Sequence record: OR496884.1
Reading direction: 5' to 3' (one strand)
Length of the DNA stretch: 64,000 nt
The notes under the pieces are model-generated. The model was not told where the DNA came from. It saw only the letters and a list, made by a program, of their open reading frames with translations, and searched no databases. This document shows, in pieces, positions 1 through 64,000 of this stretch. A program made the translations under genes and the position numbers. Within the stretch, counting starts at the first letter, position 1. Every line of letters starts with the position of its first letter.

Positions 1-2
1 GT

Positions 3-248
3 GTTAAAGGTAACGTTAATATGATGACACAAATTTTTCAATTCAAGAAATTTTGCCAATATGGGTGTATCGACTTGTGGGTTACCTGTGGTTAATGAAT
101 TTGGGTCATCAAGATTGATCGGAAGTGTATGCAAAATTCCGAATGTTTGGATAACCAACCCAACTGCACTTAATGCACTTTCAACAGGAATTCCTGGAAA
201 CCCTATGTTGAATTTAATAATTTCACTAGGTACATGTGCTTGTGTCAT
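3..248 (-). CDS. hypothetical protein, runs off window start (partial)
   Basis: Hand-translated MTQAHVPSEIIKFNIGFPGIPVESALSAVG...; GGAG SD upstream of ATG at 248; open to the window edge. Confidence 0.7.
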   Translation of the reverse strand, partial: MTQAHVPSEIIKFNIGFPGIPVESALSAVGLVIQTFGILHTLPINLDDPNSLTTGNPQVDTPILAKFLELKNLCHHINVTFN

Positions 249-534
249 TACTTGCTCCAAAAACAAAAAGAGTATTGTTATTGATTTTTATAAATTCTGT
301 ACTTGATTGGAAATCAATAACATTAATAATCTCATTTAAATAAACCATTACTTGGGATTTGATTAATGGCGCTGCAATTCCAAATTCATTTGCAAATCTC
401 AGATTTAATATTTCCATGTTTCTTGTTTGTAAATATTCTTTTACTATTTCAAAGAAACGGATCTGATTCAATTGGTAACGATTCGCAATCTCCCGTAATG
501 GGAAAAGATTGACAGTCAGACATGAGTTTGTCAT
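226..534 (-). CDS. hypothetical protein (true start possibly the internal Met near 417)
   Basis: ORF track; the first 86 nt overlap the upstream gene, so a later start is likely. Confidence 0.55.
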   Translation of the reverse strand: MTNSCLTVNLFPLREIANRYQLNQIRFFEIVKEYLQTRNMEILNLRFANEFGIAAPLIKSQVMVYLNEIINVIDFQSSTEFIKINNNTLFVFGASNDTSTCT

Positions 535-910
535 GATCGTCCCCTATTTCATATAAAATAAAATTTAGATTATCTTTATATCGACTAAGTCCATACTTTT
601 TGGATAAATCTAAACCAAGTTGATAAACAAGAAAATCTCTAAATTTTAGGTAAAGGTCATCAAATTCTTCAATTAATACTTCTCGGCTAAACCAAACTTT
701 AATATCCCCTTCTTTACAAGTCCCTGTCAAAGAAAATACTTTACATGCTCTTATTAGATATGTTTGCAACATTACTGCAATGCCAGGTTTATCTTTTTCT
801 TTAATTAATTTATTAGCATGTATTTGGTTTTGTTCAATTGCTTCTTCTATGAAATAAAAGAAGCTAGAGAAATTAATTGATTTGACTTCAATCGTCTCTT
901 TGCAGCTCAT
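449..910 (-). CDS. hypothetical protein
   Basis: 153-aa ORF tiling the minus-strand operon downstream of the tubulin gene. Confidence 0.75.
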   Translation of the reverse strand: MSCKETIEVKSINFSSFFYFIEEAIEQNQIHANKLIKEKDKPGIAVMLQTYLIRACKVFSLTGTCKEGDIKVWFSREVLIEEFDDLYLKFRDFLVYQLGLDLSKKYGLSRYKDNLNFILYEIGDDHDKLMSDCQSFPITGDCESLPIESDPFL

Positions 911-1361
911 TTAGAACCTCGAATGTTGGATTATCTTCAACACACTGACTGATATCGTGATTTTCAACTTTTGGTTTAAAATCTAGAAACGTCATTTCAA
1001 GATCCATGATGATAGTGCAAAGACTTCTCCTTCCACATTTTTTAGTGATCACTTTATACATGAGTCTAGGATCAAAACCTGCTGTATAAAATTGTGTTTT
1101 AATATCGTGAACAAGTTGTTCAATTAATGGACAGAGTTCATAGAACAACGGTTCTTCATTTTGATACTCGGTTATCATTGTGTCGAGTATTGTGTTTATT
1201 TTGTCTTGTTTGTTGTTCAGAATCTGAACTACACAATCAACGGTCAACGTAAAGAAATATTCTAATCGTTCATCTACATTTTGTGCTTGATTTTCAAAAC
1301 CGTAAATCTTGCACAACAAAGCTATACGCATTTTTAAATCATCAGTATCTATCGTGTACAT
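888..1361 (-). CDS. hypothetical protein
   Basis: 157-aa ORF, overlaps next gene by 23 nt; no motif recognised. Confidence 0.8.
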   Translation of the reverse strand: MYTIDTDDLKMRIALLCKIYGFENQAQNVDERLEYFFTLTVDCVVQILNNKQDKINTILDTMITEYQNEEPLFYELCPLIEQLVHDIKTQFYTAGFDPRLMYKVITKKCGRRSLCTIIMDLEMTFLDFKPKVENHDISQCVEDNPTFEVLNELQRDD

Positions 1362-1374
1362 GAAGTTTGTCCGA

Positions 1375-1692
1375 TTAGTAAAATGTTAGCTGAAAACGCA
1401 TATGACCTAAATTAACTAACGTTGCGTTATCAGGAATGGGAAGTGTCGCAATTTGATCGTCAACATAATCTTTAACTATTTCATAAACTGCACTATGGCT
1501 AAAAGACAAGTTACGATCAAAAGGACTTGGTGGAAGTGGTATACCGTTATCTAAACAAGCATCTTGAATAACAGAATACGCTAAACTTTCTGGGCATTCA
1601 GAAAGTGTTTTTAAATCTTGGCTGTGACCCGCTAAATTAAAAATAAGTTGCATAAATTTATAGAGAGGTAGAAACCTACCTCTCTTCTCCAT
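1375..1692 (-). CDS. hypothetical protein
   Basis: 105-aa ORF directly downstream of tubulin. Confidence 0.75.
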   Translation of the reverse strand: MEKRGRFLPLYKFMQLIFNLAGHSQDLKTLSECPESLAYSVIQDACLDNGIPLPPSPFDRNLSFSHSAVYEIVKDYVDDQIATLPIPDNATLVNLGHMRFQLTFY

Positions 1693-1703
1693 TAATCTTT
1701 AGA

Positions 1704-2669
1704 TTAAAGGTACATGCCATCCGGAGACGCATCGGAAAGGTCAACTTGTTTTACTTTATGCCGACCTGCAAGTTCGGCTTGTTTGGCTTGTTGTTCTTTG
1801 ATCATCTCCTCAAGCTCTATCAAAGTAGAACCATGATCAAGTACAACGTGCGCTGTTTCGACATACCCTTTAGTTACATCTGTAAACAGACCGGCTTTGC
1901 GATAAAGCAGATTAGTAAACGGAGAACGGATTTGCTCAATGTCGTTATAGATGGACAAGGCGGCAACAGGGATACGTTTGTATTCGGTTACCTTTTCTTC
2001 ATTACAGAAACTTACCTGGGACAGGATAGGATCTGCTTTAACTACATTGGTAAAGAAGAACAGGTTTTTGATATCGGCATAGTCGATGCGTTCGTTGTTC
2101 AAGTTAAGCATCAACAAAGCGTTATCAATGGTCCGGGTTACTTCCGCGTTGATTCCACCTTGGGTGTTCTTGGTGGTGTTTTCACGGTAACAGAACAGTA
2201 CAGGTGCTTCATGAAGTTGTGCTTGCGCCAACAATGAACGAAGTGTACCAACTGTATTATCCATTTCTTTAATAGAAGTGGAATCACCGATAACGATTGA
2301 AAGAACAGGGATCCCTTTTTCCAACATAGCCTTAACCATGTACGGACCAAGAACAGACCCAGAACCACCAGAAGCTGAGTAGACCAGGATATTCAATTTG
2401 TTAGCTGGGAGCTTAGCCAAAGCGCGTTTAACCAAATCCGGAGCAAGTGCCGCGTTACTGGCTTTGTTAGAACCGGAGCCTTCTACGCCTTCCATGCGTT
2501 CAATGTGATAAGCACCGTCAGTACCAGGGTTGGCGTCAGAAAAATCAACACCCAGTACGTTATCGACAAACTTACCGTGATTAGTGTTTTTCAGGAAATG
2601 GTTCAGGTTAGTAATACCAGCGCCACCCAGACCGTAAATATTAAAACACTTTTGCATTTTTATCTCCAT
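1704..2669 (-). CDS. phuZ: phage tubulin PhuZ (tubulin/FtsZ family)
   Basis: N-terminal GLGGAG, tubulin signature SASGGSGS, C-terminal helix plus short acidic tail; jumbo-phage context. Confidence 0.93.
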   Translation of the reverse strand: MEIKMQKCFNIYGLGGAGITNLNHFLKNTNHGKFVDNVLGVDFSDANPGTDGAYHIERMEGVEGSGSNKASNAALAPDLVKRALAKLPANKLNILVYSASGGSGSVLGPYMVKAMLEKGIPVLSIVIGDSTSIKEMDNTVGTLRSLLAQAQLHEAPVLFCYRENTTKNTQGGINAEVTRTIDNALLMLNLNNERIDYADIKNLFFFTNVVKADPILSQVSFCNEEKVTEYKRIPVAALSIYNDIEQIRSPFTNLLYRKAGLFTDVTKGYVETAHVVLDHGSTLIELEEMIKEQQAKQAELAGRHKVKQVDLSDASPDGMYL

Positions 2670-2773
2670 TGTTGTTAAAAGCTTCTGTACGAAGCTATAA
2701 TCAATTTTTGTTGCTACAGTATTGTAACATGTGTTTATTAAAAAGAAATTCGTTGTAGCTCTTTATAGAAGCG

Positions 2774-3178
2774 TTAAGACAGAATATTTACAACACATTC
2801 AGGAATAAACTCTCTGATCTTACCATAAATTTCAGAATAAAGTTCTTCATCAACATCAACGTCAGATATCATGTAATTTTGAGCATAGACCCCTGCTTGC
2901 GGAATACTCAATGCATAAATATTACTTTCTTTAAATCGACGGTCTTCAATAGAAAACCAACCGGAAAGAATAAGTACATAACTACCCGGTTCTCCTTGAG
3001 GAAAAGCTGTGACCTGGATACGAAACTCATCATCATTGGTAATTTTCATACCAAAGCTTAATTGATCTTCGATATGAGAAACAATTGGCCAAGGAGAAGA
3101 TCCTAGTTCATCCAACATTGCATTAATTTGATCTTGAATTTGTAAGGAAATAACTTCAACACGTTTTGTTGTATTCAC
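2774..3178 (-). CDS. hypothetical protein
   Basis: 134-aa ORF in co-directional block. Confidence 0.75.
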   Translation of the reverse strand: MNTTKRVEVISLQIQDQINAMLDELGSSPWPIVSHIEDQLSFGMKITNDDEFRIQVTAFPQGEPGSYVLILSGWFSIEDRRFKESNIYALSIPQAGVYAQNYMISDVDVDEELYSEIYGKIREFIPECVVNILS

Positions 3179-3587
3179 TAATAACCACCTTTGCTTTCTC
3201 TAATTTTTCAGCCAATAGTCCAGAAATATCATGTTCGATAATATCAAGTAAAGAACGATGATTTATTTTAAGACCTTTCATGAAAATGGTCTTTGTGTAT
3301 TTTTTCCAAAGTTTGATGTGAGTAATATGGATACGGACATTTTTATTTGGATTTTCTAACCTTATCATAACCCCAATTATCAATACATCAATCTTATTTA
3401 ATCGGTATCGAAAAGTAGAAAAGAAATTTAATCTATCTCCTGGGGACATACTTTTAATATCATAAACATTTTTATACGCTTTTGGTTTGTTCTCCAATAG
3501 CGCATTTTTGAAGATATCTTTAATTTGTTCTTCAGTATTCATAATAGATACCTGATGGCGATAAGAAATACCTCCTTGATTGTACAA
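3156..3587 (-). CDS. hypothetical protein (start uncertain)
   Basis: 143-aa ORF immediately downstream of a promoter-like motif. Confidence 0.7.
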   Translation of the reverse strand: MYNQGGISYRHQVSIMNTEEQIKDIFKNALLENKPKAYKNVYDIKSMSPGDRLNFFSTFRYRLNKIDVLIIGVMIRLENPNKNVRIHITHIKLWKKYTKTIFMKGLKINHRSLLDIIEHDISGLLAEKLEKAKVVISEYNKTC

Positions 3588-3591
3588 TGAG

Positions 3592-3609
3592 ATAATATCT
3601 ATTTGAAAA
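3592..3609 (-). promoter_or_regulatory. putative phage early promoter motif
   Basis: TTTTCAAATAGATATTAT on minus strand; near-copies at 9745, 13236, 16564, 23739, 48017, 49222, 50315, mostly intergenic and upstream of minus-strand genes. Confidence 0.6.
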
Positions 3610-3631
3610 AATATAAAGGAAACAAAATAAA

Positions 3632-3660
3632 AGCTAGGGACTCCAATGGAGTCCCTAGCT
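3632..3660 (-). terminator. intrinsic terminator
   Basis: Perfect 13-bp inverted repeat AGCTAGGGACTCC/GGAGTCCCTAGCT, T-rich tail on minus strand. Confidence 0.85.
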
Positions 3661-3666
3661 AATGAC

Positions 3667-5313
3667 CTAGATATTAGATTTGAAAACTTTTTCCATCACT
3701 TTATTACGATATTCTTCCCCGCCGTAATAAAAATCAAAACTGGAAAAGTTACGGGACCGCTCTGTTGCAAAATGTTTAGACCTTATAATGTCAACTTGAG
3801 TTTTCAATATTGGTGACCCAAGAAGGTCATGTACAAACTTACAGGTTATCATCATTTCCAACTCATTGTCTTTATAATGACGAGAAATGCCAAGAAAGTC
3901 TGGGTTGGTGTTAAGCGCCAACGTTTCTTTGTAAAGATAATCTAGAAAAACTCCAATTTGTTTTCTTTTCTGATCAAGGATCTGGCTATTGAACTGCCCG
4001 CTACCCTGTTGATACAACGCGATCTGGAATTTCAGGATAGCGATGCATTCTTTTTCATCCATATCTTCCAGAGTTACGCCAATAGCTTCTTTGGCAGCAG
4101 GTATTCCTCCCAGTTGTTTAATGATGTATCGGGTATTGTACTTGTTTTTGGTATGGATATTTGGGAGTGTTAAACGCTCCTTGACCTTATCATAAGAAAT
4201 CTGACCGCTTTGGATCTGATTCAAAACCGTGGCAAAAGACTTCTCTGCTTTTGCTTGTAGTTCTACAAGCCGATCATCAAAAATCTTGATGATCCCCTGT
4301 AATGTTTTCCCCCAGTTGTCGTTATTCATCAATTTAATATTGATTACTTGGTGACTGTCCTTTAATTGATAATCAAGGGGTTTAGTTTTCAATACCTCTT
4401 GAGTCTGGGTACCAGGAAAACAGTTCTGAACCAACCATTGCTTGAATGGTCTAAGTACACTAGGATTTAAATCATCCGGATCAATGCTAATAAATTGTGG
4501 TAAATCAAGAACGCATTTCTTAATTCCTTGGATTTTACGAATAATAGTAATAATATCACCAATGAACTGTTTTAATGGTATTTCGGAAATAGGTTTTCCT
4601 AGCCATTGTTCTTCAATGGTAATCTCGCGAGACATAAATTTAGCAAACAGTTGTTTTGCTGTAAAATAATCTTCAAGAATCTCCAATGCAGTTACTACGT
4701 CACTTTCGTGATCATCAGAGAGTTCCTTTCTTACAAAAGTAATAAAAGAATTAAACACTAAATCTTTATCATTTTTAAGAGACTCTTTCTCTTGTTTACG
4801 CCCTAATAATTTTTCAGTTACATCTAAATTTTTGTTTTTAAGATAGACACCAAAATCAAGAACCATATTGGAATCTAGTTGTTGACTTCCAAAGGTAATA
4901 TTAAATTGTTTTATGGGATCTAAGTTATTAAAACGATCATCTTTAGTTTTAATAACGTCCATCTTAGTGTCGCTAAAGTTTGGATTATTAACTTTAGCAA
5001 CAGCAGGTTTAAAAAACAGGCTATTTGCAATGCATTCGGTCATCTTTTTCCAAGCTTTATCATACCCCATCCCAAAAACAATTTCACGATGAGCAAGATA
5101 TAGTTTTTGATGATCAGATCCACCGTTAAGAATTTTGTCAACTATTCCTTGGGTGAAAATTCCTTGTTCAACTAAAAACACTACCGGAACTGAAACAATA
5201 TCACAAAGAAAAGAAAACTCCTGATCTGAGATTTTAAATGATGATCTGAGATTTGGAAGAATTTCTTTATTTGTGACCAAAGATTTTGGTTGAACAAAGT
5301 TTAGTTTACACAT
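3667..5313 (-). CDS. hypothetical protein, 548 aa
   Basis: Long ORF, helix-rich composition, no catalytic motif recognised. Confidence 0.85.
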   Translation of the reverse strand: MCKLNFVQPKSLVTNKEILPNLRSSFKISDQEFSFLCDIVSVPVVFLVEQGIFTQGIVDKILNGGSDHQKLYLAHREIVFGMGYDKAWKKMTECIANSLFFKPAVAKVNNPNFSDTKMDVIKTKDDRFNNLDPIKQFNITFGSQQLDSNMVLDFGVYLKNKNLDVTEKLLGRKQEKESLKNDKDLVFNSFITFVRKELSDDHESDVVTALEILEDYFTAKQLFAKFMSREITIEEQWLGKPISEIPLKQFIGDIITIIRKIQGIKKCVLDLPQFISIDPDDLNPSVLRPFKQWLVQNCFPGTQTQEVLKTKPLDYQLKDSHQVINIKLMNNDNWGKTLQGIIKIFDDRLVELQAKAEKSFATVLNQIQSGQISYDKVKERLTLPNIHTKNKYNTRYIIKQLGGIPAAKEAIGVTLEDMDEKECIAILKFQIALYQQGSGQFNSQILDQKRKQIGVFLDYLYKETLALNTNPDFLGISRHYKDNELEMMITCKFVHDLLGSPILKTQVDIIRSKHFATERSRNFSSFDFYYGGEEYRNKVMEKVFKSNI

Positions 5314-5328
5314 GTTATTTTCCCTAAA

Positions 5329-5637
5329 TTAGTTTGTGTTGTACAAACTTTCTAAATGATTATTTAACCCGCTAACATCACTTAGCTTAAATATAGCCGG
5401 TGGTGTTGTTTCAATAATGATATTTGTTTGTTCAACATTAATATCAAATTTTTGTTTGTTGTGGATCAAGTGTCCAGAAATCCTACCGGTTGAATCTTTG
5501 TTGATATGGATTTCTTCTAAATTACGATGAAACTTTGCGGTGATGCCTTTTAACGGACGTGACTTAATAACTTGTTCGTTGTTAACAAAACTAACAAAGC
5601 TTTTAACAAAACGATAAAGTGGATGATTAGGTCTCAT
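5329..5637 (-). CDS. hypothetical protein
   Basis: 102-aa ORF, GAGG SD. Confidence 0.75.
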   Translation of the reverse strand: MRPNHPLYRFVKSFVSFVNNEQVIKSRPLKGITAKFHRNLEEIHINKDSTGRISGHLIHNKQKFDINVEQTNIIIETTPPAIFKLSDVSGLNNHLESLYNTN

Positions 5638-5648
5638 GTTTCCTCTAA

Positions 5649-6110
5649 TTAAACTAAACAGTTGTTATTAAAAACAGTGATTGGCTGGTTTGGAAATTTA
5701 AACCCGCTTTGGGATTTAATATCGCAATGTTGAAATACAACTTTTCCAATATCTGTTTTACCAACATATCCAATCTGGCTATTTCTAAACTCTGTATAGG
5801 GTACCATAGAAACATAGGTCAAAACACTGTTTTCAATAACCGTATCTGAAAGATGACAGGAGCGTAATTCAACCTTTCCGATTAAAGCAAGTTCATGTCT
5901 AACCTTTATAACCGAATGACCTTTTAAAATAAGATCTAATTTCTTTTTGTAGATATCAGTCATAATGTCGCATATAACCGAATCCATTAACAGTCCTCCA
6001 GATTTTTTATCTGGGGGTGAAAATCTAATCGTTAAAGCTCCCTCATTTTCTTTATCAAAGAGAATAATCTTATCCCCTTGAATTTCATATTCGTAACGAG
6101 AACCTTCCAT
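5649..6110 (-). CDS. hypothetical protein
   Basis: 153-aa ORF, GGAG SD. Confidence 0.78.
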   Translation of the reverse strand: MEGSRYEYEIQGDKIILFDKENEGALTIRFSPPDKKSGGLLMDSVICDIMTDIYKKKLDLILKGHSVIKVRHELALIGKVELRSCHLSDTVIENSVLTYVSMVPYTEFRNSQIGYVGKTDIGKVVFQHCDIKSQSGFKFPNQPITVFNNNCLV

Positions 6111-6130
6111 GGAGAATCTCCTTAGATAAG

Positions 6131-6760
6131 TTATTTTGAAATTTTGGCTTCAAATCGTTCAATTAACAGCGCAATAATTTCACGTCTACTATTGGGGATG
6201 ATGACATTTTGTCCAGATATACCAGTAGATACTTCAGTATCTGGAAGTTCCATAACACCAAGTTTCATAGTGAAACCGTGAATTGGATCAGGGTGTGGTC
6301 GTTTCATGCCAGCATAAATTTCAATTTCTCCAACTTTCATAGGTAATCTACCAGACCAGAATGCGCTAGGTTCATTTTTTATCATGACTTCACGATAAAG
6401 TGTTTCAAATAAATCTCCAATTTGAAGAACGCCATTAATTGAAATTTCTTTTGACAGATCGAAGTCAAATCCCCAATCAACCATTATTTTTGCAGCCACT
6501 TCGTGAACAGCTTTACAAGGAAGTTCAGTAATCAATGCAGATGCTTCTTTAATGACAGTTTCACCTTCTTCTGTGTTTACAGATATTTTAAGTGAGACGT
6601 CCCAAGAATTTTTTAACATGAACATAATTACCGCGTGGAAATCAAGACTGGGATAATTAATTGTCCCACAAGTCATGCCTGTTTCATCATTCTTTTCTTT
6701 CATTCGGGTAAGTGCGTTGATTAAATGTTTATAAATAGCAAGTGCTTGTGTACGTGTCAT
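6131..6760 (-). CDS. hypothetical protein
   Basis: 209-aa ORF, AAGGA SD. Confidence 0.8.
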   Translation of the reverse strand: MTRTQALAIYKHLINALTRMKEKNDETGMTCGTINYPSLDFHAVIMFMLKNSWDVSLKISVNTEEGETVIKEASALITELPCKAVHEVAAKIMVDWGFDFDLSKEISINGVLQIGDLFETLYREVMIKNEPSAFWSGRLPMKVGEIEIYAGMKRPHPDPIHGFTMKLGVMELPDTEVSTGISGQNVIIPNSRREIIALLIERFEAKISK

Positions 6761-6785
6761 AACTAAATCCTTTTTTGATTAGGTT

Positions 6786-7271
6786 TTAAACATTAAAAAC
6801 TTTACATTGCAACTCAGGAAGAATTTCTCCTGTGTTAAATAAATAACGGATTCCTTTTAAACATTTTTCAATGTCAATTAAAGTTGTCGGAATTTCTTTT
6901 ACCGCATGAACAGATTGTTTTTCATTATATTCATTTAAAACATAAGAAACAAAATGTTCATCATTGATGAATCGCGTCGCAACTTCGTGATCAAACAAAT
7001 AACCACAAAGTTCTGATTTTAAAAGTGCTATCCGATAAAAACTTTTCAATCCATACAAATATTCTACTGAATAATTAACAACATGTTTTTGTTCTTTGTT
7101 TGAAGAAACAAAAGAACAAATATAACCGTCAACGTTTGAAACAAGTTCTATGAAAACGTTTTCATTGACAGGAATAAAACATATCCCTGTTTTGTGATTT
7201 AAGAACTGATTTAATTCGCTTGCTGATTTGGATAAAGCGTTCACGATTTCTTTAACAGATACTGTTTTCAT
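6786..7271 (-). CDS. hypothetical protein
   Basis: 161-aa ORF, AAGGA SD. Confidence 0.8.
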   Translation of the reverse strand: MKTVSVKEIVNALSKSASELNQFLNHKTGICFIPVNENVFIELVSNVDGYICSFVSSNKEQKHVVNYSVEYLYGLKSFYRIALLKSELCGYLFDHEVATRFINDEHFVSYVLNEYNEKQSVHAVKEIPTTLIDIEKCLKGIRYLFNTGEILPELQCKVFNV

Positions 7272-7317
7272 GTTTATTCCTTAAAGTTCAATTTATAGTG
7301 AATGACGTATTTTTAAA

Positions 7318-7346
7318 GAGCAACTAAGGGATTCCCTTAGTTGCTC
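7318..7346 (-). terminator. intrinsic terminator (possibly bidirectional)
   Basis: Perfect stem GAGCAACTAAGGG/CCCTTAGTTGCTC with A/T runs on both sides. Confidence 0.85.
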
Positions 7347-7356
7347 TTTTTTTAGT

Positions 7357-7752
7357 TTATTGTTTTATAAACTTTAGACTATTAATGATAAGTGGAGAAA
7401 TAACACGTTCCATTTTATCATCACAAATTCCATCAACTACATCACCTACCGTAAATGACATTGTTCCAACTAAGTTTCCTTCAAATTTAATTTTGAAGAT
7501 AGCAAGAACATAATTTTTATTTCCAACAAAAGGTGGAACATTAAAATTAGGTATTTGATGAGGTCCAAGCTTTTTAAAACTTACGGTTGCAGAAAAACAT
7601 GCAGAAAGAAGATTTTTGTAGAACTTTCCATTACAACGATTGTAAAGTTCAAACTTATTTGTTTTAACTTGTTTTAAAAGTGTGTGTAAAAAATCATTAA
7701 AACAACGATTTAATCCAGCTTCCATTCCACAAATTTGTTTTGCAATAGTCAT
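7357..7752 (-). CDS. hypothetical protein
   Basis: 131-aa ORF in block. Confidence 0.75.
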   Translation of the reverse strand: MTIAKQICGMEAGLNRCFNDFLHTLLKQVKTNKFELYNRCNGKFYKNLLSACFSATVSFKKLGPHQIPNFNVPPFVGNKNYVLAIFKIKFEGNLVGTMSFTVGDVVDGICDDKMERVISPLIINSLKFIKQ

Positions 7753-7788
7753 TTTTGTTTATCCCGATTATAAACACATTAGTCGCAG

Positions 7789-8544
7789 TTAACGTTTATA
7801 TAACACAACTGCGGTTGATTTAAGGTCTTGATTGAAGTCACCTGCCAAATGAAGCAAAGTAAGATCTTCAATCAGATAATCATGGATAACATTGACTTGG
7901 GTATTAATGTTTGAAAAAATTCCATTTTGGGTGAAATAAAAGGCGCCTGTTCTTTTATCAGAATGTTCAGTTTCTCGCTGCGCTCCTTCAGGGGAGTTTT
8001 CTTTAATTTGCATTTGCGGAATAGGGAAAGTTGATCTGTTGTCAGTATTATTTCCAGATCTAAGAACAACCCCATTAAGACTTTGAATATGGTAACTAAA
8101 TCCAGTCAAAGTTCGTATTACACAAACTTGGGGATAAATCTCTTTTTGGAGATCTCCCCAGTCACCAAATTCTAAAATGTACTTTATTTTCTCTGATAAA
8201 GAAAACTCCTCACCTTTCCAAAAACTGTCAGAAACAATGTATTTACAAATTTTCAATATCAACTGATCAATAATTACAGTTGAATCAAAATTCTCGACAC
8301 AATCTTTGTCTACAAAGAACTCGACCGAATGAGTATTTGCAACTGAAATCCAGCCTACAAATTTTTCTTCAGTGGAAGCTTTTAACATAACGGTTAATTC
8401 TAAACCGTAAATTTTGGTGGGGCTGTGAGCAGGAGCATTTCTTTTACAAAGCGATTTAAATCTAACGGTAGACTGAGAAATCAATTCTTCACGTGCATCC
8501 AAAAGTTGTTTGGTACTTGCTTTATACTCGTCACGAAAATACAT
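7789..8544 (-). CDS. hypothetical protein
   Basis: 251-aa ORF, AAGGA SD. Confidence 0.8.
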   Translation of the reverse strand: MYFRDEYKASTKQLLDAREELISQSTVRFKSLCKRNAPAHSPTKIYGLELTVMLKASTEEKFVGWISVANTHSVEFFVDKDCVENFDSTVIIDQLILKICKYIVSDSFWKGEEFSLSEKIKYILEFGDWGDLQKEIYPQVCVIRTLTGFSYHIQSLNGVVLRSGNNTDNRSTFPIPQMQIKENSPEGAQRETEHSDKRTGAFYFTQNGIFSNINTQVNVIHDYLIEDLTLLHLAGDFNQDLKSTAVVLYKR

Positions 8545-8553
8545 AACCGATCC

Positions 8554-9033
8554 TTAAAGTTGTACGGGTTCGTTGATCAGGGATTTAAATTTACCAGGGA
8601 TGGAACTTTCTTTTCGATGCCAAGAATCTTTCGCTTTATTAGCTAACGTTGCAAAAGCATTATTGTATTTTAGTTCCTGGTAATAATCGATATCATCAAA
8701 CACCATCTTTTTATTCTCACCCAATATTTTAAACATTTCCGCGGCCAAGGCTTTATGTATTTCTTTAACCAATTGTTTATGGGTATACGTTTTAAAATGC
8801 GGAAGTGTTAAAATGATAACATCTTCTTTGGAAGGAGAGTAATAACTAACGGTAAGGGCGGGAACATCAATTTTAACACCATCGGCAGGAATAATCCGAA
8901 ACTCCAATAACAAATCTGGAATAATAGTTTCGTAATAATAGTCTCCTACCTCGCAAATATCTTTTAAACATAAAGGAGAAATTTTGTTATTTACAATTTG
9001 AGTAAGATGCTGAAGACCATTGATAATAGACAT
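8554..9033 (-). CDS. hypothetical protein
   Basis: 159-aa ORF with ATTTAG-AAAAGGA leader. Confidence 0.8.
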   Translation of the reverse strand: MSIINGLQHLTQIVNNKISPLCLKDICEVGDYYYETIIPDLLLEFRIIPADGVKIDVPALTVSYYSPSKEDVIILTLPHFKTYTHKQLVKEIHKALAAEMFKILGENKKMVFDDIDYYQELKYNNAFATLANKAKDSWHRKESSIPGKFKSLINEPVQL

Positions 9034-9062
9034 GATAATAAATTCCTTTTACTAAATAAGGA

Positions 9063-9716
9063 TTAAACGAGTTTGAGTTTATTATTAAAACGATTCAACA
9101 TAAATTCTAAATTATTTTGATTTTGTTGTATTGTTGATTCAACAAAATTAGTTACAGATTTAATTTTGTTTTTATCTATCCAATCGATTGAAGATAGACT
9201 TTCTTTAAACATTTGTATTAAGGTATTCGTAGTGTAATTGCCGTAAGAAAATTCCATTCCTTTGGCGGTTCCTTGTTTAGTGTATTGAACCAAAACAAGG
9301 TCTTTATTATTGCGGTAACCAAAATGAAAACGAATCACTAAATCTGAATCGTAATTTATAACAAACGCTACGTTTTGTTTAAGAACAAATGCAGGATTTT
9401 TAGCATAACAATATCGGATATTATTAATGCCGTTGAAAGCTTTTAGTAAAAAAGCACCTTTATTCTTTTTTGCAACTTTACAAAATTGAATAAACAACTC
9501 TGTTGCCGACACTGATGTTTCAGGTATCTCTAATTGCAAAATTTCATTTATTAATGTTTCTCGACTAGGTTTATGATTAAACACCAATTCGTACTGGAAA
9601 TCGATAAAGTCTATTTCAAAAATAAAATCCCCATTAATATTTCGACTTGCATTTACAATTATACACTTTTGTTTATTATTGAATAAGGTAAGAGTAAACG
9701 TTGGTTGAATGAACAT
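9063..9716 (-). CDS. hypothetical protein
   Basis: 217-aa ORF, GGAG SD, downstream of promoter motif at 9745. Confidence 0.8.
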   Translation of the reverse strand: MFIQPTFTLTLFNNKQKCIIVNASRNINGDFIFEIDFIDFQYELVFNHKPSRETLINEILQLEIPETSVSATELFIQFCKVAKKNKGAFLLKAFNGINNIRYCYAKNPAFVLKQNVAFVINYDSDLVIRFHFGYRNNKDLVLVQYTKQGTAKGMEFSYGNYTTNTLIQMFKESLSSIDWIDKNKIKSVTNFVESTIQQNQNNLEFMLNRFNNKLKLV

Positions 9717-9744
9717 AACAAAACTCCGTTGATATTACAAAGAG

Positions 9745-9761
9745 ATAATATCTGTTTAAAA
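9745..9761 (-). promoter_or_regulatory. putative phage early promoter motif
   Basis: TTTTAAACAGATATTAT, copy of the motif at 3592. Confidence 0.6.
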
Positions 9762-9772
9762 ACTTATGGGGT

Positions 9773-10051
9773 TTAAAATAAATCTTCTCCTCGAGTAAGA
9801 TGTCCTTTTGCAATAACAATGGATTTATTATTTATTAAGTCTTTAACTTTACTTTCCCAACTTCCGTTTTGATTTAAGTGGTGAGTAAACTTTAATTTTG
9901 ATCCTAACCCAGCAAACTTATTTCCATGAATACTTATTAACCTATTTTTAGTTTCGTTAATCTGATAAGATCTAACAGAGGTTTTTGTTAACACTGCATT
10001 ATCCAAAGTTTTAGAAACTAAGAAATTAATGTCTTCTACTAATTGTATCAT
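9773..10051 (-). CDS. hypothetical protein
   Basis: 92-aa ORF with ATTTAGAAAAGGA leader. Confidence 0.72.
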   Translation of the reverse strand: MIQLVEDINFLVSKTLDNAVLTKTSVRSYQINETKNRLISIHGNKFAGLGSKLKFTHHLNQNGSWESKVKDLINNKSIVIAKGHLTRGEDLF

Positions 10052-10115
10052 CCCGTTTGGTCCTTTTCTAAATAAGACAGACTATTTTAATTAAAGTTAA
10101 ATTAAAAAAGATTAT

Positions 10116-10147
10116 AACTCCTAGGTCCCAAATGGGACCTAGGAGTT
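10116..10147 (-). terminator. intrinsic terminator
   Basis: Perfect stem AACTCCTAGGTCCC/GGGACCTAGGAGTT. Confidence 0.85.
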
Positions 10148-10155
10148 TGTACTAA

Positions 10156-11304
10156 CTATCTTTTCATCAACCAATAATGAACAAGTACACCTACACACTC
10201 TTTCTTACTCAGACAATAAACGTTTTCAAATTTAACAAACGTTTCGGTTTGACGAGTAAGATAAAGATAAAGTACACGCCGGATATCCAACTTGGATTTC
10301 TTATGGCAAACTTCCGTTAACTTTTCACGAACCTCCCAAATAGTTAATTCAGGATAGTCATATAACTTTAGTAAATCTTCTTCAGTTTTTATTTCCAGAC
10401 TTGGAAGATTAATGACTTCATCTATTTGTTTTTCTTGATGAAAACGATTTTTACCTTCAATATAAAGTTGTTCAAACATATCTAGGTAAGGTTCGTTTTC
10501 AATTAAAAATCCATAATGTTCAAGGTGTGGAAGAACATCTTTCTCTGAAACAAATTCAAACTTTTTAAACGCTTCTTTGCAGTCATCAATGATCTCTTGT
10601 TTAGAGCAGGTATACCAGTCGGCGTATGTTAACGTGTTAACTAACTTATCAGCAACAGTTGAGCTTGAAATAACTTTGAACTCATTGCATTTTTTATACA
10701 ACACCAAGCGCCAAACAGATCCATAAATTAAAGGTGTTAATTCTTTAATATTTATCAAAGGTGGCATTGTCGACAATAATAAATCTATTTCTTTAGTTAA
10801 AAGGGATTGGTATTTTTGAACGAACCGTTTATAATAATCAGTCTCTGCCGTCCATTTCAGAGTTTCTAACTCCGCGACCAGTTCGTCGAAACTATGAGTG
10901 TTTGTTTCTGCTATAAATACTTTCCAAGGTATAATCCCGTATATAAAATCATTAAATCCCATATGAATTAATGATTTATAAATGCTCTCAAAACACTGTA
11001 AAGCAAACGGTTCATCCAACACCTTACGTTTTATTTCACTAACACAATCATAAAGAAATGACGTATCCTGAGATTCATTTATTAGTTCAAGCGCTGCGTT
11101 TATAACTCTAGATACATTCTCCGGAGAGAGATCCATAATCTCAAAACTTTGCGTATTAGTTAATTGTTCTTTTAAATAAGAAAATATCTTTGTTCCATCA
11201 TCGGGAAGAGAAGAGTCGTCATAAGCTTTACGTGGATAAAGTTTGATATTACAAACCAATGTTGCAATAACTTTATCTAACGGATCAATTGCGGTGATAT
11301 CCAT
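10156..11304 (-). CDS. hypothetical protein, 382 aa
   Basis: Long ORF, AAGGA SD. Confidence 0.85.
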   Translation of the reverse strand: MDITAIDPLDKVIATLVCNIKLYPRKAYDDSSLPDDGTKIFSYLKEQLTNTQSFEIMDLSPENVSRVINAALELINESQDTSFLYDCVSEIKRKVLDEPFALQCFESIYKSLIHMGFNDFIYGIIPWKVFIAETNTHSFDELVAELETLKWTAETDYYKRFVQKYQSLLTKEIDLLLSTMPPLINIKELTPLIYGSVWRLVLYKKCNEFKVISSSTVADKLVNTLTYADWYTCSKQEIIDDCKEAFKKFEFVSEKDVLPHLEHYGFLIENEPYLDMFEQLYIEGKNRFHQEKQIDEVINLPSLEIKTEEDLLKLYDYPELTIWEVREKLTEVCHKKSKLDIRRVLYLYLTRQTETFVKFENVYCLSKKECVGVLVHYWLMKR

Positions 11305-11317
11305 TCTTATTCCTTAA

Positions 11318-11974
11318 TTAAATATTGTCATGTTGAATTAATGCAAAGGGTAAATAGTGTTCTGCTAGCTTCTTCCCTTCTTCTGAAAAGTATTCTGTTG
11401 TACTTATAAATTCTTTATTACGGCTAATAAACTCTCTAAGAGTATAGATCCCGATTTTAGGGCCCCATGCTAAGAAAAGACGGTTGATGGTTTGCTCGTT
11501 ACAAAATACCAAACTGTAAAGAATGTCAGCGTCTCTTAATATTGCTTCTAAACGATTTTCAGGAGGTGTTTGGTAAGGATATAAGGTACCCTTGATTAAT
11601 TCAATAACTTTTGATTTAAAGCTGTTTGATCCATAGTAATCGAGTTCAAACACATTAATAGCAGTAACAATGTTACCTACGTCATCTCTTGGGTTATGGT
11701 AATCAATGTCATGATGAATTGCTGCAACTACTGTTGCTTCTAAATCAGGGTCATCTCCTAACATTTTCTCTACCATCATAGCAACACCCACTAGGTGGGA
11801 AATGGAATGGTACGGACAATTCCATTGACGTTTACTTTTTAGTAAAGATAACTGTTTATCCCACCTAAGTAGAAAGGATTCAACATTAAACTCGTTCAAG
11901 CCAAATAAGACATTTTCTTCTTTGAGTTTATTCAAAATAATATCATCTTTAATCTGCATGTCTAAAAGCCTCAA
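11318..11974 (-). CDS. HD-domain metal-dependent phosphohydrolase
   Basis: Motifs PYHSISH, AAIHHDIDY, LRDAD match the HD superfamily H..HD..D arrangement. Confidence 0.8.
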   Translation of the reverse strand: MRLLDMQIKDDIILNKLKEENVLFGLNEFNVESFLLRWDKQLSLLKSKRQWNCPYHSISHLVGVAMMVEKMLGDDPDLEATVVAAIHHDIDYHNPRDDVGNIVTAINVFELDYYGSNSFKSKVIELIKGTLYPYQTPPENRLEAILRDADILYSLVFCNEQTINRLFLAWGPKIGIYTLREFISRNKEFISTTEYFSEEGKKLAEHYLPFALIQHDNI

Positions 11975-12605
11975 TTGATTTTTGTACTTTAATTTCTGTT
12001 TTCATTTTCTTTTTACGCAACAGTTCAAAAATGATTCCACCTGTGTGACTATAATAATCCGCGCAGTGTAGTTTGGGAGATATGAATTCTTCCCAAAGTT
12101 GCTTATAATCCTGTTCTTCAAGTCCAAGCAATTCTATCATATTTCTAAAATTAATTTGGAGCGGACTTAAATACATGTCCGCAGCTGGATAATTAAAATT
12201 ATCTTTTTCAAAATAATAAAGAACAGCTTCTGCAAGTTCAATTTCAGATAGTTCTGTGTGGATTGTTCGATAATCAAGTTTCCAATAAACAAAGATAAAA
12301 TTAATAAACTCGTTGTTATTCAATATCAAATCGATATAGGTTTGAAGTTTATCTTCTTGAATAACACCATTTTCAAATTGTTTAATAAGGTCCCGTAACG
12401 CGCCAGGTATGTTATCTATGTATTCTCTCCAGCCTGCCGGGGGAATAGAAAGTATAGTTTCAAGCTCCTTATAACTACCAACTTTAAGGTCACCGCTTAT
12501 ACGCATATTCGATTGTTTCAATGCGTAACGGGTAAAATAAATTATTTCTTGTATTGCAGCCACTTTATCTTTCTGTTTAAACACTTCAAGTATTTTATCA
12601 AACAT
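11949..12605 (-). CDS. hypothetical protein
   Basis: 218-aa ORF, AAGGA SD. Confidence 0.8.
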   Translation of the reverse strand: MFDKILEVFKQKDKVAAIQEIIYFTRYALKQSNMRISGDLKVGSYKELETILSIPPAGWREYIDNIPGALRDLIKQFENGVIQEDKLQTYIDLILNNNEFINFIFVYWKLDYRTIHTELSEIELAEAVLYYFEKDNFNYPAADMYLSPLQINFRNMIELLGLEEQDYKQLWEEFISPKLHCADYYSHTGGIIFELLRKKKMKTEIKVQKSIEAFRHAD

Positions 12606-12639
12606 TGCAATTCCTTAAATAAAAATAAAATTGTTAATA

Positions 12640-12669
12640 GGGTATCTAGTGGAACTCCACTAGATACCC
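12640..12669 (-). terminator. intrinsic terminator
   Basis: Perfect stem GGGTATCTAGTGGA/TCCACTAGATACCC. Confidence 0.8.
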
Positions 12670-12676
12670 ATTTTAG

Positions 12677-13177
12677 TTATTGGATATTGATTGTCTCAAT
12701 TGAAAAATCAATTGTGTTAATTATTTCAATTTTACTGACATCTTTGAACTCTAGACTTTTTGTTTCAATAAACTTTTTCAGCTTGTTAATGTGTGGAGGT
12801 GAGAATTTTTCTGTTGTGAATCCAAACTCACCTAAACTAATATATCCATAGTCAAGATGATCTCGACTAACCGATCCAAATAAACCGTTGACATAAGTTA
12901 CTTTAATAAAATAATAAACATGTTCTTTTTGACTCGCAACCAATTCGGCAAATCGATTAATGACCAAAAATCTCATTTCACTAAAATCGAGTGGCTTATA
13001 TTTATTAATAAATGTTCCAAGCTGGTTGTTTTCTGGGAAAGTAAAAATTCTAATTGGGGTGGCGTATTCAGATTCGGCGATATAGTATTTCAACTCGTTA
13101 TCAACATACACGCCGACTTGATTACTTCCGTACATTTTAACATTGTTTTCAATTTTGCTAAAGGTGATATTAGACAT
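12677..13177 (-). CDS. hypothetical protein
   Basis: 166-aa ORF, leader ATTTAGAAAAGGAAAATAACATG. Confidence 0.8.
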   Translation of the reverse strand: MSNITFSKIENNVKMYGSNQVGVYVDNELKYYIAESEYATPIRIFTFPENNQLGTFINKYKPLDFSEMRFLVINRFAELVASQKEHVYYFIKVTYVNGLFGSVSRDHLDYGYISLGEFGFTTEKFSPPHINKLKKFIETKSLEFKDVSKIEIINTIDFSIETINIQ

Positions 13178-13235
13178 GTTATTTTCCTTTTCTAAATAGA
13201 GGATTAATTAATCATTATGTAATGTTTACATTGTA

Positions 13236-13250
13236 ATGATATCTGTTTAA
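13236..13250 (-). promoter_or_regulatory. putative phage early promoter motif
   Basis: TTAAACAGATATCAT, variant of the recurring motif. Confidence 0.5.
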
Positions 13251-13834
13251 TTTTTAATGGATGTTAAGGGTGAATAGTAATTGACAACTTCTTCCCTAAA
13301 ATGTTCAACAGCACAATAAAAATCAATGCTTATTTTATATTGGTGTTGAAGAAAAACAGGGTCATAACCCCAGCCATGCTTTTTAAGAGGTGTTTTAATT
13401 ATTTTACGCAACATGATTTCTGTAGATCTAAAATTAGGAAGTATGGACATTTCCCATTGATCGCTATTATATTCAAATCGAATATACTGACCGGTAACAT
13501 TTGGGAAATTAACCAACTTTCTTAAGTTGTTTTGAAGCATGATGGTTAAATCGCAAATGGTATCTTTACCGTTTGTTAACATCAGAGTTTTGCTGTTTTC
13601 ATCAACCAACCCACATGTCCAAACAACTTCGTTATTTTCTTTATCTTCCGATATCTCTTCAGCATAAAGAAAAATACAATTACCTTTGATGTGGTTAAAT
13701 CCTTCTGGAGCAGAAGTAGTTAATGTAATTTCTTTTTCAGCTACCGCAAGTTTGCCTTCTGCTACAAAGAAGTTTTTACCTGATAATTTTCTTGCTTGAT
13801 GGATATCAATAGACTCAACTTGTATAGCGATCAT
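13247..13834 (-). CDS. hypothetical protein
   Basis: 195-aa ORF, GAGG SD. Confidence 0.8.
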   Translation of the reverse strand: MIAIQVESIDIHQARKLSGKNFFVAEGKLAVAEKEITLTTSAPEGFNHIKGNCIFLYAEEISEDKENNEVVWTCGLVDENSKTLMLTNGKDTICDLTIMLQNNLRKLVNFPNVTGQYIRFEYNSDQWEMSILPNFRSTEIMLRKIIKTPLKKHGWGYDPVFLQHQYKISIDFYCAVEHFREEVVNYYSPLTSIKN

Positions 13835-13985
13835 TTTGACCTCTTATTTCAAATTTATGTTTAAGGCTAACTGCTTTAGCTTTATCATACAAAGCTTTTA
13901 AAGTAGCTCTTTCTTTTTCTGTTTTAAGAGGTGTCGAAAACAATGGAATATAGTCGATAGTTAACATTTTGATTTTGTTATTCAT
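13815..13985 (-). CDS. small hypothetical protein, 56 aa (not in ORF track)
   Basis: Hand-translated MNNKIKMLTIDYIPLFSTPLKTEKERATLKALYDKAKAVSLKHKFEIRGQNDRYTS*; GGAG SD; fills the gap between neighbours. Confidence 0.65.
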   Translation of the reverse strand: MNNKIKMLTIDYIPLFSTPLKTEKERATLKALYDKAKAVSLKHKFEIRGQNDRYTS

Positions 13986-13997
13986 GGTTTCTCCGCT

Positions 13998-14549
13998 TTA
14001 ATTTAAAAATAAGTTTTTATCATAACCCCAGATGAGTAATACAGAAACAATCATTCCAATCAAAATGAGTGTTTCAATAATAAAACGTTTTGCTGGTTTT
14101 TCTACTTCTGGTGTGGATTCTGTTTCCTTATTTTCATCAAAGTCTATAAACTTATCAGTGTTCTTATACTGAGGAAGCCAAAGTGCAAGGGATTCGACAT
14201 TTAACTTTCGTGCTGCTGAAATCGAATTTGGCTTAATGTCAAAATCTTTACTTAAAGGCCCGTTAAGAGATGGCATTATAGAACTCAATCCCCGACCTAA
14301 GAAAACGGACTCAAGGGTTTTAAATGGAGTGATGTGAAAAACGGGGCAACCGAATGATTCAGTACGGCGGAAATAAAGATCACAATTTTCTAATTTAGGA
14401 AGATATCCAAGATTAAATCGCTCACGCCATCCTTCTAAATTTAACATGTATTTGCTGAACATTACTTGACGGTCATGTTCGTTAACATAGCAAAAGAATT
14501 GATCAGTTAAGTCGTTAAGATAGTACAGTTGTTTAATGGAATCTTTCAT
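13998..14549 (-). CDS. hypothetical protein with C-terminal membrane anchor
   Basis: C-terminal hydrophobic segment FIIETLILIGMIVSVLLIWGY; N-terminus resembles ORF 17059..17451. Confidence 0.8.
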   Translation of the reverse strand: MKDSIKQLYYLNDLTDQFFCYVNEHDRQVMFSKYMLNLEGWRERFNLGYLPKLENCDLYFRRTESFGCPVFHITPFKTLESVFLGRGLSSIMPSLNGPLSKDFDIKPNSISAARKLNVESLALWLPQYKNTDKFIDFDENKETESTPEVEKPAKRFIIETLILIGMIVSVLLIWGYDKNLFLN

Positions 14550-14566
14550 TATTAACCTTCCGTGCT

Positions 14567-15247
14567 TTATTGGAAAATATACCTAACAATGTTCTTTGCT
14601 AAATAGGTGTTTAAACTTCGACAATTAGTTCCAAATTTAACATTCATTGAAATCGGTTTAATTTTCTCTGAATGAACATTATTAAAGACACTAAACAAAA
14701 TAACAGGTATCATACCTTCAGTAGTTTCACCGGTTATTGTAACACCACCAAAAACGTTCCAGAACGCTTTATAATCGTTAGTGAGATAAAACTTACACAC
14801 TGTGTCATCTAAATAAAAAGAAACACGCTTGGGACGTTTGAGGAGCTTATCTATTATGTTTGCTCTTTCAACCACTACACCATTTTGAAGTGAGTCTCTG
14901 ATATAATCAAAATAACTATTTTCCAGATGTTCTTTGTAAACACTGACTCCCAGTTGATTCATTATTTTATTTATTTGCTCTTGTTTGAACAAATTACCTA
15001 ATGCAGATAAAGTAACAATTTGTTCATTTTTATTTATCATGTCGATTATTTTAATCGAATAGATATGATTTTTATTGCGCAATAAAATAAAGGTATAATT
15101 TAATACCTCTCCTATTTTTATTACCAATGTTCCTTTCTTTTCTCCAATTACCTTGAGTAACGTTTCCCTTGCCTTTTCATGTTTCATGTACAAAGGGAAA
15201 AAGAACAAGTAAATCGCTATTTCACGATAGTAATTAAATTCTTTCAT
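14567..15247 (-). CDS. hypothetical protein
   Basis: 226-aa ORF in block. Confidence 0.8.
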   Translation of the reverse strand: MKEFNYYREIAIYLFFFPLYMKHEKARETLLKVIGEKKGTLVIKIGEVLNYTFILLRNKNHIYSIKIIDMINKNEQIVTLSALGNLFKQEQINKIMNQLGVSVYKEHLENSYFDYIRDSLQNGVVVERANIIDKLLKRPKRVSFYLDDTVCKFYLTNDYKAFWNVFGGVTITGETTEGMIPVILFSVFNNVHSEKIKPISMNVKFGTNCRSLNTYLAKNIVRYIFQ

Positions 15248-15263
15248 AATTTCTTTTTATCCT

Positions 15264-15767
15264 TTATTGAAAAATGACTTCTAAGTTCTCACCCGCTTCT
15301 GTGTTAATATAAACTTGCCACAACACAGTGCTTAATTTATCCATCTTTTCTTTTTCCATTTCTTGCAAAATGGTGTCAACACCTTCTCCTTCAAATTCCC
15401 TTTCAACTTCTTCTCTGATCTCTGGACAATCAAATATTGTATCAAAGTTATTTTGAAATATTAGCGTTCCAATTTCTTTGATCAATACCTTTCTGTAAAT
15501 CTCTGTCTTAACTGTAAATGGTGCTGCAATTTCTTCATCTCTGATTTTTCTTTCAATAACCTTTTGAGCCTTTACCACACCCATGTTGGTGATTTTCACT
15601 GTAGCAACACCATCCTTTCTAATTAACTCAATCCCTCTTCCTACCATCTCTTTTTCAACATTATTGAACACAATCAACCCTGCATCTTTTTTGTTATCGA
15701 AGAAACGTATTACGGTAAACATACAGGTGTCAACAGCTTGCTTTACTTCTTTGAGTGTCATTTTCAT
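15264..15767 (-). CDS. hypothetical protein
   Basis: 167-aa ORF, AAGGA SD. Confidence 0.8.
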   Translation of the reverse strand: MKMTLKEVKQAVDTCMFTVIRFFDNKKDAGLIVFNNVEKEMVGRGIELIRKDGVATVKITNMGVVKAQKVIERKIRDEEIAAPFTVKTEIYRKVLIKEIGTLIFQNNFDTIFDCPEIREEVEREFEGEGVDTILQEMEKEKMDKLSTVLWQVYINTEAGENLEVIFQ

Positions 15768-15808
15768 GATTGATTCCTTCTAATAACTAAATGGTGTTTA
15801 TAACTTAT

Positions 15809-16519
15809 TTAAAGCACTTGTGTTTTAACCAGCTGCTTTATTTGATTAGCAATGACATTACTTATTACTTGTTTGTAATGACCTTTATTTTGTTCGGAAT
15901 ATCTATAAGTTTCAATACGGACTGTGGTTGGATTCTGATTGTAACTATTTTTAAGACACGACTCTGCAATAGAACCGACTATCCAACTTCCCAATGTGGA
16001 TTTGATCATTGGTGTAATTTCAACAACCGTTTCTTTAGATCCATGGAATACTTGTTCAAAAAGACTAATTTGAAAGTATTGCATGATTGGAGTTTCAAAT
16101 CGAGTTATGGATGGTTTTATTTTTCCATACCACGTTTTATTAAATATCCAATTTGTTCCTAACAATTCCCACCATACAGTTTTATTGAGTTTCTTTTCCC
16201 ACTCATCAGGTATACGGGACTTTAGTACTGGATAAATCTGCATATAAAAATCTTTATCAAATTCACCACAGACTTTTCCATCTAATTCCTCAACTTTACG
16301 ATTACCAACAATAGCAATTGTAAAATAACGTTGTTCTTCTAAATTCCATTTCAATTCAAATATTACATCTGAAGAACTAATAATTCTAATCATGTTTTCT
16401 TCACGATTCATTTGTGCATTAACAGACTCTACAATCTCTTCTACAACACTCAATGAAGCACAAAACCCAACCCAACTCATTAATGATGAAGTAGTTCCTT
16501 CAAAAGGCAATGAAAACAT
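15809..16519 (-). CDS. hypothetical protein
   Basis: 236-aa ORF, AAGGA SD, promoter motif upstream. Confidence 0.8.
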   Translation of the reverse strand: MFSLPFEGTTSSLMSWVGFCASLSVVEEIVESVNAQMNREENMIRIISSSDVIFELKWNLEEQRYFTIAIVGNRKVEELDGKVCGEFDKDFYMQIYPVLKSRIPDEWEKKLNKTVWWELLGTNWIFNKTWYGKIKPSITRFETPIMQYFQISLFEQVFHGSKETVVEITPMIKSTLGSWIVGSIAESCLKNSYNQNPTTVRIETYRYSEQNKGHYKQVISNVIANQIKQLVKTQVL

Positions 16520-16563
16520 AATCGTTATCCTTTTAATAAATTATTACCAAGTTATTCAAAGTA

Positions 16564-16578
16564 ATAATATCTATTTGT
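16564..16578 (-). promoter_or_regulatory. putative phage early promoter motif
   Basis: ACAAATAGATATTAT, matches the recurring motif core. Confidence 0.55.
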
Positions 16579-16805
16579 TTATTTTTAGATATTCAATTTC
16601 TAACTAAACAAACAAAACCCTTTCCCTACCCAGAGATCTCTCTCCAGATAGGTTTAATTGAATTTTCTTTTCTAATTTACTTTTTCTTTCAAACTTCTCA
16701 AATGAACTCGTATATGGAATAAAGGAAGTTATTCACTTCGTTCATAAGCTATCCTTATCCATATACTCATTTTCTATAATTTACTAATATAGGGTTTCAC
16801 CCGGC

Positions 16806-16870
16806 ATTGACTTGGACTTAGGTAATTGGACCCGCTCTTGACTGACGGACCCCACTTGACTGATGACCCC
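16806..16870. repeat. short direct repeats (iteron-like) in a long intergenic region
   Basis: CTTGACTGACGGACCCC (16837-16853) and CTTGACTGATGACCCC (16855-16870), plus degenerate ATTGACTTGGAC (16806) and ATTGGACCCG (16825). Confidence 0.6.
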
Positions 16871-17024
16871 CTCTTTCTCCCCCTTCTACACTATTTTGGT
16901 AGCGTAAAAATAAGGAAAGAAAGTAAAGAAAAACATCAGAAAAGTAGAATTCATCAATCAAGAAAAGAAACCAATTACATATAATATATATTCACACTAA
17001 AAAATAAACAAAAATAAACAAAAA

Positions 17025-17051
17025 AATAAGTGAGAGTTTCTCTCACTTATT
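17025..17051 (-). terminator. intrinsic terminator
   Basis: Perfect stem AATAAGTGAGAG/CTCTCACTTATT with long T tail on minus strand. Confidence 0.85.
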
Positions 17052-17058
17052 TAATTGA

Positions 17059-17451
17059 TTAAAATGGAAGACGATTGTCGTTGACAAAAACATTTTCTGT
17101 CATTTTACGAATGTCGTCTTCACTACCAAGATCGTCCCTAATGATTTTGAAAAATCCTAGGAAAGGATAAATCAATAACTCACTAATAGGTTTCCTTTTA
17201 TTGCAATTAAATAAAATACTTTTATAATGAGATTCTGGTGTTATCCAGAAAATAAAGTCTGTGTCAGGTTTTATTACACTGAAATGGAACTCTGGAAATT
17301 CTTCAATAAACTTGATTTGTTCCAAAGTAACAATTGGTTCGCCAAACTTTAATGGTGATTTTGAAACATAAACCCCTCCATTAATTTTTACGCAAAAGAA
17401 TTGATCAATCAAATCTTGAAGACTAACAAATTTACGGATACTTTCTTTCAT
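17059..17451 (-). CDS. hypothetical protein
   Basis: 130-aa ORF, GAAGGA SD; N-terminus resembles ORF 13998..14549. Confidence 0.8.
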   Translation of the reverse strand: MKESIRKFVSLQDLIDQFFCVKINGGVYVSKSPLKFGEPIVTLEQIKFIEEFPEFHFSVIKPDTDFIFWITPESHYKSILFNCNKRKPISELLIYPFLGFFKIIRDDLGSEDDIRKMTENVFVNDNRLPF

Positions 17452-17503
17452 AAGTCCTTCCTGATAAATTAAAAATACAAATGGGGGTGTTGTATTTTTG
17501 TAT

Positions 17504-18001
17504 CTACAGTGTTAAAACTATTGACGTATTTTGAAAAAGATTTAACGAATAATAATCATTGGTGATTTCGGTCATAGGTCCTTTGCACCAAGGTTTCCAA
17601 TCATTGGTTTTTATTTCAAAAACGTTATCTCTTTTTGCAAACGCTCTCAGCCGTTCATACGTTTCTTTGGTAAACTTATGATCTGGTTGGAAAATGTCAT
17701 CAATTCCATGAACGGTCAATACTTTTTGAAACATGTATTGTTGAACAAGGTTAGCGACAGCAGACATCCCATGGTAATGAAACTGTTCCAAATCAAGTTT
17801 ACCCAAAAGACTCTCTTTACGTGTTGGCGTATCGACAAGACTAACTTCAAAAGTTTCTTTACTTATCCGTTTGACATTAACTGAAAACATTTCAGTTAAC
17901 TTATAAAACATAGAAAACCCGATTTTTGTTTCAATTACGGGGAGTGAAATCAGTTGTTTAAAAACACTTAATGGGGTGACCGTGGACATATCTAACTCCA
18001 T
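17504..18001 (-). CDS. hypothetical protein
   Basis: 165-aa ORF. Confidence 0.78.
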   Translation of the reverse strand: MELDMSTVTPLSVFKQLISLPVIETKIGFSMFYKLTEMFSVNVKRISKETFEVSLVDTPTRKESLLGKLDLEQFHYHGMSAVANLVQQYMFQKVLTVHGIDDIFQPDHKFTKETYERLRAFAKRDNVFEIKTNDWKPWCKGPMTEITNDYYSLNLFQNTSIVLTL

Positions 18002-18004
18002 TTA

Positions 18005-18652
18005 TTAACTAAGAGAAATGCTCGATTGAGTTGGAATAATGATATTCCAGTTATCTTCGTTATAAAGCAAAGTCATTGTCAGTGCAGTAGTGAGGACATT
18101 GTTAAAGTAACCAGCGTCTACGTTAAAATAACTGTTCCCTGTTTTATTACTCATTGTTGTCTCCCAAACGACAACTCCGTATTTATTGGTCACTACGTAG
18201 TTTACTGTTTTAGCAGTGCTTTTAATGTGCAGACCGTTAAGCTTTCCTGATTTTAAGAAATCAAGGAAAAGATTCCCTTTGAAATTACCGTTACGAACAT
18301 AAACAGAATTCTTTACCAAACTGTTAATAAACGTAATAAAAATAAGTTCATAGCAAGCGTCAACACTTTCCTCCATAAGGTTGCCATTTGCAAAGAAATT
18401 CAGTTCGGTAAAAAACCCGATAGTTTCACTTACTCTAATTTGCATTTCTTCAGGTAAAGGTGACATAATCAAACCAAACCTGATTGCCTTGTCGTTTTCA
18501 GAAAACGTAGTTAAAGAAATTCTTAATTGTTTATGAATCTCTTTAACGTCTAAATTAACTTCAGTAGTTTCAGTACCTGCAGAAGCCACAGTACGAATGG
18601 CTTGTTTAATTTGCTCTTTATATTGAACAATTTCATTGACATTTTTAAACAT
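18005..18652 (-). CDS. hypothetical protein
   Basis: 215-aa ORF, AGGA SD. Confidence 0.8.
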   Translation of the reverse strand: MFKNVNEIVQYKEQIKQAIRTVASAGTETTEVNLDVKEIHKQLRISLTTFSENDKAIRFGLIMSPLPEEMQIRVSETIGFFTELNFFANGNLMEESVDACYELIFITFINSLVKNSVYVRNGNFKGNLFLDFLKSGKLNGLHIKSTAKTVNYVVTNKYGVVVWETTMSNKTGNSYFNVDAGYFNNVLTTALTMTLLYNEDNWNIIIPTQSSISLS

Positions 18653-18681
18653 GATGAAGATTCCTAAAATTAGTTGTTAAG

Positions 18682-18709
18682 GCTTAGGTGAGGAATCCCT
18701 CACCTAAGC
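18682..18709 (-). terminator. intrinsic terminator or hairpin
   Basis: Perfect stem GCTTAGGTGAGG/CCTCACCTAAGC. Confidence 0.75.
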
Positions 18710-18712
18710 AAT

Positions 18713-19555
18713 TTAGTTATTAATATTGAAATGGTCAAAATAGAAACTCAAAGCTGTTTCAAAATGTTCTTTTATGTATTTATTTTCAGGTGTTACAATA
18801 AACGCAACTGAAACCTGAAGTGTTGTTTCATGAAGAACAGTTTCATTGTCTTTACTCAGCACAGAAAACTTTATTTGCACCGGACCGTCTTTTTCAACAA
18901 CAATACTTCCAAACTCCAATGGGATGATCGTTTTGTCACGTTCCATCACAATGGTGTTCAAATCCATTCCTGTGTTATCAGTGAATACTTTATCCAATTC
19001 ACTAATTTTACCTGAACCTACAATTCGGGTAACTGCACCAGCTAGTTGATATCGAACACTTTGTTTAAATTTGCTAAAATCTTTAAGTTTACTGTTAACG
19101 TATTTAAAGGCTTGTTCAATCTTTTCTACTACAAACAACATGTTGAACAGTTCTTTAATTTGATTTTCAGAATGTGGGTTAGCATATTTATACAAATTGT
19201 GAGGTGTTTCTTCATCTCCCCCTACACTTTTGGAAAATGCCTGGGATATCCCATCTTTTATTTGTTTTTCTCTTTCTGAAGAAATTGAATCAGTAACTTC
19301 GTTTCCAATGTACATTTGTACTGTTTGGTTACGCGGTGCTTGAATAATAAAAGGAGTGTTACCAACAACACCTGCATAAAACAAAGACCCCAAAGTGTGG
19401 GAAACAGAAAACTGGTATTTGATACCGTCAAACGTTCCGGTATGTTCACTCTGACCTTGGTGTTCAGGAGAAAAGACGTTGTTGTCTTTCAAAGTCTCTT
19501 TCCAAACAGTTACCATTGGAGATTGAACGATTTCGATATTTTTAATATTAAACAT
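18713..19555 (-). CDS. hypothetical protein
   Basis: 280-aa ORF, leader ATTTAGAAAAGGAAAAATAACATG. Confidence 0.85.
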   Translation of the reverse strand: MFNIKNIEIVQSPMVTVWKETLKDNNVFSPEHQGQSEHTGTFDGIKYQFSVSHTLGSLFYAGVVGNTPFIIQAPRNQTVQMYIGNEVTDSISSEREKQIKDGISQAFSKSVGGDEETPHNLYKYANPHSENQIKELFNMLFVVEKIEQAFKYVNSKLKDFSKFKQSVRYQLAGAVTRIVGSGKISELDKVFTDNTGMDLNTIVMERDKTIIPLEFGSIVVEKDGPVQIKFSVLSKDNETVLHETTLQVSVAFIVTPENKYIKEHFETALSFYFDHFNINN

Positions 19556-19579
19556 GTTATTTTCCTTTTCTAAATAAGG

Positions 19580-20101
19580 TTACATTTGAACAGGAATGTT
19601 CAGTAAACGTTTTGTACTGATGGACATATTCAACATAGGACCACGATATTCTTTCTTTAATTTCCAAGCGATGCTTTTCCAAAATACCCTTTGAAACTCG
19701 CTCTCGCCTGTTTTGATTTTCTCCTGGACGTTTTCATCTTTATGAATGACAAGTCCCTGTAAGAGCATCCTATCAAACATAACGTCACAAATAGCGTCAT
19801 AAACAAAGTTGGTGATATGTGCCTTTGTGCTATAGTTTTTGTATTCAAATGTTCCAAGGAAATAGTGGAGATGGCCTTGTTTGATCGAATAGGTAATATC
19901 AATCAATTTTTGGTTGTTGTAAATACGGTATTTAAAATAAACATAAAAATCCAACATGATTTGAATTTTTATTACTTTACCATCTTTAAATACCTGTAGT
20001 CTATTTTCTTTTTCGAATTCAAAAACCTTAGCGTTCATTAATTCATGTAACGCTTTTAGATGTGTTCTTCCTTGAATCAATCCGTGGACAAACGTTTTCA
20101 T
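19580..20101 (-). CDS. hypothetical protein
   Basis: 173-aa ORF, GGAG SD. Confidence 0.8.
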   Translation of the reverse strand: MKTFVHGLIQGRTHLKALHELMNAKVFEFEKENRLQVFKDGKVIKIQIMLDFYVYFKYRIYNNQKLIDITYSIKQGHLHYFLGTFEYKNYSTKAHITNFVYDAICDVMFDRMLLQGLVIHKDENVQEKIKTGESEFQRVFWKSIAWKLKKEYRGPMLNMSISTKRLLNIPVQM

Positions 20102-20134
20102 TCTAACTCCATTCTAAATTAGAGTAGTAGGGGA

Positions 20135-20548
20135 TTACAAGCCATCTTTATCGGATGACACCCAACCAATAAAAGGTGGTGTCAAAACACGACGCGTACT
20201 CAGGTAAAACGAGAACAACGACATCAGCGACAGAAACAATGCGGGAATAACAGCAGTGCCTTGAATTCGACCAGGTACAGTGACAATAGATCCGATTTGT
20301 TCACGATACTCTTTCCACTCGACTCGTCGGAACCCGATACTTTTCATTCCTTCATCGGTTTTAAAATCACACAAGAATCGTTCCCCGTGATCAGGATTGT
20401 TGACAGTATAACACTCATCAACTTTACCTACCACCGGATCAACTACTGTTAGAAACCCAAACCACAGCGCCAATAACATTGACCCCAATCCAATCATTGC
20501 AAATCGAAACTTTGCTACTTTATTACGTTTTTCATAAGACATGATCAT
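20135..20548 (-). CDS. membrane protein (2 predicted TM segments)
   Basis: Hydrophobic stretches FAMIGLGSMLLALWFGFLTVV and AVIPALFLSLMSLFSFYL. Confidence 0.75.
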   Translation of the reverse strand: MIMSYEKRNKVAKFRFAMIGLGSMLLALWFGFLTVVDPVVGKVDECYTVNNPDHGERFLCDFKTDEGMKSIGFRRVEWKEYREQIGSIVTVPGRIQGTAVIPALFLSLMSLFSFYLSTRRVLTPPFIGWVSSDKDGL

Positions 20549-20560
20549 TTCCTTTGTTGA

Positions 20561-20881
20561 TTAAAATTGTTTTAAAATCTTAAAGTTAACAATACTAGCT
20601 AACATTAAGACTACACCTAAGATAAAGGGTATCATCGAAAATACACCAACTATCCCTATTGCGATTCCGGAGAAACCACTTATCATGATGTTAACGGGTG
20701 TATCAGGAACGTGTTTTAATGCGGTTTCTAAAGCGGGATAAGCAATGTAGATAACCTTATAAGCTGAAGTTATCCCGATGGAAAATAGAATAGAACCAGC
20801 TAGTAAAAGAAACCTTGGTTTCCAATACCAACCCCGATAAGGTTTATACAGTTTGAAAATCGTTCTGATACGTTCATTCAT
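20561..20881 (-). CDS. membrane protein
   Basis: Hydrophobic stretches FLLLAGSILFSIGITSAY and IMISGFSGIAIGIVGVFSMIPFILGVVLMLASIV. Confidence 0.75.
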   Translation of the reverse strand: MNERIRTIFKLYKPYRGWYWKPRFLLLAGSILFSIGITSAYKVIYIAYPALETALKHVPDTPVNIMISGFSGIAIGIVGVFSMIPFILGVVLMLASIVNFKILKQF

Positions 20882-21420
20882 GATTCCGTTTCATCCATGC
20901 TGATTATGATATCTTCGTAATCTAGGATTTCTCCCTGACAATATTTAGTTCTAACACTTTTAATTAGTATTTCAACTGGCCAGTTTCTTGCTTCGGTTGG
21001 TTTGCTATTTAGCAGCTGGATAATTCCTTCTTCGCTAAACTCTGGATTTTGTTCAACAATCAACTTAGCTATTTTCTTTTTACCTTTTGTTCTTGTGTAT
21101 TGCTTTTCAGACCATACGCTAAACATTAATGTTCCCAAAATGTTCAGTAGATCTTTTTCAATTTCAAGAAAGATTTTAGTATCGGTTTTACCTTTACAGT
21201 GAGGATAGTTCCCGTAACTAATAGGTTTAACTTGGTTAGTGACAGAATCCAATATCTCGATAAAATAGGTAGGTTTACCAGTTCTGGTTAAAACCAATTT
21301 ATAATCCATATCGACTGAAATGGAAAATTGGATGTTGTCGATTTCACCTTTAGCAAATTTAACAAGGTTACAACTTTGAGACCCAATACGAAGTTTTAAA
21401 ACACTCATTCTAAGTTTCAT
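20878..21420 (-). CDS. hypothetical protein
   Basis: 180-aa ORF, ATGA-type overlap with the next gene. Confidence 0.8.
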   Translation of the reverse strand: MKLRMSVLKLRIGSQSCNLVKFAKGEIDNIQFSISVDMDYKLVLTRTGKPTYFIEILDSVTNQVKPISYGNYPHCKGKTDTKIFLEIEKDLLNILGTLMFSVWSEKQYTRTKGKKKIAKLIVEQNPEFSEEGIIQLLNSKPTEARNWPVEILIKSVRTKYCQGEILDYEDIIISMDETES

Positions 21421-21432
21421 AAATGCTTCCTT

Positions 21433-22092
21433 TTATTTTTGATCTAAACCCAATGGACCTTTTACGTAGACTCCCCAAAAATCATATATCCCACTAAAGC
21501 GAACATGATTATCATTGAGTTGATATGAAATGTCTTCAAGTTCAGTGAACTGTTTATCTAAAAGTTCAAACATCCTGTCATCACCAGTGCATCCGCCATG
21601 AAATTCACCTTGATAAATTAATATTTGACCATTTGACATTTTGTCTAATACCTTAGCACCAAAAGGATCGTCGTATTCAGGCCATGTCATGACAATGACA
21701 TCATAATTGTCGTTAATGGATTCAAGTGCATTTCCCTTTACACCTTCAAATAACTTTGCCTCTTTCCAGTAATGAGTTTCTTGTAAATCAACCGCAGTAT
21801 AATTGTTAACACCTGCGTCTTTCATATGGGCGGCTAAATACCCTGTACCTGAAGCAACCTCCAGAACTTTTTTACCTTTCAGGTAATTTGAAAGAATCCC
21901 TTTTACCTCCGTAGTCAAAATAAACCAGGCAATCAATCGAGTATATTTACAACGAACATCCCATTGACTACCAAAAGAAAAATCCTTACCTTGAAACTTT
22001 TCTTTAGACAACGTTGGAGGAATGGAATCGTTTTTAATTAACTCAACTATTTCAGTTCCTTCACTTATTTTTGGTGCTATGATTGGAAGCAT
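21433..22092 (-). CDS. class I SAM-dependent methyltransferase
   Basis: Motif I KVLEVASGTGYLA, acidic AVD after strand 2, YDVIVMTWP; substrate unknown. Confidence 0.8.
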   Translation of the reverse strand: MLPIIAPKISEGTEIVELIKNDSIPPTLSKEKFQGKDFSFGSQWDVRCKYTRLIAWFILTTEVKGILSNYLKGKKVLEVASGTGYLAAHMKDAGVNNYTAVDLQETHYWKEAKLFEGVKGNALESINDNYDVIVMTWPEYDDPFGAKVLDKMSNGQILIYQGEFHGGCTGDDRMFELLDKQFTELEDISYQLNDNHVRFSGIYDFWGVYVKGPLGLDQK

Positions 22093-22292
22093 AATTACTA
22101 TCCTTTTATTTTTCTAAATTAAATAAATGGTTTATAAAAGACTAAACATTAAAGAAATAAGGATGTTTACTACGTAAACCGTATATAAACAAATTCCCCT
22201 TCCCCTCCCTCACCTATCGGTAAGAGCATGTTAAGTTACATTATATTGGACATGAACTATAAAAATAATTTATCCAACAAACAAAACTAAAA

Positions 22293-22322
22293 GCTAGTAA
22301 CTAGGATCTCCTAGTTACTAGC
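22293..22322 (-). terminator. intrinsic terminator
   Basis: Perfect stem GCTAGTAACTAGGA/TCCTAGTTACTAGC with T tail on minus strand. Confidence 0.85.
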
Positions 22323-22332
22323 GATATGAAAT

Positions 22333-22998
22333 TTAATTAAGCAAAGACCATTTAAGAACAGATCTCAATTCTTGAACAGTTTTATCGATACAGAAATTCT
22401 TGAAAGTTTCTTTATCGTTAAATACGAGTCCGCTATGAACAACTTTCATGTTCCAGGGAACAATACCTTCCAATACACCGGTAAGGTCATTAGGAAAATA
22501 AAAAGTAAGATTTTTTATCAAATATTTTCCCTGCACAGTTCTTGAAATGTTTCCTAACTTGATGGTAAAGTTATCATCAGCGGTATGGATGGTTTTGGTT
22601 TTGTCTTTACCGAATATACGATCGACCAACGTAAATTCATTGTCAAGATCACAATTGATATTTTCAAAAAGATAATTTTCAAAACCAATGAATGCTGCAT
22701 TAGGATCAAACTTTTGAAATTGAGATTCTAACCGAGAAATGGTTGAACGATTGAATCCCCATTTGCCATTGGTTAGTTTATCCTGACAAATGACCTGATC
22801 GTCAACATTGATTGAGACAACCCAATGAGGATCTTTAAATTCCAGTTTAAAGACAACACCACACCAATAAAAAAGATCAGGAATTTTTGCATTCTTCCCT
22901 AATGACTTTGCGTCATTGATTTCGTTGTTAATAAATTCACGTTGACTAACAAACAGATTAAGCAATACCCGTACTAAAATAAGTTTAAAATCCCACAT
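22333..22998 (-). CDS. hypothetical protein
   Basis: 221-aa ORF. Confidence 0.8.
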   Translation of the reverse strand: MWDFKLILVRVLLNLFVSQREFINNEINDAKSLGKNAKIPDLFYWCGVVFKLEFKDPHWVVSINVDDQVICQDKLTNGKWGFNRSTISRLESQFQKFDPNAAFIGFENYLFENINCDLDNEFTLVDRIFGKDKTKTIHTADDNFTIKLGNISRTVQGKYLIKNLTFYFPNDLTGVLEGIVPWNMKVVHSGLVFNDKETFKNFCIDKTVQELRSVLKWSLLN

Positions 22999-23069
22999 CG
23001 GAATTAGTTCCTTTTGTTATTGCCCTAAAAGTGGAAGGGACCACGTCCCTCCCGATAGTTTCATAGTAT

Positions 23070-23801
23070 TTATTTAAAAATATCTTCCAGTGTACAACGT
23101 TCCCCCATTTCACCATCAACTTCATTAGCCAACATACCGTTAATTACCCGGCCTTTGTAAGATTTAAATTTATCAGATCGTTCATGGTCTTTCTTAACCA
23201 AAAGTTCAAACACCCCGGCATAGTTTCCGGTTGAACGATTAGTTTCGGTAACATAATAACCGTGAATAATATCGTAAACGATACCGCGTTTTACACGGTT
23301 GTATTCAATCATGTCCTTGACCATGTCTTCCAATAGCTTAGACATCCGCTGGTTGGAGTATTGATCAATAAACGCACCCATGACCGCTCCATGTTCTTCA
23401 AAGTCTTCAGTCAACGTGTAGCGAAAATCAGTGTGATTAAAATCATTAATCAATTTACTGATCATTCCTGATTTTGGACGAGTGAATTTAGTCTCACCAC
23501 GAGACGTTAGATAAAACATGATGAATCGCTGTTTGTTATTTAAAAAGAAACTAACAGCTTTAATATTATTGGTAGGAAAGTTTTCCAGCTTCCAATGAGG
23601 TATGTGATTAACATCGATGGAAAGTTCCTTCACCTCAATGTTGGAAAACAGGTGACCCAATGCATAACAGATTCGACTTTTAATTGTTTCAAAATCCATG
23701 ACATTATCCTTAGATATTAATATTGGTTTTACAATTTGATAATATCTATTTATAAATTTATGGAAATAGACTATTGTATGTAACAAAAAGCATTTTCTCA
23801 A
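23070..23801 (-). CDS. hypothetical protein (true start likely MDFETIK near 23700)
   Basis: A promoter-like motif at 23739-23756 and an AAGGA SD lie inside the 5' part of the called ORF. Confidence 0.75.
   Translation of the reverse strand: MRKCFLLHTIVYFHKFINRYYQIVKPILISKDNVMDFETIKSRICYALGHLFSNIEVKELSIDVNHIPHWKLENFPTNNIKAVSFFLNNKQRFIMFYLTSRGETKFTRPKSGMISKLINDFNHTDFRYTLTEDFEEHGAVMGAFIDQYSNQRMSKLLEDMVKDMIEYNRVKRGIVYDIIHGYYVTETNRSTGNYAGVFELLVKKDHERSDKFKSYKGRVINGMLANEVDGEMGERCTLEDIFK
23739..23756 (-). promoter_or_regulatory. putative phage early promoter motif
   Basis: TTTATAAATAGATATTAT. Confidence 0.55.
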
Positions 23802-23864
23802 TAATTATTTCAATAAGTCATTATTGAGAATTGTGCTTTCCGCTAAGCATGTTTCATAAGTAGG

Positions 23865-23892
23865 TTGCAATACTTTACATCTCTAGTAATAT
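23865..23892 (+). promoter_or_regulatory. possible promoter for the ncRNA/tRNA locus
   Basis: TTGCAA-N16-TAATAT sigma70-like pair just before the first hairpin; could be chance in AT-rich DNA. Confidence 0.3.
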
Positions 23893-23895
23893 ATT

Positions 23896-24575
23896 GTGAG
23901 GACCCCTCCTAGTCCTCACTTTCATAATAGATATTTAAAATAAGTGTTTATTATGAAAGTCTACCTTCGCCAGACACTTGACTTTCAATCTCATTGTTTT
24001 ATCCCTTTCATAATAAAAGTGTGCATCCTTTCGCTACCGATGTGCACTTCTTAATGTATTCTTTGTCAGAGTTCATTAAGAAGCGTAACCTGTTGCGATT
24101 CATTGTCAAATCCTTATGCATGTACTAAGCTGAGGGAGAGGCTCGACTCCCTCATCTTCTTAATAAGTATTTTAATGAGTATTTATTAAGAAGGTCTTAC
24201 ATTGCGGTGATGCCTTCTTTGCATTCTTTTTCATTTCTTAGCCATTTTCAATTTTTCTGTATAAGCCAAATAGTATTTCTGTTTGGCTCTTTTTAATATC
24301 TATTTATTAAAGTGTATATTAAAAAGATAATTTAGGAGTCTTTGTGTTTTTCTTTGATTTAACAATAGGCTAGGACATGGCTGTTAAATCTTTCCTTTTG
24401 GCATAAAGACTCCGCTTCATTTGATCTAACTCACTTATACCACCTAAAGAGTTTACGAACCATATATTGGTCGACAGCTTAACTAAAGGTTAAAGATGTA
24501 GTTAAATCATTTTCTCCAGATTGTAAAGATCTGGATTTATTAAAAACATACTGTAAAAATATATAGTATGTAACA
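23896..24575 (+). ncRNA. putative structured ncRNA segment A (hairpin array)
   Basis: At least ten stems of 7-19 bp in succession; G-U pairs are valid only on the plus strand; no ORF over 61 aa. Confidence 0.6.
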
Positions 24576-24579
24576 AAAT

Positions 24580-24663
24580 GCGGGTATGGTGAAATCGGTA
24601 GACACAAGGGACTTAAAATCCCTCGCTTATGGCGTGCCAGTTCGATTCTGGCTATCCGCACCA
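24580..24663 (+). tRNA. tRNA-Leu (anticodon TAA)
   Basis: Acceptor GCGGGTA/TATCCGC, anticodon arm AGGGA-CTTAAAA-TCCCT, long variable arm, GTTCGATT T-loop, encoded CCA. Confidence 0.96.
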
Positions 24664-24674
24664 CTTTCGAATCC

Positions 24675-24950
24675 CCGAGACGGTTATCAGTAAGTCTATA
24701 AACGACTTGGTGCGGCTGATATACCGTTCTCGGCCCTATTAGAGTTAATCAGGTTCTTAACTTAAACAAACTGATGTTTGACTTAGGCGAAGAGGGCAAC
24801 TTGATTAGCTCAAACACATTTGGATCTATCTCACGAAATTGTCAAACTGACGTTTACAAGCAAGTCACTCCGACTCGAATTGGAACAGTTAATTGTAAAC
24901 AATTTATACGGGACTCAATAGTTCACCGTGACGACAAAGAGTGGATCCAA
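24675..24950 (+). ncRNA. putative structured ncRNA segment B (between tRNA-Leu and tRNA-Asn)
   Basis: Nested stems: 24675-24733 (16 bp, 2 bulges), 24742-24753/24800-24811, 24820-24826/24943-24949, 24852-24859/24893-24900. Confidence 0.55.
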
Positions 24951-24960
24951 TGTTATCTCT

Positions 24961-25036
24961 GGTTCCTTAGTTCAGTAGGTAGAACACCGGACTGTTAATC
25001 CGTATGTCACTGGTTCGATCCCAGTAGGAACCGCCA
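24961..25036 (+). tRNA. tRNA-Asn (anticodon GTT)
   Basis: 76 nt cloverleaf, GGTTCCT/AGGAACC acceptor, CTGTTAA anticodon loop, encoded CCA. Confidence 0.96.
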
Positions 25037-25041
25037 TATTT

Positions 25042-25118
25042 GAGGATGTAGTTCAGATGGTTAGAATACCAGCCTGTCACGTTGGTGGTCGCGGGTTCGA
25101 GTCCCGTCATCCTCGCCA
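25042..25118 (+). tRNA. tRNA-Asp (anticodon GTC)
   Basis: 77 nt cloverleaf, GAGGATG/CATCCTC acceptor, CTGTCAC anticodon loop, encoded CCA. Confidence 0.96.
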
Positions 25119-25120
25119 TA

Positions 25121-25266
25121 TTTCATTCCAGATTTATCTGGTTCATACATCGGTACCGTAAGGTATAACCAAATGCACCTAAGTTCATAACTGAATACGG
25201 TGACGGTTTACATGAAACGTTCTGAACGGAAACTAAGACGAACGACGTGTGTATGATAATATGAAA
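25121..25266 (+). ncRNA. putative structured ncRNA segment C
   Basis: Closing stems TTTCAT/ATGAAA and TCATACA/TGTATGA enclose ACCGTA/TACGGT and small hairpins. Confidence 0.45.
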
Positions 25267-25276
25267 GCGTATTAAT

Positions 25277-25354
25277 GAGAACTATAGACGTATGGAAAGT
25301 CGCCTAATATCACTTATAATTAGGATTGTCTTGGTTCGAATCCAAAAGTTCTCA
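25277..25354 (+). pseudogene. tRNA-like element with a 10-nt anticodon loop and no CCA
   Basis: Acceptor GAGAACT/AGTTCTC, GAC/GTC D-stem with GG in the loop, CTAAT-ATCACTTATA-ATTAG arm, TTGG-TTCGAAT-CCAA T-arm. Confidence 0.6.
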
Positions 25355-25360
25355 TCCCTC

Positions 25361-25785
25361 TTCCTTCTATCTGTGCATTCATCAGCCTCCGTTGTTTGCT
25401 CCTCCATTGTCATCGTCGTCAATACAGGTAGAAGGAAACTTATTTCGTTGTACCGTATCGCCCAAGCAGGTGGTTTAATACAACGAATAATCTTGCTTTC
25501 GAGCAAGATAAATTGAGTAACCGTGCTTAATGATAACGGCATCGTCTATGATGACTATCAAGATTGTTTTATAGATGTTGTAGGTTGCTGCCAGTGCCAA
25601 GAAGGTCTGGGGCATTAACGAGTACAAAAAGAAGCTCGACTACGGACTAAACACTTTAAGACATGAACACGGTAAGCCAAAGCTAGTCACTTTGGAAGTT
25701 GTTCAGCAATGTTCAGCCTATTATCCCTTTCAGGATCCTTTACCAAAGGCCACGGTGGGGTTACCTAAAAGAGATAATGGGAAGA
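25361..25785 (+). ncRNA. putative structured ncRNA segment D
   Basis: 14-bp stem around a C-rich loop, further hairpins including a TTCG-capped 8-bp stem, long-range pairings and a possible pseudoknot; ends before a terminator. Confidence 0.55.
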
Positions 25786-25806
25786 ATATTTATTTATATA
25801 ACAATA

Positions 25807-25845
25807 CCTACCTAATCCTAAACAGGATTAGGTAGGGTTTTTGTT
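25807..25845 (+). terminator. intrinsic terminator closing the tRNA/ncRNA locus
   Basis: CCTACCTAATCCT/AGGATTAGGTAGG followed by GTTTTTGTTTGTTT. Confidence 0.85.
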
Positions 25846-25889
25846 TGTTTAACGATATTTTGAACTAACCGAATTAAAAGGTCTTTATT

Positions 25890-26738
25890 ATGAATCTTAT
25901 TGATTTTTGTGTAGATCATGTTGTTAATGGTCCAAGTGACATCAGCGATTATTTATTAAAATTAGCATTTGATAATCCAAACAACTTAGGTGGGTTTGTT
26001 TGGGGAGATCAAAATACTGAATACAGTATTGAACAAGGCATTAGAGAAAAAGTCATTGTTAAGATGATAGCGCCTCTGTTAAATGTCCAAGGTGGACAAA
26101 CAGAAATTATTGATTTAAGTGGTGCACATATTAAAAATATGGCCGGTGGTAATATTCACGTAAACGTTCCCGACTTCTTAACAGGTGGAAGAAAAATACT
26201 TACCGTTCTGGAGGTTTATCCAGGTAGTTTAAACCGCGCTATAACGTCCAATGGTAACTTCACGGCATATAACTCATGCGAGAGTGCCGGTCAAATGGGA
26301 AATGCGTTAAATCGTGTTATGAACGGTTTAGACTCAGGTCAAGTACAACGTGTGTATACTCATTTTACCATGGTTGGGAATAATAGTTTTATTATTCGCT
26401 CTGCTGGCTCAGTGATGTTTAATTTAGTAGCAAAAGTTGTTTTGTCTTACGATGAACATTTTAGCGTAGTCCCACCGAAGATGTATTATGCTTTTGCAAA
26501 ATTAGTAGAACTGGGTGTTAAAAGTTATATTTATAAAAACTGCAGACGTGGTATGCAAGAAGCTGTTTCTCGTTTTGGTGTTTCTATAGATGACATTAGA
26601 GATGAGGTAATGGAATACCGAGACGCATCTAAAGATTTCAGAGATTATTTTGAAGAAGACATTCAAAAATACTTGGCTTATTCTGATGCTAAAGGTGTCT
26701 CGGATACTATTCGTCAAATTATGCCTCGTAGAAGATAA
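25890..26738 (+). CDS. conserved phiKZ-like protein, probable virion component
   Basis: 282-aa ORF; pattern SIEQGIREKVI...LNVQGG recalled from phiKZ-like core proteins (unverified). Confidence 0.65.
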   Translation: MNLIDFCVDHVVNGPSDISDYLLKLAFDNPNNLGGFVWGDQNTEYSIEQGIREKVIVKMIAPLLNVQGGQTEIIDLSGAHIKNMAGGNIHVNVPDFLTGGRKILTVLEVYPGSLNRAITSNGNFTAYNSCESAGQMGNALNRVMNGLDSGQVQRVYTHFTMVGNNSFIIRSAGSVMFNLVAKVVLSYDEHFSVVPPKMYYAFAKLVELGVKSYIYKNCRRGMQEAVSRFGVSIDDIRDEVMEYRDASKDFRDYFEEDIQKYLAYSDAKGVSDTIRQIMPRRR

Positions 26739-26749
26739 AGGAATAAGTC

Positions 26750-28228
26750 ATGCATAACTTTAGTCATGCTGTTAACACTCGGTTTGAAAATATCCCTCTC
26801 TTTACGTTAGAGCAGGATTGGGCGGGTGATTATGATGATTATCTTGAGTTGAAAAAACTACAAGGTAATGAGTCATTAAATAGTCTATTTGAACCAGCAA
26901 TTAAATATAATCAGTTTGGTGGCATGGAATCTATTGATGACTTATTTGATGTCATTAGTGGATTAGAAGCGTTGACACCTAATTTTGTTTATGATCGAGA
27001 TGACGCATGTCTCGACATATTCAATGAATTAGTAGGAGACGACCTTGTTATTAATCCAAGATGGGTTTCTACATTACGGCGTTTTGTTTATGGATTCTCA
27101 ACCAAAGATAATGAACATACAGAGTTCTTTGGATCACCTTATCTCGGCACACATCGAATCTTATTTAAAACATCTGATCGTGTTACATTCTTTAATGACA
27201 TTATTGATGTTGATGAAATAAAACTTAGAGATGAATTAATTAAAACTCGTTGGATCAACAAAGACTTTAAAGTCTCTTCAGATGCATTTAACTTGTCCAT
27301 CGTATATTTAATGTACCGAGTGTTTAATTCAGATTTAAGTCACCAAATGAAAGAAGAAGCATTGATTAATTTAGTCATGCTTTTTCATTACCGAATCCTG
27401 ACTTCTATCATGAACCATTATTTTGGTTATTTGGTCAAACCCAGTGTAGCTCAAACCGCATATAACAAACTTAGTTTAAAGTTTGATATCAAACGTTATG
27501 GTAGTTGGAACGCGTTGTTTAGAGCTCGTGCAGAGTTTATTATTAATCCTAAAACAGGGATCCACTATGAAACATTTACCAGAATGGATAACGACAAGAA
27601 AATCGTTTACATGGTAAATGACATGGAATCTCGTTTGAAGGGTGTTATGAACGATTACACCAAAGTACTTTACGAGATTAAAGACTCGGTAGATCTTGTT
27701 GAAACAGATAGCGGATTTGCCATGATGGATGGTGAAATCAATATCAAGGATGTTCAAAAACAAGTTAATCGATATCGAAATTATATTTCAGGTATTCTAG
27801 TTGATCGTCACAGTTTTTTTAAACAAGAATTAGTAAGTTATGCAGCAAGAGCATTAGATGACACTCGTTCTGCGGGACAGTTTGAAGATAAGCTTGTAAA
27901 CATCATTAGAGAGTTCCCTGCACAATACAGTCATCCTAAAGGTGAAAAGTATAAAGAATTCATTGATGACGTCATTACGCATTTATTTGAATACATGGCG
28001 AGCAACAGTATTCGACATAATGATTTAAACAGCATCATGTTTAAATTACGAGGCGCTTACGTTAGTAACAAATCTATTAACAAACTCGTCCATAAGTTAC
28101 GTAAAAATGGTGATGAAATAATTAAAGCAATGACGGGTATAAAAACCCAATTTACCGTTTCACAATTACGAACTGCGTTAATGTTATATATTGTCCTTAG
28201 AACATTAACGATGGACTATTATAAATAA
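26750..28228 (+). CDS. conserved phiKZ-like protein, probable virion component
   Basis: 492-aa ORF; NEHTEFFGSPYLG...FKVSSDAFNLS pattern recalled from phiKZ-like core proteins (unverified). Confidence 0.7.
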   Translation: MHNFSHAVNTRFENIPLFTLEQDWAGDYDDYLELKKLQGNESLNSLFEPAIKYNQFGGMESIDDLFDVISGLEALTPNFVYDRDDACLDIFNELVGDDLVINPRWVSTLRRFVYGFSTKDNEHTEFFGSPYLGTHRILFKTSDRVTFFNDIIDVDEIKLRDELIKTRWINKDFKVSSDAFNLSIVYLMYRVFNSDLSHQMKEEALINLVMLFHYRILTSIMNHYFGYLVKPSVAQTAYNKLSLKFDIKRYGSWNALFRARAEFIINPKTGIHYETFTRMDNDKKIVYMVNDMESRLKGVMNDYTKVLYEIKDSVDLVETDSGFAMMDGEINIKDVQKQVNRYRNYISGILVDRHSFFKQELVSYAARALDDTRSAGQFEDKLVNIIREFPAQYSHPKGEKYKEFIDDVITHLFEYMASNSIRHNDLNSIMFKLRGAYVSNKSINKLVHKLRKNGDEIIKAMTGIKTQFTVSQLRTALMLYIVLRTLTMDYYK

Positions 28229-28238
28229 AAGGAAACTC

Positions 28239-28847
28239 ATGTATATTGCTATAGAAGGTCTTGATTTTAGTGGAAAAAGCACGCTTGCAAAAATAATTGC
28301 TAAAGAGATGAATGCACGTTTGACCATGGAGCCCTTTTGCGAGACAGAAGAGTCAAAGGCATTTAAAGCAAAATTGTGTAGTAACACAATGACTAAAGAT
28401 GAAGAAATCCAAGGTTATGGTTTAGCGCGTGTCCAGACATTTAAAAATGTAATTATTCCATGTAAAGAACAAGGTCAAAACGTCATCAGTGATCGAAACT
28501 TTATTACATCCATGGTTTATCAGTCATGTGATGAAATTAGTCTAAGTCATATTTTTAATTTCAATAAAAAATTATTAGCATCTCAAGGATACGACATCCT
28601 TCCTGATCTAATTATTTTTATTGATATCACTCATGACGAGTTTTTGACTAGATTGGAAGATGCTCAAACAAATGGTCGGGAAGTAAACGCCAAAGACTTA
28701 ATGTTTAAAGACCAAGAAGTATTTGATCTTTATCGTTCTAAATACCTAAGATCTTTAGCTTATCTTTCTGATAATTTTAATGTTGCAATTAAAATTGTTA
28801 ATTCAAAAGAAAATACGTTTGAACATTTTAAAGATCTGATTGAATAA
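28239..28847 (+). CDS. tmk: thymidylate (dTMP) kinase
   Basis: N-terminal YIAIEGLDFSGKST P-loop, TMEP, SDRNFITSMVYQ, PDLIIFIDI. Confidence 0.9.
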   Translation: MYIAIEGLDFSGKSTLAKIIAKEMNARLTMEPFCETEESKAFKAKLCSNTMTKDEEIQGYGLARVQTFKNVIIPCKEQGQNVISDRNFITSMVYQSCDEISLSHIFNFNKKLLASQGYDILPDLIIFIDITHDEFLTRLEDAQTNGREVNAKDLMFKDQEVFDLYRSKYLRSLAYLSDNFNVAIKIVNSKENTFEHFKDLIE

Positions 28848-28855
28848 AACTATTT

Positions 28856-28889
28856 AACTCTCTACTCCCTTTAAAGGGAGTAGAGAGTT
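28856..28889. terminator. bidirectional terminator between convergent genes
   Basis: Perfect palindrome AACTCTCTACTCCCTTT/AAAGGGAGTAGAGAGTT. Confidence 0.85.
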
Positions 28890-28926
28890 TCTATTAAATA
28901 AATGAAATTAAAAATTAAACTATTTT

Positions 28927-31374
28927 TTATGCAAGCTCAATTGCAAGTTTAGGTACCATCGTAATTTCATTTACAGGACCTTGAAAAGGACTAGAGGAAA
29001 GTCCATCTAAATGTATTTTACTATATCCCACAATTCCTGACAAAGCCGCTTCAGGTGTTGTTAATCCAACATTAAAAATTCCTACAGGAGATTCATCAGT
29101 GAAATTCACTGTATGTAAAACTCCAGTTCCTTGTTGAACAACAGCAACCCAATATACACCAGGATACAATGTGGTAATCCCAGATGTTACAGTGCCTTTA
29201 TTAATCCCAATTACAGCTGGGTTGATAAGCCTTCCTGTACAAATAAAACTTCCTGGGAAACCTCTCCCGTTATCCGCATAAATACCAAAACGCGTTACTA
29301 CGTTTACCCCTCCCAAACTTGTAATATTAATGACAAAATTATTAATATTACACGTGTTAGGAACTAGTATTGGCGTGACGTACATTAAATTATCCGAAGA
29401 AGGAACGGTTAATTCCGATACTCTTCCGCCTGAAATTAAAAACCTCCCGGCTTGCGCATCACCGCGGTTACCTGTTTTTAATGTATTAATAATACGTCCG
29501 TTACCGGTTCCCAATACCGACACATTTTCCGTCTCGACATCTAAATACTCATTATTAACCCCAGAGTCAACTATCCCCACCGGGAAATTTTTAATTAACA
29601 ACCCTGAAATTTTACTATTTTTACCTGCATTTTTAATGGCAGGGCTTGAACCTTTAATGCCAGATTTTAATATGCTTAAATTTTTAGCTCTTAAGACAGT
29701 ATGAGGGCTTGTTATATTAATCCCCTCAGCACCTGTTTCTTCTATGGTAACGTCTTCTAAGTATATAGTCCCTCCTGGTTGATCGCTATATATACTTCCT
29801 CCTTCAGACGCTCCAGAAAGCGACATGCCTTTTAAAAGGGTGCCTTTAATTTTTATTTCACCGGTCCAATTTGAATCTACTGGATTTGTTGCGGCGCTAA
29901 AAATTCTAATATTTGACCGCCTTGTCCCTATTACCTGTCCACCATCAACGTTGACGCCCCATCCCCTAATATTTATGCCATCAAATCCACCATTGACATT
30001 TGGAGTAATTAAAATATTAACAGCATTTTCATGCGTATCAATTGCAGCGTTTGTACAATCTCGACACGCGACAGGTCCTAGATAGATTGATTCCGGAACA
30101 CCGTAAATATTTAAATCAGAAAACCAAGGTTCTCCCCAAGGTAGCCAAGAATTTTCAGGAGTTTGAGTGTGCAAAACAGCGGTTCCTGTGGTGATGGCAT
30201 GTCGGCACCTAGATGCTGTACCGGAATTCCAGCAAAAATCTCTAGTAGCACCACCTAAATGTATTCCGTAACCAAAATTGCCGTTTAACGAGTTATCGGT
30301 TAAATCAGATGTTTCAGAATTATTAAATGATCCGCCTAAGCAGTGCATATAAGAAGCACCCGCGCCGCCATGACGAGAAATTTTTACGTTATTAAGATCC
30401 GGAGTTTTACATAAAACAAAATGTATTAAAGGAATTTTATTAGTGATAACACTATCCGAGGTGTAATTCCCATCCTCAAAAATGACTTTATCACCAAAAT
30501 TTACACGATATATTTTACCTTTACTACTCCCAGCCCCTTTAATTTCCTGAGAAAGCCCCATGTCTAATTGCAAGAAATTACTGCTTTTTGCAATTACCTT
30601 TCTTAACATCCCTGTTCTTGATCCAGAGGTAACATTGGGAGAAATACAATTAGAATTTATATAAATCCAGTCGTCAATATTAATAGTTGAAACATCATCG
30701 CCCGTTACCTTTAACCAATTGTCTAATGGCAAAATTGTTTCATTTGATAAATGAATAGGAAGCCCAATCAAAGTTCCATTTTTAACAAATATTGATCCAT
30801 TACCTATTCGTTGAATTGTTACACCAGGACCTACTTTTATTTTTTTAATATTAGTATTAGTCAAATTTATTTCAGAATTGACATCAACATCAATATCTAT
30901 AATTAATTCAGAAGCCCCAGAGTTGACCGCGTTTTTTAGAGCTCTTGAACCAGTTATTGGATCTGAAATTTCCCACCAAGATAACCATACGGTATTAAAA
31001 AAAGCAAGTCTTTTCCATCGATTTCCGTTATTAGAAACAATAATTATTCCTGCGTTGTCTAAAGAAGTTTTATCATTAATGTCTAACCAAAAATTACCGC
31101 CTGAAAACCCGTTGTTAACATTTGCTAAAATAGAAATGGTTGTTGCATTTCCTTCATATGACCTTAATTCATCATAGGTTTTTAAATTAATGTAAACAGA
31201 TAAACTAAGGTCCTCAATCTTTTTAGTTAACCCAGCAATGCTAATTCTTTTCTTGTTAAAACGATCATAATAAAAATCAGCATCTCCATTAATAAGGAAA
31301 TCCAGATTTCTGGCGTTATCTTGTAAATCCCGTAAGTCTATTGACCCTATGGGATTACCTGTATTATTGGCCAT
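28927..31374 (-). CDS. tailspike-like protein / putative polysaccharide depolymerase
   Basis: N-terminus NTGNPIGS..DLQDNARNLD...DRF, then TYDELRSY...G.FW...D.G.IIV..NG.RWKR; Gly/Asn/Ile-rich beta-helix-like core; beta-rich C-terminal domain. Confidence 0.78.
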   Translation of the reverse strand: MANNTGNPIGSIDLRDLQDNARNLDFLINGDADFYYDRFNKKRISIAGLTKKIEDLSLSVYINLKTYDELRSYEGNATTISILANVNNGFSGGNFWLDINDKTSLDNAGIIIVSNNGNRWKRLAFFNTVWLSWWEISDPITGSRALKNAVNSGASELIIDIDVDVNSEINLTNTNIKKIKVGPGVTIQRIGNGSIFVKNGTLIGLPIHLSNETILPLDNWLKVTGDDVSTINIDDWIYINSNCISPNVTSGSRTGMLRKVIAKSSNFLQLDMGLSQEIKGAGSSKGKIYRVNFGDKVIFEDGNYTSDSVITNKIPLIHFVLCKTPDLNNVKISRHGGAGASYMHCLGGSFNNSETSDLTDNSLNGNFGYGIHLGGATRDFCWNSGTASRCRHAITTGTAVLHTQTPENSWLPWGEPWFSDLNIYGVPESIYLGPVACRDCTNAAIDTHENAVNILITPNVNGGFDGINIRGWGVNVDGGQVIGTRRSNIRIFSAATNPVDSNWTGEIKIKGTLLKGMSLSGASEGGSIYSDQPGGTIYLEDVTIEETGAEGINITSPHTVLRAKNLSILKSGIKGSSPAIKNAGKNSKISGLLIKNFPVGIVDSGVNNEYLDVETENVSVLGTGNGRIINTLKTGNRGDAQAGRFLISGGRVSELTVPSSDNLMYVTPILVPNTCNINNFVINITSLGGVNVVTRFGIYADNGRGFPGSFICTGRLINPAVIGINKGTVTSGITTLYPGVYWVAVVQQGTGVLHTVNFTDESPVGIFNVGLTTPEAALSGIVGYSKIHLDGLSSSPFQGPVNEITMVPKLAIELA

Positions 31375-31440
31375 TCTTATACCTCTAAACGAATCAAAAA
31401 AGTTAATAGCCCTCGGCGTATAAAAATACCCTCATAGGAT

Positions 31441-31472
31441 GACCCCTCCCCAGCCAAAGCCGGAGAGGAGTC
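31441..31472 (-). terminator. intrinsic terminator after terminase
   Basis: 14-bp stem GACTCCTCTCCGGC/GCTGGGGAGGGGTC; G-U wobbles valid on the minus strand. Confidence 0.7.
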
Positions 31473-31483
31473 TGATCATTTAT

Positions 31484-34400
31484 TTAACGATACGAGAATC
31501 TGGACATTCTTCCATTAGTCCGTTGTTTACTTCTTTCTAACTGAGCATTAGCGATGATTTCATCCACAGTCACTGTCTTACGAAGTTCCTTAGGAATATA
31601 ATCACCTAACTTCTTAATCTCCATTTCAATGCGTTCAGCCAACATATCGTTTTCGGTATTTTCAAGTTCTTTTCTAAGTTCCTCAATTCGTTCTTTAATA
31701 CGGATAAACAATTCCATTTGGTCTTTGGAGTAATGGGGTTTATCAGGATCATCCATTAATGTTTTAACTTCTGTTAATGTATGACCTTGCGGAATCCCAT
31801 ATAAAGTTTTATTATAACCCAGTTTTATAAACCAGTATGTCAACAGCCATGCAATTACTAAGTCATCATGACCTTTTGATGAGTGATCAATTCGACCATC
31901 ATTATCTTTTTCCAAACGGATTAATTCGTCAATCAAGTGTCCGTAACGAATTCCGGAACCGGTTACACTAACCGCCTCTAATATAAAGTTAAACATTTGG
32001 TTTCGAGTGGTTGAATTAGTTTGAAATCCAAAACGACCCTTATATTTCAAATAGAACTCTTTTGTTCTAAAATTAAAATGAACCTCGTGTATGTCTTTAT
32101 ATTCGGTTTTATATTTAACTGGGTCTTGATAAATATCATTAAAGATACGTTTAAAAGGATCGATTCCAAGAGATGGTAATGTCAACAATAATGTATCGAT
32201 CATGTGCGCTGCACGGTTTCGCTCAATGATTAACAAACTGTTTTCCATCCGTGTTAACAGATTTAACAACACTTTTGTAACGTCATCTAAGAACGCCAAT
32301 GGATATCTTCCAACACCTAAGTTCTCACCTGTCTTTAAACGTCGTATAACGACTGTACAGGCATCTCGATCAATTGCATCTGACGTATCCACGCCTAACA
32401 ATAAGAACTCGTTAGGATCGTTTATATACTCGTTTAATTTACCTTCAGTAATAAACCAGTCCATAAACAAACCAGTGTCTGCAATCTCCTCATTCCAAAT
32501 AGGCTCTGCTTTTCCGTTACTTAGCAATTCCCTTGTCTTATCATCAAATACCTTCCTAACACCTTCCTCAGTCCACATCATCAATAAATCGATTTTTGCT
32601 TTACCTAAGCTCAAACCTAACTTGTCCATTGTCTCCTTTACCCAATCTTTACCAAAGCCTAATTGCAAATGGTTAAATTGCATACAGATTTTAGGAGATG
32701 TAGTACTAACCGGAGAAGCTTTAATAACACGTTGGACCAAATGACTTTCTGAATAGCTATCAAAGAACACTTCACGCCATTCAGTACTGTGCATCATTTC
32801 GTCATACATGTACCTTCCTTCCTCTTTTAAAATAGAGTTAGGAGTCGTTGCTTTTGCCGTATAGTAAGGTATGCCTTTTTCACGAGCATTCTTTTGCGCT
32901 GTCAGTGTACTAGGACCTGCACCGTTCAGAATGTTTTCAATATACTTCATCCAAGCTGGTTCATCGACACTTAATGATTCAAACGTACTACCACGAGCAA
33001 CGTTTTCAGCACCATCTTCACCACCACTTGGTACGCGGACTTCAAAGGTGTTTTTCTCACTTTCTCCAAATGCCTGATAAGTTAGAATGTTACCAGCATC
33101 ATTATCTTTGTATGTCATGTTGATTAAGTAATCTGGAACACCAGAACGGATTTTCTTAATCGCGTTGACAAACTGCATACGGTTAGAAGCAGCAAGAGTG
33201 ATAAGACCTGCGCGGAAACCACGTCCAATCAAATACTGCATAATGAAAGCCATTACTTGCATTCCAACAGTATTGTGAGTCACCACATAGTTATCGGTTA
33301 CATACAAGTGGTCAGGGTGATCGATTTCAATACAAAAACTATCGGCTATCTCAGGTAATTTCTGAATATCATAAATAGCAAGCTTGCTATTGAACTTAGC
33401 ACCTCTAATGCAGTCTTTCACCCGACTGATGCGTTTAGGGTCTCTAAAGAGCAACCAGGGCTCTTTGCTGCGAATATTTACCCTATATGCTTTTGCACCA
33501 ACTCGAGTTTCACCTTTATAAGTATATTTAGGCTCATCCCTAGAGGTAACGTGACAGATATGTCCTAAACTCCAAGCAAGTTTCTGAACATCTTTAGAAA
33601 GCTCTTTATTGCTTGTGGAATAATAGGTGTTACCTTTTTTCTCTGCCGTCCCGTCAGTATCCATTAAACCCTGAAGTAATGCTAGACGCTGAGCATGACT
33701 ACCAGCAAAATAAACTTCCGGAATACGCTTAGTTGACCAAGTGGAGCCAAGCAAACCTATATTAGAAAGTTCCTCTCTAATGTTAATATGTTTGGTTGAA
33801 TCATGATCATCAGCTTTTGTAATGGAAACCGTTTTACCATTTACTCCCATTTTGAGCTGATATCCAGCAGGAAGTAAATCTTTCACTCGATTAAATAAAT
33901 CAAGATCAGGTTTACAATAACCAACATTTCCACTTGATAATAATCCATCACCAATTAACACACCTACCAAATAAGGATGAATCTTAAAGGGTTTATGAGA
34001 AGAAACTTGGTCTGGTAAAACTAATGGAATAGAGAGATGATTTTTAGCATTACTGTTCTTAAGTTCCTTTACTCTTTCCATAGCTTCAAGAGTATCAAGC
34101 GTTCTCCATTTTCCTCGTCTACCCTTTCCGGCATCCCAAACAGTCCAAAGATGTTCAGGACCAGCCATAGCTGTTCGACCATCTACAAAAGTTATTTTAT
34201 AAACTGGTTGCATCCCTTGTGGATATAACGCCGTTACACAGGTTTTAGTTCCATCCCATGCCATCACCTCATCCCCAACCCTAACGTCGCGTATACGTTT
34301 CCACACACCGTCAGGATAGAGAATTTTACTATACCAGCATTGCAATTTCCCACTTTGTCTGGGCATCAAAATTAATGTGTTTAAATGGTTTAAACAAGAC

Positions 34401-34972
34401 CATATAAAAGAGATAACTGCACGGTTTGCTCTAAAACGTCTACCGTCAATTTTAATAATTTCACGAACACAATACCACACGTTCTGGTTACATTCAACCA
34501 AGATCATGGATTTTTGTTCATCAGTCAGATTTGGATCCCAAGGATCCACATTTGCTAACAATGGGTTATTCAATTGCAAATGAAAATAATAGTTCTTTAT
34601 TCCCATTTGACGAAAGAGTTCGGCGGTACGTAAGAAACTACGGTTATTGGTTTCTTTATGAATCCCTGCGCCAAAACGAGAAAAGTCTTTTAAGAATCTA
34701 ACTGTCTTTAATGTCCAAAGTGATTCTTCATCATAATGCGCTAAAACACGATCATCAGGACTTTCCAAGAAATGTCGTTTATTCTTATCATCCATCAGGT
34801 ATTCAGGTAATTTGGTATAATCCAAATTAAGGTGTTTTAATATTGTTTTAGCAATATTAAGTTTATGATCATCTTCCACTGTATTATTCCTTGTAACATA
34901 ATAGTTCCAGATAATTGCCGAGACAGTCGGAATTAGAAAATGATGAATATAGAAGCTGACTCTAGACCGCAA
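31484..34972 (-). CDS. terL: terminase large subunit (phiKZ gp25-like), intein-containing; true start probably downstream of 34972
   Basis: Walker A PRQSGK|T split by the intein, Walker B LSVDEP, nuclease LLLGVDTS..IIERN..GHDDLVIAW; synteny with sheath and tube. Confidence 0.92.
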   Translation of the reverse strand: MRSRVSFYIHHFLIPTVSAIIWNYYVTRNNTVEDDHKLNIAKTILKHLNLDYTKLPEYLMDDKNKRHFLESPDDRVLAHYDEESLWTLKTVRFLKDFSRFGAGIHKETNNRSFLRTAELFRQMGIKNYYFHLQLNNPLLANVDPWDPNLTDEQKSMILVECNQNVWYCVREIIKIDGRRFRANRAVISFIWSCLNHLNTLILMPRQSGKLQCWYSKILYPDGVWKRIRDVRVGDEVMAWDGTKTCVTALYPQGMQPVYKITFVDGRTAMAGPEHLWTVWDAGKGRRGKWRTLDTLEAMERVKELKNSNAKNHLSIPLVLPDQVSSHKPFKIHPYLVGVLIGDGLLSSGNVGYCKPDLDLFNRVKDLLPAGYQLKMGVNGKTVSITKADDHDSTKHINIREELSNIGLLGSTWSTKRIPEVYFAGSHAQRLALLQGLMDTDGTAEKKGNTYYSTSNKELSKDVQKLAWSLGHICHVTSRDEPKYTYKGETRVGAKAYRVNIRSKEPWLLFRDPKRISRVKDCIRGAKFNSKLAIYDIQKLPEIADSFCIEIDHPDHLYVTDNYVVTHNTVGMQVMAFIMQYLIGRGFRAGLITLAASNRMQFVNAIKKIRSGVPDYLINMTYKDNDAGNILTYQAFGESEKNTFEVRVPSGGEDGAENVARGSTFESLSVDEPAWMKYIENILNGAGPSTLTAQKNAREKGIPYYTAKATTPNSILKEEGRYMYDEMMHSTEWREVFFDSYSESHLVQRVIKASPVSTTSPKICMQFNHLQLGFGKDWVKETMDKLGLSLGKAKIDLLMMWTEEGVRKVFDDKTRELLSNGKAEPIWNEEIADTGLFMDWFITEGKLNEYINDPNEFLLLGVDTSDAIDRDACTVVIRRLKTGENLGVGRYPLAFLDDVTKVLLNLLTRMENSLLIIERNRAAHMIDTLLLTLPSLGIDPFKRIFNDIYQDPVKYKTEYKDIHEVHFNFRTKEFYLKYKGRFGFQTNSTTRNQMFNFILEAVSVTGSGIRYGHLIDELIRLEKDNDGRIDHSSKGHDDLVIAWLLTYWFIKLGYNKTLYGIPQGHTLTEVKTLMDDPDKPHYSKDQMELFIRIKERIEELRKELENTENDMLAERIEMEIKKLGDYIPKELRKTVTVDEIIANAQLERSKQRTNGRMSRFSYR
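33272..34345 (-). mobile_element. class 3 intein with LAGLIDADG homing endonuclease (358 aa)
   Basis: Starts LQCWYSKILYPDG, ends VVTHN followed by Thr; WCT triplet (HLW, SFCIEID, VTHN); endonuclease motifs YLVGVLIGDG and LLQGLMDTDG; removal restores GKT. Confidence 0.9.
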
Positions 34973-34986
34973 GGTCTAGAGTCAGC
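34955..34986 (-). terminator. terminator or hairpin
   Basis: Perfect 14-bp stem GCTGACTCTAGACC/GGTCTAGAGTCAGC. Confidence 0.75.
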
Positions 34987-34996
34987 ATTAGATAGA

Positions 34997-36733
34997 TTAA
35001 CTTACGGCCAGTTTACAAACCCCAGCGGAAACACCCAATTGGAGTTCATTACCATTAGCTTCACGTTTAACCCAACGGACATAAACACCTTCACCATTAA
35101 TTAACGCAAGGTCACTAATAGGAAGATTATTATAATCAACTACAGGGATTCCGGTTCTGGCAGTGTTGTTGGTTCGCAAAATGTCAAAGTGTGTAGGAAC
35201 GGGAGGGTTGATTTCAGTTCTTGGATCAAATATAGGTTCAAACGCATAGTACGCTTTTTCCAAGAATTCTTCTACCGTTGTATAGCCTGCAAATTTACCA
35301 GTAGTAATTCCGCCTACGCCAGAATTGAATTCCAAGTTCAATGCTGAGAAAGCGGGTTTACCGTAGGAATGTCTTACGTCCCATTTACGACCTTCAACCG
35401 TTCCGTTATTATAAAGAGTGATTGACGTTTCTTGAGTAAATGTCCAGGGTGCGTAACTTGCATTAACATCACGTAAATTCAGATTAAAAATCAGATTTTG
35501 TTCTGAACCGTAACGGCTACCGTCAAACGCGGGAGAACTTTCGTTGAGTTTAACCGCGCTAGTAACTTCCCGACAGAAACGACGATCCAAATCAGTTAAG
35601 TAATGACGCAACACCCAACCAAGAGACGGGTCCCAATAAGGATAAGTATAAAGCCTTGGTGAGTAAGCGCCTTCTGCTGGTGTGGCTACAATCGTGTACT
35701 GCTCAGAAATATGACGAGGAGCACCTGGTTGAACAATATATGCCTGCTCATGCTCTTTAAACGCATAAGTTAATACCAATGCATCGGATGTTTGTCCCGG
35801 AACAGTAGGTTTATATTGATCAATACCAATTAGTGTAAATCCATTATTACCGTTATAGGTATTAACAGGAAGTTCCTCTGAACTGGTCCCGTCTGAATAA
35901 TGAACTTTCGCACTAAACTGAATTGTTTTCAACGCAGTGTTAATCGGAATGAATAGTGTTCTAGGTGAAGTTGAATTAGTGAACCAAGGGCTGATCAATT
36001 CAATCGATTTAATGTACCGTTTTCCAAGTTGATGATCTCGTAGATAAGCACAATGTTGAGCCGCTACAAAATAAACAGGAGGAATAGGGCGACCATTGAT
36101 ATCATAATAAACCAATGCAGCACGAGAACCGTTAGGGAATTCATTTTCATTAATATTAATTGAAAATGTATCAGCACCCATTACTGTTCGATTTTCCAAA
36201 TTATCATAGACAACAGGAGAAACCGAGATAACATTATCGATTAACTCTTGTCCAGAATAACGAGCTGAAATCACTTGCCCCTTATCACCTATGACACTTC
36301 CTTTATACAAAATAGCATATGCGGCATCTGGTGCAACTGCATTGCTATCAACGCGCGCGACCGGAGGACGAACGCTGTAATCAACGGCGAGTGCTAACTC
36401 GCCTTGAAGAAATCCGTATTCGTGTTGCGGAAAGAGATCATAGTCATTACCAGTGTCTTGCTCAATGAGAGACCATGGTTCTAACGTTGTTTTCCAAGTT
36501 CCGTATTTATCAACATGTGCAGCTTGGAGTATCTGACGATTTACAACATCAAATACTAATTCACCTTCATTAGGAACAACGTACTTTGCGATGTCCTTAA
36601 TGTCATGAATGTCAGGATTAAAAATATTGTCAATGTAATGAATAACTTTACGAATTACATTGTTTTGATCCTGAATGTTTGCAGCTGCCAACGGACTTGA
36701 TAAAGATGTTGCCAAGGGTTGGTTATCAAACAT
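34997..36733 (-). CDS. virion structural protein (phiKZ gp26-like)
   Basis: 578 aa, beta-rich; position between terminase and gp27-like gene; YSPRLYTYPYW motif recalled from the family. Confidence 0.7.
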   Translation of the reverse strand: MFDNQPLATSLSSPLAAANIQDQNNVIRKVIHYIDNIFNPDIHDIKDIAKYVVPNEGELVFDVVNRQILQAAHVDKYGTWKTTLEPWSLIEQDTGNDYDLFPQHEYGFLQGELALAVDYSVRPPVARVDSNAVAPDAAYAILYKGSVIGDKGQVISARYSGQELIDNVISVSPVVYDNLENRTVMGADTFSININENEFPNGSRAALVYYDINGRPIPPVYFVAAQHCAYLRDHQLGKRYIKSIELISPWFTNSTSPRTLFIPINTALKTIQFSAKVHYSDGTSSEELPVNTYNGNNGFTLIGIDQYKPTVPGQTSDALVLTYAFKEHEQAYIVQPGAPRHISEQYTIVATPAEGAYSPRLYTYPYWDPSLGWVLRHYLTDLDRRFCREVTSAVKLNESSPAFDGSRYGSEQNLIFNLNLRDVNASYAPWTFTQETSITLYNNGTVEGRKWDVRHSYGKPAFSALNLEFNSGVGGITTGKFAGYTTVEEFLEKAYYAFEPIFDPRTEINPPVPTHFDILRTNNTARTGIPVVDYNNLPISDLALINGEGVYVRWVKREANGNELQLGVSAGVCKLAVS

Positions 36734-39700
36734 TACTATTTACCTCAAAAGAAGAAACAATACTCAATTTACCTTTTAAGTAAAGATCATTGATCCGACT
36801 TAACATGGTTAATTGATTTGGTGTGATTACTGGTTTAGTCATGTTGCTATAAGCGTGGAATGCAAAGAACCTTTCATCCATCCCAAGAATAATAGGATCA
36901 AATTTTAACAACCACTGGTAGTTACGGGTCAATGTATCGACCACTTGATCGCTATAACCAATTTCATTATCATTAGGTTCAGGAACTTCAATAAACCCAA
37001 GTAATATTTCATTGACTATTTGAGACATGAAAGGACTGAACATCCGGTATCGGTCTTGTTCTAAAAAAGGAGGTACTAAAGGGATGATTGGTTTATATTT
37101 AACAAATTCCGTTAAATACGCACTAACACGTTTATCAAGCTCTCGAGATTCATCAAATCCCCAGTAGAGGTTATATTCATCTACATAGCGATTGGCACAA
37201 TAAATATGTTTAACCTCATACGGGAAACCGTTATAAGGTGACATGTTATTACCATGAGAAATGTTTTCTGCCCAATCAATCGTGTCGGTCATAAACAAGC
37301 GACCGGCAGCAACGGTTTTAGTGGGTCGATCAATCCGAAGATTATAGCGACCATTGTAACCAATAACACCATTTTGGACAAATCCCAATTCACTACTTGG
37401 AATCATTCCTTTTGCAGAAAGACCTCTTGCTCGATAAGCAATTTGATTGACATCATTGTCATTAAGCCACATTTTACTGATAACGTAGACTTTAGGAAAA
37501 TCAATTACGTAATCAATGTTCTCGGTAACAGGGTGTCCGTTGATCCAAACATCAATTTGAGCAGGTTCGATAGCTAAAGGAAGTCCGCCTACAGTAAAGT
37601 CATTACTGATACTAAACCAGATAGACTTGTCCATATGAGTTAATTCAAACTCATTATAGAGATGGTTACTGTCAAAGATTACCATTCCAACTTGATTACT
37701 TAAATTGAAATTCCAAACAAGATAACCATTTTCAATGTAGTATTGATTAGTGTCTGTGATGTCTTCCCATTTACCATCAGGATGTCCACCAGAGGTTGTA
37801 TAAACGTAATTAGGATTACCGTAATCAGTCGAACTAAATATTTCTACTACAGTTGGATCAGGATAAAGTCCTTCACCATTACCTGTAATCTCATATTCAT
37901 TTTCAAACAGTCCAACTGGTTCTACTTCAGGTTCGTCAGGATCGATTACCCACCCTGCTTTATAAACCCTAAACCCGTAACCTTTTTTAAGCAATACATC
38001 TTGACGACTAATGACATAATCGATCGATGTTAATGCTTGACCAACAACAAACTCAACGTAGTAACCATTTTCACCTGGTATGAACCATTCACGATTTATA
38101 ATAGGGGTTTTACGAAGATAGATGCCATTCTCATCGTATTCATAAGCTGTCGAGTTTTCCACGTAACTTGCTGGGATACGATATCCTAATCCAGAATCAA
38201 AAGGTTCATGTTTTATGACATCGGAATGGCCAGGAGTTCCAGGAGTTAAGTACGGCATGCAAACAACAGATTTTGACAATGCCATTGCACAGCCATTATA
38301 CCCCAATGCATTTCTTACTGTTCCAGAATTAATTTCCTGAATAATTGAATTCAATACCGCATTGGTAGTTGACTTCTCAAGTTCTGGGGCTGACCATTCT
38401 AATACAGTTGCATTAGGACCAATCATTGCGGAAAGAATTTGACCTGCATTTTCAAGCAAGTAAAGATCATTGATGCGACTGACATTTGGACCTAACGCAA
38501 ATTCCCATTTAGTTGCCCGGTAAAATACTTCAATTGCAATGTCATTTTCAGTAGACAAATTAGTTGAATCCAACGCAATTAACTGGGAAACTAAAAACTC
38601 GACATACTGGCTAGCAATTGACATATCTTGATGTGTCAATTGACGAACCGCATCGGAGTTGTTTCGATTAAAATAGAAGCCTTGTTTAGTACGTTTATTT
38701 GATACGTAAAAATCACAGTCATCAAAATAATGATACTTACGGGGTTTTGTAAGAAGACCTGGGAACAATAATAGTTTACGTTTACTATCGATAACAGAAT
38801 AGAAATCATTCAAACTTTTATAATCGTAAACAATACGTTGTTTAATAGTTGGGTCGTAATAAACCTCTAACATATCTCCCAAGGTACCAACATAGTTATC
38901 TATGTCAGTAACAACACCATTTACAAAAAACAACACGTAGCCCATGTTAAAGCTTTTATACATGTTGTATTGTGTTTTAACTTTAATCAGATCTGCTGCA
39001 CTATTAAATTCAGCATAGCTAAATCCAAACCGCCATTTCAGCTGTTCTGCTTGGCTGATAATAGAGGTGTTAATATCGGTCGTGTAACAACGCAGATACA
39101 TGTTTTTACCATGAGGTAACGGATAGGTGCTAGTAATAGGAATAGCAATTAACGTAACACCTTCATATGCGTTTAGCGCATACGCATTACTTCTTGGAAA
39201 CAGGTAACCTTTGCCGTTATAAAGATCTACCGCAACTCCCCTTTCGTGAGAAATGGTTGAAAGCTGAACCCACGTATTATAAGGATTCCACGTTTTACGA
39301 CTTTCAAACATATTCCAGAAATTAGGATCAAGACCACCCATGGAATAAACAACAAAAAACTTTTCCTCATCAGGAAGCCTAAAGAGTTTACCCATGTAAA
39401 AGAAATCGTTGATATGACCAAGAGGTGGAGTAACACGTGCTAACTTTATGTGATGTTGAGAATCAAGTTCCCGATTCCCCCACATGTTTTTAACAGCATA
39501 GTCTACCAGCGGTTCTGGATACAGATTCCAAGGTTTTGATAAACGGTCAATTCGTTCATAATAAACACGTTGTGTATAGTTAGGAAATTGTAAATTAACA
39601 ATCCCTTTCACAAAACGTTTTGATTGTTCTTCTTGAACATTAGTCATTGGAAGCTTATACGTGTACTTTCCTTGTAAAGGTTCTGCAGCGACCAATGTGG

Positions 39701-40190
39701 GAGAAAAACTATCAGGTGAATTTGAATACGTTTGTACCAATACCGAATTTTGAACATTGATTGGTTCTTTAGTATCTGTACGTTCCATTACTAATGTAAA
39801 GAACAGTTCATTTTCTTCTTGGTACAATTCAACAACGGTTATAGTGGTTGGATCAACAGTCACCGTTGTTTCGTAATTTACGCTAAACCCACTAACATTA
39901 ACATTTCCTAAAAAACGGTATATTAGTGTTTTATCATGAGGAAGTATCACAGGGATGCTAAAAGTAACTTCTTGTTTAACAACATCAAAGTGTTGAGAGG
40001 TGGGAACTAATGTCCCACCTTTAGTGAATGTTGCTTGATCAAGGTTCGCTACAATAGCAAGGTCTGCTTTTTCTTCCGTAGTGGATAGAACTTCCAATAC
40101 CACCGTCATGACGTCTTGATCCAAGGAGAATGACTTTTGGATCAAACTAAACTCGGTGACTTGATCAGACATGGAAAACCTCGTTGTCAC
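36726..40190 (-). CDS. virion structural protein (phiKZ gp27-like) with N-terminal extension; start may be ATG at 40172
   Basis: 1154 aa; DYAVKNMW...LARVTPPLG and C-terminal LFSPF..WLL.FDP patterns; synteny. Confidence 0.72.
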   Translation of the reverse strand: MTTRFSMSDQVTEFSLIQKSFSLDQDVMTVVLEVLSTTEEKADLAIVANLDQATFTKGGTLVPTSQHFDVVKQEVTFSIPVILPHDKTLIYRFLGNVNVSGFSVNYETTVTVDPTTITVVELYQEENELFFTLVMERTDTKEPINVQNSVLVQTYSNSPDSFSPTLVAAEPLQGKYTYKLPMTNVQEEQSKRFVKGIVNLQFPNYTQRVYYERIDRLSKPWNLYPEPLVDYAVKNMWGNRELDSQHHIKLARVTPPLGHINDFFYMGKLFRLPDEEKFFVVYSMGGLDPNFWNMFESRKTWNPYNTWVQLSTISHERGVAVDLYNGKGYLFPRSNAYALNAYEGVTLIAIPITSTYPLPHGKNMYLRCYTTDINTSIISQAEQLKWRFGFSYAEFNSAADLIKVKTQYNMYKSFNMGYVLFFVNGVVTDIDNYVGTLGDMLEVYYDPTIKQRIVYDYKSLNDFYSVIDSKRKLLLFPGLLTKPRKYHYFDDCDFYVSNKRTKQGFYFNRNNSDAVRQLTHQDMSIASQYVEFLVSQLIALDSTNLSTENDIAIEVFYRATKWEFALGPNVSRINDLYLLENAGQILSAMIGPNATVLEWSAPELEKSTTNAVLNSIIQEINSGTVRNALGYNGCAMALSKSVVCMPYLTPGTPGHSDVIKHEPFDSGLGYRIPASYVENSTAYEYDENGIYLRKTPIINREWFIPGENGYYVEFVVGQALTSIDYVISRQDVLLKKGYGFRVYKAGWVIDPDEPEVEPVGLFENEYEITGNGEGLYPDPTVVEIFSSTDYGNPNYVYTTSGGHPDGKWEDITDTNQYYIENGYLVWNFNLSNQVGMVIFDSNHLYNEFELTHMDKSIWFSISNDFTVGGLPLAIEPAQIDVWINGHPVTENIDYVIDFPKVYVISKMWLNDNDVNQIAYRARGLSAKGMIPSSELGFVQNGVIGYNGRYNLRIDRPTKTVAAGRLFMTDTIDWAENISHGNNMSPYNGFPYEVKHIYCANRYVDEYNLYWGFDESRELDKRVSAYLTEFVKYKPIIPLVPPFLEQDRYRMFSPFMSQIVNEILLGFIEVPEPNDNEIGYSDQVVDTLTRNYQWLLKFDPIILGMDERFFAFHAYSNMTKPVITPNQLTMLSRINDLYLKGKLSIVSSFEVNSNV

Positions 40191-41062
40191 TGGATATTAA
40201 GATAAAGTCCGACTGTTTTAATAAACGAACTAACTTGCTGATTATTTTTCGGATCGAGTTCTTGTCCAACAGCAGTATTTTGATAAAGGCGTTGTGTCGC
40301 CGCTGCATAACAAATAGCGGTAAACAATGTCGGCATTTCAAGTGCAGCAGGGACAATTTGTTTAAAGCCAGAGTTAGCAAAAAAGATTCCAGATGCTGCT
40401 TGAATCAAACCACTTAAATCAAGACGATTTAAAGGAAGTAGTTCAGGATGTTCACGGATAATGTTCAAAAGTTCCTGAATGGTAGAAACATATCCAAGAT
40501 CTTCGATGACACGCCGCACGCGCATACCAGGAATTTTTAAAGCCTGCTGAATCGAATTCTGAGCAATGAAAACATAATCAACATCAGGTGATTCAATCAG
40601 ACACACATAGTAAAAAGCAAGCAAAATACGAAGTGTTGTTTTTTGTTCGATATCAAGCTGTAAAGAACCCTCTAACTTTCGTGCAATTGCATTAGCGAAT
40701 GCTTTGATAGTGAAGGGACGTACAGTTCGAATTAATGTGGTGTTTCCTTTATATGCATCTTGTTGCAACATAGCAGCAAGAAACATAAGGTTGTATTCAG
40801 GAATATTCACATTTTGATTATTTTTATTAAAGTAAGGGCGATGGTCAATAACCGTTACCTTTTCCTTTAAATAGTTTTGAATGCTAATTGGATAAATAAT
40901 TGGAGGGAGTCCAAGATCATTACTTTGAGTAATTGCGTAGACACTATTGTTATCCACTAACTCAAGGCGATCAGTGCTTTGAAGCATTTTAATAGTTTCC
41001 GCAACTTTATCTTTGATGCGAAAACGCGTACCTACTGAGGTATCATAACCATTTAATATCAT
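40187..41062 (-). CDS. virion structural protein (phiKZ gp28-like)
   Basis: 291 aa, divergent from the sheath gene; assignment by synteny. Confidence 0.65.
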   Translation of the reverse strand: MILNGYDTSVGTRFRIKDKVAETIKMLQSTDRLELVDNNSVYAITQSNDLGLPPIIYPISIQNYLKEKVTVIDHRPYFNKNNQNVNIPEYNLMFLAAMLQQDAYKGNTTLIRTVRPFTIKAFANAIARKLEGSLQLDIEQKTTLRILLAFYYVCLIESPDVDYVFIAQNSIQQALKIPGMRVRRVIEDLGYVSTIQELLNIIREHPELLPLNRLDLSGLIQAASGIFFANSGFKQIVPAALEMPTLFTAICYAAATQRLYQNTAVGQELDPKNNQQVSSFIKTVGLYLNIQ

Positions 41063-41181
41063 ATCTCTAGTTCCAAATTAATGTTATGCGTGTAAACGTC
41101 AGCCCTGTTGTGGCCTTTGGGTCATACGATTGATTTTTTTGATCAAAAAAATTCATCATTTTATTAAATTTCGGAGTCGTT

Positions 41182-43392
41182 ATGTCATCTTTTTCTAAAG
41201 TGATTCCGGGTCGTGTGGAAAATGAAGGTATTGTCAGCCGGGAGAATAACCCCGTTGCTAATGCAATCATCAGCTCACCTGCTCATTGCCCCGATTTTGC
41301 TATGGTCACGCCGCGAGGTCCGTTAAAGCGCGACATCGTAGGTACTGGTGACTTTAGTACCAAATTCGGTGACGTGACCGATCCTTATGGTCCTTATTAT
41401 AACCCCATCTCTTTGGCTATTTCCAAACTTGGTGCGGCTGGTCAAGCTTCTTTTTCTTTTAAACGTTTAACCAATAACGAAGAACGCGCTCGCGTTATTT
41501 TTGGTGTAACCGTATTTAAAGGTCTGCCTGTTCCTAACTATCTGCGTGATGGCCAAGGTAACTATCAGTTTGACACTGCAGGTAAACCTAAACCCAATAC
41601 CGACACTCCTACCGTTAACGGTATTTTTATTTGTCCTGGTATGGTGACACCTAAATCTGATTCACCGATTGGTGAAGCCAAGATCATTGATGTTGTTGCT
41701 CCGGCTGGTTTAACTGTTCCCGAGGCTACCGAAGGTAAATTTATTCCTTTGTTTGAATTGCTTTCTGGTGTAGGTGATAGCTATAACGCTATGTACTCTA
41801 CCATGGGTCATTCTCAAAATACCGACTGGGGTGAACTCTCCAAGTTTGTACGTACCTTTGGTTCTTATCCGTTTACCATGATCATCGGTGAGCAACTGGA
41901 TAATGGTATTCGCGTTCCAGCGGCCACCAGCAATGGTACTCCAGATGTAACCGTGACTTTGTTTGAAACCATTGGTGATAACAACGTTCATTACGGTCTT
42001 CAATCTGGTCTGAATCGTTTTACTGGCCGTGAAGTAAATCGTCCGGTTGTAGAACGTGCTGCCCCTTTCCAAGACGTATTTGTTTATCGTCGTAACCTGG
42101 AAACTGTAACCGAAGATCTGTATCAAGCAGAGTACGTTGCAGAAGCAGCACTGGGAACCGCACCCATTGTACTGTCCAAAAAGCTTCCGCGTGGTGCTGT
42201 AATGAACCCGCTTTCTTTGGTTGATTACAACGGTAAACCTTACTACCACATCGTCTTTGGTGGTCTGTTGGATATTACTGGTCCAGTAACGATCAAAGGA
42301 ACCCGTGTTTCTTTGAATCACTATTTGAAAGCAGGTGGTGGTGTTAACCCGTATGCTGATAAGACTGGCGCGTACCCTCAGGCCCCCAGTACTTGGGACG
42401 TAGACACTGATGGTGAGTGGGTCGCTAACGTTACTTCCCCTGCTGTTGTTTCCCATAAGCAATATTGGGAAATGAACCAATATCTGTTGCTGGGCTACAT
42501 GACAGGTTATCGTTCTTCCCTGGACATGAAAGACGTTATTCGTAACCGTACTTCGTTCTATTGGGATCTGGGCTATAACGAAGATATTAAAGATGCACTG
42601 ATCTCTTTCTTGAATGTTCGTAAGGATATCATTGTTGGTCTGTGCGCAACTGAATACCTGGTTAATAAAACCCAAGAACAAATTTATTCCACTGCAGAGA
42701 TGCTCAACACCAAACTGTTGATGATCCCGGAAAGTGAAACTTATCAAGCGCAAGCTTGTCGTGGTTTCATTAACCTGTGGGACGGTCGTGTTGTTGATGA
42801 AGTGACCTTTGGTCGTTTCTCTCTTAACATTGACAACATGTATACGTTCGCATACGCAGGTGGTGGTAACGACGGTAAGATCTTTGCCAACCGTATGCCT
42901 GATCATGAAGGTAACCGCACTCTCCGCATCATGCACGATCCGTTGGTACAATTTGAAGATGATGATCCGGCAGCTAACAACCTGATCAAAGGTTCTGTCA
43001 CTGTCACTCCTCAAAATAGTTCTCAATACTGTCGTCCGGCTTTCCCGTCAGTCTATCCCGATACCGACTCTGTCTTGAAGGAAGTGACTAACGTTTGGCG
43101 TGCCGTATGTGTTGAAAAGATCCTTGCGGATAACTGGATTCAAATATCCGGTGATAGTCAGCGCTCTAAAGAAGGTTACATCTCCTTCATGAAGGATACT
43201 TCTGAAGCACGGATCCGTGAACGTCTTGGTGCTGTAATCAGTAACTGGGAAGTTGAACCAACCTTCCGTGAGAATGCACCTAATGCCAAATCCGTCATGT
43301 ACTCTGTTACACGTCTTTGGATGAACAAGGGTGTGTACATGATGAATAGCGTTCTGGAAGCATATAACGCTGATTCTCTTGAGTCCCAATAA
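41182..43392 (+). CDS. contractile tail sheath protein (phiKZ gp29-like)
   Basis: 736 aa; FYWDLGY motif; highly-expressed codon usage; followed by tube gene. Confidence 0.88.
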   Translation: MSSFSKVIPGRVENEGIVSRENNPVANAIISSPAHCPDFAMVTPRGPLKRDIVGTGDFSTKFGDVTDPYGPYYNPISLAISKLGAAGQASFSFKRLTNNEERARVIFGVTVFKGLPVPNYLRDGQGNYQFDTAGKPKPNTDTPTVNGIFICPGMVTPKSDSPIGEAKIIDVVAPAGLTVPEATEGKFIPLFELLSGVGDSYNAMYSTMGHSQNTDWGELSKFVRTFGSYPFTMIIGEQLDNGIRVPAATSNGTPDVTVTLFETIGDNNVHYGLQSGLNRFTGREVNRPVVERAAPFQDVFVYRRNLETVTEDLYQAEYVAEAALGTAPIVLSKKLPRGAVMNPLSLVDYNGKPYYHIVFGGLLDITGPVTIKGTRVSLNHYLKAGGGVNPYADKTGAYPQAPSTWDVDTDGEWVANVTSPAVVSHKQYWEMNQYLLLGYMTGYRSSLDMKDVIRNRTSFYWDLGYNEDIKDALISFLNVRKDIIVGLCATEYLVNKTQEQIYSTAEMLNTKLLMIPESETYQAQACRGFINLWDGRVVDEVTFGRFSLNIDNMYTFAYAGGGNDGKIFANRMPDHEGNRTLRIMHDPLVQFEDDDPAANNLIKGSVTVTPQNSSQYCRPAFPSVYPDTDSVLKEVTNVWRAVCVEKILADNWIQISGDSQRSKEGYISFMKDTSEARIRERLGAVISNWEVEPTFRENAPNAKSVMYSVTRLWMNKGVYMMNSVLEAYNADSLESQ

Positions 43393-43403
43393 GGAGTTAA
43401 TAA

Positions 43404-44306
43404 ATGAGCAGTAATTTTCCGCATCGCGATAATAAAATGCTCCTGCCTGGGAACAGTGATTTCCAGCGAGCGTTTGACATCGCATCTGGTCCGGTAATTA
43501 ACGCTGCTGTCGGTGGGCAATACGGTTTTGCCCCCAACAACTTCCGTTATGTTGCTGAACAACCTTATGTATCACAACGTCCTTACTGTGTTGTACTTTC
43601 CACTCCGTCTGCGTTTAGTGCAATGCCGGGCGGACAAGCACTTCACGGTTTACTGCGTGCATTTATGGAAACACGGTCCCGTAACTGGGGTGGGTTAACT
43701 TCACGTACCAGTGTTGAATATCATGACATCACTTGGTCGGGTGGTTCTACTCTGAGTTTCCCCGTGGGTTCTCAACGTCAATTCGGTACCATTAGCCATA
43801 TGGCTTTGGATCCAGAAGGCGAGGCATTCTCCAAGAAGTTTGATGCTTGGATTAGTTATCTTCTTTCTGATCCGGTTATTCGTCATCCTAAAATCATCAC
43901 TCTGAATTACGGTGGTGAATTGCTGCTGGATGAGATATCCATGTCCTCTGTTTACTTTGAGCCTAATCGTAACTGGACTGACGTTCGTCACGCCGCTCTA
44001 GTTCTGGGTCAGATGCCGAAGGAAGGTCCTCAGTACGAATTCGGTTATGACGTAGAAAACTCTTCTGGTAAAGTTCGTGAGATCAGTACTGAGTTTACTG
44101 GCTTGATTGAATTTGATACCTTTGCAGTAAAAGAGATTGCTCGTAATGTAATGAAGCGTATGCCTCTTTATAACCCTGGTGGTCGTAAAGCTCCGGCTGG
44201 TTTCATGAATCCGACTTCTACTCTGCAAGGTCTGCGTGATGGTGGTATTACTAACCTGATGCAGCAAGAGAAAGGGACTATTGCTCGTCCTGATTATATC
44301 GGGTAA
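43404..44306 (+). CDS. tail tube protein (phiKZ gp30-like)
   Basis: 300 aa; GGQYGFAP..YVAEQPYV N-terminal motif; directly after the sheath. Confidence 0.85.
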   Translation: MSSNFPHRDNKMLLPGNSDFQRAFDIASGPVINAAVGGQYGFAPNNFRYVAEQPYVSQRPYCVVLSTPSAFSAMPGGQALHGLLRAFMETRSRNWGGLTSRTSVEYHDITWSGGSTLSFPVGSQRQFGTISHMALDPEGEAFSKKFDAWISYLLSDPVIRHPKIITLNYGGELLLDEISMSSVYFEPNRNWTDVRHAALVLGQMPKEGPQYEFGYDVENSSGKVREISTEFTGLIEFDTFAVKEIARNVMKRMPLYNPGGRKAPAGFMNPTSTLQGLRDGGITNLMQQEKGTIARPDYIG

Positions 44307-44326
44307 GCAAACAAAAAAATAAACAT

Positions 44327-44359
44327 AGAGAGTAGCTACCCAATGGGTAGCTACTCTCT
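44327..44359. terminator. bidirectional terminator
   Basis: Perfect 15-bp stem AGAGAGTAGCTACCC/GGGTAGCTACTCTCT between convergent genes. Confidence 0.88.
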
Positions 44360-44387
44360 TTTATTTGTTCGTTGAACAAGTCACACA

Positions 44388-44846
44388 CTAAAATGCAACC
44401 TTTAAAAGCTTCTCTTTGAATTGATGAAAAAGATACATCTCTCGTTCATTAAAGTGTAAAGGTCGTAGTTGATTTTCATCAACAATTCCCAAGAGCACTC
44501 TACTGGACGGTGACATGTTGGGATCCAAAGTTTTAACAAAATCTAAAAAAGTTGTTTTGGTGACACCGTTTGGTATGTCCAGTGCAAATCCCTTACCAAG
44601 TACCTTTTCAAATTTGATTCTTTTATTATTGGTATGATACCGTATATTTATCCCGTGGCAGTTATTATCGCTATCTTTTCCAACCATAACGTATAGGTTG
44701 TTTTTCCAAAGGTCATGCCATCTAAAAGCGTATTCACATTCTTTTAAATTAAACCAAAGGAATTTCCATAACCCAACGAGGATGAGCAACAAAAGAATCA
44801 CTGTTGCTAAAATCCACAGAGAGCTAATAAAGAATGTTGTCATCAT
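44388..44846 (-). CDS. membrane-anchored hypothetical protein
   Basis: N-terminal hydrophobic helix FFISSLWILATVILLLLILVGLW. Confidence 0.75.
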   Translation of the reverse strand: MMTTFFISSLWILATVILLLLILVGLWKFLWFNLKECEYAFRWHDLWKNNLYVMVGKDSDNNCHGINIRYHTNNKRIKFEKVLGKGFALDIPNGVTKTTFLDFVKTLDPNMSPSSRVLLGIVDENQLRPLHFNEREMYLFHQFKEKLLKVAF

Positions 44847-44860
44847 GACTCGACTCCATA

Positions 44861-45631
44861 TTACTCAGTTTTTGTTATTGCTTTAAACTGATTTAAAATG
44901 AGCTCATTAAATGTGCACTCATTCTCAGGTTTCAAATAGTATTTGAAATTCTCCCATTCTTGATGAAAGAATTCCAACCCAATGTCAGGATAACTTTTCC
45001 AGTGATAACCATTGTCACCAAATTTTTCGTGAAGATGATTTTTAACTTCTCCTAAAAAAGGTGTAATATCATTACCGACTTGATAATCACCACGGTGCAA
45101 TCTAAATTGAATACACCGTTTAATGTAGATGTGAATATCGGGTTTACCTGAATCAGCTATACTGACAACTTCCGAAATGACAGTAGACGGTTTATTTTTA
45201 TTGGAGGAACGATGCTCCAAAACAGCAGTTGCAATTGTGAGCAGTTCTTTATCACTGTATTCCCCACGGCAAAAACGATGGAGAATCTCATACGTTAGAC
45301 CGTATCCTATCAGATGATGGAATTCGCGCTCAAACCGACACCCAAGATCATGAAACAAACATGCCAACATTACCAGCTCTTTTTGACGAGACGTAAACCG
45401 CATGTTATCAGCAATTTGAATCCCAAGTTTGCATACATCATAAACGTGACCCAAGTGATGAGCCGGGTCATTCATAGAGATGCTTTCAGTGCAATAAATA
45501 ACAAGATTGCGTTTAATAGTTCTTGAAAACAACTCATCAAATTTATTAATATATTCATTAACCAATTTGACATCAGAGTTAAAATATTCCATGATATTTC
45601 CTTTGTGTAAATACACATTAGTTATAAACAA
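44861..45631 (-). CDS. HD-domain metal-dependent phosphohydrolase
   Basis: AHHLGH, LACLFHDLG, LEHRS, SIADS. Confidence 0.85.
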   Translation of the reverse strand: MFITNVYLHKGNIMEYFNSDVKLVNEYINKFDELFSRTIKRNLVIYCTESISMNDPAHHLGHVYDVCKLGIQIADNMRFTSRQKELVMLACLFHDLGCRFEREFHHLIGYGLTYEILHRFCRGEYSDKELLTIATAVLEHRSSNKNKPSTVISEVVSIADSGKPDIHIYIKRCIQFRLHRGDYQVGNDITPFLGEVKNHLHEKFGDNGYHWKSYPDIGLEFFHQEWENFKYYLKPENECTFNELILNQFKAITKTE

Positions 45632-45640
45632 AATAAGAGT

Positions 45641-45667
45641 CTCCCCTAAGGAATAACCTTAGGGGAG
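45641..45667 (-). terminator. intrinsic terminator
   Basis: Perfect stem CTCCCCTAAGG/CCTTAGGGGAG. Confidence 0.75.
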
Positions 45668-45671
45668 TAAA

Positions 45672-46328
45672 TTAAATACTGGTTGGATTAACAATCAATT
45701 CAACTGCTTGACAACTTTTAAAATTCACATTGGCGTAGATTTGTTTAAAATCCTTTACAGTCATTGTGGGACCGAATCCAACAATTTCAGTAAAATAGTC
45801 GTCACTAGTTTGTTCCAAAACAAAACTAATAATGCCGTCCTCTGGCAGCTGAGTTATTTTGTGGAAAGTTTCTTCCAAGTTGTTATCGTTACGAGAACTA
45901 GAAAAGAGTTGAGGATTTTTCAGATCTGACTCGTAAAGAATATCAACACCAGGTGGGTAGTACACAATTGCAAAATCCGTTGGGATGACAGCACTGTCAT
46001 TTATCAAAGGATGATGGTAATTGTAATAATAAACACCTGTCCGGGCATCACAGCTCAACACAGAACTGACATCAGATTCCTTGGAACTAAAATTAACAAC
46101 AACCCCTTTATCGTCCGGATAAGTATACCCGACAAATGGTTTTTGAACTTCTAACACAGAAACAAATTCACCTAATACCTCCCTGCGTTGCGATTCCCAT
46201 TCTTCTATTGTTTTCGGGCCGGCAGGAACTTCTTGAGCAATATCGGAATTAGTCACAACTCCTTTTGAAATCGGGACCAACAAAAGCAAGGTGATAAACA
46301 GAAAAATTCCCACAAATAACTTTTTCAT
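45672..46328 (-). CDS. exported protein (signal peptide)
   Basis: MKKLFVGIFLFITLLLLVPISKG; two Cys in the mature part. Confidence 0.78.
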   Translation of the reverse strand: MKKLFVGIFLFITLLLLVPISKGVVTNSDIAQEVPAGPKTIEEWESQRREVLGEFVSVLEVQKPFVGYTYPDDKGVVVNFSSKESDVSSVLSCDARTGVYYYNYHHPLINDSAVIPTDFAIVYYPPGVDILYESDLKNPQLFSSSRNDNNLEETFHKITQLPEDGIISFVLEQTSDDYFTEIVGFGPTMTVKDFKQIYANVNFKSCQAVELIVNPTSI

Positions 46329-46354
46329 ATTTCTTCCTTTCTAAATTAGGTGAA

Positions 46355-46612
46355 TTAAAACATACTATCAAAATAGCTATTTATTTTATTACCGTTTCCG
46401 TCGATTTCTTTTCTGAGTAAATAATAGTCAGCTGGAGTAACGCCCTTAACAACAGGGCGTTTTCTTTCCAATGACAAGATTAAGTAATGGCTAACGTCAG
46501 AGTGCATTTCGAGATAGTCCTCTACGATAATAACCCCAAGTACAACCAGTGCAATAACACCTATGCCGATGACAGAGATCACCAGATAGTTAGCAACCAT
46601 TGTCACGTCCAT
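46355..46612 (-). CDS. small membrane protein
   Basis: Single hydrophobic helix YLVISVIGIGVIALVVLGVIIV; GGAG SD. Confidence 0.72.
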   Translation of the reverse strand: MDVTMVANYLVISVIGIGVIALVVLGVIIVEDYLEMHSDVSHYLILSLERKRPVVKGVTPADYYLLRKEIDGNGNKINSYFDSMF

Positions 46613-46627
46613 AGTTACTTCTCCTTG

Positions 46628-47281
46628 TTAATGTTTATGTTTTTGAGAGATTTGGGTAGACATTTGTTCACCGCCAGTTGCGGTATCACAAGCCATTCCG
46701 TAATCCTGTTTCATAATTGCTTCAGAAAGTGCTTTAGCAGCACCTACCGGATATACAAAAGAAACTACGTTGGTAGTAATCTGACCTTGCATCCCTACGT
46801 TGTAAACAATAAAAGCAAATCCGCCATTTTCTCCACGGCGTTTTACTTCAATCATTGTTTCACGTAGGTTCGTTCCAGCAAGTCCAGGGACCATGAGATC
46901 GTCTTGAGCATCCATAAAAAGATCCCGCGCTTTATTAGCCGTTTCAGGATACCACTGGATGGCAATGTCAGTTCCCCAATCACTGTATTCTCCCTTGACG
47001 TCTTTAGCGTCGTAGGTAGCTACCAGCATTGGATTACCTTTCCGGCAAAACAATTTGAACGTTTGCTCTTCACCAAGTTCATTGGTTCCTCTGATCCCGA
47101 TACCGTGGTGTTGAGTCGGTGACAAAGAAGTTACCACCTCCCACTTTACAGCTGGTTGAAGTTGGTAGTTCAACTCAGGACCATCTGCGCTGGTTGCATT
47201 TACACCTGCAGATACCAACAAAAGAAATGAGAGTAACAACTCAATGTAATGTTTAATCGTTTTCATAACGTTGCCCTCCAA
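46628..47281 (-). CDS. exported protein (signal peptide)
   Basis: MKTIKHYIELLLSFLLLVSAGVNA; two Cys; start probably the second Met using the GGAGG SD. Confidence 0.8.
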   Translation of the reverse strand: MEGNVMKTIKHYIELLLSFLLLVSAGVNATSADGPELNYQLQPAVKWEVVTSLSPTQHHGIGIRGTNELGEEQTFKLFCRKGNPMLVATYDAKDVKGEYSDWGTDIAIQWYPETANKARDLFMDAQDDLMVPGLAGTNLRETMIEVKRRGENGGFAFIVYNVGMQGQITTNVVSFVYPVGAAKALSEAIMKQDYGMACDTATGGEQMSTQISQKHKH

Positions 47282-47358
47282 AAGACAAACGCCGCAAGGC
47301 CTATTCAGTCACTATGACTATATATGCCTATAAATATATGGAAATGAATTAATACATA

Positions 47359-47388
47359 CGCTACAACGCCCCTCCCGGCGTTGTAGCG
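47359..47388 (-). terminator. terminator or hairpin
   Basis: Perfect stem CGCTACAACGCC/GGCGTTGTAGCG. Confidence 0.7.
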
Positions 47389-47398
47389 ATACGTGTTT

Positions 47399-47941
47399 TT
47401 ACAGTGCTGAAACCGTCAGTTGACCAGTACAAACTTTTGCAATTTGATCGGTGTATTCTTTCACGTTTTCATGACCTGCAAATTTCTCTGCACCAACAGG
47501 AACAGGAATTTTTGCGTTATCAATTCGGCCACGATACCGGTAGTATTGTTGGAGTGCACCTTCTGCATAAAACGCAATGACCAGTCCTTGATTGGAAAGT
47601 TCAAATTGTTTCAACGCCATCGCCGGTGTGAGTGACCGAAGACCATAAACACGTACATAGTCTCCGGCGTCATTACCTTCTTCGTTTTCCAATTCAACGA
47701 TAAACATTTTGACTGGACTGTTGTTTTCCCGAATATAGTTAACTGCAACCGGATCACCAGGATGTTCACATCCCACAGTGAGTGTTCCATTACGGAATCC
47801 CATGTTGGTGATTTTCATGATCTCACCAGATTCCGTTTTTGCAGTTGGTACCCAACCAAATTCCAAATAGTTATCTTTAGCAGAAACCACGTTGCTAAAT
47901 ATAACCATCAGTACAACCAATCCCATGATAAAGTTCTTCAT
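47399..47941 (-). CDS. exported protein (signal peptide)
   Basis: MKNFIMGLVVLMVIFSNVVSA; two Cys; AAGGA SD. Confidence 0.8.
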   Translation of the reverse strand: MKNFIMGLVVLMVIFSNVVSAKDNYLEFGWVPTAKTESGEIMKITNMGFRNGTLTVGCEHPGDPVAVNYIRENNSPVKMFIVELENEEGNDAGDYVRVYGLRSLTPAMALKQFELSNQGLVIAFYAEGALQQYYRYRGRIDNAKIPVPVGAEKFAGHENVKEYTDQIAKVCTGQLTVSAL

Positions 47942-48016
47942 TACTTTTTATCCTTTATTAGTTAAATGAATGATTACTACATAAGTCCGCTATTACTTAA
48001 AGTAGGTTACACATTG

Positions 48017-48034
48017 ATGATATCTAACTGAAAA
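48017..48034 (-). promoter_or_regulatory. putative phage early promoter motif
   Basis: TTTTCAGTTAGATATCAT upstream of the exported-protein cluster. Confidence 0.5.
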
Positions 48035-48055
48035 GTTATGGATATTAAGTGAAAA

Positions 48056-48661
48056 TTAACTATTTGGCGTAAGACGATTTTGTTTGTCATTTTCAAAATC
48101 CGTTTTAAAATTAATTTGAACGTTTTTAACGATATCAATATAACTGTCGATAGAGTATTTAAATTTAGTAAAGAAACTTAAAGCAGCTTTCTTACCGTAG
48201 AGTGTGATTCTGGTTTTATGATCACAAGAAGATATTTCAAACGTAATACCGTGAGTTTCTGTAACTGTAATCGATATAGTGGACGTATATAGATCAGAGA
48301 TCCCTTCAGACTCGTTTAGAAAGCGTTTTAGTATAAACCTATCTCTTTGCTTGGATTCTTTATCCAAAGAGTTTATAGCGCTTCCTATGGACTCTGAAAT
48401 GACAGTCAGTTTCTTTTCAAAGTCTTGAATTGAAATATCTGGAGTGACTAAATCGTTTTCATGTAAAACGATAATGTGATCTCTTAGAAAAATAGATATC
48501 TTTCCAGTTAAATAAAGATAGTAAACTCCTGGATCTTTCATTTTGTCATACCGACTTAATGTCAGTGTAAAAGAGATTGCACTAAGATCACACCCTGTTC
48601 TTAAAAATGTTCTTTTGGTACAATTAAACAATCGATTATTGTTCATAAAAAAAAAAACCAA
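48056..48661 (-). CDS. hypothetical protein (start uncertain)
   Basis: About 200-aa ORF; called start lies in the T-run after a terminator. Confidence 0.65.
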   Translation of the reverse strand: MVFFFMNNNRLFNCTKRTFLRTGCDLSAISFTLTLSRYDKMKDPGVYYLYLTGKISIFLRDHIIVLHENDLVTPDISIQDFEKKLTVISESIGSAINSLDKESKQRDRFILKRFLNESEGISDLYTSTISITVTETHGITFEISSCDHKTRITLYGKKAALSFFTKFKYSIDSYIDIVKNVQINFKTDFENDKQNRLTPNS

Positions 48662-48680
48662 ATAAAAAGAAGATGGAAAA

Positions 48681-48708
48681 GGTTACCTCTGGAATTCCAG
48701 AGGTAACC
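48681..48708 (-). terminator. intrinsic terminator
   Basis: Perfect palindrome GGTTACCTCTGGAA/TTCCAGAGGTAACC with T-rich tail. Confidence 0.85.
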
Positions 48709-48719
48709 GTAATCAGGTT

Positions 48720-49217
48720 TTACTTGAACAGCTCAGCTGCGCGATCAGCGTTGATTTGTGCAAACTCGGCATGGAAAGCAGAAAGATCTTCGCCATAGTT
48801 GTAGTCAACAAAAGTTTCACCGATACCGTACAGTGTTTCTTCACCAACTACTTCTTGAACTTGATAACCGGAAGAGATTTTCAGACCATCAACCAGTTGA
48901 AGTTCAGAACTCCATTTGGTTTGCTTGGAATCCGGATATTGTTCATTACTGATTTGACCCAGAGCGACATCAGATGCCACACTCATTTGATTGATAAAAT
49001 CAACCGCTTGAGTCAGCGTGTCATTGGTCATTCCTTTGGGAAGGTCCGGAGCTTTGAAAATAACGGCCCCGGTTTCTTTGTGAATCTCGGCATTTTTAAC
49101 CAGGGTATCAACGGATTTTTTCATCAGCTTATTCAGATCGGACATGATCGTTCCTTGTTTATTGATTGTGAAAAGAAGAGTGTACAATAAAGAGAACAAC
49201 AGTTGTTGTTTGTACAC
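48720..49217 (-). CDS. hypothetical protein, probably highly expressed (true start MSDL near 49145)
   Basis: AAGGA SD before MSDL; CTG/GGT/GCA-rich codon usage like the sheath gene. Confidence 0.75.
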   Translation of the reverse strand: MYKQQLLFSLLYTLLFTINKQGTIMSDLNKLMKKSVDTLVKNAEIHKETGAVIFKAPDLPKGMTNDTLTQAVDFINQMSVASDVALGQISNEQYPDSKQTKWSSELQLVDGLKISSGYQVQEVVGEETLYGIGETFVDYNYGEDLSAFHAEFAQINADRAAELFK

Positions 49218-49221
49218 TCTA

Positions 49222-49239
49222 GTAATATCGGTTTCAAAA
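49222..49239 (-). promoter_or_regulatory. putative phage early promoter motif
   Basis: TTTTGAAACCGATATTAC. Confidence 0.5.
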
Positions 49240-49240
49240 A

Positions 49241-50191
49241 TTATAGAACTTCAGAAACTGATTTTCCTTTTATTAGATAAAGACCTTCTTCATTAAGAAT
49301 ATAGTTTTTATCCAATTCTTTTTCTATCTTGTAAACAATAGAGTCAAAAAAGGAAGTCAATTCTTTATTAACATGAAGATTAATTCGACGTTGTAAATAT
49401 TGACCAGAATGAGAAATGGTAAATGTAAGAGGCGCAGAGCGATGTTGTTTGTTAACAAATCCATTACTCACGTAAGTTTCTGTATATGGAATAATGTCAG
49501 GATTAAACCCGTCTTTTTGTTTATCCGTCATCCCACAGAAAACTTTACCAACAAAACACTCGTGGATTTTCCATCTAAGTTCTTTTAGATTATTTAATTC
49601 CCCTGGAGTGCGAATTGCAAATGCTATCACTCCTCCTGGATTTTTAACTCTAAGAGAAATACCGTTACTAGCATTATAAACATGCCAAATAGTAAACACC
49701 GAACCTTTCTCAGAAATGTGCGCGTATTGATCAGTGCCTGACAACGTTTTTAATGGTTTAATCCCGTCCAGTGACGGAATCAGAACATTTATAAATTCTG
49801 AACAAACTTCTTGCAGTCTGTAAAGAAACTGTTGAAATAATTCTTTCCCATGAGTTATTACAAATTTGGGATTTTCTTTAAATAGAACCATGGGGGTGGA
49901 GCCAGCAATCCGACAATTTTGTATTGCAAAAAACTTAGAGCAATACGTAACTTCGTAATCTCCTTTAAGTACTTTGATGGCAGTATCATTATTTATCGGA
50001 GTAATTTCCTTAAGCAATGATAACAATTCTCTCACAAAGAAACTATTCAGGTGTAAAGTTTCAATACCTTCATTCCGATTTTTATGTTTAAACTGTTCGG
50101 AATAAAAAGTCAAACGACTCCGATCATTGCTGTCAAAGGTAATGTCTGCAAAGGCAACTGGAAGATTGCTGAGGATAGTTAACTTTTTCAT
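49241..50191 (-). CDS. hypothetical protein
   Basis: 316-aa ORF, GGAG SD. Confidence 0.82.
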   Translation of the reverse strand: MKKLTILSNLPVAFADITFDSNDRSRLTFYSEQFKHKNRNEGIETLHLNSFFVRELLSLLKEITPINNDTAIKVLKGDYEVTYCSKFFAIQNCRIAGSTPMVLFKENPKFVITHGKELFQQFLYRLQEVCSEFINVLIPSLDGIKPLKTLSGTDQYAHISEKGSVFTIWHVYNASNGISLRVKNPGGVIAFAIRTPGELNNLKELRWKIHECFVGKVFCGMTDKQKDGFNPDIIPYTETYVSNGFVNKQHRSAPLTFTISHSGQYLQRRINLHVNKELTSFFDSIVYKIEKELDKNYILNEEGLYLIKGKSVSEVL

Positions 50192-50314
50192 AGATGCTCC
50201 ATATAAGCATTAATAACTGAAATCTAAAGAGAGATCAGTGCGGGATAAATTGTACCAAACAACAAGAGTCAGAGAGTACCTTGTGGTCTCTCCCAGCGTT
50301 TGCTGTTCAGTACA

Positions 50315-50332
50315 ATTATATCTGTCTGAAAA
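50315..50332 (-). promoter_or_regulatory. putative phage early promoter motif
   Basis: TTTTCAGACAGATATAAT. Confidence 0.5.
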
Positions 50333-50347
50333 AATATAGACAGATAT

Positions 50348-50917
50348 TTATTCAATTGTACTAACTGCACCTTCTTCGCCGATGCTTAGCATTTGGGTAA
50401 TAAATTCTTTAACTTGATTTTCAGATTGTTCCAAGGTAACTGTTTCGTTTTCAGGGATATTAACCATCAACGGAACAAAAACAGTTTTCATATATTCTTT
50501 CAAATAAACCGCAGAGAAATCATTTTTAATGAAATCAAACATAACAGTTGGAACACCAAAAATATTTGTCATGATCAATTGATACAAATGTTCATGTGAT
50601 TTGATTTCATTACTGGCTATGTTCAAGATGATAGAATCAATACGCCAGTTACCTACTTGAATATCTTCCAGAGTAATAGGGAACATTTCAAAGTTAGTAA
50701 TAGAACGAACATACAACATCAATTTACGAGCGTAGATTTGAACACACTGTGCTTTTGTACGTGTCATGTGTTCAGTCACCATGATTGGTGTGCCGTCTAC
50801 TTTAAGACTATCCCAAACAGACTCCATTTCTTTCAATGTGTTTTTTACAGTATAAGCATGAAGAATAAAAGAGCGAACTTTAATAAGTTGAGTTAGTTTT
50901 TCAATTTGTTCAGACAT
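50348..50917 (-). CDS. conserved hypothetical protein (phiKZ gp174-like position)
   Basis: 189 aa, downstream of the protease; AAGGA SD. Confidence 0.7.
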   Translation of the reverse strand: MSEQIEKLTQLIKVRSFILHAYTVKNTLKEMESVWDSLKVDGTPIMVTEHMTRTKAQCVQIYARKLMLYVRSITNFEMFPITLEDIQVGNWRIDSIILNIASNEIKSHEHLYQLIMTNIFGVPTVMFDFIKNDFSAVYLKEYMKTVFVPLMVNIPENETVTLEQSENQVKEFITQMLSIGEEGAVSTIE

Positions 50918-50985
50918 GATGATTCCTTATACAAAGTGTTAAGTGGTGTACGTTAAATTCAAATTGCAGTAATAAAACATATAAA

Positions 50986-51015
50986 AGGTATTCTTCCCAC
51001 CAGGGAAGAATACCT
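50986..51015 (-). terminator. intrinsic terminator
   Basis: Perfect stem AGGTATTCTTCCC/GGGAAGAATACCT. Confidence 0.82.
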
Positions 51016-51021
51016 AATTAA

Positions 51022-51876
51022 TTAGAAAATCTCACTAAACGAAACGCCCAATGAAACCGTACTGTAAGCTTTGTGGTTGCGTTTGATTTGTTCGTACATA
51101 ACTTTCATGTCATTCAACGCTTCCATTCCACCTACGCGCTGTAGCGCATCACCATTGGTTGCAGCGGAAGCTAAACATGCGCCCATTTGCTCAATAACGT
51201 CAGCTGCTTTAAATTTCTGTACGTTGTCAAGTGAAAGTGAATAACTATCAAGCATGGATTCACAACCGGCACTCATGTGTTTATTGGCGTGGATCATTCC
51301 TGGTTCACCAACCCAGTCGTATCCTGTCCAATACTCTACGTTCTTTCGATTAGAACCATCTTGATAAGGACTGATTTGAGTCCTAATACTAACCGCCGTA
51401 TTATGTCGAGGGTTATCTAAAGATTCTTTAAATTCAGGACCTCGAGGACCAAATGGTTCACAATCAATAAAGTTATAAATGGGAAGTGAAAGGTTATTTG
51501 GATTTTCAGGTTTAAAATAAATCTTGCTAATTAACCCACAAATGTTAGCCGGATCATAACTACGAAGACGGTTAATCCATTCTAACAATGTAGACATTTG
51601 TTTGCGATAACGAACACCGTTCTCTTCAACAAAAACAAAAGGCTCTGGATGTTCAACTTCCATCTTACAATAACCCATGGATACACGGCGATTAAGATCA
51701 CTGTTTGCATCCATCTGTTCTTGAAGGTATTGGTTAAATGGATAGGCTATACCAGAAGCATTGGGAATATTAAACCCCCCGGCGTTTAAATGGTAAACGC
51801 CTTTTTCATTGGGTTTTAACATTCCCTTCTTGCCGTTACTGGCAAGAATGATGTTACCAAAACTAATTTCACTCAT
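51022..51876 (-). CDS. prohead (head maturation) protease, phiKZ gp175-like
   Basis: N-terminal GKKGMLKP..GVY...GGFN, catalytic-type EVEHP, AVSIRT and YDWVGEPG motifs. Confidence 0.87.
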   Translation of the reverse strand: MSEISFGNIILASNGKKGMLKPNEKGVYHLNAGGFNIPNASGIAYPFNQYLQEQMDANSDLNRRVSMGYCKMEVEHPEPFVFVEENGVRYRKQMSTLLEWINRLRSYDPANICGLISKIYFKPENPNNLSLPIYNFIDCEPFGPRGPEFKESLDNPRHNTAVSIRTQISPYQDGSNRKNVEYWTGYDWVGEPGMIHANKHMSAGCESMLDSYSLSLDNVQKFKAADVIEQMGACLASAATNGDALQRVGGMEALNDMKVMYEQIKRNHKAYSTVSLGVSFSEIF

Positions 51877-52618
51877 TACCTTCTCCCAATTCGTTTGGTA
51901 GACCGCGCATCACTTCTTCCAACACAGTCACCTTCTTATCAGGATTGAGTAATCCAGCAATGATGTTATCAGACATATACCCGGATGTTAAACGAGCAAA
52001 TGTACTGTTAAGAAGTTGTCCAGGGTTGTTGATCCCAATAATGCGAGGTTGGACATTTGGATTGTCAATATAGGGAGAGTATCTAAAAGGCATATCGACG
52101 TTTTTAGGATCCCGGCAAGTCAGCGAGTATAATACACGTATTGCCTGGTTACTCGTCCCGGTTGATTTACCGGTATAGAACTTTGCTTCATCAAATACAC
52201 TTAAGATTGTTTTTTCCGTTGCATACCACGGAATACGAGCAAACTTAGTGAACTCTAAATAAAAAGGATAACCGATATTACTGTCCATTGGTATGGTTAA
52301 GTTTTCTATAACAATTTCACCTGGTTCAAACTCCAAGATATAATAACGATCGTTATTAATAGACTCTTCATAAATCTCACCAGGTTGCATCACAACCTTA
52401 CACATTCCAGCTAACGCACAATAATGTCCTTCAACAACTAATCCCACCATTAAAATAGTGGTAACAGAATCGGTTATTTCAGCAAGTCCACTTTGTTCAA
52501 AACGTTTTGGAAAACAAATCTTAATTTTCTTTAAAGCAATAACAGAACCATCCGGCATTTTGCGTAGGGCGGTTTTCACCAGCCCTACGTTTTTAATCAA
52601 AGTGCTTGGGTTTATCAT
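51869..52618 (-). CDS. conserved protein (phiKZ gp176-like)
   Basis: 249 aa, between protease and RNAP genes; synteny. Confidence 0.7.
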   Translation of the reverse strand: MINPSTLIKNVGLVKTALRKMPDGSVIALKKIKICFPKRFEQSGLAEITDSVTTILMVGLVVEGHYCALAGMCKVVMQPGEIYEESINNDRYYILEFEPGEIVIENLTIPMDSNIGYPFYLEFTKFARIPWYATEKTILSVFDEAKFYTGKSTGTSNQAIRVLYSLTCRDPKNVDMPFRYSPYIDNPNVQPRIIGINNPGQLLNSTFARLTSGYMSDNIIAGLLNPDKKVTVLEEVMRGLPNELGEGNE

Positions 52619-54135
52619 TAGATCAACCGTTTAATAAGAACGCTGCGAAGTGAAGCAGCAAGCAGTTTACGCTGTTCTTCCTTGGAACCAATACTGGTAT
52701 TCAAATTCTTCATCAGAACTTCAGCAGCAATTTCAGAACCAAACAATTTACATAACTCCACAGAAAGCACAGAGTTCATCAGACTGTCTTCATTACGTGA
52801 TACGCGAGAAATCAAACTGGTGTTATAGAAGAAATTGGACAGCGCAACAGAAGTGTTAAGCGCATTGAATATCTTATCACCCTTATGACCTTCACTTTCA
52901 AGTGATTCTAAAATTGGATCCCAAGCTTCAGTACAAGCAACTTCTTTACATGCACGAGAAAGTGCATTAATCCCCACTTTGGTTAAATTAGCATTTACTG
53001 CTAATTCAAGATCAGTGTAGTATTCACGCAAAGACTCTTGGACAACTTGACTGTCAGTGATAACGTCCTTTACATTATAACCACGCTGTTTGGCATAAAT
53101 GAACCCAACAGCAGATTCAACGATTGACGCTTCTTCATTATTGGCAATCATCTCAAGAGCACGTCGGTTATAACCGATAGAGACTGTACCTTGAAGTACA
53201 GATTTACCTTCAAGAGGACCCCATTCAGCAACTGAATATTTAACGTTGTTATCAAGAATAACGATACCGGCAGCCGCCTTCTCTGCCCAGATGGTTTTAA
53301 ACCGATAAAGCGCAGCGCCCATCAAATCCTTGGCCATCTTAACATTATAACGATAATCAGTCAGTGAAACACCAGTAACGCCAGGATACGGAGAATCATC
53401 AGCGGCTAATCGGTTAATGATCAGATTTGCAATAACCAGTGAACGATACTTATTAAAGTTCAGATAGTGTTCACGAATATCAACATCTATTAAACCTGCT
53501 TGAGTAACACGCGCATCAAAAATGATCCACCAGTTCTTGTTTACAAACAGATCTTCGTAAACACGACGAACTTCTTTACGATCCTCCAGGAAAGGAGAAA
53601 TTAAATTGGAATCAACATATATGTAGTTGAAGATTTCGTCATCATCGTTCGCACTTGGCCAGTTACCTTGAAAAAGCTTTTCAATGTTAACTTTAGTGAC
53701 TTCTGCAAATACCCCAGGATACTCACTAGGCACAAAAGCACTGGCTAAGAAATCAGGTTCCAGATCAACTTGTTGAGTTTTAAGATATTCAAACGCCAGG
53801 TCGGCAGCAGAGTTAGATCGAATCTGGCTTTGAACAATCTGATCGGCTCGAGTCAAAATAGGTTTGGTATATTTACTAATGGTATAAAGAGCACCACGAA
53901 CAATATCAGCAAGTTTGTCAGTTACTACTTCAATAGTGGTAGTGTGATCCAATACCGTTTTGGTGTAATCCGGAAGATCAACAGCGATGTTATCAAGAGT
54001 AAACCCTGACAGGTTTGCGGTAGTTTCATTCAAACCAGTAATGATCTCTCCAACGCGTTCTGAGACATCAACGCCTTCTTTATCCAACTCCAGCGCCAAA
54101 GGGGTGGAGATTAGGACTGTGCTTTGATTAATCAT
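52618..54135 (-). CDS. virion protein (phiKZ gp177-like)
   Basis: 505 aa; synteny. Confidence 0.65.
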   Translation of the reverse strand: MINQSTVLISTPLALELDKEGVDVSERVGEIITGLNETTANLSGFTLDNIAVDLPDYTKTVLDHTTTIEVVTDKLADIVRGALYTISKYTKPILTRADQIVQSQIRSNSAADLAFEYLKTQQVDLEPDFLASAFVPSEYPGVFAEVTKVNIEKLFQGNWPSANDDDEIFNYIYVDSNLISPFLEDRKEVRRVYEDLFVNKNWWIIFDARVTQAGLIDVDIREHYLNFNKYRSLVIANLIINRLAADDSPYPGVTGVSLTDYRYNVKMAKDLMGAALYRFKTIWAEKAAAGIVILDNNVKYSVAEWGPLEGKSVLQGTVSIGYNRRALEMIANNEEASIVESAVGFIYAKQRGYNVKDVITDSQVVQESLREYYTDLELAVNANLTKVGINALSRACKEVACTEAWDPILESLESEGHKGDKIFNALNTSVALSNFFYNTSLISRVSRNEDSLMNSVLSVELCKLFGSEIAAEVLMKNLNTSIGSKEEQRKLLAASLRSVLIKRLI

Positions 54136-54296
54136 TCAGATGCCTCCAGATTCTGCTTAATTTCACGGCTAGTGATTTCCTGTTCTTCGGCATCACTAAG
54201 TGGGGCTTGATATTCGTACCCCACCTTTTTCATAGTCATGGTAACCACTTCATGAATATTAGAAATGGCGATAATATTGTTGATTGCACGTTCCAT
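54132..54296 (-). CDS. small hypothetical protein, 54 aa (not in ORF track)
   Basis: Hand-translated MERAINNIIAISNIHEVVTMTMKKVGYEYQAPLSDAEEQEITSREIKQNLEASE*; ATGA overlap with the next gene. Confidence 0.65.
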   Translation of the reverse strand: MERAINNIIAISNIHEVVTMTMKKVGYEYQAPLSDAEEQEITSREIKQNLEASE

Positions 54297-54303
54297 AAAT
54301 TAG

Positions 54304-55176
54304 TTACCCTTTGATGGCGCGTTTAGAAGGGTCCATCCCTTCCCAGTAAAAAGTAGTGATTGCATTTGCAATATCACCAATGGTGTAGTAACCTTTTTTC
54401 TCGCTATCAAACCCGCTATTTTGAGAATAAAGTTTTGTTCCTTCTTTAGCTACCACCAAATTAGGATCTTTACCAACATGAGCAGGATAGAAAATAGAAA
54501 GATAATAATCTTCAAGACGTTGACATTTCTTGATGTATCCGTATTTCTCAAAATATGCGAACACGTTATCAAGCTGGTCATAAACAGACATTACTTTTAA
54601 TTGATCATCGGTTACACCTAAATCAATCATACTTCCTTTTGGCATGAACTGAATCAAACCACGGGCACCTGATTTAGGATTACGAGCAGCTGGGTCAAAA
54701 GTTTTACCTGTCTCTAAAGCAAAGCAACTAAAAAGATAGTTGACATGATCAAATGACTTATTCCACTTAGTCATCCAACCTTCTACTTTAGCAACGACCT
54801 CGGGAATTAACCTAGGGTGACTAGTCCAAGCATAACTATAAACAGTAAGGTTATTATTAAGCGAATACAAATCACAAAGCTTTTTAAACTCGGTGTTGCT
54901 TCCCTCACCCCATTTGCCATCAACTAAAAAGCCTTCCGGCGCTTTACCGGCACGTTTAATATATTCCTGAACCCATTTAAAGACTTCTGTCGCCTGAAAA
55001 GTAGGAACAGCTACAAGTGGATTGTAAGAAGGATTAGCGTTAGCAACTAGTGCTTTTACACCATCACGACAACCAGCCCCAAAAAGGGCGTCGATGCGCC
55101 CTTTGTAGAGACCAACTTCTCGCAAAAGACTTTGGATCGTTTTGATCCCAAAGACTTCTTTATTAGAGTTGACCAT
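54304..55176 (-). CDS. modular endolysin (peptidoglycan-binding + lysozyme-like), EL188-like
   Basis: Two PG-binding repeats (GRIDALFG, VDGKWG) and catalytic CFALETG.TF.P...GLIQF...YLSIFYPA; closely resembles phage EL gp188 as recalled. Confidence 0.88.
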   Translation of the reverse strand: MVNSNKEVFGIKTIQSLLREVGLYKGRIDALFGAGCRDGVKALVANANPSYNPLVAVPTFQATEVFKWVQEYIKRAGKAPEGFLVDGKWGEGSNTEFKKLCDLYSLNNNLTVYSYAWTSHPRLIPEVVAKVEGWMTKWNKSFDHVNYLFSCFALETGKTFDPAARNPKSGARGLIQFMPKGSMIDLGVTDDQLKVMSVYDQLDNVFAYFEKYGYIKKCQRLEDYYLSIFYPAHVGKDPNLVVAKEGTKLYSQNSGFDSEKKGYYTIGDIANAITTFYWEGMDPSKRAIKG

Positions 55177-58100
55177 TAATCGTATCTCCCATATTTAGTG
55201 ATCATTCTTCCAGTGTAAACAAAGTTAATCTCGTTAGCTATTAACTTGTCTCGTAAACTTAACACCATTCGGTTAAGCAAGGATTTTAAAGAGAATGTAA
55301 TATCAACATCTCGACCATCTGGAGTTTTAATTTTTGTTGGGTAAATAAACCCAACTGTCCCCTTCATCTGGTTACCAATAACAAACTTATCTGCAGTAGT
55401 GGTGACAAGCATGTTTTCAATATAAATCTTGACAGTAACTGTATTAGGATAAACTTTAGATTTACCCACGGAAGTGTTACCACCCACGTTACAAGTCGGA
55501 GCATACAGCTTACGGTATTTAGCAGCCTTTGCTCGTTCGCCGTCAGATTTACGGATGAGATGTTTGACAGAATCATCAGCATCTTCGTAATCACCATTAT
55601 AGAGTATTTCTATTTTAGCGATACGGCCTGCTTGATGTGCTTTCTCCTGTTTAATCCCTAACCTTTCCAAACCAGCCATCGGGTTATAATCAGTATCAAA
55701 CATTGCACTGGATTGATCTTTAACTTCTGCCAGTACCTGATCATATTCAACTTCATCGCCTTCTTTAACATGAAGTTTAAGAACTTGATCATAGTTGACC
55801 CTAAACTGATTTATCTTAATAAATGGCGTGGAATTTTTAATTGCGTAATCGTAAGTAATACCAATGGAATCTTCAAAGGTAAATTGATCTTCTATAAGCG
55901 CAATTCGAGAAGGTGTTCCTGATTTTAATACGACCCGATTTGGATCAAGTGTATCACGAGTATAGAAAACACTGTCCCAAGCAAGAACCTTACCTTTACC
56001 AAATGTTTGACCAACAGAAACATCAGTTACTTTAAAGTGTTTGTGATACTCACCCGCACCTTTACCTATCTCATAGCCAAGGAAGAATGTGTCTTCAGAC
56101 CCATCTTCATATTCAACTACAATCCCTTTATCAGTAACTTCTTTTACAGTTCCGTTTTGTTTTGCTACAGAAGTATAAAGTTCAAAGTTACGATAACCGA
56201 TCACACTGTCATAAGGAGTACGAAGCGGCGAAGGTTGATAGGACTCTGTTGCCATCCATTGACTAAATTGTACACCTGAGAAAAGAGATCTTTTTGAATC
56301 GTCTATGGTCGAACCATAAACAAGATTCGAAATAACAGACAGTCGACCTGGACTTGTTGTTTTCAAAGAAGGATCGACGTTACCGGCATAGTCAACAATC
56401 TTGGCATCAGACGTTAAGTAAGAAACAAAGCCTGCTTTACCTGAGTCTTTACCTGCTTCAGAAATGATGCCGTCGTAATTAGGAAGTTGACCGCGTGTTC
56501 TACGAACCATTGCTTGATCACTTCGTCCAAACGTTCCACCAAATGTCACTTCTTCAATCTGTTTGATCTGGTGAGCTGGGTTAACTTCTTCCACTGGTTG
56601 ACAAGAACTATCCGTAAGAATAGCCAGCATAATTGATTCAGGGTTAAGGTCAAATGTCTTTTTACCGCCGCCTGGTTTATTTCTAAACTGTCGGTTAGCC
56701 TTTACCATTTCACGATAAGCATGACCTGCAAACCTTTCATACCCTACAATACGCTGCTCGGTGATTTCTACTTCATGACCTGCTTCATTATTTAACAACA
56801 TTTCTATTGCTTTAATAACTAAGTTATCAAGTTCAAGAGGATACTTTCTTTTCTTCAATTCACGCGCATGCATTGGATCAATGAACTGATCAAACATTTG
56901 GTCCATCTCTTTAAAATGAGACGGTTTCACTCGACTGTCATTAACAATAGAGAACCAAACATTAGGATCGTCTAATTGAGATCTAGAAAAGTTTTTAATA
57001 GCAGGAAGTTTGATTAGACCCGAAAAGATCAATGTTGCTAATTCATCGCGACGATCAAATACCATTCTTTCATCTGCAAACTGGACCATGTATTCATTAG
57101 TGGAAAGGTTTGGTCTGACACCAGGCTCAATAAAACGATGGACAGGTTTCACTCGCTTGATCAACTCGGAGAACCCCATCCAATACGCCAAGACCACTAC
57201 ACTCTGGAATTTATATCCATTAATGTAAACAGTGGTATTAGGGACTGGCGCTTTCTCCATTGGGAGACCAATGAGTTCTTCAATAAAACCTTTTGTTTCA
57301 CCATCTACAGTGATTAAACCAGAGTTATCAATTAAGACCGGATATCCGTTTTCTTCTCCGACTACCCAAGATTTGTCATTACAAAGTTTTTTCCATTCCT
57401 TATGATTTTCAAGAATGGATCTGGTGTCCAAATTCAATACGAGATCACGAATTGTGATTTCTTTAAATCGTTCAGCCAGAACAGAGTAATACCAACAAAC
57501 ATTTTTACCAATGACTTCTTGACTACCCAACTTAACTTTAATGGATTTATCCAAATAACTACGTTGGATAATGTTGGTTTTTAACCAACCACCAAAATCG
57601 TCAACACGATAAGGAGAACGTTCTATCATTATCCGCTTATCGTAATAAGTAGACAAGTTAACTTTACGTTTACCAATTTTACGAATAGGAAGTTCCATTC
57701 GAACGTATTGGGAATAGTTCTTTACACCATTGATTGTAAAAGACAAGTCCTCGGCAACTTTAGGAATACGGAAACGTCTTGTGGATTGATTACCTTCCCC
57801 AATGGGTTGGAATTTAATCGTATAAACGTCATATGCAGAATCAGCAGTAATGATAGATTCGCGTTCCATGTCTAGGATGGCGATACCGCCACCTTGAGCA
57901 CCAAACAAAATCGATGCAATGATATCGCGCTCTAAAAACCGTTCAACATATCCGATACCTAAATTACTTGTTCTGGATTGAAGAACTTCTTTGTTGCTAA
58001 TAACAACACTGTCTTCCGCAATCTTTTCAGGAACAAATACTAAATCTTCGGGTTTGACGTCAATGATTTCTTCAAGAGTCCGACCACCAAATTCTATTTC

Positions 58101-59522
58101 TTTATAGCTGTTAGCAGCATCTGTAAAGAACTCTTTTTCTTTTGTTGTCAATTGTCCACGTTTAGCACGTTTATCCAGGATACGTTCAATCGTTCCTGTA
58201 GGACTGTATTTTGTTTTCTTAACAGTAACAACAGCGTTCTCTACACTTGCTTGTTCAAAGACGTCGTCTTCGATGTCGGTATTAAAGAGTTCTTCAGGGG
58301 TTGTTTCGCCGAAATCGGGATCTTCATTTTCCGAAGCATCTCCGCCTCCCTCACTTTCGGGGGGTGGATTGTCCACATTAGAAGATCCCTTATTACCGGT
58401 GTAAAGGTCAGCCAAACTACCAGGACGATTATCAGTGTCCAGCTTGGGAGCATCTTTAATGTCTGTGTTAGATCCTCCTTTGCCATCTTCATGTTTATCC
58501 TTCCCTTTCGAGGTAACGGCCTCTCCTTCTGATGAAATGCTTTCCTTTTCGGTTTTTCCATTTTTGATTTCCTCTACCATTGGCGTCACAAGTCCTATTA
58601 ACGCCAGATAGAACCGTTTAAAATAAATGAACTTTGCATTAGACGGTGTTGTTTCCCCTTCCTTATCTCCAGCGCCAATCAAATTGATTAATGTTTGAAG
58701 ATTAACGACCCAACATTTACCGTCAAATGTAAAAACAAATTCTAATTGAGATTTGGCTTTTTCGGTTAATTTATTAAACTGAGAAAACTCAGCAAAGTCA
58801 TAACCAACCAAAATTCCAAATAAGTCTAATAGCCAAAAACTGCTCTCAGCTTGAAAAGGTTTTAGTGCTTCCTTTTCATACTTAACAATTTCGGCATCTT
58901 TAAAGAATTTACGATAACGTCTAAACGCATCAAATAAAGTTCGATAGCTCGGAAATGAGCGAGGAAGTTTAAATTCAACAAATTGATGAACGTCGTGTTG
59001 AGCAAATTGATTAACTGCAGTAATTAAATTATGAAGAACGTTATACTGTTGCTGGAAAGAACTAAAGAAAGTAAACTGTCGATAAACAACTGGAACTTGA
59101 GACATTGCCATGTTATTTACAAGTAGTTCATAATCTTTTCCAATGACAGTATGATAATTACGAGTCCGATAGTAATTAAAGTGTCCTGATTCATAGTCTT
59201 TAATTTTGGCATTAAAATTAAAAGGGACTTTTTTATGTGTCCCGAGTAATACTTCAAAATCCGGCCAGAAATAAATATTAACACGCTTATCAAAATTACT
59301 AATAAAAGCTGCTTGGTTACTTGGACCTACTTCATTAGGTAATTGTTGTTGATAATGAATCACAGCGTTACGAGGAAGCATGACGTCCCCGACGGAACTG
59401 TATTTAGGATTAATGATATCATTAACCCGTTCACGTGTTCCCCAAACTTTTAGGAATTGACTATATTGAAGAGCTTCATTCCCCTCAATACTAAGAAAAT
59501 CTAATAAAGCATTAGAAATCAT
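55176..59522 (-). CDS. virion RNA polymerase beta subunit (phiKZ gp178-like)
   Basis: 1448 aa; motifs GIISEAGKDSGKAG, IEDQFTFEDSI, KFVIGNQMKG of split beta subunits. Confidence 0.92.
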   Translation of the reverse strand: MISNALLDFLSIEGNEALQYSQFLKVWGTRERVNDIINPKYSSVGDVMLPRNAVIHYQQQLPNEVGPSNQAAFISNFDKRVNIYFWPDFEVLLGTHKKVPFNFNAKIKDYESGHFNYYRTRNYHTVIGKDYELLVNNMAMSQVPVVYRQFTFFSSFQQQYNVLHNLITAVNQFAQHDVHQFVEFKLPRSFPSYRTLFDAFRRYRKFFKDAEIVKYEKEALKPFQAESSFWLLDLFGILVGYDFAEFSQFNKLTEKAKSQLEFVFTFDGKCWVVNLQTLINLIGAGDKEGETTPSNAKFIYFKRFYLALIGLVTPMVEEIKNGKTEKESISSEGEAVTSKGKDKHEDGKGGSNTDIKDAPKLDTDNRPGSLADLYTGNKGSSNVDNPPPESEGGGDASENEDPDFGETTPEELFNTDIEDDVFEQASVENAVVTVKKTKYSPTGTIERILDKRAKRGQLTTKEKEFFTDAANSYKEIEFGGRTLEEIIDVKPEDLVFVPEKIAEDSVVISNKEVLQSRTSNLGIGYVERFLERDIIASILFGAQGGGIAILDMERESIITADSAYDVYTIKFQPIGEGNQSTRRFRIPKVAEDLSFTINGVKNYSQYVRMELPIRKIGKRKVNLSTYYDKRIMIERSPYRVDDFGGWLKTNIIQRSYLDKSIKVKLGSQEVIGKNVCWYYSVLAERFKEITIRDLVLNLDTRSILENHKEWKKLCNDKSWVVGEENGYPVLIDNSGLITVDGETKGFIEELIGLPMEKAPVPNTTVYINGYKFQSVVVLAYWMGFSELIKRVKPVHRFIEPGVRPNLSTNEYMVQFADERMVFDRRDELATLIFSGLIKLPAIKNFSRSQLDDPNVWFSIVNDSRVKPSHFKEMDQMFDQFIDPMHARELKKRKYPLELDNLVIKAIEMLLNNEAGHEVEITEQRIVGYERFAGHAYREMVKANRQFRNKPGGGKKTFDLNPESIMLAILTDSSCQPVEEVNPAHQIKQIEEVTFGGTFGRSDQAMVRRTRGQLPNYDGIISEAGKDSGKAGFVSYLTSDAKIVDYAGNVDPSLKTTSPGRLSVISNLVYGSTIDDSKRSLFSGVQFSQWMATESYQPSPLRTPYDSVIGYRNFELYTSVAKQNGTVKEVTDKGIVVEYEDGSEDTFFLGYEIGKGAGEYHKHFKVTDVSVGQTFGKGKVLAWDSVFYTRDTLDPNRVVLKSGTPSRIALIEDQFTFEDSIGITYDYAIKNSTPFIKINQFRVNYDQVLKLHVKEGDEVEYDQVLAEVKDQSSAMFDTDYNPMAGLERLGIKQEKAHQAGRIAKIEILYNGDYEDADDSVKHLIRKSDGERAKAAKYRKLYAPTCNVGGNTSVGKSKVYPNTVTVKIYIENMLVTTTADKFVIGNQMKGTVGFIYPTKIKTPDGRDVDITFSLKSLLNRMVLSLRDKLIANEINFVYTGRMITKYGRYD

Positions 59523-61147
59523 TGTGATAACCCATTGGTCAATGCCCGTAGTAAAAACTCATGTGGTTCTTGTACAGGACTGTAAAGAAAATCACCAGCG
59601 CCGGAAATATAGAAAATCCGTTTTCCGAACAAATCTTTAATTTCAGTTACTGAGTCTTCTGCCATAATACTGTTAGCTGATAACTGATCTCCATCAAAGT
59701 CACTTCCCGATAATTCAATACGTATATTGGCAATAGACATCCCGTCAAAATAACTTGCGTCTTTTGTATATCCGGGATAGAAATGAAATTGTGCTATTTC
59801 CGATCCATCAATATCGATAAAGGTTCGTTTGCTTGATGTTGCGTTAGTTGGTTTAATAAATACCTTAGAGGGAAATATAGAACCAATCCCTGTAATGGGA
59901 TAACGTGTAATTTGGAGCATCTTGTTATCTTCTATAGCCTTTACAACTTGCATATAGAAGAATTCCATGTACGTCACTGGTTTTATATATTTACGATCAA
60001 ATTTTTCATCGAGATCATTAATATCATGAAACAGTGCTACACGTTCCCCGTCATCGTAAACCAATCCAAGGTAATGACCGTGAATCTTAATTTCTTTATT
60101 ACGAAGATTAGGGTTGCTAAATCCATTACATAACGAAACTATACCATCGGCTGATGTGTATTTATCAACAGTGTATGGATCAACATCGACATAAACAGAT
60201 TCGAGTGTTTTAGGGTCAACTAATCTTGCCGAGGTAATACCTTGAGTAAATACGTTTGTTAAAAATCCATTTAACAACTCATGCTGAACAACAAGACTGA
60301 ATCCTAAGAGTGCTTGATATAACCCAATAATGGTAGAATTGGGGTCGCCAGTAATGTTGTCATCCATATTCTCCACGGAAACTTTTCTTGCAACAATAAC
60401 GTTACGAGTAGCGCCATGGATAGAACGACGAGCAACTTTACGCTGCATCATACCACGCTTACCTTCCTGGATCCCAAAGAAGTAATCGGCAATATTGTTT
60501 AATGCTTCTTGTTCACCCCATCTAATGTTATCGTAAACAGGATCTGTTGGATCAGGGTTTCTAATGTTAAGTGATTTAGAACGATAGAACAATTTACGAT
60601 AAAGATCGTTTACTTCATTTTCAGTGACAATACCCGTAGGACCTATATCAATATCACGAAGCCCGGCAGGGTAAACTGGAATTTTGGTATGAAGCGCTTT
60701 ATCAAAAAACTTTTTAGTGACAGTGATTTTCTGAGTCCGTTTAAATGAGTCATTAAAGCTTGGATCAAGTTCACCAAAATGAGACATAAAAAACGCGTAT
60801 CCAGTGTCGCCTTCTAAAGGGTTGGATTTTATGAAATCTTTGACTACCGGATCCCAGGTAGCAAATACCTTACCTTTTATGATTTCTCCGTAAATTCCTT
60901 TAAGAGAAATTAGCGCTTTAAAATACGTTGGATTAAAGACAGGTAAAACAGTATCGATGTATGATTCAGTATTATCACGTTCATCAGTACCGACTCTACC
61001 AAAGATTTTGGTTGAATAAAGACCTTCTTCATGAAGGTTAGTTGTTTGACCTTCAAACGAATCCCCGCTGGTTACCGGAATCATAGTCCGCCAGGGGAAT
61101 GTATTCGGATCAAGCAAAGTAAAGTTAGTTGGTTTACGACTACTCAT
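59519..61147 (-). CDS. virion RNA polymerase beta' N-terminal subunit (phiKZ gp180-like)
   Basis: Catalytic SDFDGD motif; EGLYSTKIFG, ITRYP. Confidence 0.93.
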   Translation of the reverse strand: MSSRKPTNFTLLDPNTFPWRTMIPVTSGDSFEGQTTNLHEEGLYSTKIFGRVGTDERDNTESYIDTVLPVFNPTYFKALISLKGIYGEIIKGKVFATWDPVVKDFIKSNPLEGDTGYAFFMSHFGELDPSFNDSFKRTQKITVTKKFFDKALHTKIPVYPAGLRDIDIGPTGIVTENEVNDLYRKLFYRSKSLNIRNPDPTDPVYDNIRWGEQEALNNIADYFFGIQEGKRGMMQRKVARRSIHGATRNVIVARKVSVENMDDNITGDPNSTIIGLYQALLGFSLVVQHELLNGFLTNVFTQGITSARLVDPKTLESVYVDVDPYTVDKYTSADGIVSLCNGFSNPNLRNKEIKIHGHYLGLVYDDGERVALFHDINDLDEKFDRKYIKPVTYMEFFYMQVVKAIEDNKMLQITRYPITGIGSIFPSKVFIKPTNATSSKRTFIDIDGSEIAQFHFYPGYTKDASYFDGMSIANIRIELSGSDFDGDQLSANSIMAEDSVTEIKDLFGKRIFYISGAGDFLYSPVQEPHEFLLRALTNGLSQ

Positions 61148-61175
61148 TGCTGATGATTCCTATAGAGAGGATGTA

Positions 61176-63998
61176 ATGGCTAAAAACGATTTTGATATGG
61201 ATTGGGACGATCCTTTTGGAGGTGAATTTGACCTCGATATGGATTTCGACATGGACCCATATGCAAAGAAAGGATTTTTGGGTGGAGTAACTTCAGGATT
61301 TTTATCAGGGGTTGTCGATGAGACTGTAGGATCTGGTCCTGCACGCATGCGTACATTAAGAACAATATTACCAAGTTCTTTTAGCAACGCCCTTGACCGT
61401 GTTAGTTACGCCGCCACTAAATATGAAGAACTGAAAACAGACTTTAAAGAACAAAATTATGAGTCAGTTAAATCGCTACAAAGCATTGCCCGAAGCATTG
61501 GCGAGAAGGCTCGTAACAAAGGTTTTGGTAAAACCGCTGATCAATTAGACAACTTTTCAGAGAAAGATTTTTCTAGTTGGGAAAAGTACGATTACAATTC
61601 TGGTCCTACTGTTCCAACCATGGAACAAACAGATGAGTACGATGTTTCCCGTTCTATAGAAGAATCCATGGACAGTCAAGAAGGAGTAATGTTCCGTCTT
61701 GGTGATTCATTAAATGAAATGTCGGCAACTGTTGGTGGGATGTTAAACGGAGCTATTGGAGCCGGTAACCGCCAACTTGTTTCAATTGATTCAGGTGTAA
61801 AACAATTAATTGATTTTCAGCGTAGCATCCAATTTAAAATGGATCAAGCTAAAGTCAACTTAATGGCAAAAAGTTATGTTGCGGATATCAAGTTTTATAA
61901 GTTCATGGAAAAAGGTATTCATACCGAAATAAGTGAACTAAAGAAAATTGTTATAAATAGCAACAAATCTGATTACGAAAAAACATCTCATTTAACTGCT
62001 TCTAAAGCATTTATGCGTAATCGACTGTTTAACACAGTCGGTAATCGTGTTGGAGGTCTCTCAGGGCTTCTTAGAGATCGTTTTGGAGCAGATGCTAGAA
62101 AAGGTACCTATGGAGATATAGAAGGGATCTTAGGTAGCTTTGCGGAAGTATTAGAGATGTCCGACGATATGCCAATTTCAAAAGGTATGTTGGGGAGTAT
62201 GGCTGGCAAGCACCTCGCTGGAGCTCTCATTAATAATGCACCGTATTATTTTGAACGAGGGGGTGGTAAAGAGTGGATTGACAAACTTGCCGAGAAAAAC
62301 CCAGAACAAGCAGAAGCATTTAAGGAACGTTATAGTCAAGTAACTAATGCCGGTAATAAAATTTCTTATATGGCTAACAATGCAACCGGGTTGTTTAATT
62401 ACATGGCTGAAGATTGGCAACCAATAGACGAGATGAAGTATCTTGACTATGAAGATTACTTAGATAATCTACCTGCTGATAAGAAACCAACACCAAGAGC
62501 ATTGTGGGAAATTCAAAACGCAGTTGGTAACCGAGCCAAGGCCGGTATTAACAACGTGATGGCTGAAATGACTAAGGCCAAAGGAACACAATACACTCTT
62601 GCAAGGCGTAATGTAAAAGATCTCAATCAACCAGGTATCTGGAAAGAGATGAACAACATTACACTTAATGAAGTGCTTCCTGGGTTATTAGGTCGAATCC
62701 ATCAAAGCGTGGAAGGTATCAGAACAGGCGAGATGGGAGAAGCCATTTCTTACTCTTACATGCGTGGGCAATACATGGAAGAAGGTGATCGCAAAACTGC
62801 TGTCGCTGCTGACTTGATGCCTTATTCTGATTTTTCACGTTATACTTCCGCTGCATTAGAATTTGTAGATTCAGTTGATCCTGATAAATTACTTTCAGCT
62901 AATGCAAGAAAAGCATTTGCGCTTCAAATAGCTAAAGACGTAGATAAGGAAAAAGGATTTAACCCTTTCTATTATCTTGGTGATATCCCAGGGATCACTG
63001 GTAGTGTTCAAAACGAAATACATACTGTTATCAAACGTCACTTTGATATTGATGATGACGGTGTGGAAGCCTTTAAACAGACAACTGGACTTGACCGTGT
63101 TAATTTCATGTCAACCATGAAAACTGACATTGCTCAAGAAAGATTAAATCAGGCTGGTGCAAGTGCACAAAACTTAAAGGAAATCTTTCCGAATGTAGCA
63201 GAACGGATTGACCTGTTAAGATCAACCGGGAATGAACAGTTACTCCGAGACATTGGTGTTATCTACACTGAAAACGGTGTTGACAAAGTGAACATGGACG
63301 TCTTCCATAATCGCTTTGCGCAATTTATGGATAACCCCAACGACCCTGCTTTAAGAGGGATGGGTAAAAACCAAACCTTTAAACAAAAAGGAAAGGATTT
63401 TACTGGAACTCCATTTACACCAAAACCTAACCCATATACCGAAGTTGAAAATAACAGTTCGGTTGGTATAACTGGTGAGTTAAACACTACCATGGCTAAG
63501 TTAATTGATACCATTAATAAAATGGATAAATCAATTACAACACCTAATGTTTCTGAACTTCCCAACTTGTCGGAATATGTAACACCATTAAGTAACCATT
63601 TAGATACAATTTCTTCCAATACTGGAAAGATGGAAAGCTTAATGGTAGAACTTCTTGATATTGTCAAAGCAGGTAAATTGTTTAGTCGTAAACAATCTGC
63701 AACTGAAGAGAAACAAGAAGAAAGTGCAAAATCTGGTTTCATGAATAAAATGAAGCAATTCTTGCCTACCAATATTTTTGGCAAAGGTTTGGATTTGGTT
63801 ATGAAAAACCAGCCAATTGTTTTGGGTTCAGTCCTTGGGGCAGTTGGAGCTAATTTTATTAATAACCCTATTTTAGCTGCTGGTGCTATTGCTGGAGGTG
63901 CTTTATTAGGTGCGGTAGTACAACGTTGGGAAAAACAAGATCGTCAAGCTACTGGTGATCAACCTTCTGATGATGAAGACATTTTAAATGAGAAAGGA
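61176..63998 (+). CDS. large tail protein (phiKZ gp181-like, tape-measure/lytic), 5' part only
   Basis: GAGG SD, ATG at 61176, acidic N-terminus MAKNDFDMDWDDPF; frame appears open to the window end; divergent from beta' as in phiKZ. Confidence 0.8.
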   Translation, partial: MAKNDFDMDWDDPFGGEFDLDMDFDMDPYAKKGFLGGVTSGFLSGVVDETVGSGPARMRTLRTILPSSFSNALDRVSYAATKYEELKTDFKEQNYESVKSLQSIARSIGEKARNKGFGKTADQLDNFSEKDFSSWEKYDYNSGPTVPTMEQTDEYDVSRSIEESMDSQEGVMFRLGDSLNEMSATVGGMLNGAIGAGNRQLVSIDSGVKQLIDFQRSIQFKMDQAKVNLMAKSYVADIKFYKFMEKGIHTEISELKKIVINSNKSDYEKTSHLTASKAFMRNRLFNTVGNRVGGLSGLLRDRFGADARKGTYGDIEGILGSFAEVLEMSDDMPISKGMLGSMAGKHLAGALINNAPYYFERGGGKEWIDKLAEKNPEQAEAFKERYSQVTNAGNKISYMANNATGLFNYMAEDWQPIDEMKYLDYEDYLDNLPADKKPTPRALWEIQNAVGNRAKAGINNVMAEMTKAKGTQYTLARRNVKDLNQPGIWKEMNNITLNEVLPGLLGRIHQSVEGIRTGEMGEAISYSYMRGQYMEEGDRKTAVAADLMPYSDFSRYTSAALEFVDSVDPDKLLSANARKAFALQIAKDVDKEKGFNPFYYLGDIPGITGSVQNEIHTVIKRHFDIDDDGVEAFKQTTGLDRVNFMSTMKTDIAQERLNQAGASAQNLKEIFPNVAERIDLLRSTGNEQLLRDIGVIYTENGVDKVNMDVFHNRFAQFMDNPNDPALRGMGKNQTFKQKGKDFTGTPFTPKPNPYTEVENNSSVGITGELNTTMAKLIDTINKMDKSITTPNVSELPNLSEYVTPLSNHLDTISSNTGKMESLMVELLDIVKAGKLFSRKQSATEEKQEESAKSGFMNKMKQFLPTNIFGKGLDLVMKNQPIVLGSVLGAVGANFINNPILAAGAIAGGALLGAVVQRWEKQDRQATGDQPSDDEDILNEKG

Positions 63999-64000
63999 GA

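Follow-up and report, generated by a model that had tools for sequence, protein, structure and literature searches.

Predicted structured RNA elements clustered around the tRNA genes of the nucleus-forming jumbo phage AerS_266

GOLLD and ROOL, single RNAs of ~600-800 nt, occur near phage tRNAs, and the E. coli glyW-cysT-leuZ 3′ external transcribed spacer acts as an sRNA sponge. The tRNA region of phage T4 encodes RNAC (species 1) and RNAD (species 2), whose function is unknown (PMC9697503). In phiKZ and 201phi2-1, short RNAs derive from 5′UTRs via premature termination, and among the short RNAs of phiKZ-like phages is one immediately 5′ of a tRNA (PMC10914365, PMC11512511).

The locus described here belongs to Aeromonas phage AerS_266, a phiKZ-like nucleus-forming jumbo phage, and was analyzed within a 64,000-nt window (record OR496884.1), to which all coordinates refer. 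Like GOLLD and ROOL, it consists of structured ncRNAs linked to a phage and to tRNA genes, but it is a mosaic of ~60-190-nt elements separated by tRNAs. With the glyW-cysT-leuZ spacer it would share the production of functional RNA as a by-product of tRNA processing, whereas its elements S3 and T1 exceed that spacer in size, have multiple branches, and keep their structure across phage genera. The resemblance to T4 RNAC and RNAD lies in small, putatively stable non-coding RNAs that are interspersed with phage tRNA genes and share their strand; as with these two, release by tRNA processing is the most likely route for the RNAs of the island. The two systems differ in host phage family and RNA polymerases, and the AerS_266 island has more elements as well as a tandem array.

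phiKZ and 201phi2-1 are the same kind of phage, with two phage-encoded RNA polymerases and a phage nucleus, and likewise have structured leaders that end in terminators before genes and tRNA genes with dedicated phage promoters (PMC10914365, PMC11512511, PMC8244752). A phiKZ-type 5′UTR short RNA would have a transcription start and then a terminator ahead of a gene, and would be an abundant short transcript; one element of the island, T5, is a candidate, with a structured domain, a terminator, and a downstream gene. The RNAs of phiKZ and 201phi2-1 were defined by transcriptomics and the AerS_266 elements by comparative sequence only, and the passages of the reports that were consulted do not mention a tandem hairpin array.

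A non-coding island under purifying selection

No conserved ORF is present between positions 23700 and 25889. ORFs of at least 30 aa are not the same across three Chaoshanvirus genomes, in keeping with the first-pass annotation of this DNA, which had seen no credible protein gene here. Between AerS_266 and ZPAH34, the substitution density is 6.6-20.6 per 100 nt in the island versus 15.7-25.2 in the flanking genes. Codon 3-periodicity is absent from the island substitutions (e.g., 11/10/8), the corresponding codon-phase counts in the flanking coding sequences (CDSs) being 92/25/42 and 18/6/109. Of the 133 substitutions in the rightward CDS, 109 share a single codon phase, and the most variable phase carries roughly 39 substitutions per 100. 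Indels of 1, 2, 5, and 8 nt, all frame-breaking, separate the two phages within the island, which is non-coding and under purifying selection.

A small protein encoded in the block 24017-24110, where ORFs occur on both strands, is rejected on the substitution pattern: all five AerS_266/CF8 substitutions within the ORFs alter the amino acid in both frames, and the same five are located in the AU-rich hairpin (24050-24082) of array module M2. What looked like a second ORF-free gap in the window, 61148-63262, is the interior of a tail-fibre gene that runs off its end. The existing annotation of the locus is empty or consists of spurious small ORFs in all records examined. Its tRNA content varies between relatives, and PS1 and pAEv1810 have HNH endonuclease genes there.

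Plus-strand hairpins, kept through compensatory changes, take up nearly all of 23700-25889. All seven stems that the first-pass annotation offered as examples are present where it placed them, and in relatives the pairing of six varies through compensatory or wobble changes (23918-23960, 24156-24193, 24264-24288, 24335-24413, 24742-24811, and 25361-25437, the last with an invariant outer stem). The seventh, 24017-24049, is invariant in the genus, and AhC3_1 keeps a hairpin there with another sequence. An excess of stems over shuffled controls is seen in 23740-24399, where 120-nt windows give plus-strand z-scores of −2.0 to −5.2 (mean about −3.3), compared to about −0.7 for downstream CDSs. It does not extend to 24760-25359, where single-sequence z-scores are near 0 and the structure of S3 and T1 is visible in alignments only. 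The leaders and trailers of six further phages have plus-strand mean z-scores of −1.4 to −3.5 versus −0.6 to −1.0 for CDS controls. Each element is supported by 2-6 distinct sequences, the relatedness of which can inflate shuffle-based statistics.

The wobble polarity described earlier is borne out, with leader consensus folds of −213.6 and −165.9 kcal/mol for the plus and minus strands, respectively, and G·U:A·C cells numbering 73:5 on the plus strand versus 32:15 on the minus. The wobble pairs of the terminase-side hairpin near 31441, which had served as a control, do sit on the minus strand, the opposite polarity. Strand polarity alone is not proof of RNA, since hairpins of single-stranded DNA accept G·T pairs as well.

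The two-hairpin modules of the leader array

The leader contains 4-5 tandem modules, each composed of a variable GC hairpin that abuts a conserved 17-bp AU-rich hairpin (CUUCUUAAU...AUUAAGAAG). The 17-bp helix adjoins a 7-10 bp helix without a linker, to be compared with the roughly two turns of double-stranded RNA that make up an RNase III processing site. The AU hairpin is the conserved part of the module, the terminator-like GC hairpin not. The modules are regularly spaced at 95-145 nt. Four full copies and one partial copy exist in the window, all in the leader, and another 173 kb of the genome has none, so that the array is unique in about 237 kb of this genome.

The partial AU-rich repeat hairpin H0 (23795-23830, plus strand, as are the elements that follow) scores 25.3 bits with the covariance model R2 and covaries. 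Module M1 (23894-23959, 61.1 bits) comprises a GC hairpin at 23897-23919 with three compensatory pairs and an AU-rich hairpin at 23920-23959 with one. M2 (24019-24084, 61.7 bits) forms the start of the ultra-conserved block 24017-24110. It is about 94% identical in CF8 versus 74.5% for the adjoining protein, and AhC3_1 keeps both hairpins with a different sequence in the first. M3 (24130-24194, 63.2 bits) has four compensatory pairs, and M4 (24263-24327, 55.8 bits) also has compensatory pairs and a terminator-like first hairpin. Farther downstream are the extended 79-nt hairpin H9 (24335-24413), with ~7 compensatory pairs among three phages, and H10 (24515-24535), a weak, partly conserved terminator-like hairpin from the terminator scan that marks the end of the leader. 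Several GC hairpins of the array precede U-rich tracts and could terminate transcription within it. H8 contains a single promoter-like motif, in minus-strand orientation.

In the model-fitted alignment of the repeat hairpin, 11 of the 17 pairs are compensatory and the hairpin is 95.2% paired; for three of five measures, none of 500 shuffles matched the alignment. Two fixed positions of the helix keep U·G wobbles in 14 and 15 of the 21 copies, respectively, and the leader as a whole has 25 compensatory pairs among three genomes. One to six module copies occur at the same site in all 12 other clade phages fetched, the clade being the OBP-like phages in which the 282-aa virion protein has an identity of about 61% or more. 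The array always has the orientation of the tRNAs, with which it co-occurs; EL, Miami, and VP4B have no module and lack the tRNA cluster at that place.

CRISPR arrays or solitary repeat units, which pair near-identical repeats with unrelated, fast-changing spacers, do not describe these modules. The mean column identity of ten aligned modules is about 62%, the inter-module sequences are themselves conserved between phages, and a permissive Rfam scan of 23700-25950 returned no CRISPR-related match. The ultra-conserved leader block, sought as an exact pattern, was absent from IMG/VR and metagenome contigs, and protein-anchored scans turned up no relatives there either. A T1 pattern scan of IMG/VR and the genome collection came back empty, and blastn queries with T1 as it occurs in SXP01 and D6 added no further relatives. 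A loose repeat-hairpin pattern gave 13 single matches in IMG/VR (22-29 bits) and no arrays; these are taken as chance palindromes. The comparative evidence thus comes entirely from GenBank phage isolates.

Candidate transcription signals and tRNA-flanking elements

At 23725-23751 (minus strand) is a candidate phage-type promoter (AAATAGATATTATCAAATTGTAAAACC) that would drive the leftward gene cluster, in a region kept across genera in nhmmer searches. The motif AAATAGATATTAT, with up to two mismatches, has 22 matches versus 7.35 expected, most of them in minus-strand orientation ahead of leftward genes, and its assignment as a promoter is based on enrichment and position only. On the plus strand, the candidate phage promoter P1 (23764-23788, AAATAGAC-TATTGTATGTAACAAAA) is the likely start of the leader transcript. 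The exact 13-mer GTATGTAACAAAA, conserved in ZPAH34 and CF8, occurs in the window only at P1 and at 24566. The latter site is in P2 (24557-24578, plus strand, AAATATATAGTATGTAACAAAA), a genus-specific candidate promoter just 5′ of tRNA-Leu. A sigma-70-like site, TTGCAA-16-TAATAT (23865-23892, plus strand), had been put forward as a possible promoter. It is conserved in three Chaoshanvirus genomes but matches at only 8 of 12 positions, under the scan threshold. The phage encodes its own RNA polymerases (PMC10673249), which makes the relevance of this site doubtful. The sequence TGTATGTAAC was rejected as a genome-wide promoter, its remaining matches being inside genes at chance frequency. The intrinsic terminator reported at 25807-25845 (plus strand) was recovered in the terminator scan as a hairpin (25807-25836) and T-run; its 13-bp stem, with six GC pairs, is followed by GTTTTTGTTT and covaries in six phages, and termination activity is predicted. 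The promoters, RNA ends, and RNA stability of the island are all predictions from sequence.

Three plus-strand tRNAs are identified by both ARAGORN and Rfam: tRNA-Leu(UAA) (24580-24663), tRNA-Asn(GUU) (24961-25036), and tRNA-Asp(GUC) (25042-25118). CF8 has another tRNA at the Asn position, and ZPAH34 lacks tRNA-Asp. All elements around them are on the plus strand. S1 (24675-24733) is a three-tier hairpin of 21 pairs, five of which are compensatory among three phages. The hairpin S2 (24740-24815), which corresponds to the example stem 24742-24811, has a stem GAGTTAATCAGGTT/AACTTGATTAGCTC with compensatory changes in ZPAH34 and CF8; S1 and S2 jointly have 11 compensatory pairs. S3 (24820-24950) is an ~130-nt multi-stem RNA with 38 pairs, 10 of them compensatory, and its 3′ end is 10 nt before tRNA-Asn. 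It is found in Chaoshanvirus and Ferozepurvirus. Its outer stem reads TTGGATC../..GATCCAA in AerS_266 versus TAGATCTTTCTC/GAGAAAGATCTA in AVP1, where S3 is directly 3′ of tRNA-Met.

T1 (25119-25276), an ~158-nt multi-branch RNA, sits flush between tRNA-Asp and a tRNA-like gene. In an alignment of four distinct sequences from three lineages, its 44 pairs are 98.3% paired and 12 are compensatory, matched by none of 500 shuffles. It is present in AerS_266, ZPAH34, the D6 group, and the Shewanella phage SXP01, and absent from CF8; the T1 model R1 scores 161-182 bits in these T1-carrying phages only. In D6, T1 is between tRNA-Asp and tRNA-Trp, and in SXP01 it comes directly after tRNA-Cys. A shared GACGG..AACGTTC string prompted a comparison of T1 with T4 RNAC, but homology is rejected because the covariance model was negative: with filters off, R1 found nothing at rnaC in a T4-type rnaC locus, the best score being 8.2 bits elsewhere.

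The tRNA-like RNA (25277-25354) occupies the site of tRNA-Trp in D6. It is classed as tRNA-like because it has an acceptor stem, a T arm, and an anticodon stem that covaries. A canonical tRNA, with a 7-nt anticodon loop and detection by tRNA finders, is rejected: the loop has 10 nt, CCA is not encoded, ARAGORN does not call it, and the Rfam tRNA model gives 29.6 and 26.0 bits in two runs against a gathering score of 29. The ZPAH34 counterpart has an 11-nt anticodon loop, and its anticodon stem covaries with that of AerS_266.

The hairpin run T2-T4 (25361-25640) is the least conserved part of the island, with 20.6 substitutions per 100 nt; 8 of its 77 predicted pairs are compensatory in a comparison of two genomes only. 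The structured domain T5 (25677-25791) is directly 5′ of the terminator and the 282-aa virion gene, which it always adjoins, whichever tRNAs are upstream. T5 and the terminator fold with 45 pairs, 25 of them compensatory among six phages from three lineages. T5 is not the published giant-phage sRNA found upstream of gp182; the gene differs, given that the gp182 homologue is elsewhere in AerS_266.

Alternative readings and a proposed mechanism

Beyond being non-coding and constrained, the island has covarying plus-strand structure, elements with modular distributions, and a unique, clade-conserved array. The first-pass annotation had suggested one highly structured RNA unit, which is at odds with the differing phylogenetic distributions of the elements and the lack of any covarying long-range helix. 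Its portrayal of a plus-strand, densely structured region of no known family around tRNAs is supported, and cmscan against Rfam at gathering thresholds found only tRNA across the whole window. The evidence agrees best with the second option that it raised, a polycistron of small RNAs freed by tRNA processing. The comparative data point to a previously undescribed, conserved cluster of separate structured RNA elements, not one RNA. A single ornate ~2 kb ncRNA of the GOLLD/ROOL type, with the tRNAs included and folding and acting as a unit, is very unlikely. Continuous, ORF-free structure from a possible promoter to a strong terminator would suit it, as would the known position of GOLLD and ROOL beside phage tRNAs and the few long-range leader helices proposed by RNAalifold. 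Those helices, however, are invariant or change on one side, with no compensatory change in the leader comparison. The elements have non-overlapping phylogenetic distributions, whole tRNA genes are gained or lost between them (tRNA-Asp in ZPAH34, the Asn position in CF8), and tRNA maturation would cut any shared transcript. No Rfam match to GOLLD, ROOL, or any large RNA appears in 23700-25950 at E up to 5. Still less probable, to the point of being nearly negligible, is that decaying, now functionless tRNA and small-ORF remnants occupy a recombination hot spot. The plasticity of the locus, with its variable tRNAs and HNH genes in PS1 and pAEv1810, and the degenerate tRNA-like sequence accord with decay, yet the substitution density is well under that of neighboring genes and far under the ~39 per 100 phase, covariation is extensive, and elements persist between genera in which the identity of the flanking protein is no more than 61-67%.

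It is improbable, though less so, that the leader array (23795-24327) acts as DNA, whether as an origin, a packaging initiation site, or single-stranded hairpin signals for priming or polymerase entry, leaving only the tRNA-flanking elements as RNAs. Its compensatory changes keep intrastrand pairing rather than half-site sequence, its U·G wobbles are conserved at two set positions without drift to Watson-Crick pairs, its fold is more stable by 48 kcal/mol on the plus strand than on the minus, and it shares its direction and occurrence with the tRNAs. A DNA role would accord with its uniqueness in the genome, its tandem, regularly spaced AT-rich palindromes in a divergent intergenic region, a terminase gene 5.6 kb off, the tolerance of single-stranded DNA hairpins for G·T mismatches, and the minus-strand promoter-like motif inside H8. 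The cumulative GC skew minimum just downstream of the array, at about 25000, is non-specific evidence for an origin because GC skew also follows transcription direction. Measured against an iteron-type origin, the array is unique and repeated, but its repeats are hairpins with strand-specific wobbles. A purely cis-regulatory leader and trailer, with RNAs that have no role in trans, has a similarly low probability. The array would then consist of attenuators or put-like antitermination hairpins that tune transcription into the tRNAs, and T5 with the terminator would stop transcription conditionally in the 5′ part of the virion-gene operon. The module, two abutting hairpins in about 65 nt, has an architecture like that of HK022 put. 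U-rich tracts follow the GC hairpins, T5 adjoins the 282-aa gene regardless of the upstream tRNAs, and phiKZ-type phages make many short 5′UTR RNAs by premature termination (PMC10914365). On the other hand, four to six near-identical modules in series are hard to justify by attenuation alone, it is the AU hairpin rather than the terminator-like GC hairpin that is conserved, in Chaoshanvirus a separate promoter for tRNA-Leu seems to lie past the array, and S3 and T1 lie between tRNAs with no regulated gene after them.

The reading preferred here, which is held with modest confidence as the probable one, is that 23764-25845 constitutes an island of RNA genes on the plus strand, most likely cotranscribed with the tRNAs and released by tRNA processing. 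The following is proposed for how the island is transcribed and cleaved, what proteins it engages, and what it does. Rightward transcription would start at phage-type promoters at ~23764-23788 and 24557-24578 and end at 25807-25845, and the transcripts would bear the three tRNAs, the tRNA-like RNA, and several structured RNAs that evolve independently of one another. Maturation of the tRNAs, by RNase P at 5′ ends and by 3′ trimming, would necessarily excise S3 and T1, since both are within 0-10 nt of tRNA genes, and release them as discrete RNAs of about 130-190 nt. The leader array may be a single transcript with 4-5 bipartite modules, in which the 17-bp AU-rich helix with its two conserved U·G wobbles would serve in each copy as a site that a double-strand-RNA-binding protein or a nuclease recognizes or processes, presenting or freeing the variable GC hairpins and conserved spacers. 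T5 and the terminator would close the unit just before the virion-gene operon.

A speculative extension, itself rather unlikely, makes the array a new class of phage RNA locus. An early-expressed precursor would use the helix as a handle for a dedicated RNA-binding protein or nuclease of the phage or the host, with the GC hairpins and spacers as specificity parts, and would work as a multi-site sponge for host factors or as guide-like small RNAs, while S3 and T1 would act in trans via tRNA processing.

Nucleus-forming jumbo phages are intensely studied for their evasion of defences, and their ncRNAs are almost unknown; the published cases come from the transcriptomes of two Pseudomonas phages. 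The island would add at least four candidate covarying RNA motifs, none matched in Rfam (the bipartite array module, S3, T1, and T5), which are kept across phages of Aeromonas, Pseudomonas, Shewanella, Klebsiella, Serratia, and Pantoea. Why non-tRNA RNAs are kept inside phage tRNA clusters, as exemplified by T4 RNAC and RNAD, is a long-standing question. The finding corrects the annotation of a locus recorded as empty or spurious and thereby provides concrete, testable targets for that question. Should the extended proposal be true, the array would be an RNA-based takeover or counter-defence tool for nucleus-forming jumbo phages.

Genomic setting and constraint of the gap

Aeromonas phage AerS_266 (OR496884.1; genome 243.7 kb; genus Chaoshanvirus) matches the window at 100% identity; subtracting 124000 from a record position gives the window position. 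The gap is a divergent intergenic region between the end of a leftward gene (23699) and the start of a rightward gene for a 282-aa virion protein (25890). Within it, the record annotates nothing but three tRNAs, which ARAGORN calls as tRNA-Leu(UAA) (24580-24663), tRNA-Asn(GUU) (24961-25036), and tRNA-Asp(GUC) (25042-25118).

The first-pass annotation saw no credible protein gene here, which holds: ORFs of at least 30 aa differ among AerS_266, ZPAH34, and CF8, with none conserved across these three genomes. ZPAH34 aligns over the entire gap with 87.6% identity and CF8 over about half of it with 73.7%. In the AerS_266/ZPAH34 alignment, codon-phase counts are clearly periodic in the flanking genes (92/25/42 and 18/6/109), and there is no periodicity in the gap (e.g., 11/10/8), where indels measure 1, 2, 5, and 8 nt. 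Substitutions per 100 nt amount to 25.2 and 15.7 in the flanking genes, 6.6 in the modules of the leader (the part before tRNA-Leu), 7.0 in element T1, 10.3 in a tRNA-like gene, 13.5 in elements S1-S3, 13.9 in element T5, and 20.6 in the least constrained stretch (25355-25640). The gap thus evolves more slowly than its flanking genes, and the lack of periodicity, the frame-breaking indel sizes, and the fewer substitutions together mark it as non-coding DNA under purifying selection.

All stems cited as examples in the first-pass annotation are present in the sequence, and its plus-strand polarity persists when both strands are treated equally. For the leader consensus, the plus-strand fold reaches -213.6 kcal/mol, as against -165.9 for the minus-strand fold, with G.U:A.C cells at 73:5 and 32:15, respectively, and T1 and S3 show a preference of the same kind. 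The clear terminator is a hairpin at 25807-25836 followed by GTTTTTGTTT, while the promoter placed at 23865-23892 is a sigma-70 match that is weak (8/12) and under the scan threshold. An excess of stems over shuffled controls is seen only in part: in sliding 120-nt folds, plus-strand z-scores lie between -2.0 and -5.2 within 23740-24399 (downstream genes, about -0.7) but near zero within 24760-25359, so that mid-gap structure is visible only through comparison with relatives.

The order of leftward genes, ORF-poor leader of ~1 kb, tRNA cluster, ~1-kb trailer (the part after the tRNAs), and virion gene recurs recognisably in AhC3_1, OBP, N1M2, Yubaba, PS1, AVP1, pAEv1810, D6, SXP01, and Survivor, in which the 282-aa protein is 61-67% identical. 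Leader plus trailer of six relatives gave plus-strand mean z-scores of -1.4 to -3.5 against shuffles (CDS controls, -0.6 to -1.0), and in every case the plus strand folded more stably than the minus strand. No additional relatives were recovered from IMG/VR, metagenome, and genome collections. AP1 (MT713136.1) is classified in Straboviridae, yet its tRNA-Asn/Asp/T1/Trp segment is identical to that of jumbo phage D6 and adjoins fragments with terminase and virion RNA-polymerase annotations; the assembly behind this record looks mixed or chimeric.

The leader array

For the three Chaoshanvirus leaders, RNAalifold predicts 224 pairs, 25 of them compensatory, nearly all within local hairpins. The leader is built of modules starting at 23894 (M1), 24019 (M2), 24130 (M3), and 24263 (M4), in each of which a GC-rich hairpin of 7-10 bp and variable sequence abuts, without a linker, a 17-bp AU-rich hairpin. 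The consensus of the latter over all modules and phages is yCTTCTTAAT-nnn-TATTT-(loop)-AGTGT-nnn-ATTAAGAAGr. Searched with R2, a covariance model of this module, the 64-kb window yields four full copies and a partial one, all in the leader; the rest of the window and another 173 kb of AerS_266 yield none. All other clade phages examined carry 1-6 tandem copies in the leader. No copy was found in EL, Miami, and VP4B, which have no tRNA cluster at that place, in 45 kb of phiKZ, or in a T4-type tRNA locus.

Fitted to the model, 21 copies align with 95.2% of cells paired, compensatory changes in 11 of 17 pairs (e.g., CTTCCTAAT/ATTAGGAAG and CTTTTTAAT/ATTAAAAAG), and a U.G wobble kept at two positions (14/21 and 15/21 copies). 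The block at 24017-24110 is about 94% identical to CF8, the neighbouring protein 74.5%. Constraint on a protein is ruled out for this block because all five substitutions that fall within the overlapping ORFs are non-synonymous on both strands. AhC3_1 has swapped the sequence of the block's first hairpin and retained the hairpin. A CRISPR-like array was rejected, the repeats being diverged and the spacers conserved.

Elements between and after the tRNAs

Between tRNA-Leu and tRNA-Asn lie two genus-restricted covarying hairpins, S1 (24675-24733) and S2 (24740-24815), and a predicted multi-stem RNA of ~130 nt, S3 (24820-24950). S3 has 10 of 38 pairs compensatory, with an outer stem rebuilt from different sequence, and is also found in Ferozepurvirus directly 3′ of tRNA-Met, where an unannotated tRNA-like sequence and then tRNA-Leu come after it. 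That tRNA-like sequence (AVP1 locus, ~6886-6960; pAEv1810 locus, ~2865-2937) pairs AAGGATT with AATCCTT in its acceptor stem, carries TTGGTTCGAATCCAA as its T arm, and may have CAU as anticodon; ARAGORN makes no call there.

T1 (25119-25276) fills the space from tRNA-Asp to a tRNA-like gene with no gap on either side. The D6 group has it between tRNA-Asp and tRNA-Trp, Shewanella phage SXP01 immediately 3′ of tRNA-Cys, and CF8 not at all. Its 44 pairs are filled in 98.3% of cells, 12 being compensatory, a result reached by 0 of 500 shuffles, and pairing drops to 26-38% in slid-partner controls. In the tRNA-like gene (25277-25354), the acceptor stem measures 7 bp, the T arm reads GGTTCGAATCC, the anticodon stem covaries with ZPAH34, the anticodon loop spans 10-11 nt, and the Rfam score is borderline relative to threshold. 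Additional hairpins, T2-T4 (25361-25640), show 8 compensatory pairs in two genomes only. Six phages from three lineages carry T5 (25677-25791) upstream of the terminator; it adjoins the virion gene in every case and, folded with the terminator, has 25 of 45 pairs compensatory. Its identification with the published conserved sRNA before a gp182 homologue was rejected.

The tRNAs themselves vary. ZPAH34 (locus ~4330-4340) lacks tRNA-Asp through an 82-nt difference (window 25032-25113) bounded by CGCCAT, the common 3′ end of tRNA-Asn and tRNA-Asp (CGCCATATTT in AerS_266), a pattern pointing to a tRNA gained or lost as tRNA 3′ ends recombined. In CF8, a CAU-anticodon tRNA (locus 5362-5439; annotated Ile2, Met by ARAGORN) occupies the tRNA-Asn slot and, since the flanks are conserved, looks like a cassette-like replacement.

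Proposed transcription and nature of the island

The motif AAATAGATATTAT(C)nnnTTGTA, in which the nnnTTGTA part is often present, occurs more than expected (22 matches with up to 2 mismatches; 7.35 expected) and lies ahead of leftward genes, the one at the edge of this gap among them. The AAATAGATATTAT copies at 3592-3604, 9745-9757, 13236-13248, 16564-16576, and 23739-23751, all on the minus strand, probably represent a phage RNA-polymerase promoter class of the genus. Plus-strand relatives of the motif, sharing the exact 13-mer GTATGTAACAAAA, precede the array (23764-23788) and stand 2 nt before tRNA-Leu (24557-24578); both are genus-conserved. No GTATGTAA motif was found before the first Ferozepurvirus tRNA, the leader running straight into it, which suggests co-transcription of leader and tRNAs in that genus. 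A copy of the promoter motif with one mismatch, inside hairpin H8 of M4 (24293-24305, minus strand), faces leftward, so part of the leader could conceivably be transcribed in antisense. CGATnTTTTGwAC, conserved in six phages after the terminator and ahead of the virion gene's ribosome-binding site (25846-25889), may be a structural-operon promoter. A 539-nt intergenic gap within the leftward gene cluster (16520-17058, minus strand) has a terminator tail, GGGTTTTGTTTGTTT, similar to that at 25836-25850, and after it comes a perfect AAATAGATATTAT motif.

Given the plus-strand motif copies and the hint of co-transcription, the array and the tRNA unit are proposed to be transcribed rightward, ending at 25807-25845. 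Excision of the tRNAs would free S3 and T1 as discrete RNAs, and the conserved wobble-bearing 17-bp helix may mark, in copy after copy, a place of protein recognition or of cleavage. The annotated RNA-related proteins, namely a putative CRISPR-associated endoribonuclease (window 1375-1692, minus strand), the queuosine-pathway protein QueC (record 16627-17526), and a 575-aa ribonuclease (record 85471-87198), are candidate partners worth testing; queuosine tRNAs include tRNA-Asn and tRNA-Asp.

It is possible that the array works at the DNA level, as an origin, a packaging start, or single-strand hairpin signals, as it is unique, repeated, and AT-rich, the cumulative GC skew has its minimum just downstream, near 25000, and single-stranded DNA also forms G.T pairs. 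The conserved wobbles, the plus-strand advantage in folding energy, and the fact that the array occurs together with tRNAs and in their orientation speak against a DNA-level role. Parts of the locus could also be purely cis-regulatory, as attenuators, put-like antitermination elements, or, for T5, a conditional terminator. The substitution data rule out neutral decay.

As for RNA, the structured non-coding locus proposed at first stands, but its reading as one giant unit does not. The gap is predicted to hold many RNAs rather than one because phylogenetic distributions differ from element to element, the tRNAs vary, RNAalifold on the three leaders shows no compensatory change in predicted long-range helices, any shared transcript would be cut apart as its tRNAs mature, and no large RNA matches in Rfam. 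Assignment to a known family failed: 4227 families at gathering thresholds returned tRNA only, and at E up to 5 no other family reached even half its gathering score.

Precedents for RNAs associated with tRNAs are T4 RNAC and RNAD, which lie among tRNA genes and whose function is unknown (PMC9697503), and, in phiKZ and 201phi2-1, abundant short RNAs from premature termination, one immediately before a tRNA, together with tRNA genes that have phage promoters of their own (PMC10914365, PMC11512511, PMC8244752). T4 rnaC has no detectable relationship to T1, and excerpts from the genome and jumbo-phage transcriptome literature hold no mention of the island elements. The giant-RNA reading is replaced by a predicted modular island of small structured RNAs, whose elements would be new motifs of a known general kind, the phage non-coding RNAs tied to tRNA clusters.

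Follow-up and report, generated by a model that had tools for sequence, protein, structure and literature searches.

Organisation of the locus

The window analysed here is a stretch of 64,000 nucleotides (sequence record OR496884.1) from the Aeromonas phage AerS_266, a phiKZ-like, nucleus-forming jumbo phage (a chimallivirus) with a genome of 243 kb. The region from 23961 to 24263 is very probably the core of one non-coding RNA gene, which occupies approximately 23780-24295 on the plus strand and is about 515 nt long. With the same high degree of confidence, this gene heads the tRNA/ncRNA island of AerS_266. The hairpin-rich array adjoins tRNA genes and, in the phage records examined, is unannotated except for one small minus-strand CDS in phage OBP.

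The features of the unit are listed in Table 1. In order from the 5′ end, there is a TATG-type promoter, a long hairpin (H0), three modules with their linkers, and a fourth module, the GC hairpin of which forms an intrinsic terminator. Each module consists of a GC-rich hairpin followed directly by an AU hairpin with a pyrimidine-rich 5′ arm, and the linkers of the first three modules are 50-68 nt long and also pyrimidine-rich. The coordinates and sequences of the linkers given in a first-pass annotation of this DNA were exact on recheck, and the strong stems that it described on either side of them are present (H2 to H7).

Table 1 Features of the AerS_266 array, with positions in the window.
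Feature	Position	Strand	Remarks
TATG promoter core	23777..23780	+	G23780 is the predicted first transcribed base; extended motif TATTGTATGTAACAAAAAGC
H0, long 5′ hairpin	23787..23839	+	Fold predictions; one compensatory pair; 92% of cells paired, three phages
L0, linker	23840..23895	+	Conserved CCGCUAAG; anti-SD-like CUCU..GUAAUA just before module 1
H1, GC hairpin of module 1	23896..23919	+	Loop CCCUCCUA at 23904-23911, anti-SD-like
H2, AU hairpin of module 1	23921..23957	+	Pyrimidine-rich 5′ arm, purine-rich 3′ arm
L1, linker	23958..24017	+	Anti-start segment 23989-24007 (UCUCAUUGUUUUAUCCCUU); site score 12.0; P(unpaired) 0.75
H3, GC hairpin of module 2	24018..24048	+	Tandem U·G/G·U pairs, plus strand only
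H4, AU hairpin of module 2	24049..24081	+	CUUCUUAAUG...CAUUAAGAAG
L2, linker	24082..24131	+	Anti-start segment 24098-24116 (AUUCAUUGUCAAAUCCUUA); site score 11.4; P(unpaired) 0.58
H5, GC hairpin of module 3	24132..24153	+	Two compensatory pairs, including an AU/GU/GC series
H6, AU hairpin of module 3	24154..24195	+	UCUUCUUAAUAAG...UUAUUAAGAAGG
L3, linker	24196..24263	+	U/C-rich; motif UUCUUUUUCAU kept across genera; anti-start segment 24240-24258
H7 and CUUUUU run	24264..24294	+	Intrinsic terminator of the unit; terminator scan
H8, AU palindrome	24289..24326	+	5′ arm is the terminator U-run; H7 and H8 form the fourth module

When the covariance models of Rfam 15 were run against 23700-24579, nothing reached the gathering threshold, the best match being VrrA at 19.2 bits (threshold 50, E=3.6). 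Both at the gathering threshold and at E≤10, the Rfam models, those of GOLLD and ROOL included, identified only tRNAs in the window and in 7 related loci. The GC-plus-AU module design is unique to this locus within the 243-kb genome, which rules out the idea that a GC hairpin paired with an AU hairpin is simply the ordinary terminator style of AerS_266. A CRISPR-like array of repeats and spacers was also rejected, because the hairpins differ in sequence and length within one phage and no family of direct repeats covers them. The idea of a Cas-like processing enzyme was set aside as well: the window does contain, outside the array, a gene annotated as a 'CRISPR-associated endoribonuclease', but Pfam gives no match to it.

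Conservation among related phages

The same architecture is found at the same genomic site in jumbo phages of Aeromonas, Pseudomonas, Klebsiella, Edwardsiella, Erwinia and Shewanella, so that the array is kept over at least 8 phage genera and six host genera. These form a family within the OBP-like clade of jumbo phages. The number of internal modules ranges from 2 to 4 and differs between genera, which fits the modules being semi-independent units.

Further relatives were sought in IMG/VR, where exact words from the core and searches with the flanking proteins both gave 0 matches. A pattern built from the hairpin arms (CTTCTTAAT-N-ATTAAGAAG) picked out 99 stretches there, of which nhmmer confirmed OBP alone; the remaining stretches are therefore regarded as chance palindromes.

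Support for the hairpins

Across the array the hairpins contain 13 compensatory pairs, compared with 5.5±1.6 in shuffles and 1-2 in slid controls. On this comparative evidence the hairpins are real. Beyond the hairpins for which Table 1 gives the count, three compensatory pairs are found in H1 of phage CF8, two in H2 (together with several changes from G·U to A-U), two in H6 (where five one-sided changes also retain pairing) and two in H7. In H4 of CF8, one G-C pair has become G·U and one pair is altered on both sides. H3 is 100% identical across AerS_266, ZPAH34 and CF8, its UG and GU pairs lying at alignment columns 266-267. A palindrome equivalent to H8 is present in AhC3_1, Ferozepurvirus, D6, OBP, N1M2 and SXP01.

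The loop of H1 (23904-23911), which had been described as an anti-SD, does read CCCTCCTA, and the orthologous loops read ACCUCCUA, UCUCCCUAA, UCUCCUCCUCCUAG and AACUCCUCC. The arm motif CUUCUUAAU of H4 also occurs in AhC3_1 and OBP, with related forms (UUCUUAAU and CUUUCUUUAU) in other relatives. Among the array hairpins of any one phage, it is only the overall design and this AU-arm motif that recur.

RNAalifold in addition predicts short helices between distant segments, drawn from parts of L0, L2 and L3, with parts of L0 pairing to L2 and to L3; none of these contains a compensatory double change. The candidate long-range helices join 23842-47 to 24236-41, 23861-68 to 24086-93, and 24096-100 to 24201-05. 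Two more specific long-range pairings were considered and discarded. The first is a switch between alternative pairings, in which 23947-59 is perfectly complementary to 24005-17 over 13 nt in AerS_266; the pairing is missing in ZPAH34 and CF8, and the switch is thus not conserved. The second is a helix closing the 5′ end onto L3, predicted by RNAalifold in Ferozepurvirus. By eye, this helix is weak in AerS_266 and impossible in CF8, and it therefore does not explain the conservation of UUUUCUUUUUCAU.

Linkers as the antisense of start sites

The linkers resemble the reverse complement of translation initiation regions. The reverse complement of 23980-24009 is GAAAGGGATAAAACA-ATG-AGA-TTG-AAA-GTC, that of a segment inside 24084-24130 is TAAGGATTTGACA-ATG-AAT-CGC-AAC, and that of 24194-24263 is AAAATTGAAA-ATG-GCT-AAG-AAA-TGA, overlapped by ATG-AAA-AAG-AAT. 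Start sites were scored using a position-weight matrix derived from the 250 annotated gene starts of AerS_266, for which the median score of true starts is 9.7. The minus-strand sites at 23994, 24103 and 24245 score 12.0, 11.4 and 9.9, respectively, and L3 carries a second site scoring 8.3. There are thus 3 sites at or above the median within 551 nt, to be compared with 0.07 expected from the genome-wide false-positive rate and with 0.37 in dinucleotide shuffles of this sequence (P=0.007). The resemblance to typical initiation regions, pointed out in the first-pass annotation, therefore holds up against both expectations. The remaining 1,288 nt of non-coding DNA in the island contain no such minus-strand sites.

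The same signal is seen in the relatives. Over 10 phages, the minus strand of the homologous RNA has 22 sites and the plus strand 2, where shuffles yield 1.9±1.3 (maximum 6). The Klebsiella phage N1M2 and the Edwardsiella phage pEt-SU have two further sites each. The anti-start content of the linkers is approximately 12-fold above that of shuffles, is strand-specific, and is restricted to the array.

The first-pass annotation had proposed checking whether linkers vary in relatives while stems stay conserved. The linkers are indeed the fastest-evolving parts of the RNA, and the hairpins are kept by compensatory change as described above. L1 is the most variable element, with identities of 65% and 40% (the latter between AerS_266 and CF8) and with indels, yet CF8 L1 retains a site scoring 12.0, and a strong anti-SD and anti-AUG arrangement is retained in each copy of L1 (AerS_266 and CF8). 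The 5′ half of L2 (24082-24105) is invariant in three phages, and the 3′ half in CF8 is 46% identical and again contains an anti-SD. L0 is 79-91% identical within the genus, and CUCC(N)GUAAU occurs at its position also in AhC3_1, Ferozepurvirus and D6. The UUUUCUUUU(U)CAU of L3 is retained in CF8, AhC3_1 and Ferozepurvirus, with UUAUUUUUCAU in D6.

Thermodynamic prediction suggests that the linkers are single-stranded and accessible, long-range helices being a possible alternative. The ensemble probability of being unpaired is 0.5-0.83 for 16 of the 17 anti-start segments in 8 phages (0.83 for L3), compared with 0.35-0.40 for the RNA as a whole; the lone exception is one site in OBP, at 0.07.

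The first-pass annotation spoke of several distinct guides. This is not established, because the linkers share a common motif, namely CAUUG, then 6-9 nt, then UCCU or CUCC.

Transcription signals and rival readings of the locus

Late promoters of phiKZ have the form T(-3)ATG(+1) (PMC7598289). The TATG at 23777-80 matches this definition of a promoter for the phiKZ-type non-virion RNA polymerase, the start site being predicted from the match, and the motif is conserved in every relative, at the 5′ boundary of the array. A second copy lies at 24567-24570, 10 nt upstream of tRNA-Leu. At the other end of the unit, the hairpin H7 (24264-24288) has 10 pairs followed by CTTTTT and is recognized as an intrinsic terminator by the terminator scan, and a GC hairpin followed by CUUUU(U) is kept in every relative whose array 3′ end was captured. 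As judged from these sequence signals, the strand bearing the antisense segments has the promoter and terminator expected of a small RNA gene. We propose that the phage's own non-virion RNA polymerase would initiate at the TATG and stop at the H7 terminator.

In all 14 phages compared (the 10 phages and four further relatives), the plus strand is predicted to fold more stably than the minus strand. The plus strand contains 12-33 G·U pairs, compared with 4-21 on the minus strand (10 phages), and its folding Z-scores are -6.0 to -8.1, compared with -4.7 to -6.3, in 6 lineages. Given the conserved TATG promoter, the hairpin-plus-U terminator, the stability and the concentration of G·U pairs, we favour the plus strand as the better candidate for a functional RNA, as the first-pass annotation did.

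If the minus strand were expressed instead, its SD-AUG sites would be real ribosome-binding sites, serving either fast-evolving micro-peptides or a decoy that loads or titrates 30S subunits using throw-away ORFs. The sites do score like real gene starts, and the retention of SD, spacing and AUG while the downstream sequence drifts is what a pure ribosome-binding function also predicts. On the minus strand a UUUUUG run comes directly after H0, and the annotators of OBP called a minus-strand CDS, OBP_015, inside the array. A 12-nt partial match to the leftward early-promoter motif (AAATAGATATTA) is present at 24294-24307 in AerS_266 and ZPAH34, from which transcription would read leftwards through the array. 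However, this match lacks the downstream half (TAT(C/T)...TGT) that is found in 11 of 11 good copies and is not conserved in CF8, Ferozepurvirus or N1M2, and an early promoter at 24294 was accordingly rejected; the U-run after H0 is likewise missing in CF8. The ORFs behind the sites are 1-32 aa long and look random for AT-rich sequence. Their orthologues differ in length (19/26/5 aa, 20/-/5 aa and 21/14 aa, with ATG-TAG in Ferozepurvirus) and are interrupted by frameshifting indels, of 7 nt in PS1 and of 8+1 nt in ZPAH34. Of the 5 substitutions that separate AerS_266 from CF8 in the 31-aa ORF, none is synonymous, and all fall within the top of a hairpin. An SD and a start codon at the proper spacing are therefore present, as in a micro-protein gene, but conservation of length, frame and peptide and a synonymous bias are not found. 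Because they are unconserved and broken by frameshifts, the minus-strand ORFs are unlikely to be genes, and OBP_015 is probably a mis-annotation. The asymmetry of G·U pairs and the folding energies also favour the plus strand in every lineage. Expression of the minus strand is on these grounds unlikely.

The plus-strand RNA might alternatively act only in cis on transcription or processing, as a series of weak terminators (each a GC hairpin with a U-rich tract) and of AU stems of the RNase III type, through which the flow of polymerase or the processing of transcripts would be metered where the tRNA island begins, with no function in trans. Each GC hairpin is indeed followed by a U-rich tract (UUUCAU, CUUCUUAAU, UCUUCUUAAU and CUUUUUAAU), the terminator scan also picks H5, and the long AU stems, of 13-19 pairs, would be plausible substrates for RNase III. 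There is also a precedent in phiKZ, where 5′UTR ncRNAs arise from premature termination (PMC10914365). Set against this are the tRNA-Leu gene's own upstream copy of the TATG promoter and two good terminators, at 24264-88 and at 24515-35, that separate array and tRNA, and such an element would leave the conserved anti-start arrangement of the linkers unexplained. We regard a purely cis-acting role as distinctly improbable.

It is highly improbable that the locus functions at the level of DNA, as a replication origin, single-strand initiation site or cruciform region at the point where leftward and rightward transcription diverge. The region is AT-rich and dense in hairpins, it does lie between divergent transcription units, and compensatory inverted repeats would suit DNA hairpins equally, with G·T tolerated in single-stranded DNA. 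But a conserved promoter motif and a canonical terminator flank the unit exactly, direct iterons are absent, and within a single phage the hairpin arms are not identical copies. Nor does a DNA-level function offer any rationale for a strand-specific anti-start signal.

Search for targets

If the plus-strand RNA is antisense to start regions, its targets might be sought first in the phage itself. Against all 250 start regions of AerS_266, L0, L1 and L2 gave only 10-nt runs, equal to those of shuffles. L3 has a 14-nt run (21 bp including two G·U) to the start of a queC-like accessory gene. This gene is absent from ZPAH34, where only a remnant of its start is left, and was not found in CF8; moreover, 11% of real start regions share at least 14 nt with another start. 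On all these grounds the match to the queC-like gene was rejected as evidence of a target of L3. None of the linkers L0-L3 therefore has a partner among the 250 phage starts that is both beyond chance and kept in relatives, and the complementarity of 12 nt or more that the first-pass annotation asked for was not found above the background among these starts. The starts of neighbouring genes showed no consistent pairing in eight phages.

Bacterial genomes were scanned for exact words from the invariant core of L2. The 20-mer had 0 matches in 185,579 bacterial genomes, and a 17-mer had 35 matches, which is the chance level, with zero in Aeromonas.

Comparison with known RNAs

The closest parallel in general design is RNAIII of Staphylococcus aureus, a regulator of 514 nt with multiple hairpins, whose C-rich loops base-pair to several mRNAs at their SD regions. 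Its targets are proven, and it encodes a peptide as well. The two RNAs are similar in size and have many independent hairpins, with several pyrimidine-rich, anti-SD-like unpaired elements in one molecule, and the proposed action is in both cases occlusion of the start region of more than one mRNA. They differ in that RNAIII makes kissing contacts through its loops, whereas the main candidate elements of the array are linkers between hairpins, which carry in addition an anti-AUG at ribosome-like spacing. The array is also phage-borne, and has no sequence or structural homology to RNAIII.

MicF is an enterobacterial small RNA of about 90 nt that uses one seed to pair across the SD and AUG of one mRNA, its clear and conserved target. 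As in small RNAs of this type, the antisense segments of the array span SD, spacer and start codon, and there is a terminator hairpin at the 3′ end. Unlike MicF, each array RNA has three or four such segments, none of them with a target that passes the chance test.

Structured RNAs are known beside phage tRNA genes: the stable RNAs species 1 and 2 of T4 (rnaC and rnaD) are located in its tRNA cluster, and the large RNAs GOLLD and ROOL lie beside phage or prophage tRNAs. The array shares this location. Where GOLLD and ROOL have a fixed ornate fold, it resembles beads on a string, with a variable number of modules. In having many hairpins, a short motif repeated in loops and linkers, and a variable number of repeats, the array is also similar to CsrB, RsmY and RsmZ. 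Those RNAs, however, display GGA, whereas the favoured plus strand of the array displays UCC/CUCC. The multiple GGA motifs on the transcribed strand that characterise a CsrB/RsmZ sponge are not seen here, the GGA-type motifs being on the minus strand, which is probably not transcribed.

Among jumbo phages, phiKZ produces an abundant 141-nt ncRNA with CU-rich loops, which starts at a TATG and precedes PHIKZ302 and the tRNA-Leu cluster (PMC10914365), and in 201phi2-1 an sRNA lies immediately upstream of a tRNA (PMC11512511). The distance from TATG to terminator in phiKZ is 138-145 nt, which fits the published length. Like these RNAs, the array belongs to a nucleus-forming jumbo phage, stands at the head of a tRNA cluster, and is co-oriented with the tRNAs. 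It further shares with the phiKZ ncRNA a TATG-type start (TATTATGTAGAAA in phiKZ and TTGTATGTAACAAAA in AerS_266), hairpins with CU-rich loops, and an intrinsic terminator. However, the phiKZ RNA is one quarter as long and is without GC-plus-AU modules or CAU-spacer-UCCU linkers. Neither nhmmer nor blastn detected similarity between the array and the phiKZ ncRNA, and the two are not established homologues.

Proposed function

On the basis of these observations, we hypothesise that the array encodes a trans-acting, multivalent antisense RNA directed at translation initiation regions, a reading to which we would give a probability of roughly 0.35-0.4. Each exposed linker, and some of the hairpin loops, would present 5′-CAU-(6-9 nt)-UCCU/CUCC-3′, which matches, in polarity and in spacing, the way an mRNA is read by the 16S anti-SD and the initiator anticodon. 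Pairing between the lineage-specific bases on either side and the SD-AUG region of particular mRNAs would then block binding of the 30S subunit, while the hairpins would hold the linkers open and shield the RNA from nucleases. Since no phage start region matches beyond chance, the targets are more likely to be in the host than in the phage; a single host target shared by all is in turn unlikely, given that the hosts span six bacterial genera. Two further points count against antisense action. A generic anti-SD plus CAU, amounting to about 5+3 bp, is too weak to keep an mRNA bound in trans if there is no additional pairing, and parts of the linkers may, according to the structure predictions, be engaged in long-range intramolecular helices. 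The idea of a silencing array, as put forward in the first-pass annotation, is thus matched by the anatomy of the RNA, but phage targets beyond chance were not found.

A different view of the same plus-strand RNA is that it serves as a scaffold or sponge for a protein (Hfq, ribosomal protein S1, RNase E and the degradosome, or a phage factor), in which case the resemblance to antisense of start sites would be a by-product of a pyrimidine-rich motif (UUCAUUGU...UCCUU). We consider this rather unlikely. The linkers do have a common motif instead of unrelated sequences, and the base-pairing searches found no target. Conservation of the sequence of the AU-hairpin arm motif (CUUCUUAAU, UUCUUAAU, CUUUCUUUAU) between genera suggests recognition that is sequence-specific, and a variable number of modules suits a function that depends on valency or dosage. 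The usual layout of Hfq-binding sites is a U-rich stretch followed by a terminator hairpin, and L3 together with H7 matches it. On the other side, composition alone is insufficient to generate the anti-start sites (dinucleotide shuffles give 1.9 sites where 22 are observed), the ribosome-like spacing from SD to AUG is not required of a protein site, and the sequence names no partner protein.

The antisense reading can be taken a step further. The OBP-like chimalliviruses would then carry a modular, multiplex translational silencer made of RNA only, which grows and shrinks by whole hairpin modules and in which the linkers keep a fixed anti-AUG and anti-SD 'reader' frame while their flanks are retuned in each lineage to the starts of host or competing-phage genes. 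This extended proposal is speculative and we think it improbable as a whole; if true, the array would be a naturally occurring equivalent of designed anti-start-site oligomers. Programmable antisense oligomers have reportedly been applied to phage functional genomics in a 2025 paper in Nature (PMC12571901), which we mention as a lead only.

In nucleus-forming jumbo phages, transcription and translation take place apart, and the phage mRNAs are known to be favoured on host ribosomes. The array is a testable candidate for control at the RNA level of translation, or of a factor that binds start sites, during infection. Even if the silencing model fails, the array constitutes a new class of structured RNA for curation of the Rfam type, it corrects at least one probable mis-annotation (OBP_015), and it supplies conserved promoter and terminator signals for a poorly studied clade of phages.

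Genomic setting

The AerS_266 record (OR496884.1) and the window are 100% identical, window position being record position minus 124,000. AerS_266, a phiKZ-like jumbo phage of 243.7 kb, has chimallin, PhuZ and two multisubunit RNA polymerases (PMC10673249). The hairpin-rich array lies in an unannotated gap next to the tRNA genes, and the non-coding island including the tRNAs extends to 25889. Positions comparable to the spacer between tRNA-Leu and tRNA-Asn are occupied in relatives by HNH endonuclease genes or by other tRNAs, and the island is therefore a hotspot of gain and loss.

Features of the array and its surroundings in AerS_266 (window positions unless marked as record)
Feature	Position	Strand	Remark
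Gene annotated 'putative CRISPR-associated endoribonuclease'	1375-1692	-	105 aa; no Pfam match at E≤0.01
Leftward motif copies in the window	3593, 9746, 16565, 23740	+	act leftwards
Leftward gene	start 23699	-	left border of gap
Gap holding the array	23701-24579		880 nt, unannotated
Hairpin H0	23787-839	+	fold prediction
31-aa ORF	24008-24103	-
Partial leftward motif	24294-24307		12 nt
Second structured unit	24327-24540	+	terminator 24515-24535 + TTTATT
Promoter-region repeat	24540-24581	+	42 nt
tRNA-Leu, then tRNA-Asn, tRNA-Asp	24580 (tRNA-Leu)		right border of gap
Spacer between tRNA-Leu and tRNA-Asn	24664-24960	+	297 nt, unannotated
tRNA-like match	25277-25354	+	29.6 bits, threshold 29; no ARAGORN call
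queC-like gene	record 16627-17526 (start 17526; sequence L008)	-	accessory

The second structured unit, between the array terminator and the tRNA-Leu promoter, is also conserved: its stem AGGAGTCTTT/AAAGACTCC becomes GGGATC/GATCCC in ZPAH34 and CF8, a compensatory change, and a similar element comes after the array in AhC3_1 (about 2610-2710 of its sequence L004). Just 5' of tRNA-Asn, OBP (L016, 1920-2140) and SXP01 (L017, 1085-1300) share another conserved hairpin-rich element, containing ...CCCCGGCGGCCAGCCGGTTAAAC..TAGGCGGAATCCTAATGAGGGG. Neither element has an Rfam match. The weak tRNA-like match lies inside an unannotated gap of 770 nt (25119-25889) and could represent a tRNA that is unusual or has decayed.

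Architecture of the array

Folding predicts nine local hairpins across the array region. Eight of them form four pairs, in each of which an AU hairpin directly follows a GC hairpin (H1+H2, H3+H4, H5+H6, H7+H8), and three linkers of 50-68 nt (L1, L2 and L3) separate the pairs. In the AU hairpins the 5' arm is rich in pyrimidines (CUUUCAUAAU, CUUCUUAAUG, UCUUCUUAAUAAG, CUUUUUAAUAU) and the 3' arm in purines. H7 and its U-run make a canonical intrinsic terminator. A cis-acting cascade of termination or processing is a very unlikely account of the whole. The module design is found nowhere else in the AerS_266 genome.

In the alignment of AerS_266, ZPAH34 and CF8, 13 base pairs are altered on both sides yet still paired, compared with 5.5±1.6 in column shuffles (0 of 500 reach 13) and 1-2 in slid-register controls. 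The linkers evolve fastest while these stems persist, a pattern that the first-pass annotation had proposed to look for. The array is a conserved, structured and modular element, one RNA-like unit rather than three isolated linkers.

In AerS_266, 23947-23959 (3' arm of H2) is perfectly complementary over 13 nt to 24005-24017 (3' end of L1), which could give an alternative structure in this phage. The pairing is not kept in ZPAH34 or CF8, and was rejected as a conserved feature.

Antisense start sites in the linkers

The first-pass annotation read three linkers as antisense to translation start sites; its sequences and coordinates are all exact, and the resemblance holds up quantitatively. A scoring matrix was built from all 250 annotated AerS_266 gene starts, with the SD at -12 to -8 as expected. 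Within 23780-24330 the minus-strand AUGs at 23994, 24103 and 24245 score 12.0, 11.4 and 9.9, against a median of 9.7 for true starts. The expected count there is 0.07 from the genome-wide false-positive rate and 0.37 in dinucleotide shuffles (P=0.007), and the minus strand of the other 1,288 nt of the island's non-coding DNA has no site scoring this high.

In homologous regions of 10 phages, 22 sites on the minus strand reach or exceed the median score of true starts (shuffle expectation 1.9±1.3), compared with 2 on the plus strand. N1M2 and pEt-SU add two each, and the partial AH04 and SXP01 regions none. The sites have in common the plus-strand element 5'-(U)UCAUUG(U)-N(6-9)-UCCU/CUCC-3', which survives even in linkers that are otherwise divergent: L1 of AerS_266 and CF8 has 40% identity with 20 gap columns, and scores 12.0 in both. 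The loops of several GC hairpins resemble an anti-SD as well (CCCUCCUA, ACCUCCUA, UCUCCUCCUCCUAG, AACUCCUCC). With one exception, the anti-start segments have a predicted probability of 0.5-0.83 of being unpaired, the figure for the whole RNA being 0.35-0.40. The anti-start arrangement is strand-specific and conserved, lies in predicted open segments, and is a family trait.

The probable expressed strand

The plus strand is probably the one expressed. It folds more stably than the minus strand in 10/10 phages, by 8-44 kcal/mol, and likewise in four further relatives; its Z-scores against shuffles are lower in 6/6 lineages; and it has 12-33 G·U pairs, compared with 4-21 on the minus strand (10 phages). 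Several aligned pairs pass through AU, GU and GC, with pairing preserved on the plus strand only. We regard an element acting at the DNA level as highly improbable.

The array's left edge has TTGTATGTAACAAAA (TATG at 23777-80), and all relatives have TTAT(A/T)TATGT(A/G)A there; T(-3)ATG(+1) defines phiKZ late promoters (PMC7598289). A plus-strand hairpin and CUUUU(U) terminator occurs in all relatives whose captured sequence reaches the array's 3' end. The promoter region, including GTATGTAACAAAA, is repeated directly 5' of tRNA-Leu, with a second TTGTATGTAACAAAA copy 10 nt ahead of that gene, which gives the tRNA cluster a TATG-type promoter of its own and a leader of ~10 nt. An abundant 141-nt ncRNA lies upstream of the tRNA-Leu cluster of phiKZ (PMC10914365); from the G of TATTATGTAGAAA to the terminator is 138-145 nt, consistent with that RNA.

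A leftward motif, AAATAGATATTAT(C/T)-N3-TTGTA read on the minus strand, has 11 good copies genome-wide, stands 30-60 nt upstream of leftward genes, and is the probable early promoter of AerS_266, for the virion RNA polymerase. Ferozepurvirus, D6, OBP, N1M2 and pEt-SU carry it too, at the array's left edge. A caveat is the partial copy at 24294-24307 in AerS_266 and ZPAH34, which lacks the downstream motif half; CF8, Ferozepurvirus and N1M2 do not conserve it. A leftward transcript with genuine ribosome-binding sites, whether for micro-peptides or to act as a 30S decoy, is an unlikely explanation. The ORFs behind the minus-strand AUGs are 1-32 aa long, and orthologous ORFs differ in length (19, 26, 5 aa; 20, 5 aa; 21, 14 aa), one in Ferozepurvirus being ATG-TAG. 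Deletion of 7 nt in PS1 and indels of 8+1 nt in ZPAH34 shift the reading frames. The sole minus-strand ORF kept within the genus, of 31 aa, lies on an 84-nt stretch invariant save five substitutions; all five are at the top of H4 and change the amino acid, and so fit an RNA constraint, not a protein constraint. Unequal lengths, frameshifting indels and non-synonymous changes make micro-protein genes on this strand unlikely.

In OBP, the annotated CDS OBP_015 (43 aa; L016, 336-467, minus strand) lies within the array on the opposite strand; like the micro-ORFs of AerS_266, it is probably no gene, and the annotation an error.

Search for targets

Complementarity to phage starts, a check proposed in the first-pass annotation, did not bear out its silencing array: against all 250 start regions, the longest Watson-Crick runs of L0, L1 and L2 are 10 nt, as in shuffles. 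L3 has a 14-nt run, which lengthens to 21 bp if two G·U pairs are allowed, over the SD to +7 of the queC-like gene. Because the antisense of L3 itself is start-like, a fair null compares starts with one another, and there 11% of real starts have at least 14 nt in common with another start. The gene is accessory, found beyond AerS_266 and a ZPAH34 remnant only distantly, in AhC3_1, and its start was rejected as a target. ZPAH34 has lost the gene, of which only a remnant with the SD and start (AAAAGGAAAATTGAAATTGGCTAAAC) survives where the deletion lies (L013, 1330-1360); this remnant is similar to the antisense of L3. Neighbouring gene starts show no consistent pairing with the array in eight phages. 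A scan of 185,579 representative bacterial genomes with the invariant core of L2 gave no match as a 20-mer and 35 as a 17-mer, which is chance level, with none in Aeromonas.

Possible function and distribution

We suggest that transcription would run rightward from G23780 to about 24294, that the linkers would pair with SD-AUG regions of mRNAs and block initiation, and that the hairpins would serve as insulators and nuclease barriers. We give antisense start-site blocking a probability of roughly 35-40%. It would account for the conserved spacing and polarity, and for the linkers evolving fastest; against it, the searches above identified no target, and an anti-SD plus CAU is by itself too weak to act. 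A plus-strand protein sponge or scaffold is a somewhat unlikely alternative. The array was tested as a CRISPR-like array, a CsrB-type sponge, a member of any Rfam family and small-ORF genes, and rejected as each; no Rfam family matches the array of AerS_266 or those of the relatives scanned, and a literature search found no publication describing it.

Close relatives are found in ZPAH34 (89% identity) and CF8 (74%), and further arrays were located using the adjacent virion-protein gene as an anchor. The same layout occurs at the same site in the Aeromonas phages AhC3_1, pAEv1810, PS1, AVP1 and ACP1 (the last four Ferozepurvirus) and D6 (Ludhianavirus), and in Pseudomonas phage OBP, Klebsiella phage N1M2, Edwardsiella phage pEt-SU, Erwinia phage AH04 and Shewanella phage SXP01, with two to four internal modules, differing among phages. 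The array is a candidate phage-encoded regulatory RNA, nearest in working principle to RNAIII and MicF-type sRNAs, and in genomic setting to the tRNA-adjacent uncharacterised ncRNAs of phiKZ, 201phi2-1 and T4.

Follow-up and report, generated by a model that had tools for sequence, protein, structure and literature searches.

A conserved stem-loop RNA follows a tRNA-like element in the non-coding tRNA trailer of Aeromonas phage AerS_266

We analyzed a window of 64,000 nucleotides (nt) from the genome of Aeromonas phage AerS_266, a phiKZ-like jumbo phage of the genus Chaoshanvirus (OR496884.1, 243,674 bp). Positions given below are those of the window and equal the record positions minus 124,000; bases 24500-26000 are 100% identical to the record. 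The paper describing AerS_266 assigned it to the phiKZ-like phages, documented chimallin, PhuZ and two multisubunit RNA polymerases, and reported three tRNAs and no other non-coding genes (PMC10673249). Behind the three tRNA genes, a gene-free trailer of 770 nt on the + strand extends to a terminator at 25807-25836. The stretch between tRNA-Asp and a virion-protein gene is unannotated in AerS_266. Within the trailer are a tRNA-like element and, directly after it, a hairpin (M3) that had been flagged from the sequence. The features of this non-coding unit and the gene that follows it are listed below.

24580-24663, + strand: tRNA-Leu gene, in the upstream part of the unit that contains the hairpin (24580-25118)
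24742-24811, + strand: hairpin in the structured spacer that follows tRNA-Leu, in the same upstream part
24961-25036, + strand: tRNA-Asn gene, in the same upstream part
25042-25118, + strand: tRNA-Asp gene, the end of the upstream part
25119-25276, + strand: M1, a structured RNA module of ~160 nt between tRNA-Asp and the tRNA-like element
25277-25354, + strand: non-canonical tRNA-like element, detected with the Rfam tRNA model and with our model R1
25355-25360, + strand: pyrimidine spacer UCCCUC (6 nt), a putative endonucleolytic 3′-processing site
25361-25437, + strand: the flagged hairpin M3, recognized by its fold and its conservation in five phages
25440-25490 and 25490-25509, + strand: two small hairpins directly 3′ of M3, both with compensatory changes in ZPAH34
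~25670-25800, + strand: conserved 3′ structured domain of the trailer
25807-25846, + strand: intrinsic terminator (13-bp stem, then a T-run), which ends the non-coding unit
25890, + strand: start of the virion-protein gene

In the phiKZ-like phage records that we examined, the annotation of this locus contains no RNA genes besides tRNAs, and the papers on phiKZ, 201phi2-1 and AerS_266 do not mention an RNA at the hairpin locus. The 600-1,150 nt located 5′ of the virion gene and after the tRNA clusters are also nearly unannotated in OBP, N1M2, Yubaba, AH04 and pEt-SU. A search of IMG/VR with the neighbouring virion protein yielded four loci, none of which had the tRNA-like element or the hairpin.

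Several other parts of the trailer are conserved as RNA structures. Module M1 has nhmmer matches in LAh10 and in Shewanella phage SXP01, and RNAalifold predicted 44 pairs for it, 12 of them with two-sided changes. The 3′ structured domain has nhmmer matches in CF8, PS1, AhC3_1 and LAh10 and contains covarying helices, and the terminator is kept in ZPAH34 and CF8. No promoter or terminator belonging to M3 itself was found flanking the hairpin. M3 does not resemble an intrinsic terminator, as the terminator scan was silent at this position, the loop is 47 nt long and there is no T-run. A sigma-70-like promoter match inside the tRNA-like element (25293-25320) is absent in ZPAH34 and LAh10 and was taken as chance.

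We compared the locus with known RNA families. When positions 24000-26000 (at E <= 10) and the four related loci were searched with Rfam, nothing except tRNAs reached the gathering score. No Rfam model for GOLLD, ROOL or other large phage-associated RNAs matched at the locus, and there was no Rfam match to a sponge of the CsrB/RsmY/RsmZ type. A CRISPR repeat or a mimic of one was also considered and rejected: the match to CRISPR-DR47, on the minus strand, reached 16.9 bits (E = 8), below the gathering score of 39, and the element is single-copy.

The original prediction had described M3 as a stem of 14 pairs, including one U.G wobble, formed by arms at 25361-25374 and 25424-25437, that encloses a loop of 49 nt, with CCTCC motifs in the loop at 25386-25390 and 25401-25405. 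Its coordinates, sequence and motifs are all correct. We found an extra closing G.U pair (25375/25423), so that the stem comprises 15 bp with two G.U pairs and the loop is 47 nt, of which 70% are pyrimidines, with CCUCC at 25386 and 25401. The + strand of M3 folds with a minimum free energy of -24 kcal/mol and z = -5.1, and none of 200 shuffled sequences folded as well; z for the minus strand is -2.9 to -3.5. The + strand folds better in all five homologues, with z scores of -5.1, -5.5, -4.3, -4.7 and -7.6, compared with -3.5, -1.8, -2.4, -1.1 and -3.4 on the minus strand. RNAalifold kept M3 as a separate helix. The bare geometry of the hairpin (at least 14 pairs with G.U allowed, and a loop of 25-75 nt) is not rare, as it occurs five times on the + strand of the window, versus 3.7 +/- 1.8 times in dinucleotide shuffles. 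Three of these five hairpins lie within the 2-kb non-coding tRNA locus. Geometry alone is thus insufficient, and M3 stands beyond chance because it is conserved.

Hairpins occur at the same position in ZPAH34, CF8, AhC3_1 and LAh10 (in the related loci, L002:3789-3865, L005:2179-2254, L010:2413-2493 and L004:3028-3096). D3 and D9 carry exactly the LAh10 sequence here, so they provide no further information. We counted stem pairs outward from the loop in a script-made table, as MAFFT misregistered the LAh10 stem. By this count, standard pairs form at 73 of the 73 stem positions across the five phages. The ZPAH34 trailer is 86% identical to that of AerS_266. The arms of its hairpin are 100% identical, whereas the loop is only ~75% identical and also has indels, indicating that the loop has evolved faster than its flanks. 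The CF8 hairpin is the same except for two single changes, which are switches between U.G and U-A and between C-G and U.G. As these changes make or unmake U.G wobbles, only + strand pairing is compatible with them. In AhC3_1 and LAh10, a hairpin of equal size with a different stem sequence lies at the corresponding position, and each differs from AerS_266 by eight two-sided changes. LAh10 and AerS_266 have the top three stem pairs and the first loop bases in common, which supports homology. In AerS_266, ZPAH34 and LAh10 the loop begins with YAUUCA, even though AerS_266 and LAh10 have different lower stems. These comparisons confirm that the flagged hairpin is a genuine conserved RNA stem-loop on the + strand.

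We found no conserved ORF across the hairpin on either strand. The frame, start and length of the ORFs do not match among AerS_266, ZPAH34, CF8 and AhC3_1, which rules out a coding role for the region.

The loop is 39-53 nt long across the lineages. Pyrimidines make up a fraction of 0.70, 0.72, 0.69 and 0.74 of the loop in four of the phages and 0.51 in AhC3_1, and the background of the locus is ~0.52. The AhC3_1 loop is neither pyrimidine-rich nor unstructured, and the loops of both CF8 and AhC3_1 are unrelated to that of AerS_266. Three of the four lineages have kept a large, mostly open loop with ~70% pyrimidine, and selection has in every lineage preserved a long stem placed 3-6 nt behind a tRNA-shaped element.

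That element comprises 78 nt in AerS_266, with a 7-bp acceptor stem, a T arm that carries GGTTCGAATCC, and a 6-bp anticodon-like stem closed by a 10-nt loop. Position 8 is A, so that U8 is missing. It has no encoded CCA and instead has UCC after the discriminator base (UCC or CCC across the copies), whereas the true tRNAs of the cluster encode CCA. With the loop size, A8 and the missing CCA, and with no call by ARAGORN, the element does not qualify as a canonical tRNA. Its Rfam tRNA score is 29.6 bits in AerS_266 (26 bits in another scan, with a gathering score of 29) and 38.2 bits in ZPAH34. We built a covariance model (R1) from four copies of the element and obtained matches in LAh10, AhC3_1, pAEv1810 and AVP1. 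Among the copies, covariation is seen in the acceptor and anticodon-like stems, and no variation in the D arm and T loop. No match to the tRNA-like pattern was found in IMG/VR. Five metagenome matches to the pattern were taken as chance, as none fits R1.

The "anticodon" loop is 9-11 nt long in most copies. The Ferozepurvirus copies have a 7-nt loop with CAT (ACCAUUA), and remnants of CUCAUAA are present in other copies. CF8 has a genuine tRNA-Met(CAT) in place of the element, followed by the same hairpin. The element at 25277-25354 is therefore derived from a tRNA with the anticodon CAT. The copies with a CAT loop and the CF8 tRNA-Met(CAT) indicate that the hairpin has stayed with a tRNA(CAT) gene through evolution, and that this gene became a non-decoding tRNA mimic in most lineages. 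M3 starts 6 nt past the discriminator base of the element in AerS_266, and the corresponding spacers are 3-6 nt long across the five phages.

CCUCC is the anti-Shine-Dalgarno (anti-SD) core of the 16S rRNA 3′ tail. The motif occurs twice in the AerS_266 loop, once in ZPAH34 and once in LAh10, where it is in the apical loop, and it is absent from CF8 and AhC3_1. The seed motif is thus not conserved throughout the homologues. The first AerS_266 copy is kept in ZPAH34 despite indels on either side, and the second is CCUCU there. In addition, the ZPAH34 loop carries UCACCUCC, which matches eight consecutive bases of the 16S rRNA tail, and the AerS_266 loop carries AUCA-G-CCUCC. Given the loop composition, the probability of two CCUCC motifs in AerS_266 is 0.011 and that of the motif in at least two of four independent lineages is 0.025. 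These statistics are modest: the phages are related, so that the counts are not independent, and several of the tests were framed after the data had been seen.

The predicted probability of being unpaired is 0.39 and 0.69 for the two motifs of AerS_266, 0.97 for that of LAh10 and 0.16 for that of ZPAH34. Across 15 non-coding stretches of these phages, CCTCC has a mean unpaired probability of 0.39, versus 0.148 for average 5-mers (Mann-Whitney p = 8e-4), and GGAGG is always paired (0.005). On the + strand, 29 CCTCC motifs were counted, versus 9 GGAGG. We counted 31 cases of CAT followed by an anti-SD motif versus 17.4 +/- 3.9 expected, a 1.8-fold excess over shuffles. We also paired the loop with the 442 SD-bearing starts of the phage. 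The mean duplex energy was -15.06, compared with -14.21 +/- 0.5 for shuffled loops, 4 of 100 of which reached the observed value. No mRNA target with extended complementarity was found in the phage genome. An RNA that binds every SD would also affect the phage's own mRNAs, which counts against an anti-SD function. The original prediction had offered a general anti-SD small RNA as one reading of M3. What stands of it is that CCUCC is present in the loop in two of the four lineages and tends to be unpaired across these loci; the other two lineages lack the motif, and no target was found. We regard this role as possible but weak.

The explanation that we tentatively prefer, as a possibility somewhat short of an even chance, is that M3 is a hairpin RNA freed by tRNA processing, stabilized by its stem and acting through its pyrimidine-rich loop. 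In this model, the phage tRNA genes would be transcribed together with a non-coding RNA on the + strand, of which M3 is one conserved module. Host tRNA-processing enzymes may recognize the tRNA-like element: RNase P would cut at its 5′ end, and either RNase Z/BN or RNase E would cut at its 3′ end, within the 3-6 nt spacer. The predicted product, ~80-90 nt in length, is a stem-loop RNA made stable by a long stem that would shield it from exonucleases. It would act through the pyrimidine-rich loop, whose ~47 nt are largely unpaired. The CCUCC displayed in the AerS_266/ZPAH34 and LAh10 lineages could then pair with purine-rich ribosome-binding sites in general, and not with one captured target. 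Transcription, processing and any action of M3 in trans are thus predictions of this model. Pairing with purine-rich ribosome-binding regions is the most plausible action of the loop, and protein binding is less plausible.

We rate as nearly equal an explanation in which only the stem matters, as a folding insulator, a block to 3′-5′ exonucleases or a device that positions the 3′ cleavage. CCUCC would then be a by-product of a pyrimidine-rich loop that has no partner in trans. Consistent with this, the stem is the sole feature common to all five phages, and the loop sequence, its internal folds and CCUCC are not kept. The faster evolution of the loop than of its flanks, the negative target search and the make-up of the trailer, a string of independent conserved helices, point the same way. 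On the other hand, a tetraloop would suffice for such a function, and every lineage has a loop of 39-53 nt. A stem-only role also does not account for the loops of three of the four independent lineages, in which pyrimidines make up ~70% (background 52%), for CCUCC above the expectation from loop composition, or for the YAUUCA loop start that AerS_266, ZPAH34 and LAh10 have in common despite differing lower stems.

A less likely alternative is that the loop serves as a protein decoy or platform, which binds S1, Hfq, cold-shock proteins or a factor that recognizes the 16S tail, and either titrates or recruits it. The pyrimidine bias in three of four lineages, the resemblance of the ZPAH34 (UCACCUCC) and AerS_266 loops to the 16S tail, and the failure to find a base-pairing target would all fit a protein partner. 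However, no protein is implicated by the gene neighbourhood, and what resembles the 16S tail is a short sequence, present in just two close relatives. In a more far-reaching form of the model that we prefer, which we consider improbable, nucleus-forming Aeromonas jumbo phages would use a degenerate tRNA(CAT) as a processing handle for a loop that mimics the anti-SD tail of 16S rRNA. The loop would soak up SDs or a factor that recognizes the tail, and M3 would be one arm of a ~2 kb locus that reprograms translation initiation.

M3 is very unlikely to be an inverted repeat that acts at the DNA level (a MITE-like relic or a protein-binding palindrome) or a functionless chance hairpin. Hairpins of this geometry arise about 3.7 times per shuffled window, which speaks for chance formation. 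In contrast, the 77-mer occupies a single place in the 243,674-bp record (blastn), and this copy number, together with the compensated changes in the arms, led us to reject a MITE-like repeat. In two lineages, pairing has survived eight two-sided changes apiece. The pattern of wobbles is specific to one strand, and such hairpins cluster in the non-coding tRNA locus.

The original prediction had also proposed that the loop was captured as an antisense copy of one particular gene junction, which it would silence. Its reading of the reverse complement is accurate, in that the minus strand of the AerS_266 loop has GGAGG, a 7-nt spacer and ATG, preceded by two stops. The proposal itself is not supported, as there is no conserved ORF, no matching junction was found and the loop diverges fast. 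By blastn, the 77-mer had no second match in the phage or in 50,697 phage records (E <= 10), and an 18-mer spanning the putative SD and start, with up to three mismatches allowed, had no match besides its own site in the complete AerS_266 genome. Among 185,579 GTDB genomes, one Coprococcus MAG contained a 20-mer of the putative junction, approximately the chance expectation. The best RNAduplex pairing with the 442 SD-bearing starts, at -32.2 kcal/mol, was reached by 19 of 100 shuffled loops. In ZPAH34, the spacing from CCUCC to CAU is 3 nt and indels break the supposed frame, and the CF8 and AhC3_1 loops are unrelated. We therefore consider a captured junction highly improbable.

The suggestion that the minus strand acts as a CsrA/RsmA sponge is hardly credible: the minus strand of the AerS_266 loop does have the three GGA motifs noted (the M3 loop has GGA on this strand only), but its fold is the weaker one in all five phages, the U.G wobbles of the stem become C.A mismatches on it, the CF8 loop has no GGA on it, known sponges have many more GGA sites, and it is the + strand that carries the tRNAs, the tRNA-like element and the terminator.

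In architecture, the nearest known counterparts are the TMERs of murine gammaherpesvirus 68, in which a tRNA-like part is followed by stem-loops that are freed by tRNase Z (PMC4838037). As in TMERs, a viral tRNA-like element that is not aminoacylated has a hairpin directly 3′ of it, in the case of M3 after a spacer of 3-6 nt in five phages. By analogy, the release of M3 may follow the same logic, and its processing is predicted on this basis. TMERs differ in that they belong to a eukaryotic virus, are Pol III transcripts and are processed by Dicer into miRNAs, whereas M3 has a bacterial host, lies in a polycistronic tRNA operon and has loops of 39-53 nt.

The closest bacterial precedent is 3′ETS-leuZ, the 3′ external transcribed spacer of the E. 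coli glyW-cysT-leuZ operon, which sponges small RNAs (10.1101/2021.04.25.441314; PMC6191717). It too is a functional RNA from the trailer directly after a tRNA in a bacterial tRNA operon, with a single-stranded pairing region. In contrast to M3, it extends to the terminator of its operon and has RyhB and RybB as pairing partners, and the two have no similarity in sequence or structure. M3 is internal, with ~400 nt of further structured RNA on its 3′ side, and has no known partner. The resemblance of M3 to TMERs and to 3′ETS-leuZ would be one of function, and does not imply membership of a family.

Two other kinds of RNA are comparable in part. The stable RNAs species 1 and 2 of phage T4 (rnaD and rnaC) are small, structured RNAs of unassigned function that are processed from the T4 tRNA cluster. 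Like M3, they lie within the tRNA gene cluster of a lytic phage; they have no detectable similarity to M3. T4 does not form a nucleus, and anti-SD loops are not known from its stable RNAs. RNAs of the RsaE/RoxS type present unpaired C/U-rich loop motifs that are complementary to SD sequences, and M3 likewise has a C/U-rich, SD-complementary motif in a hairpin loop. However, RsaE/RoxS-type RNAs are encoded by separate genes that have a promoter and a terminator of their own, and their motifs are strictly conserved, whereas M3 is embedded in a tRNA operon, has lost the motif in two of four lineages and has no Rfam match.

The apparently empty 770 nt after the AerS_266 tRNA genes are a chain of conserved RNA structures. 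Among them, a tRNA(CAT) gene has become a tRNA-shaped element that does not decode, and the hairpin is always found behind it. If M3 is only a processing or stability element, the annotation of the locus is corrected and a defined substrate for the maturation of a phage tRNA operon is at hand. If M3 is freed and acts through its loop, it would be a counterpart, in a virus of bacteria, of the tRNA-linked hairpin RNAs of herpesviruses. If so, it may represent an RNA route to the control of translation in phages that separate transcription from translation.

Structured elements were identified at several positions in the tRNA locus of Aeromonas phage AerS_266 and in its trailer, the gene-free plus-strand stretch that ends in a terminator:

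23898-23921, small hairpin with an 8-bp stem and the 8-nt loop CCCUCCUA
24742-24811, hairpin with a 14-bp stem and a 42-nt loop, between tRNA-Leu and tRNA-Asn
25119-25276, structured RNA module of ~160 nt, between tRNA-Asp and the tRNA-like element
25670-25800, 3′ domain of the trailer, with covarying helices such as CAGCCUAnnnn...nnnnUGGGAAG

The ~160-nt module has counterparts in LAh10 (L004:2396-2582) and Shewanella phage SXP01 (L003:2494-2651), each of which follows a tRNA. RNAalifold placed 44 pairs in the module, 12 of them with two-sided changes, and one stretch within it, CUGAACGGAAAC, is invariant. A search of Rfam with the module returned no match.

The loop CCCUCCUA of the small hairpin contains the anti-Shine-Dalgarno core, with a predicted probability of being unpaired of 0.99. 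Its version in ZPAH34 reads CACCUCCU, and AhC3_1 (L010:1245 and 1384) and AVP1 (L013:881-912) have similar ACCUCCUUA or CCUCCU motifs, also exposed. The 14-bp-stem hairpin, the loop of which is not pyrimidine-rich, is present with altered arms in ZPAH34 (L002:3243-3313) and CF8 (L005:1863-1943).

The 3′ domain of the trailer is kept in CF8, AhC3_1 and PS1, and weakly in LAh10; the terminator (25807-25836) follows it directly. Further downstream, at ~25853-25868 and ~30 nt before the start codon of the virion-protein gene, we found the motif CGAT(A/C)TTTTG(A/T)A. Alignments place it at the same position in CF8, AhC3_1, LAh10 and SXP01, with conservation across genera. It is a candidate phage promoter of this late gene.

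The same locus is sparsely annotated in related phages. In the N1M2, Yubaba, AH04, pEt-SU and OBP records, the 600-1,150 nt from the tRNA/glutaredoxin cluster to the same virion-protein gene carry little or no annotation. N1M2 carries a hypothetical minus-strand CDS (L015:2874-3386) in overlap with its tRNA-Met and with a region that folds strongly; this CDS may be spurious. Annotation is absent from the first 4 kb of the LAh10 locus (MK838116.1), including four tRNAs detected by ARAGORN and a glutaredoxin/thioredoxin-like ORF (L004:2683-2946) that is annotated in the D3 and D9 records.

In CF8, the position of the tRNA-like element (25277-25354) is occupied by a true tRNA-Met(CAT), and the ancestor of the element was a tRNA with anticodon CAT. 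Ferozepurvirus copies (L011:859-935 and, in AVP1, L013:1881-1957) retain the 7-nt loop ACCAUUA. Copies outside Ferozepurvirus have loops of 9-11 nt and lack CCA, and their stems covary. That the stems covary despite such loops and the missing CCA argues for upkeep of the element as a tRNA shape. On these comparisons, it is the shape of a tRNA that is maintained, and not a role in decoding.
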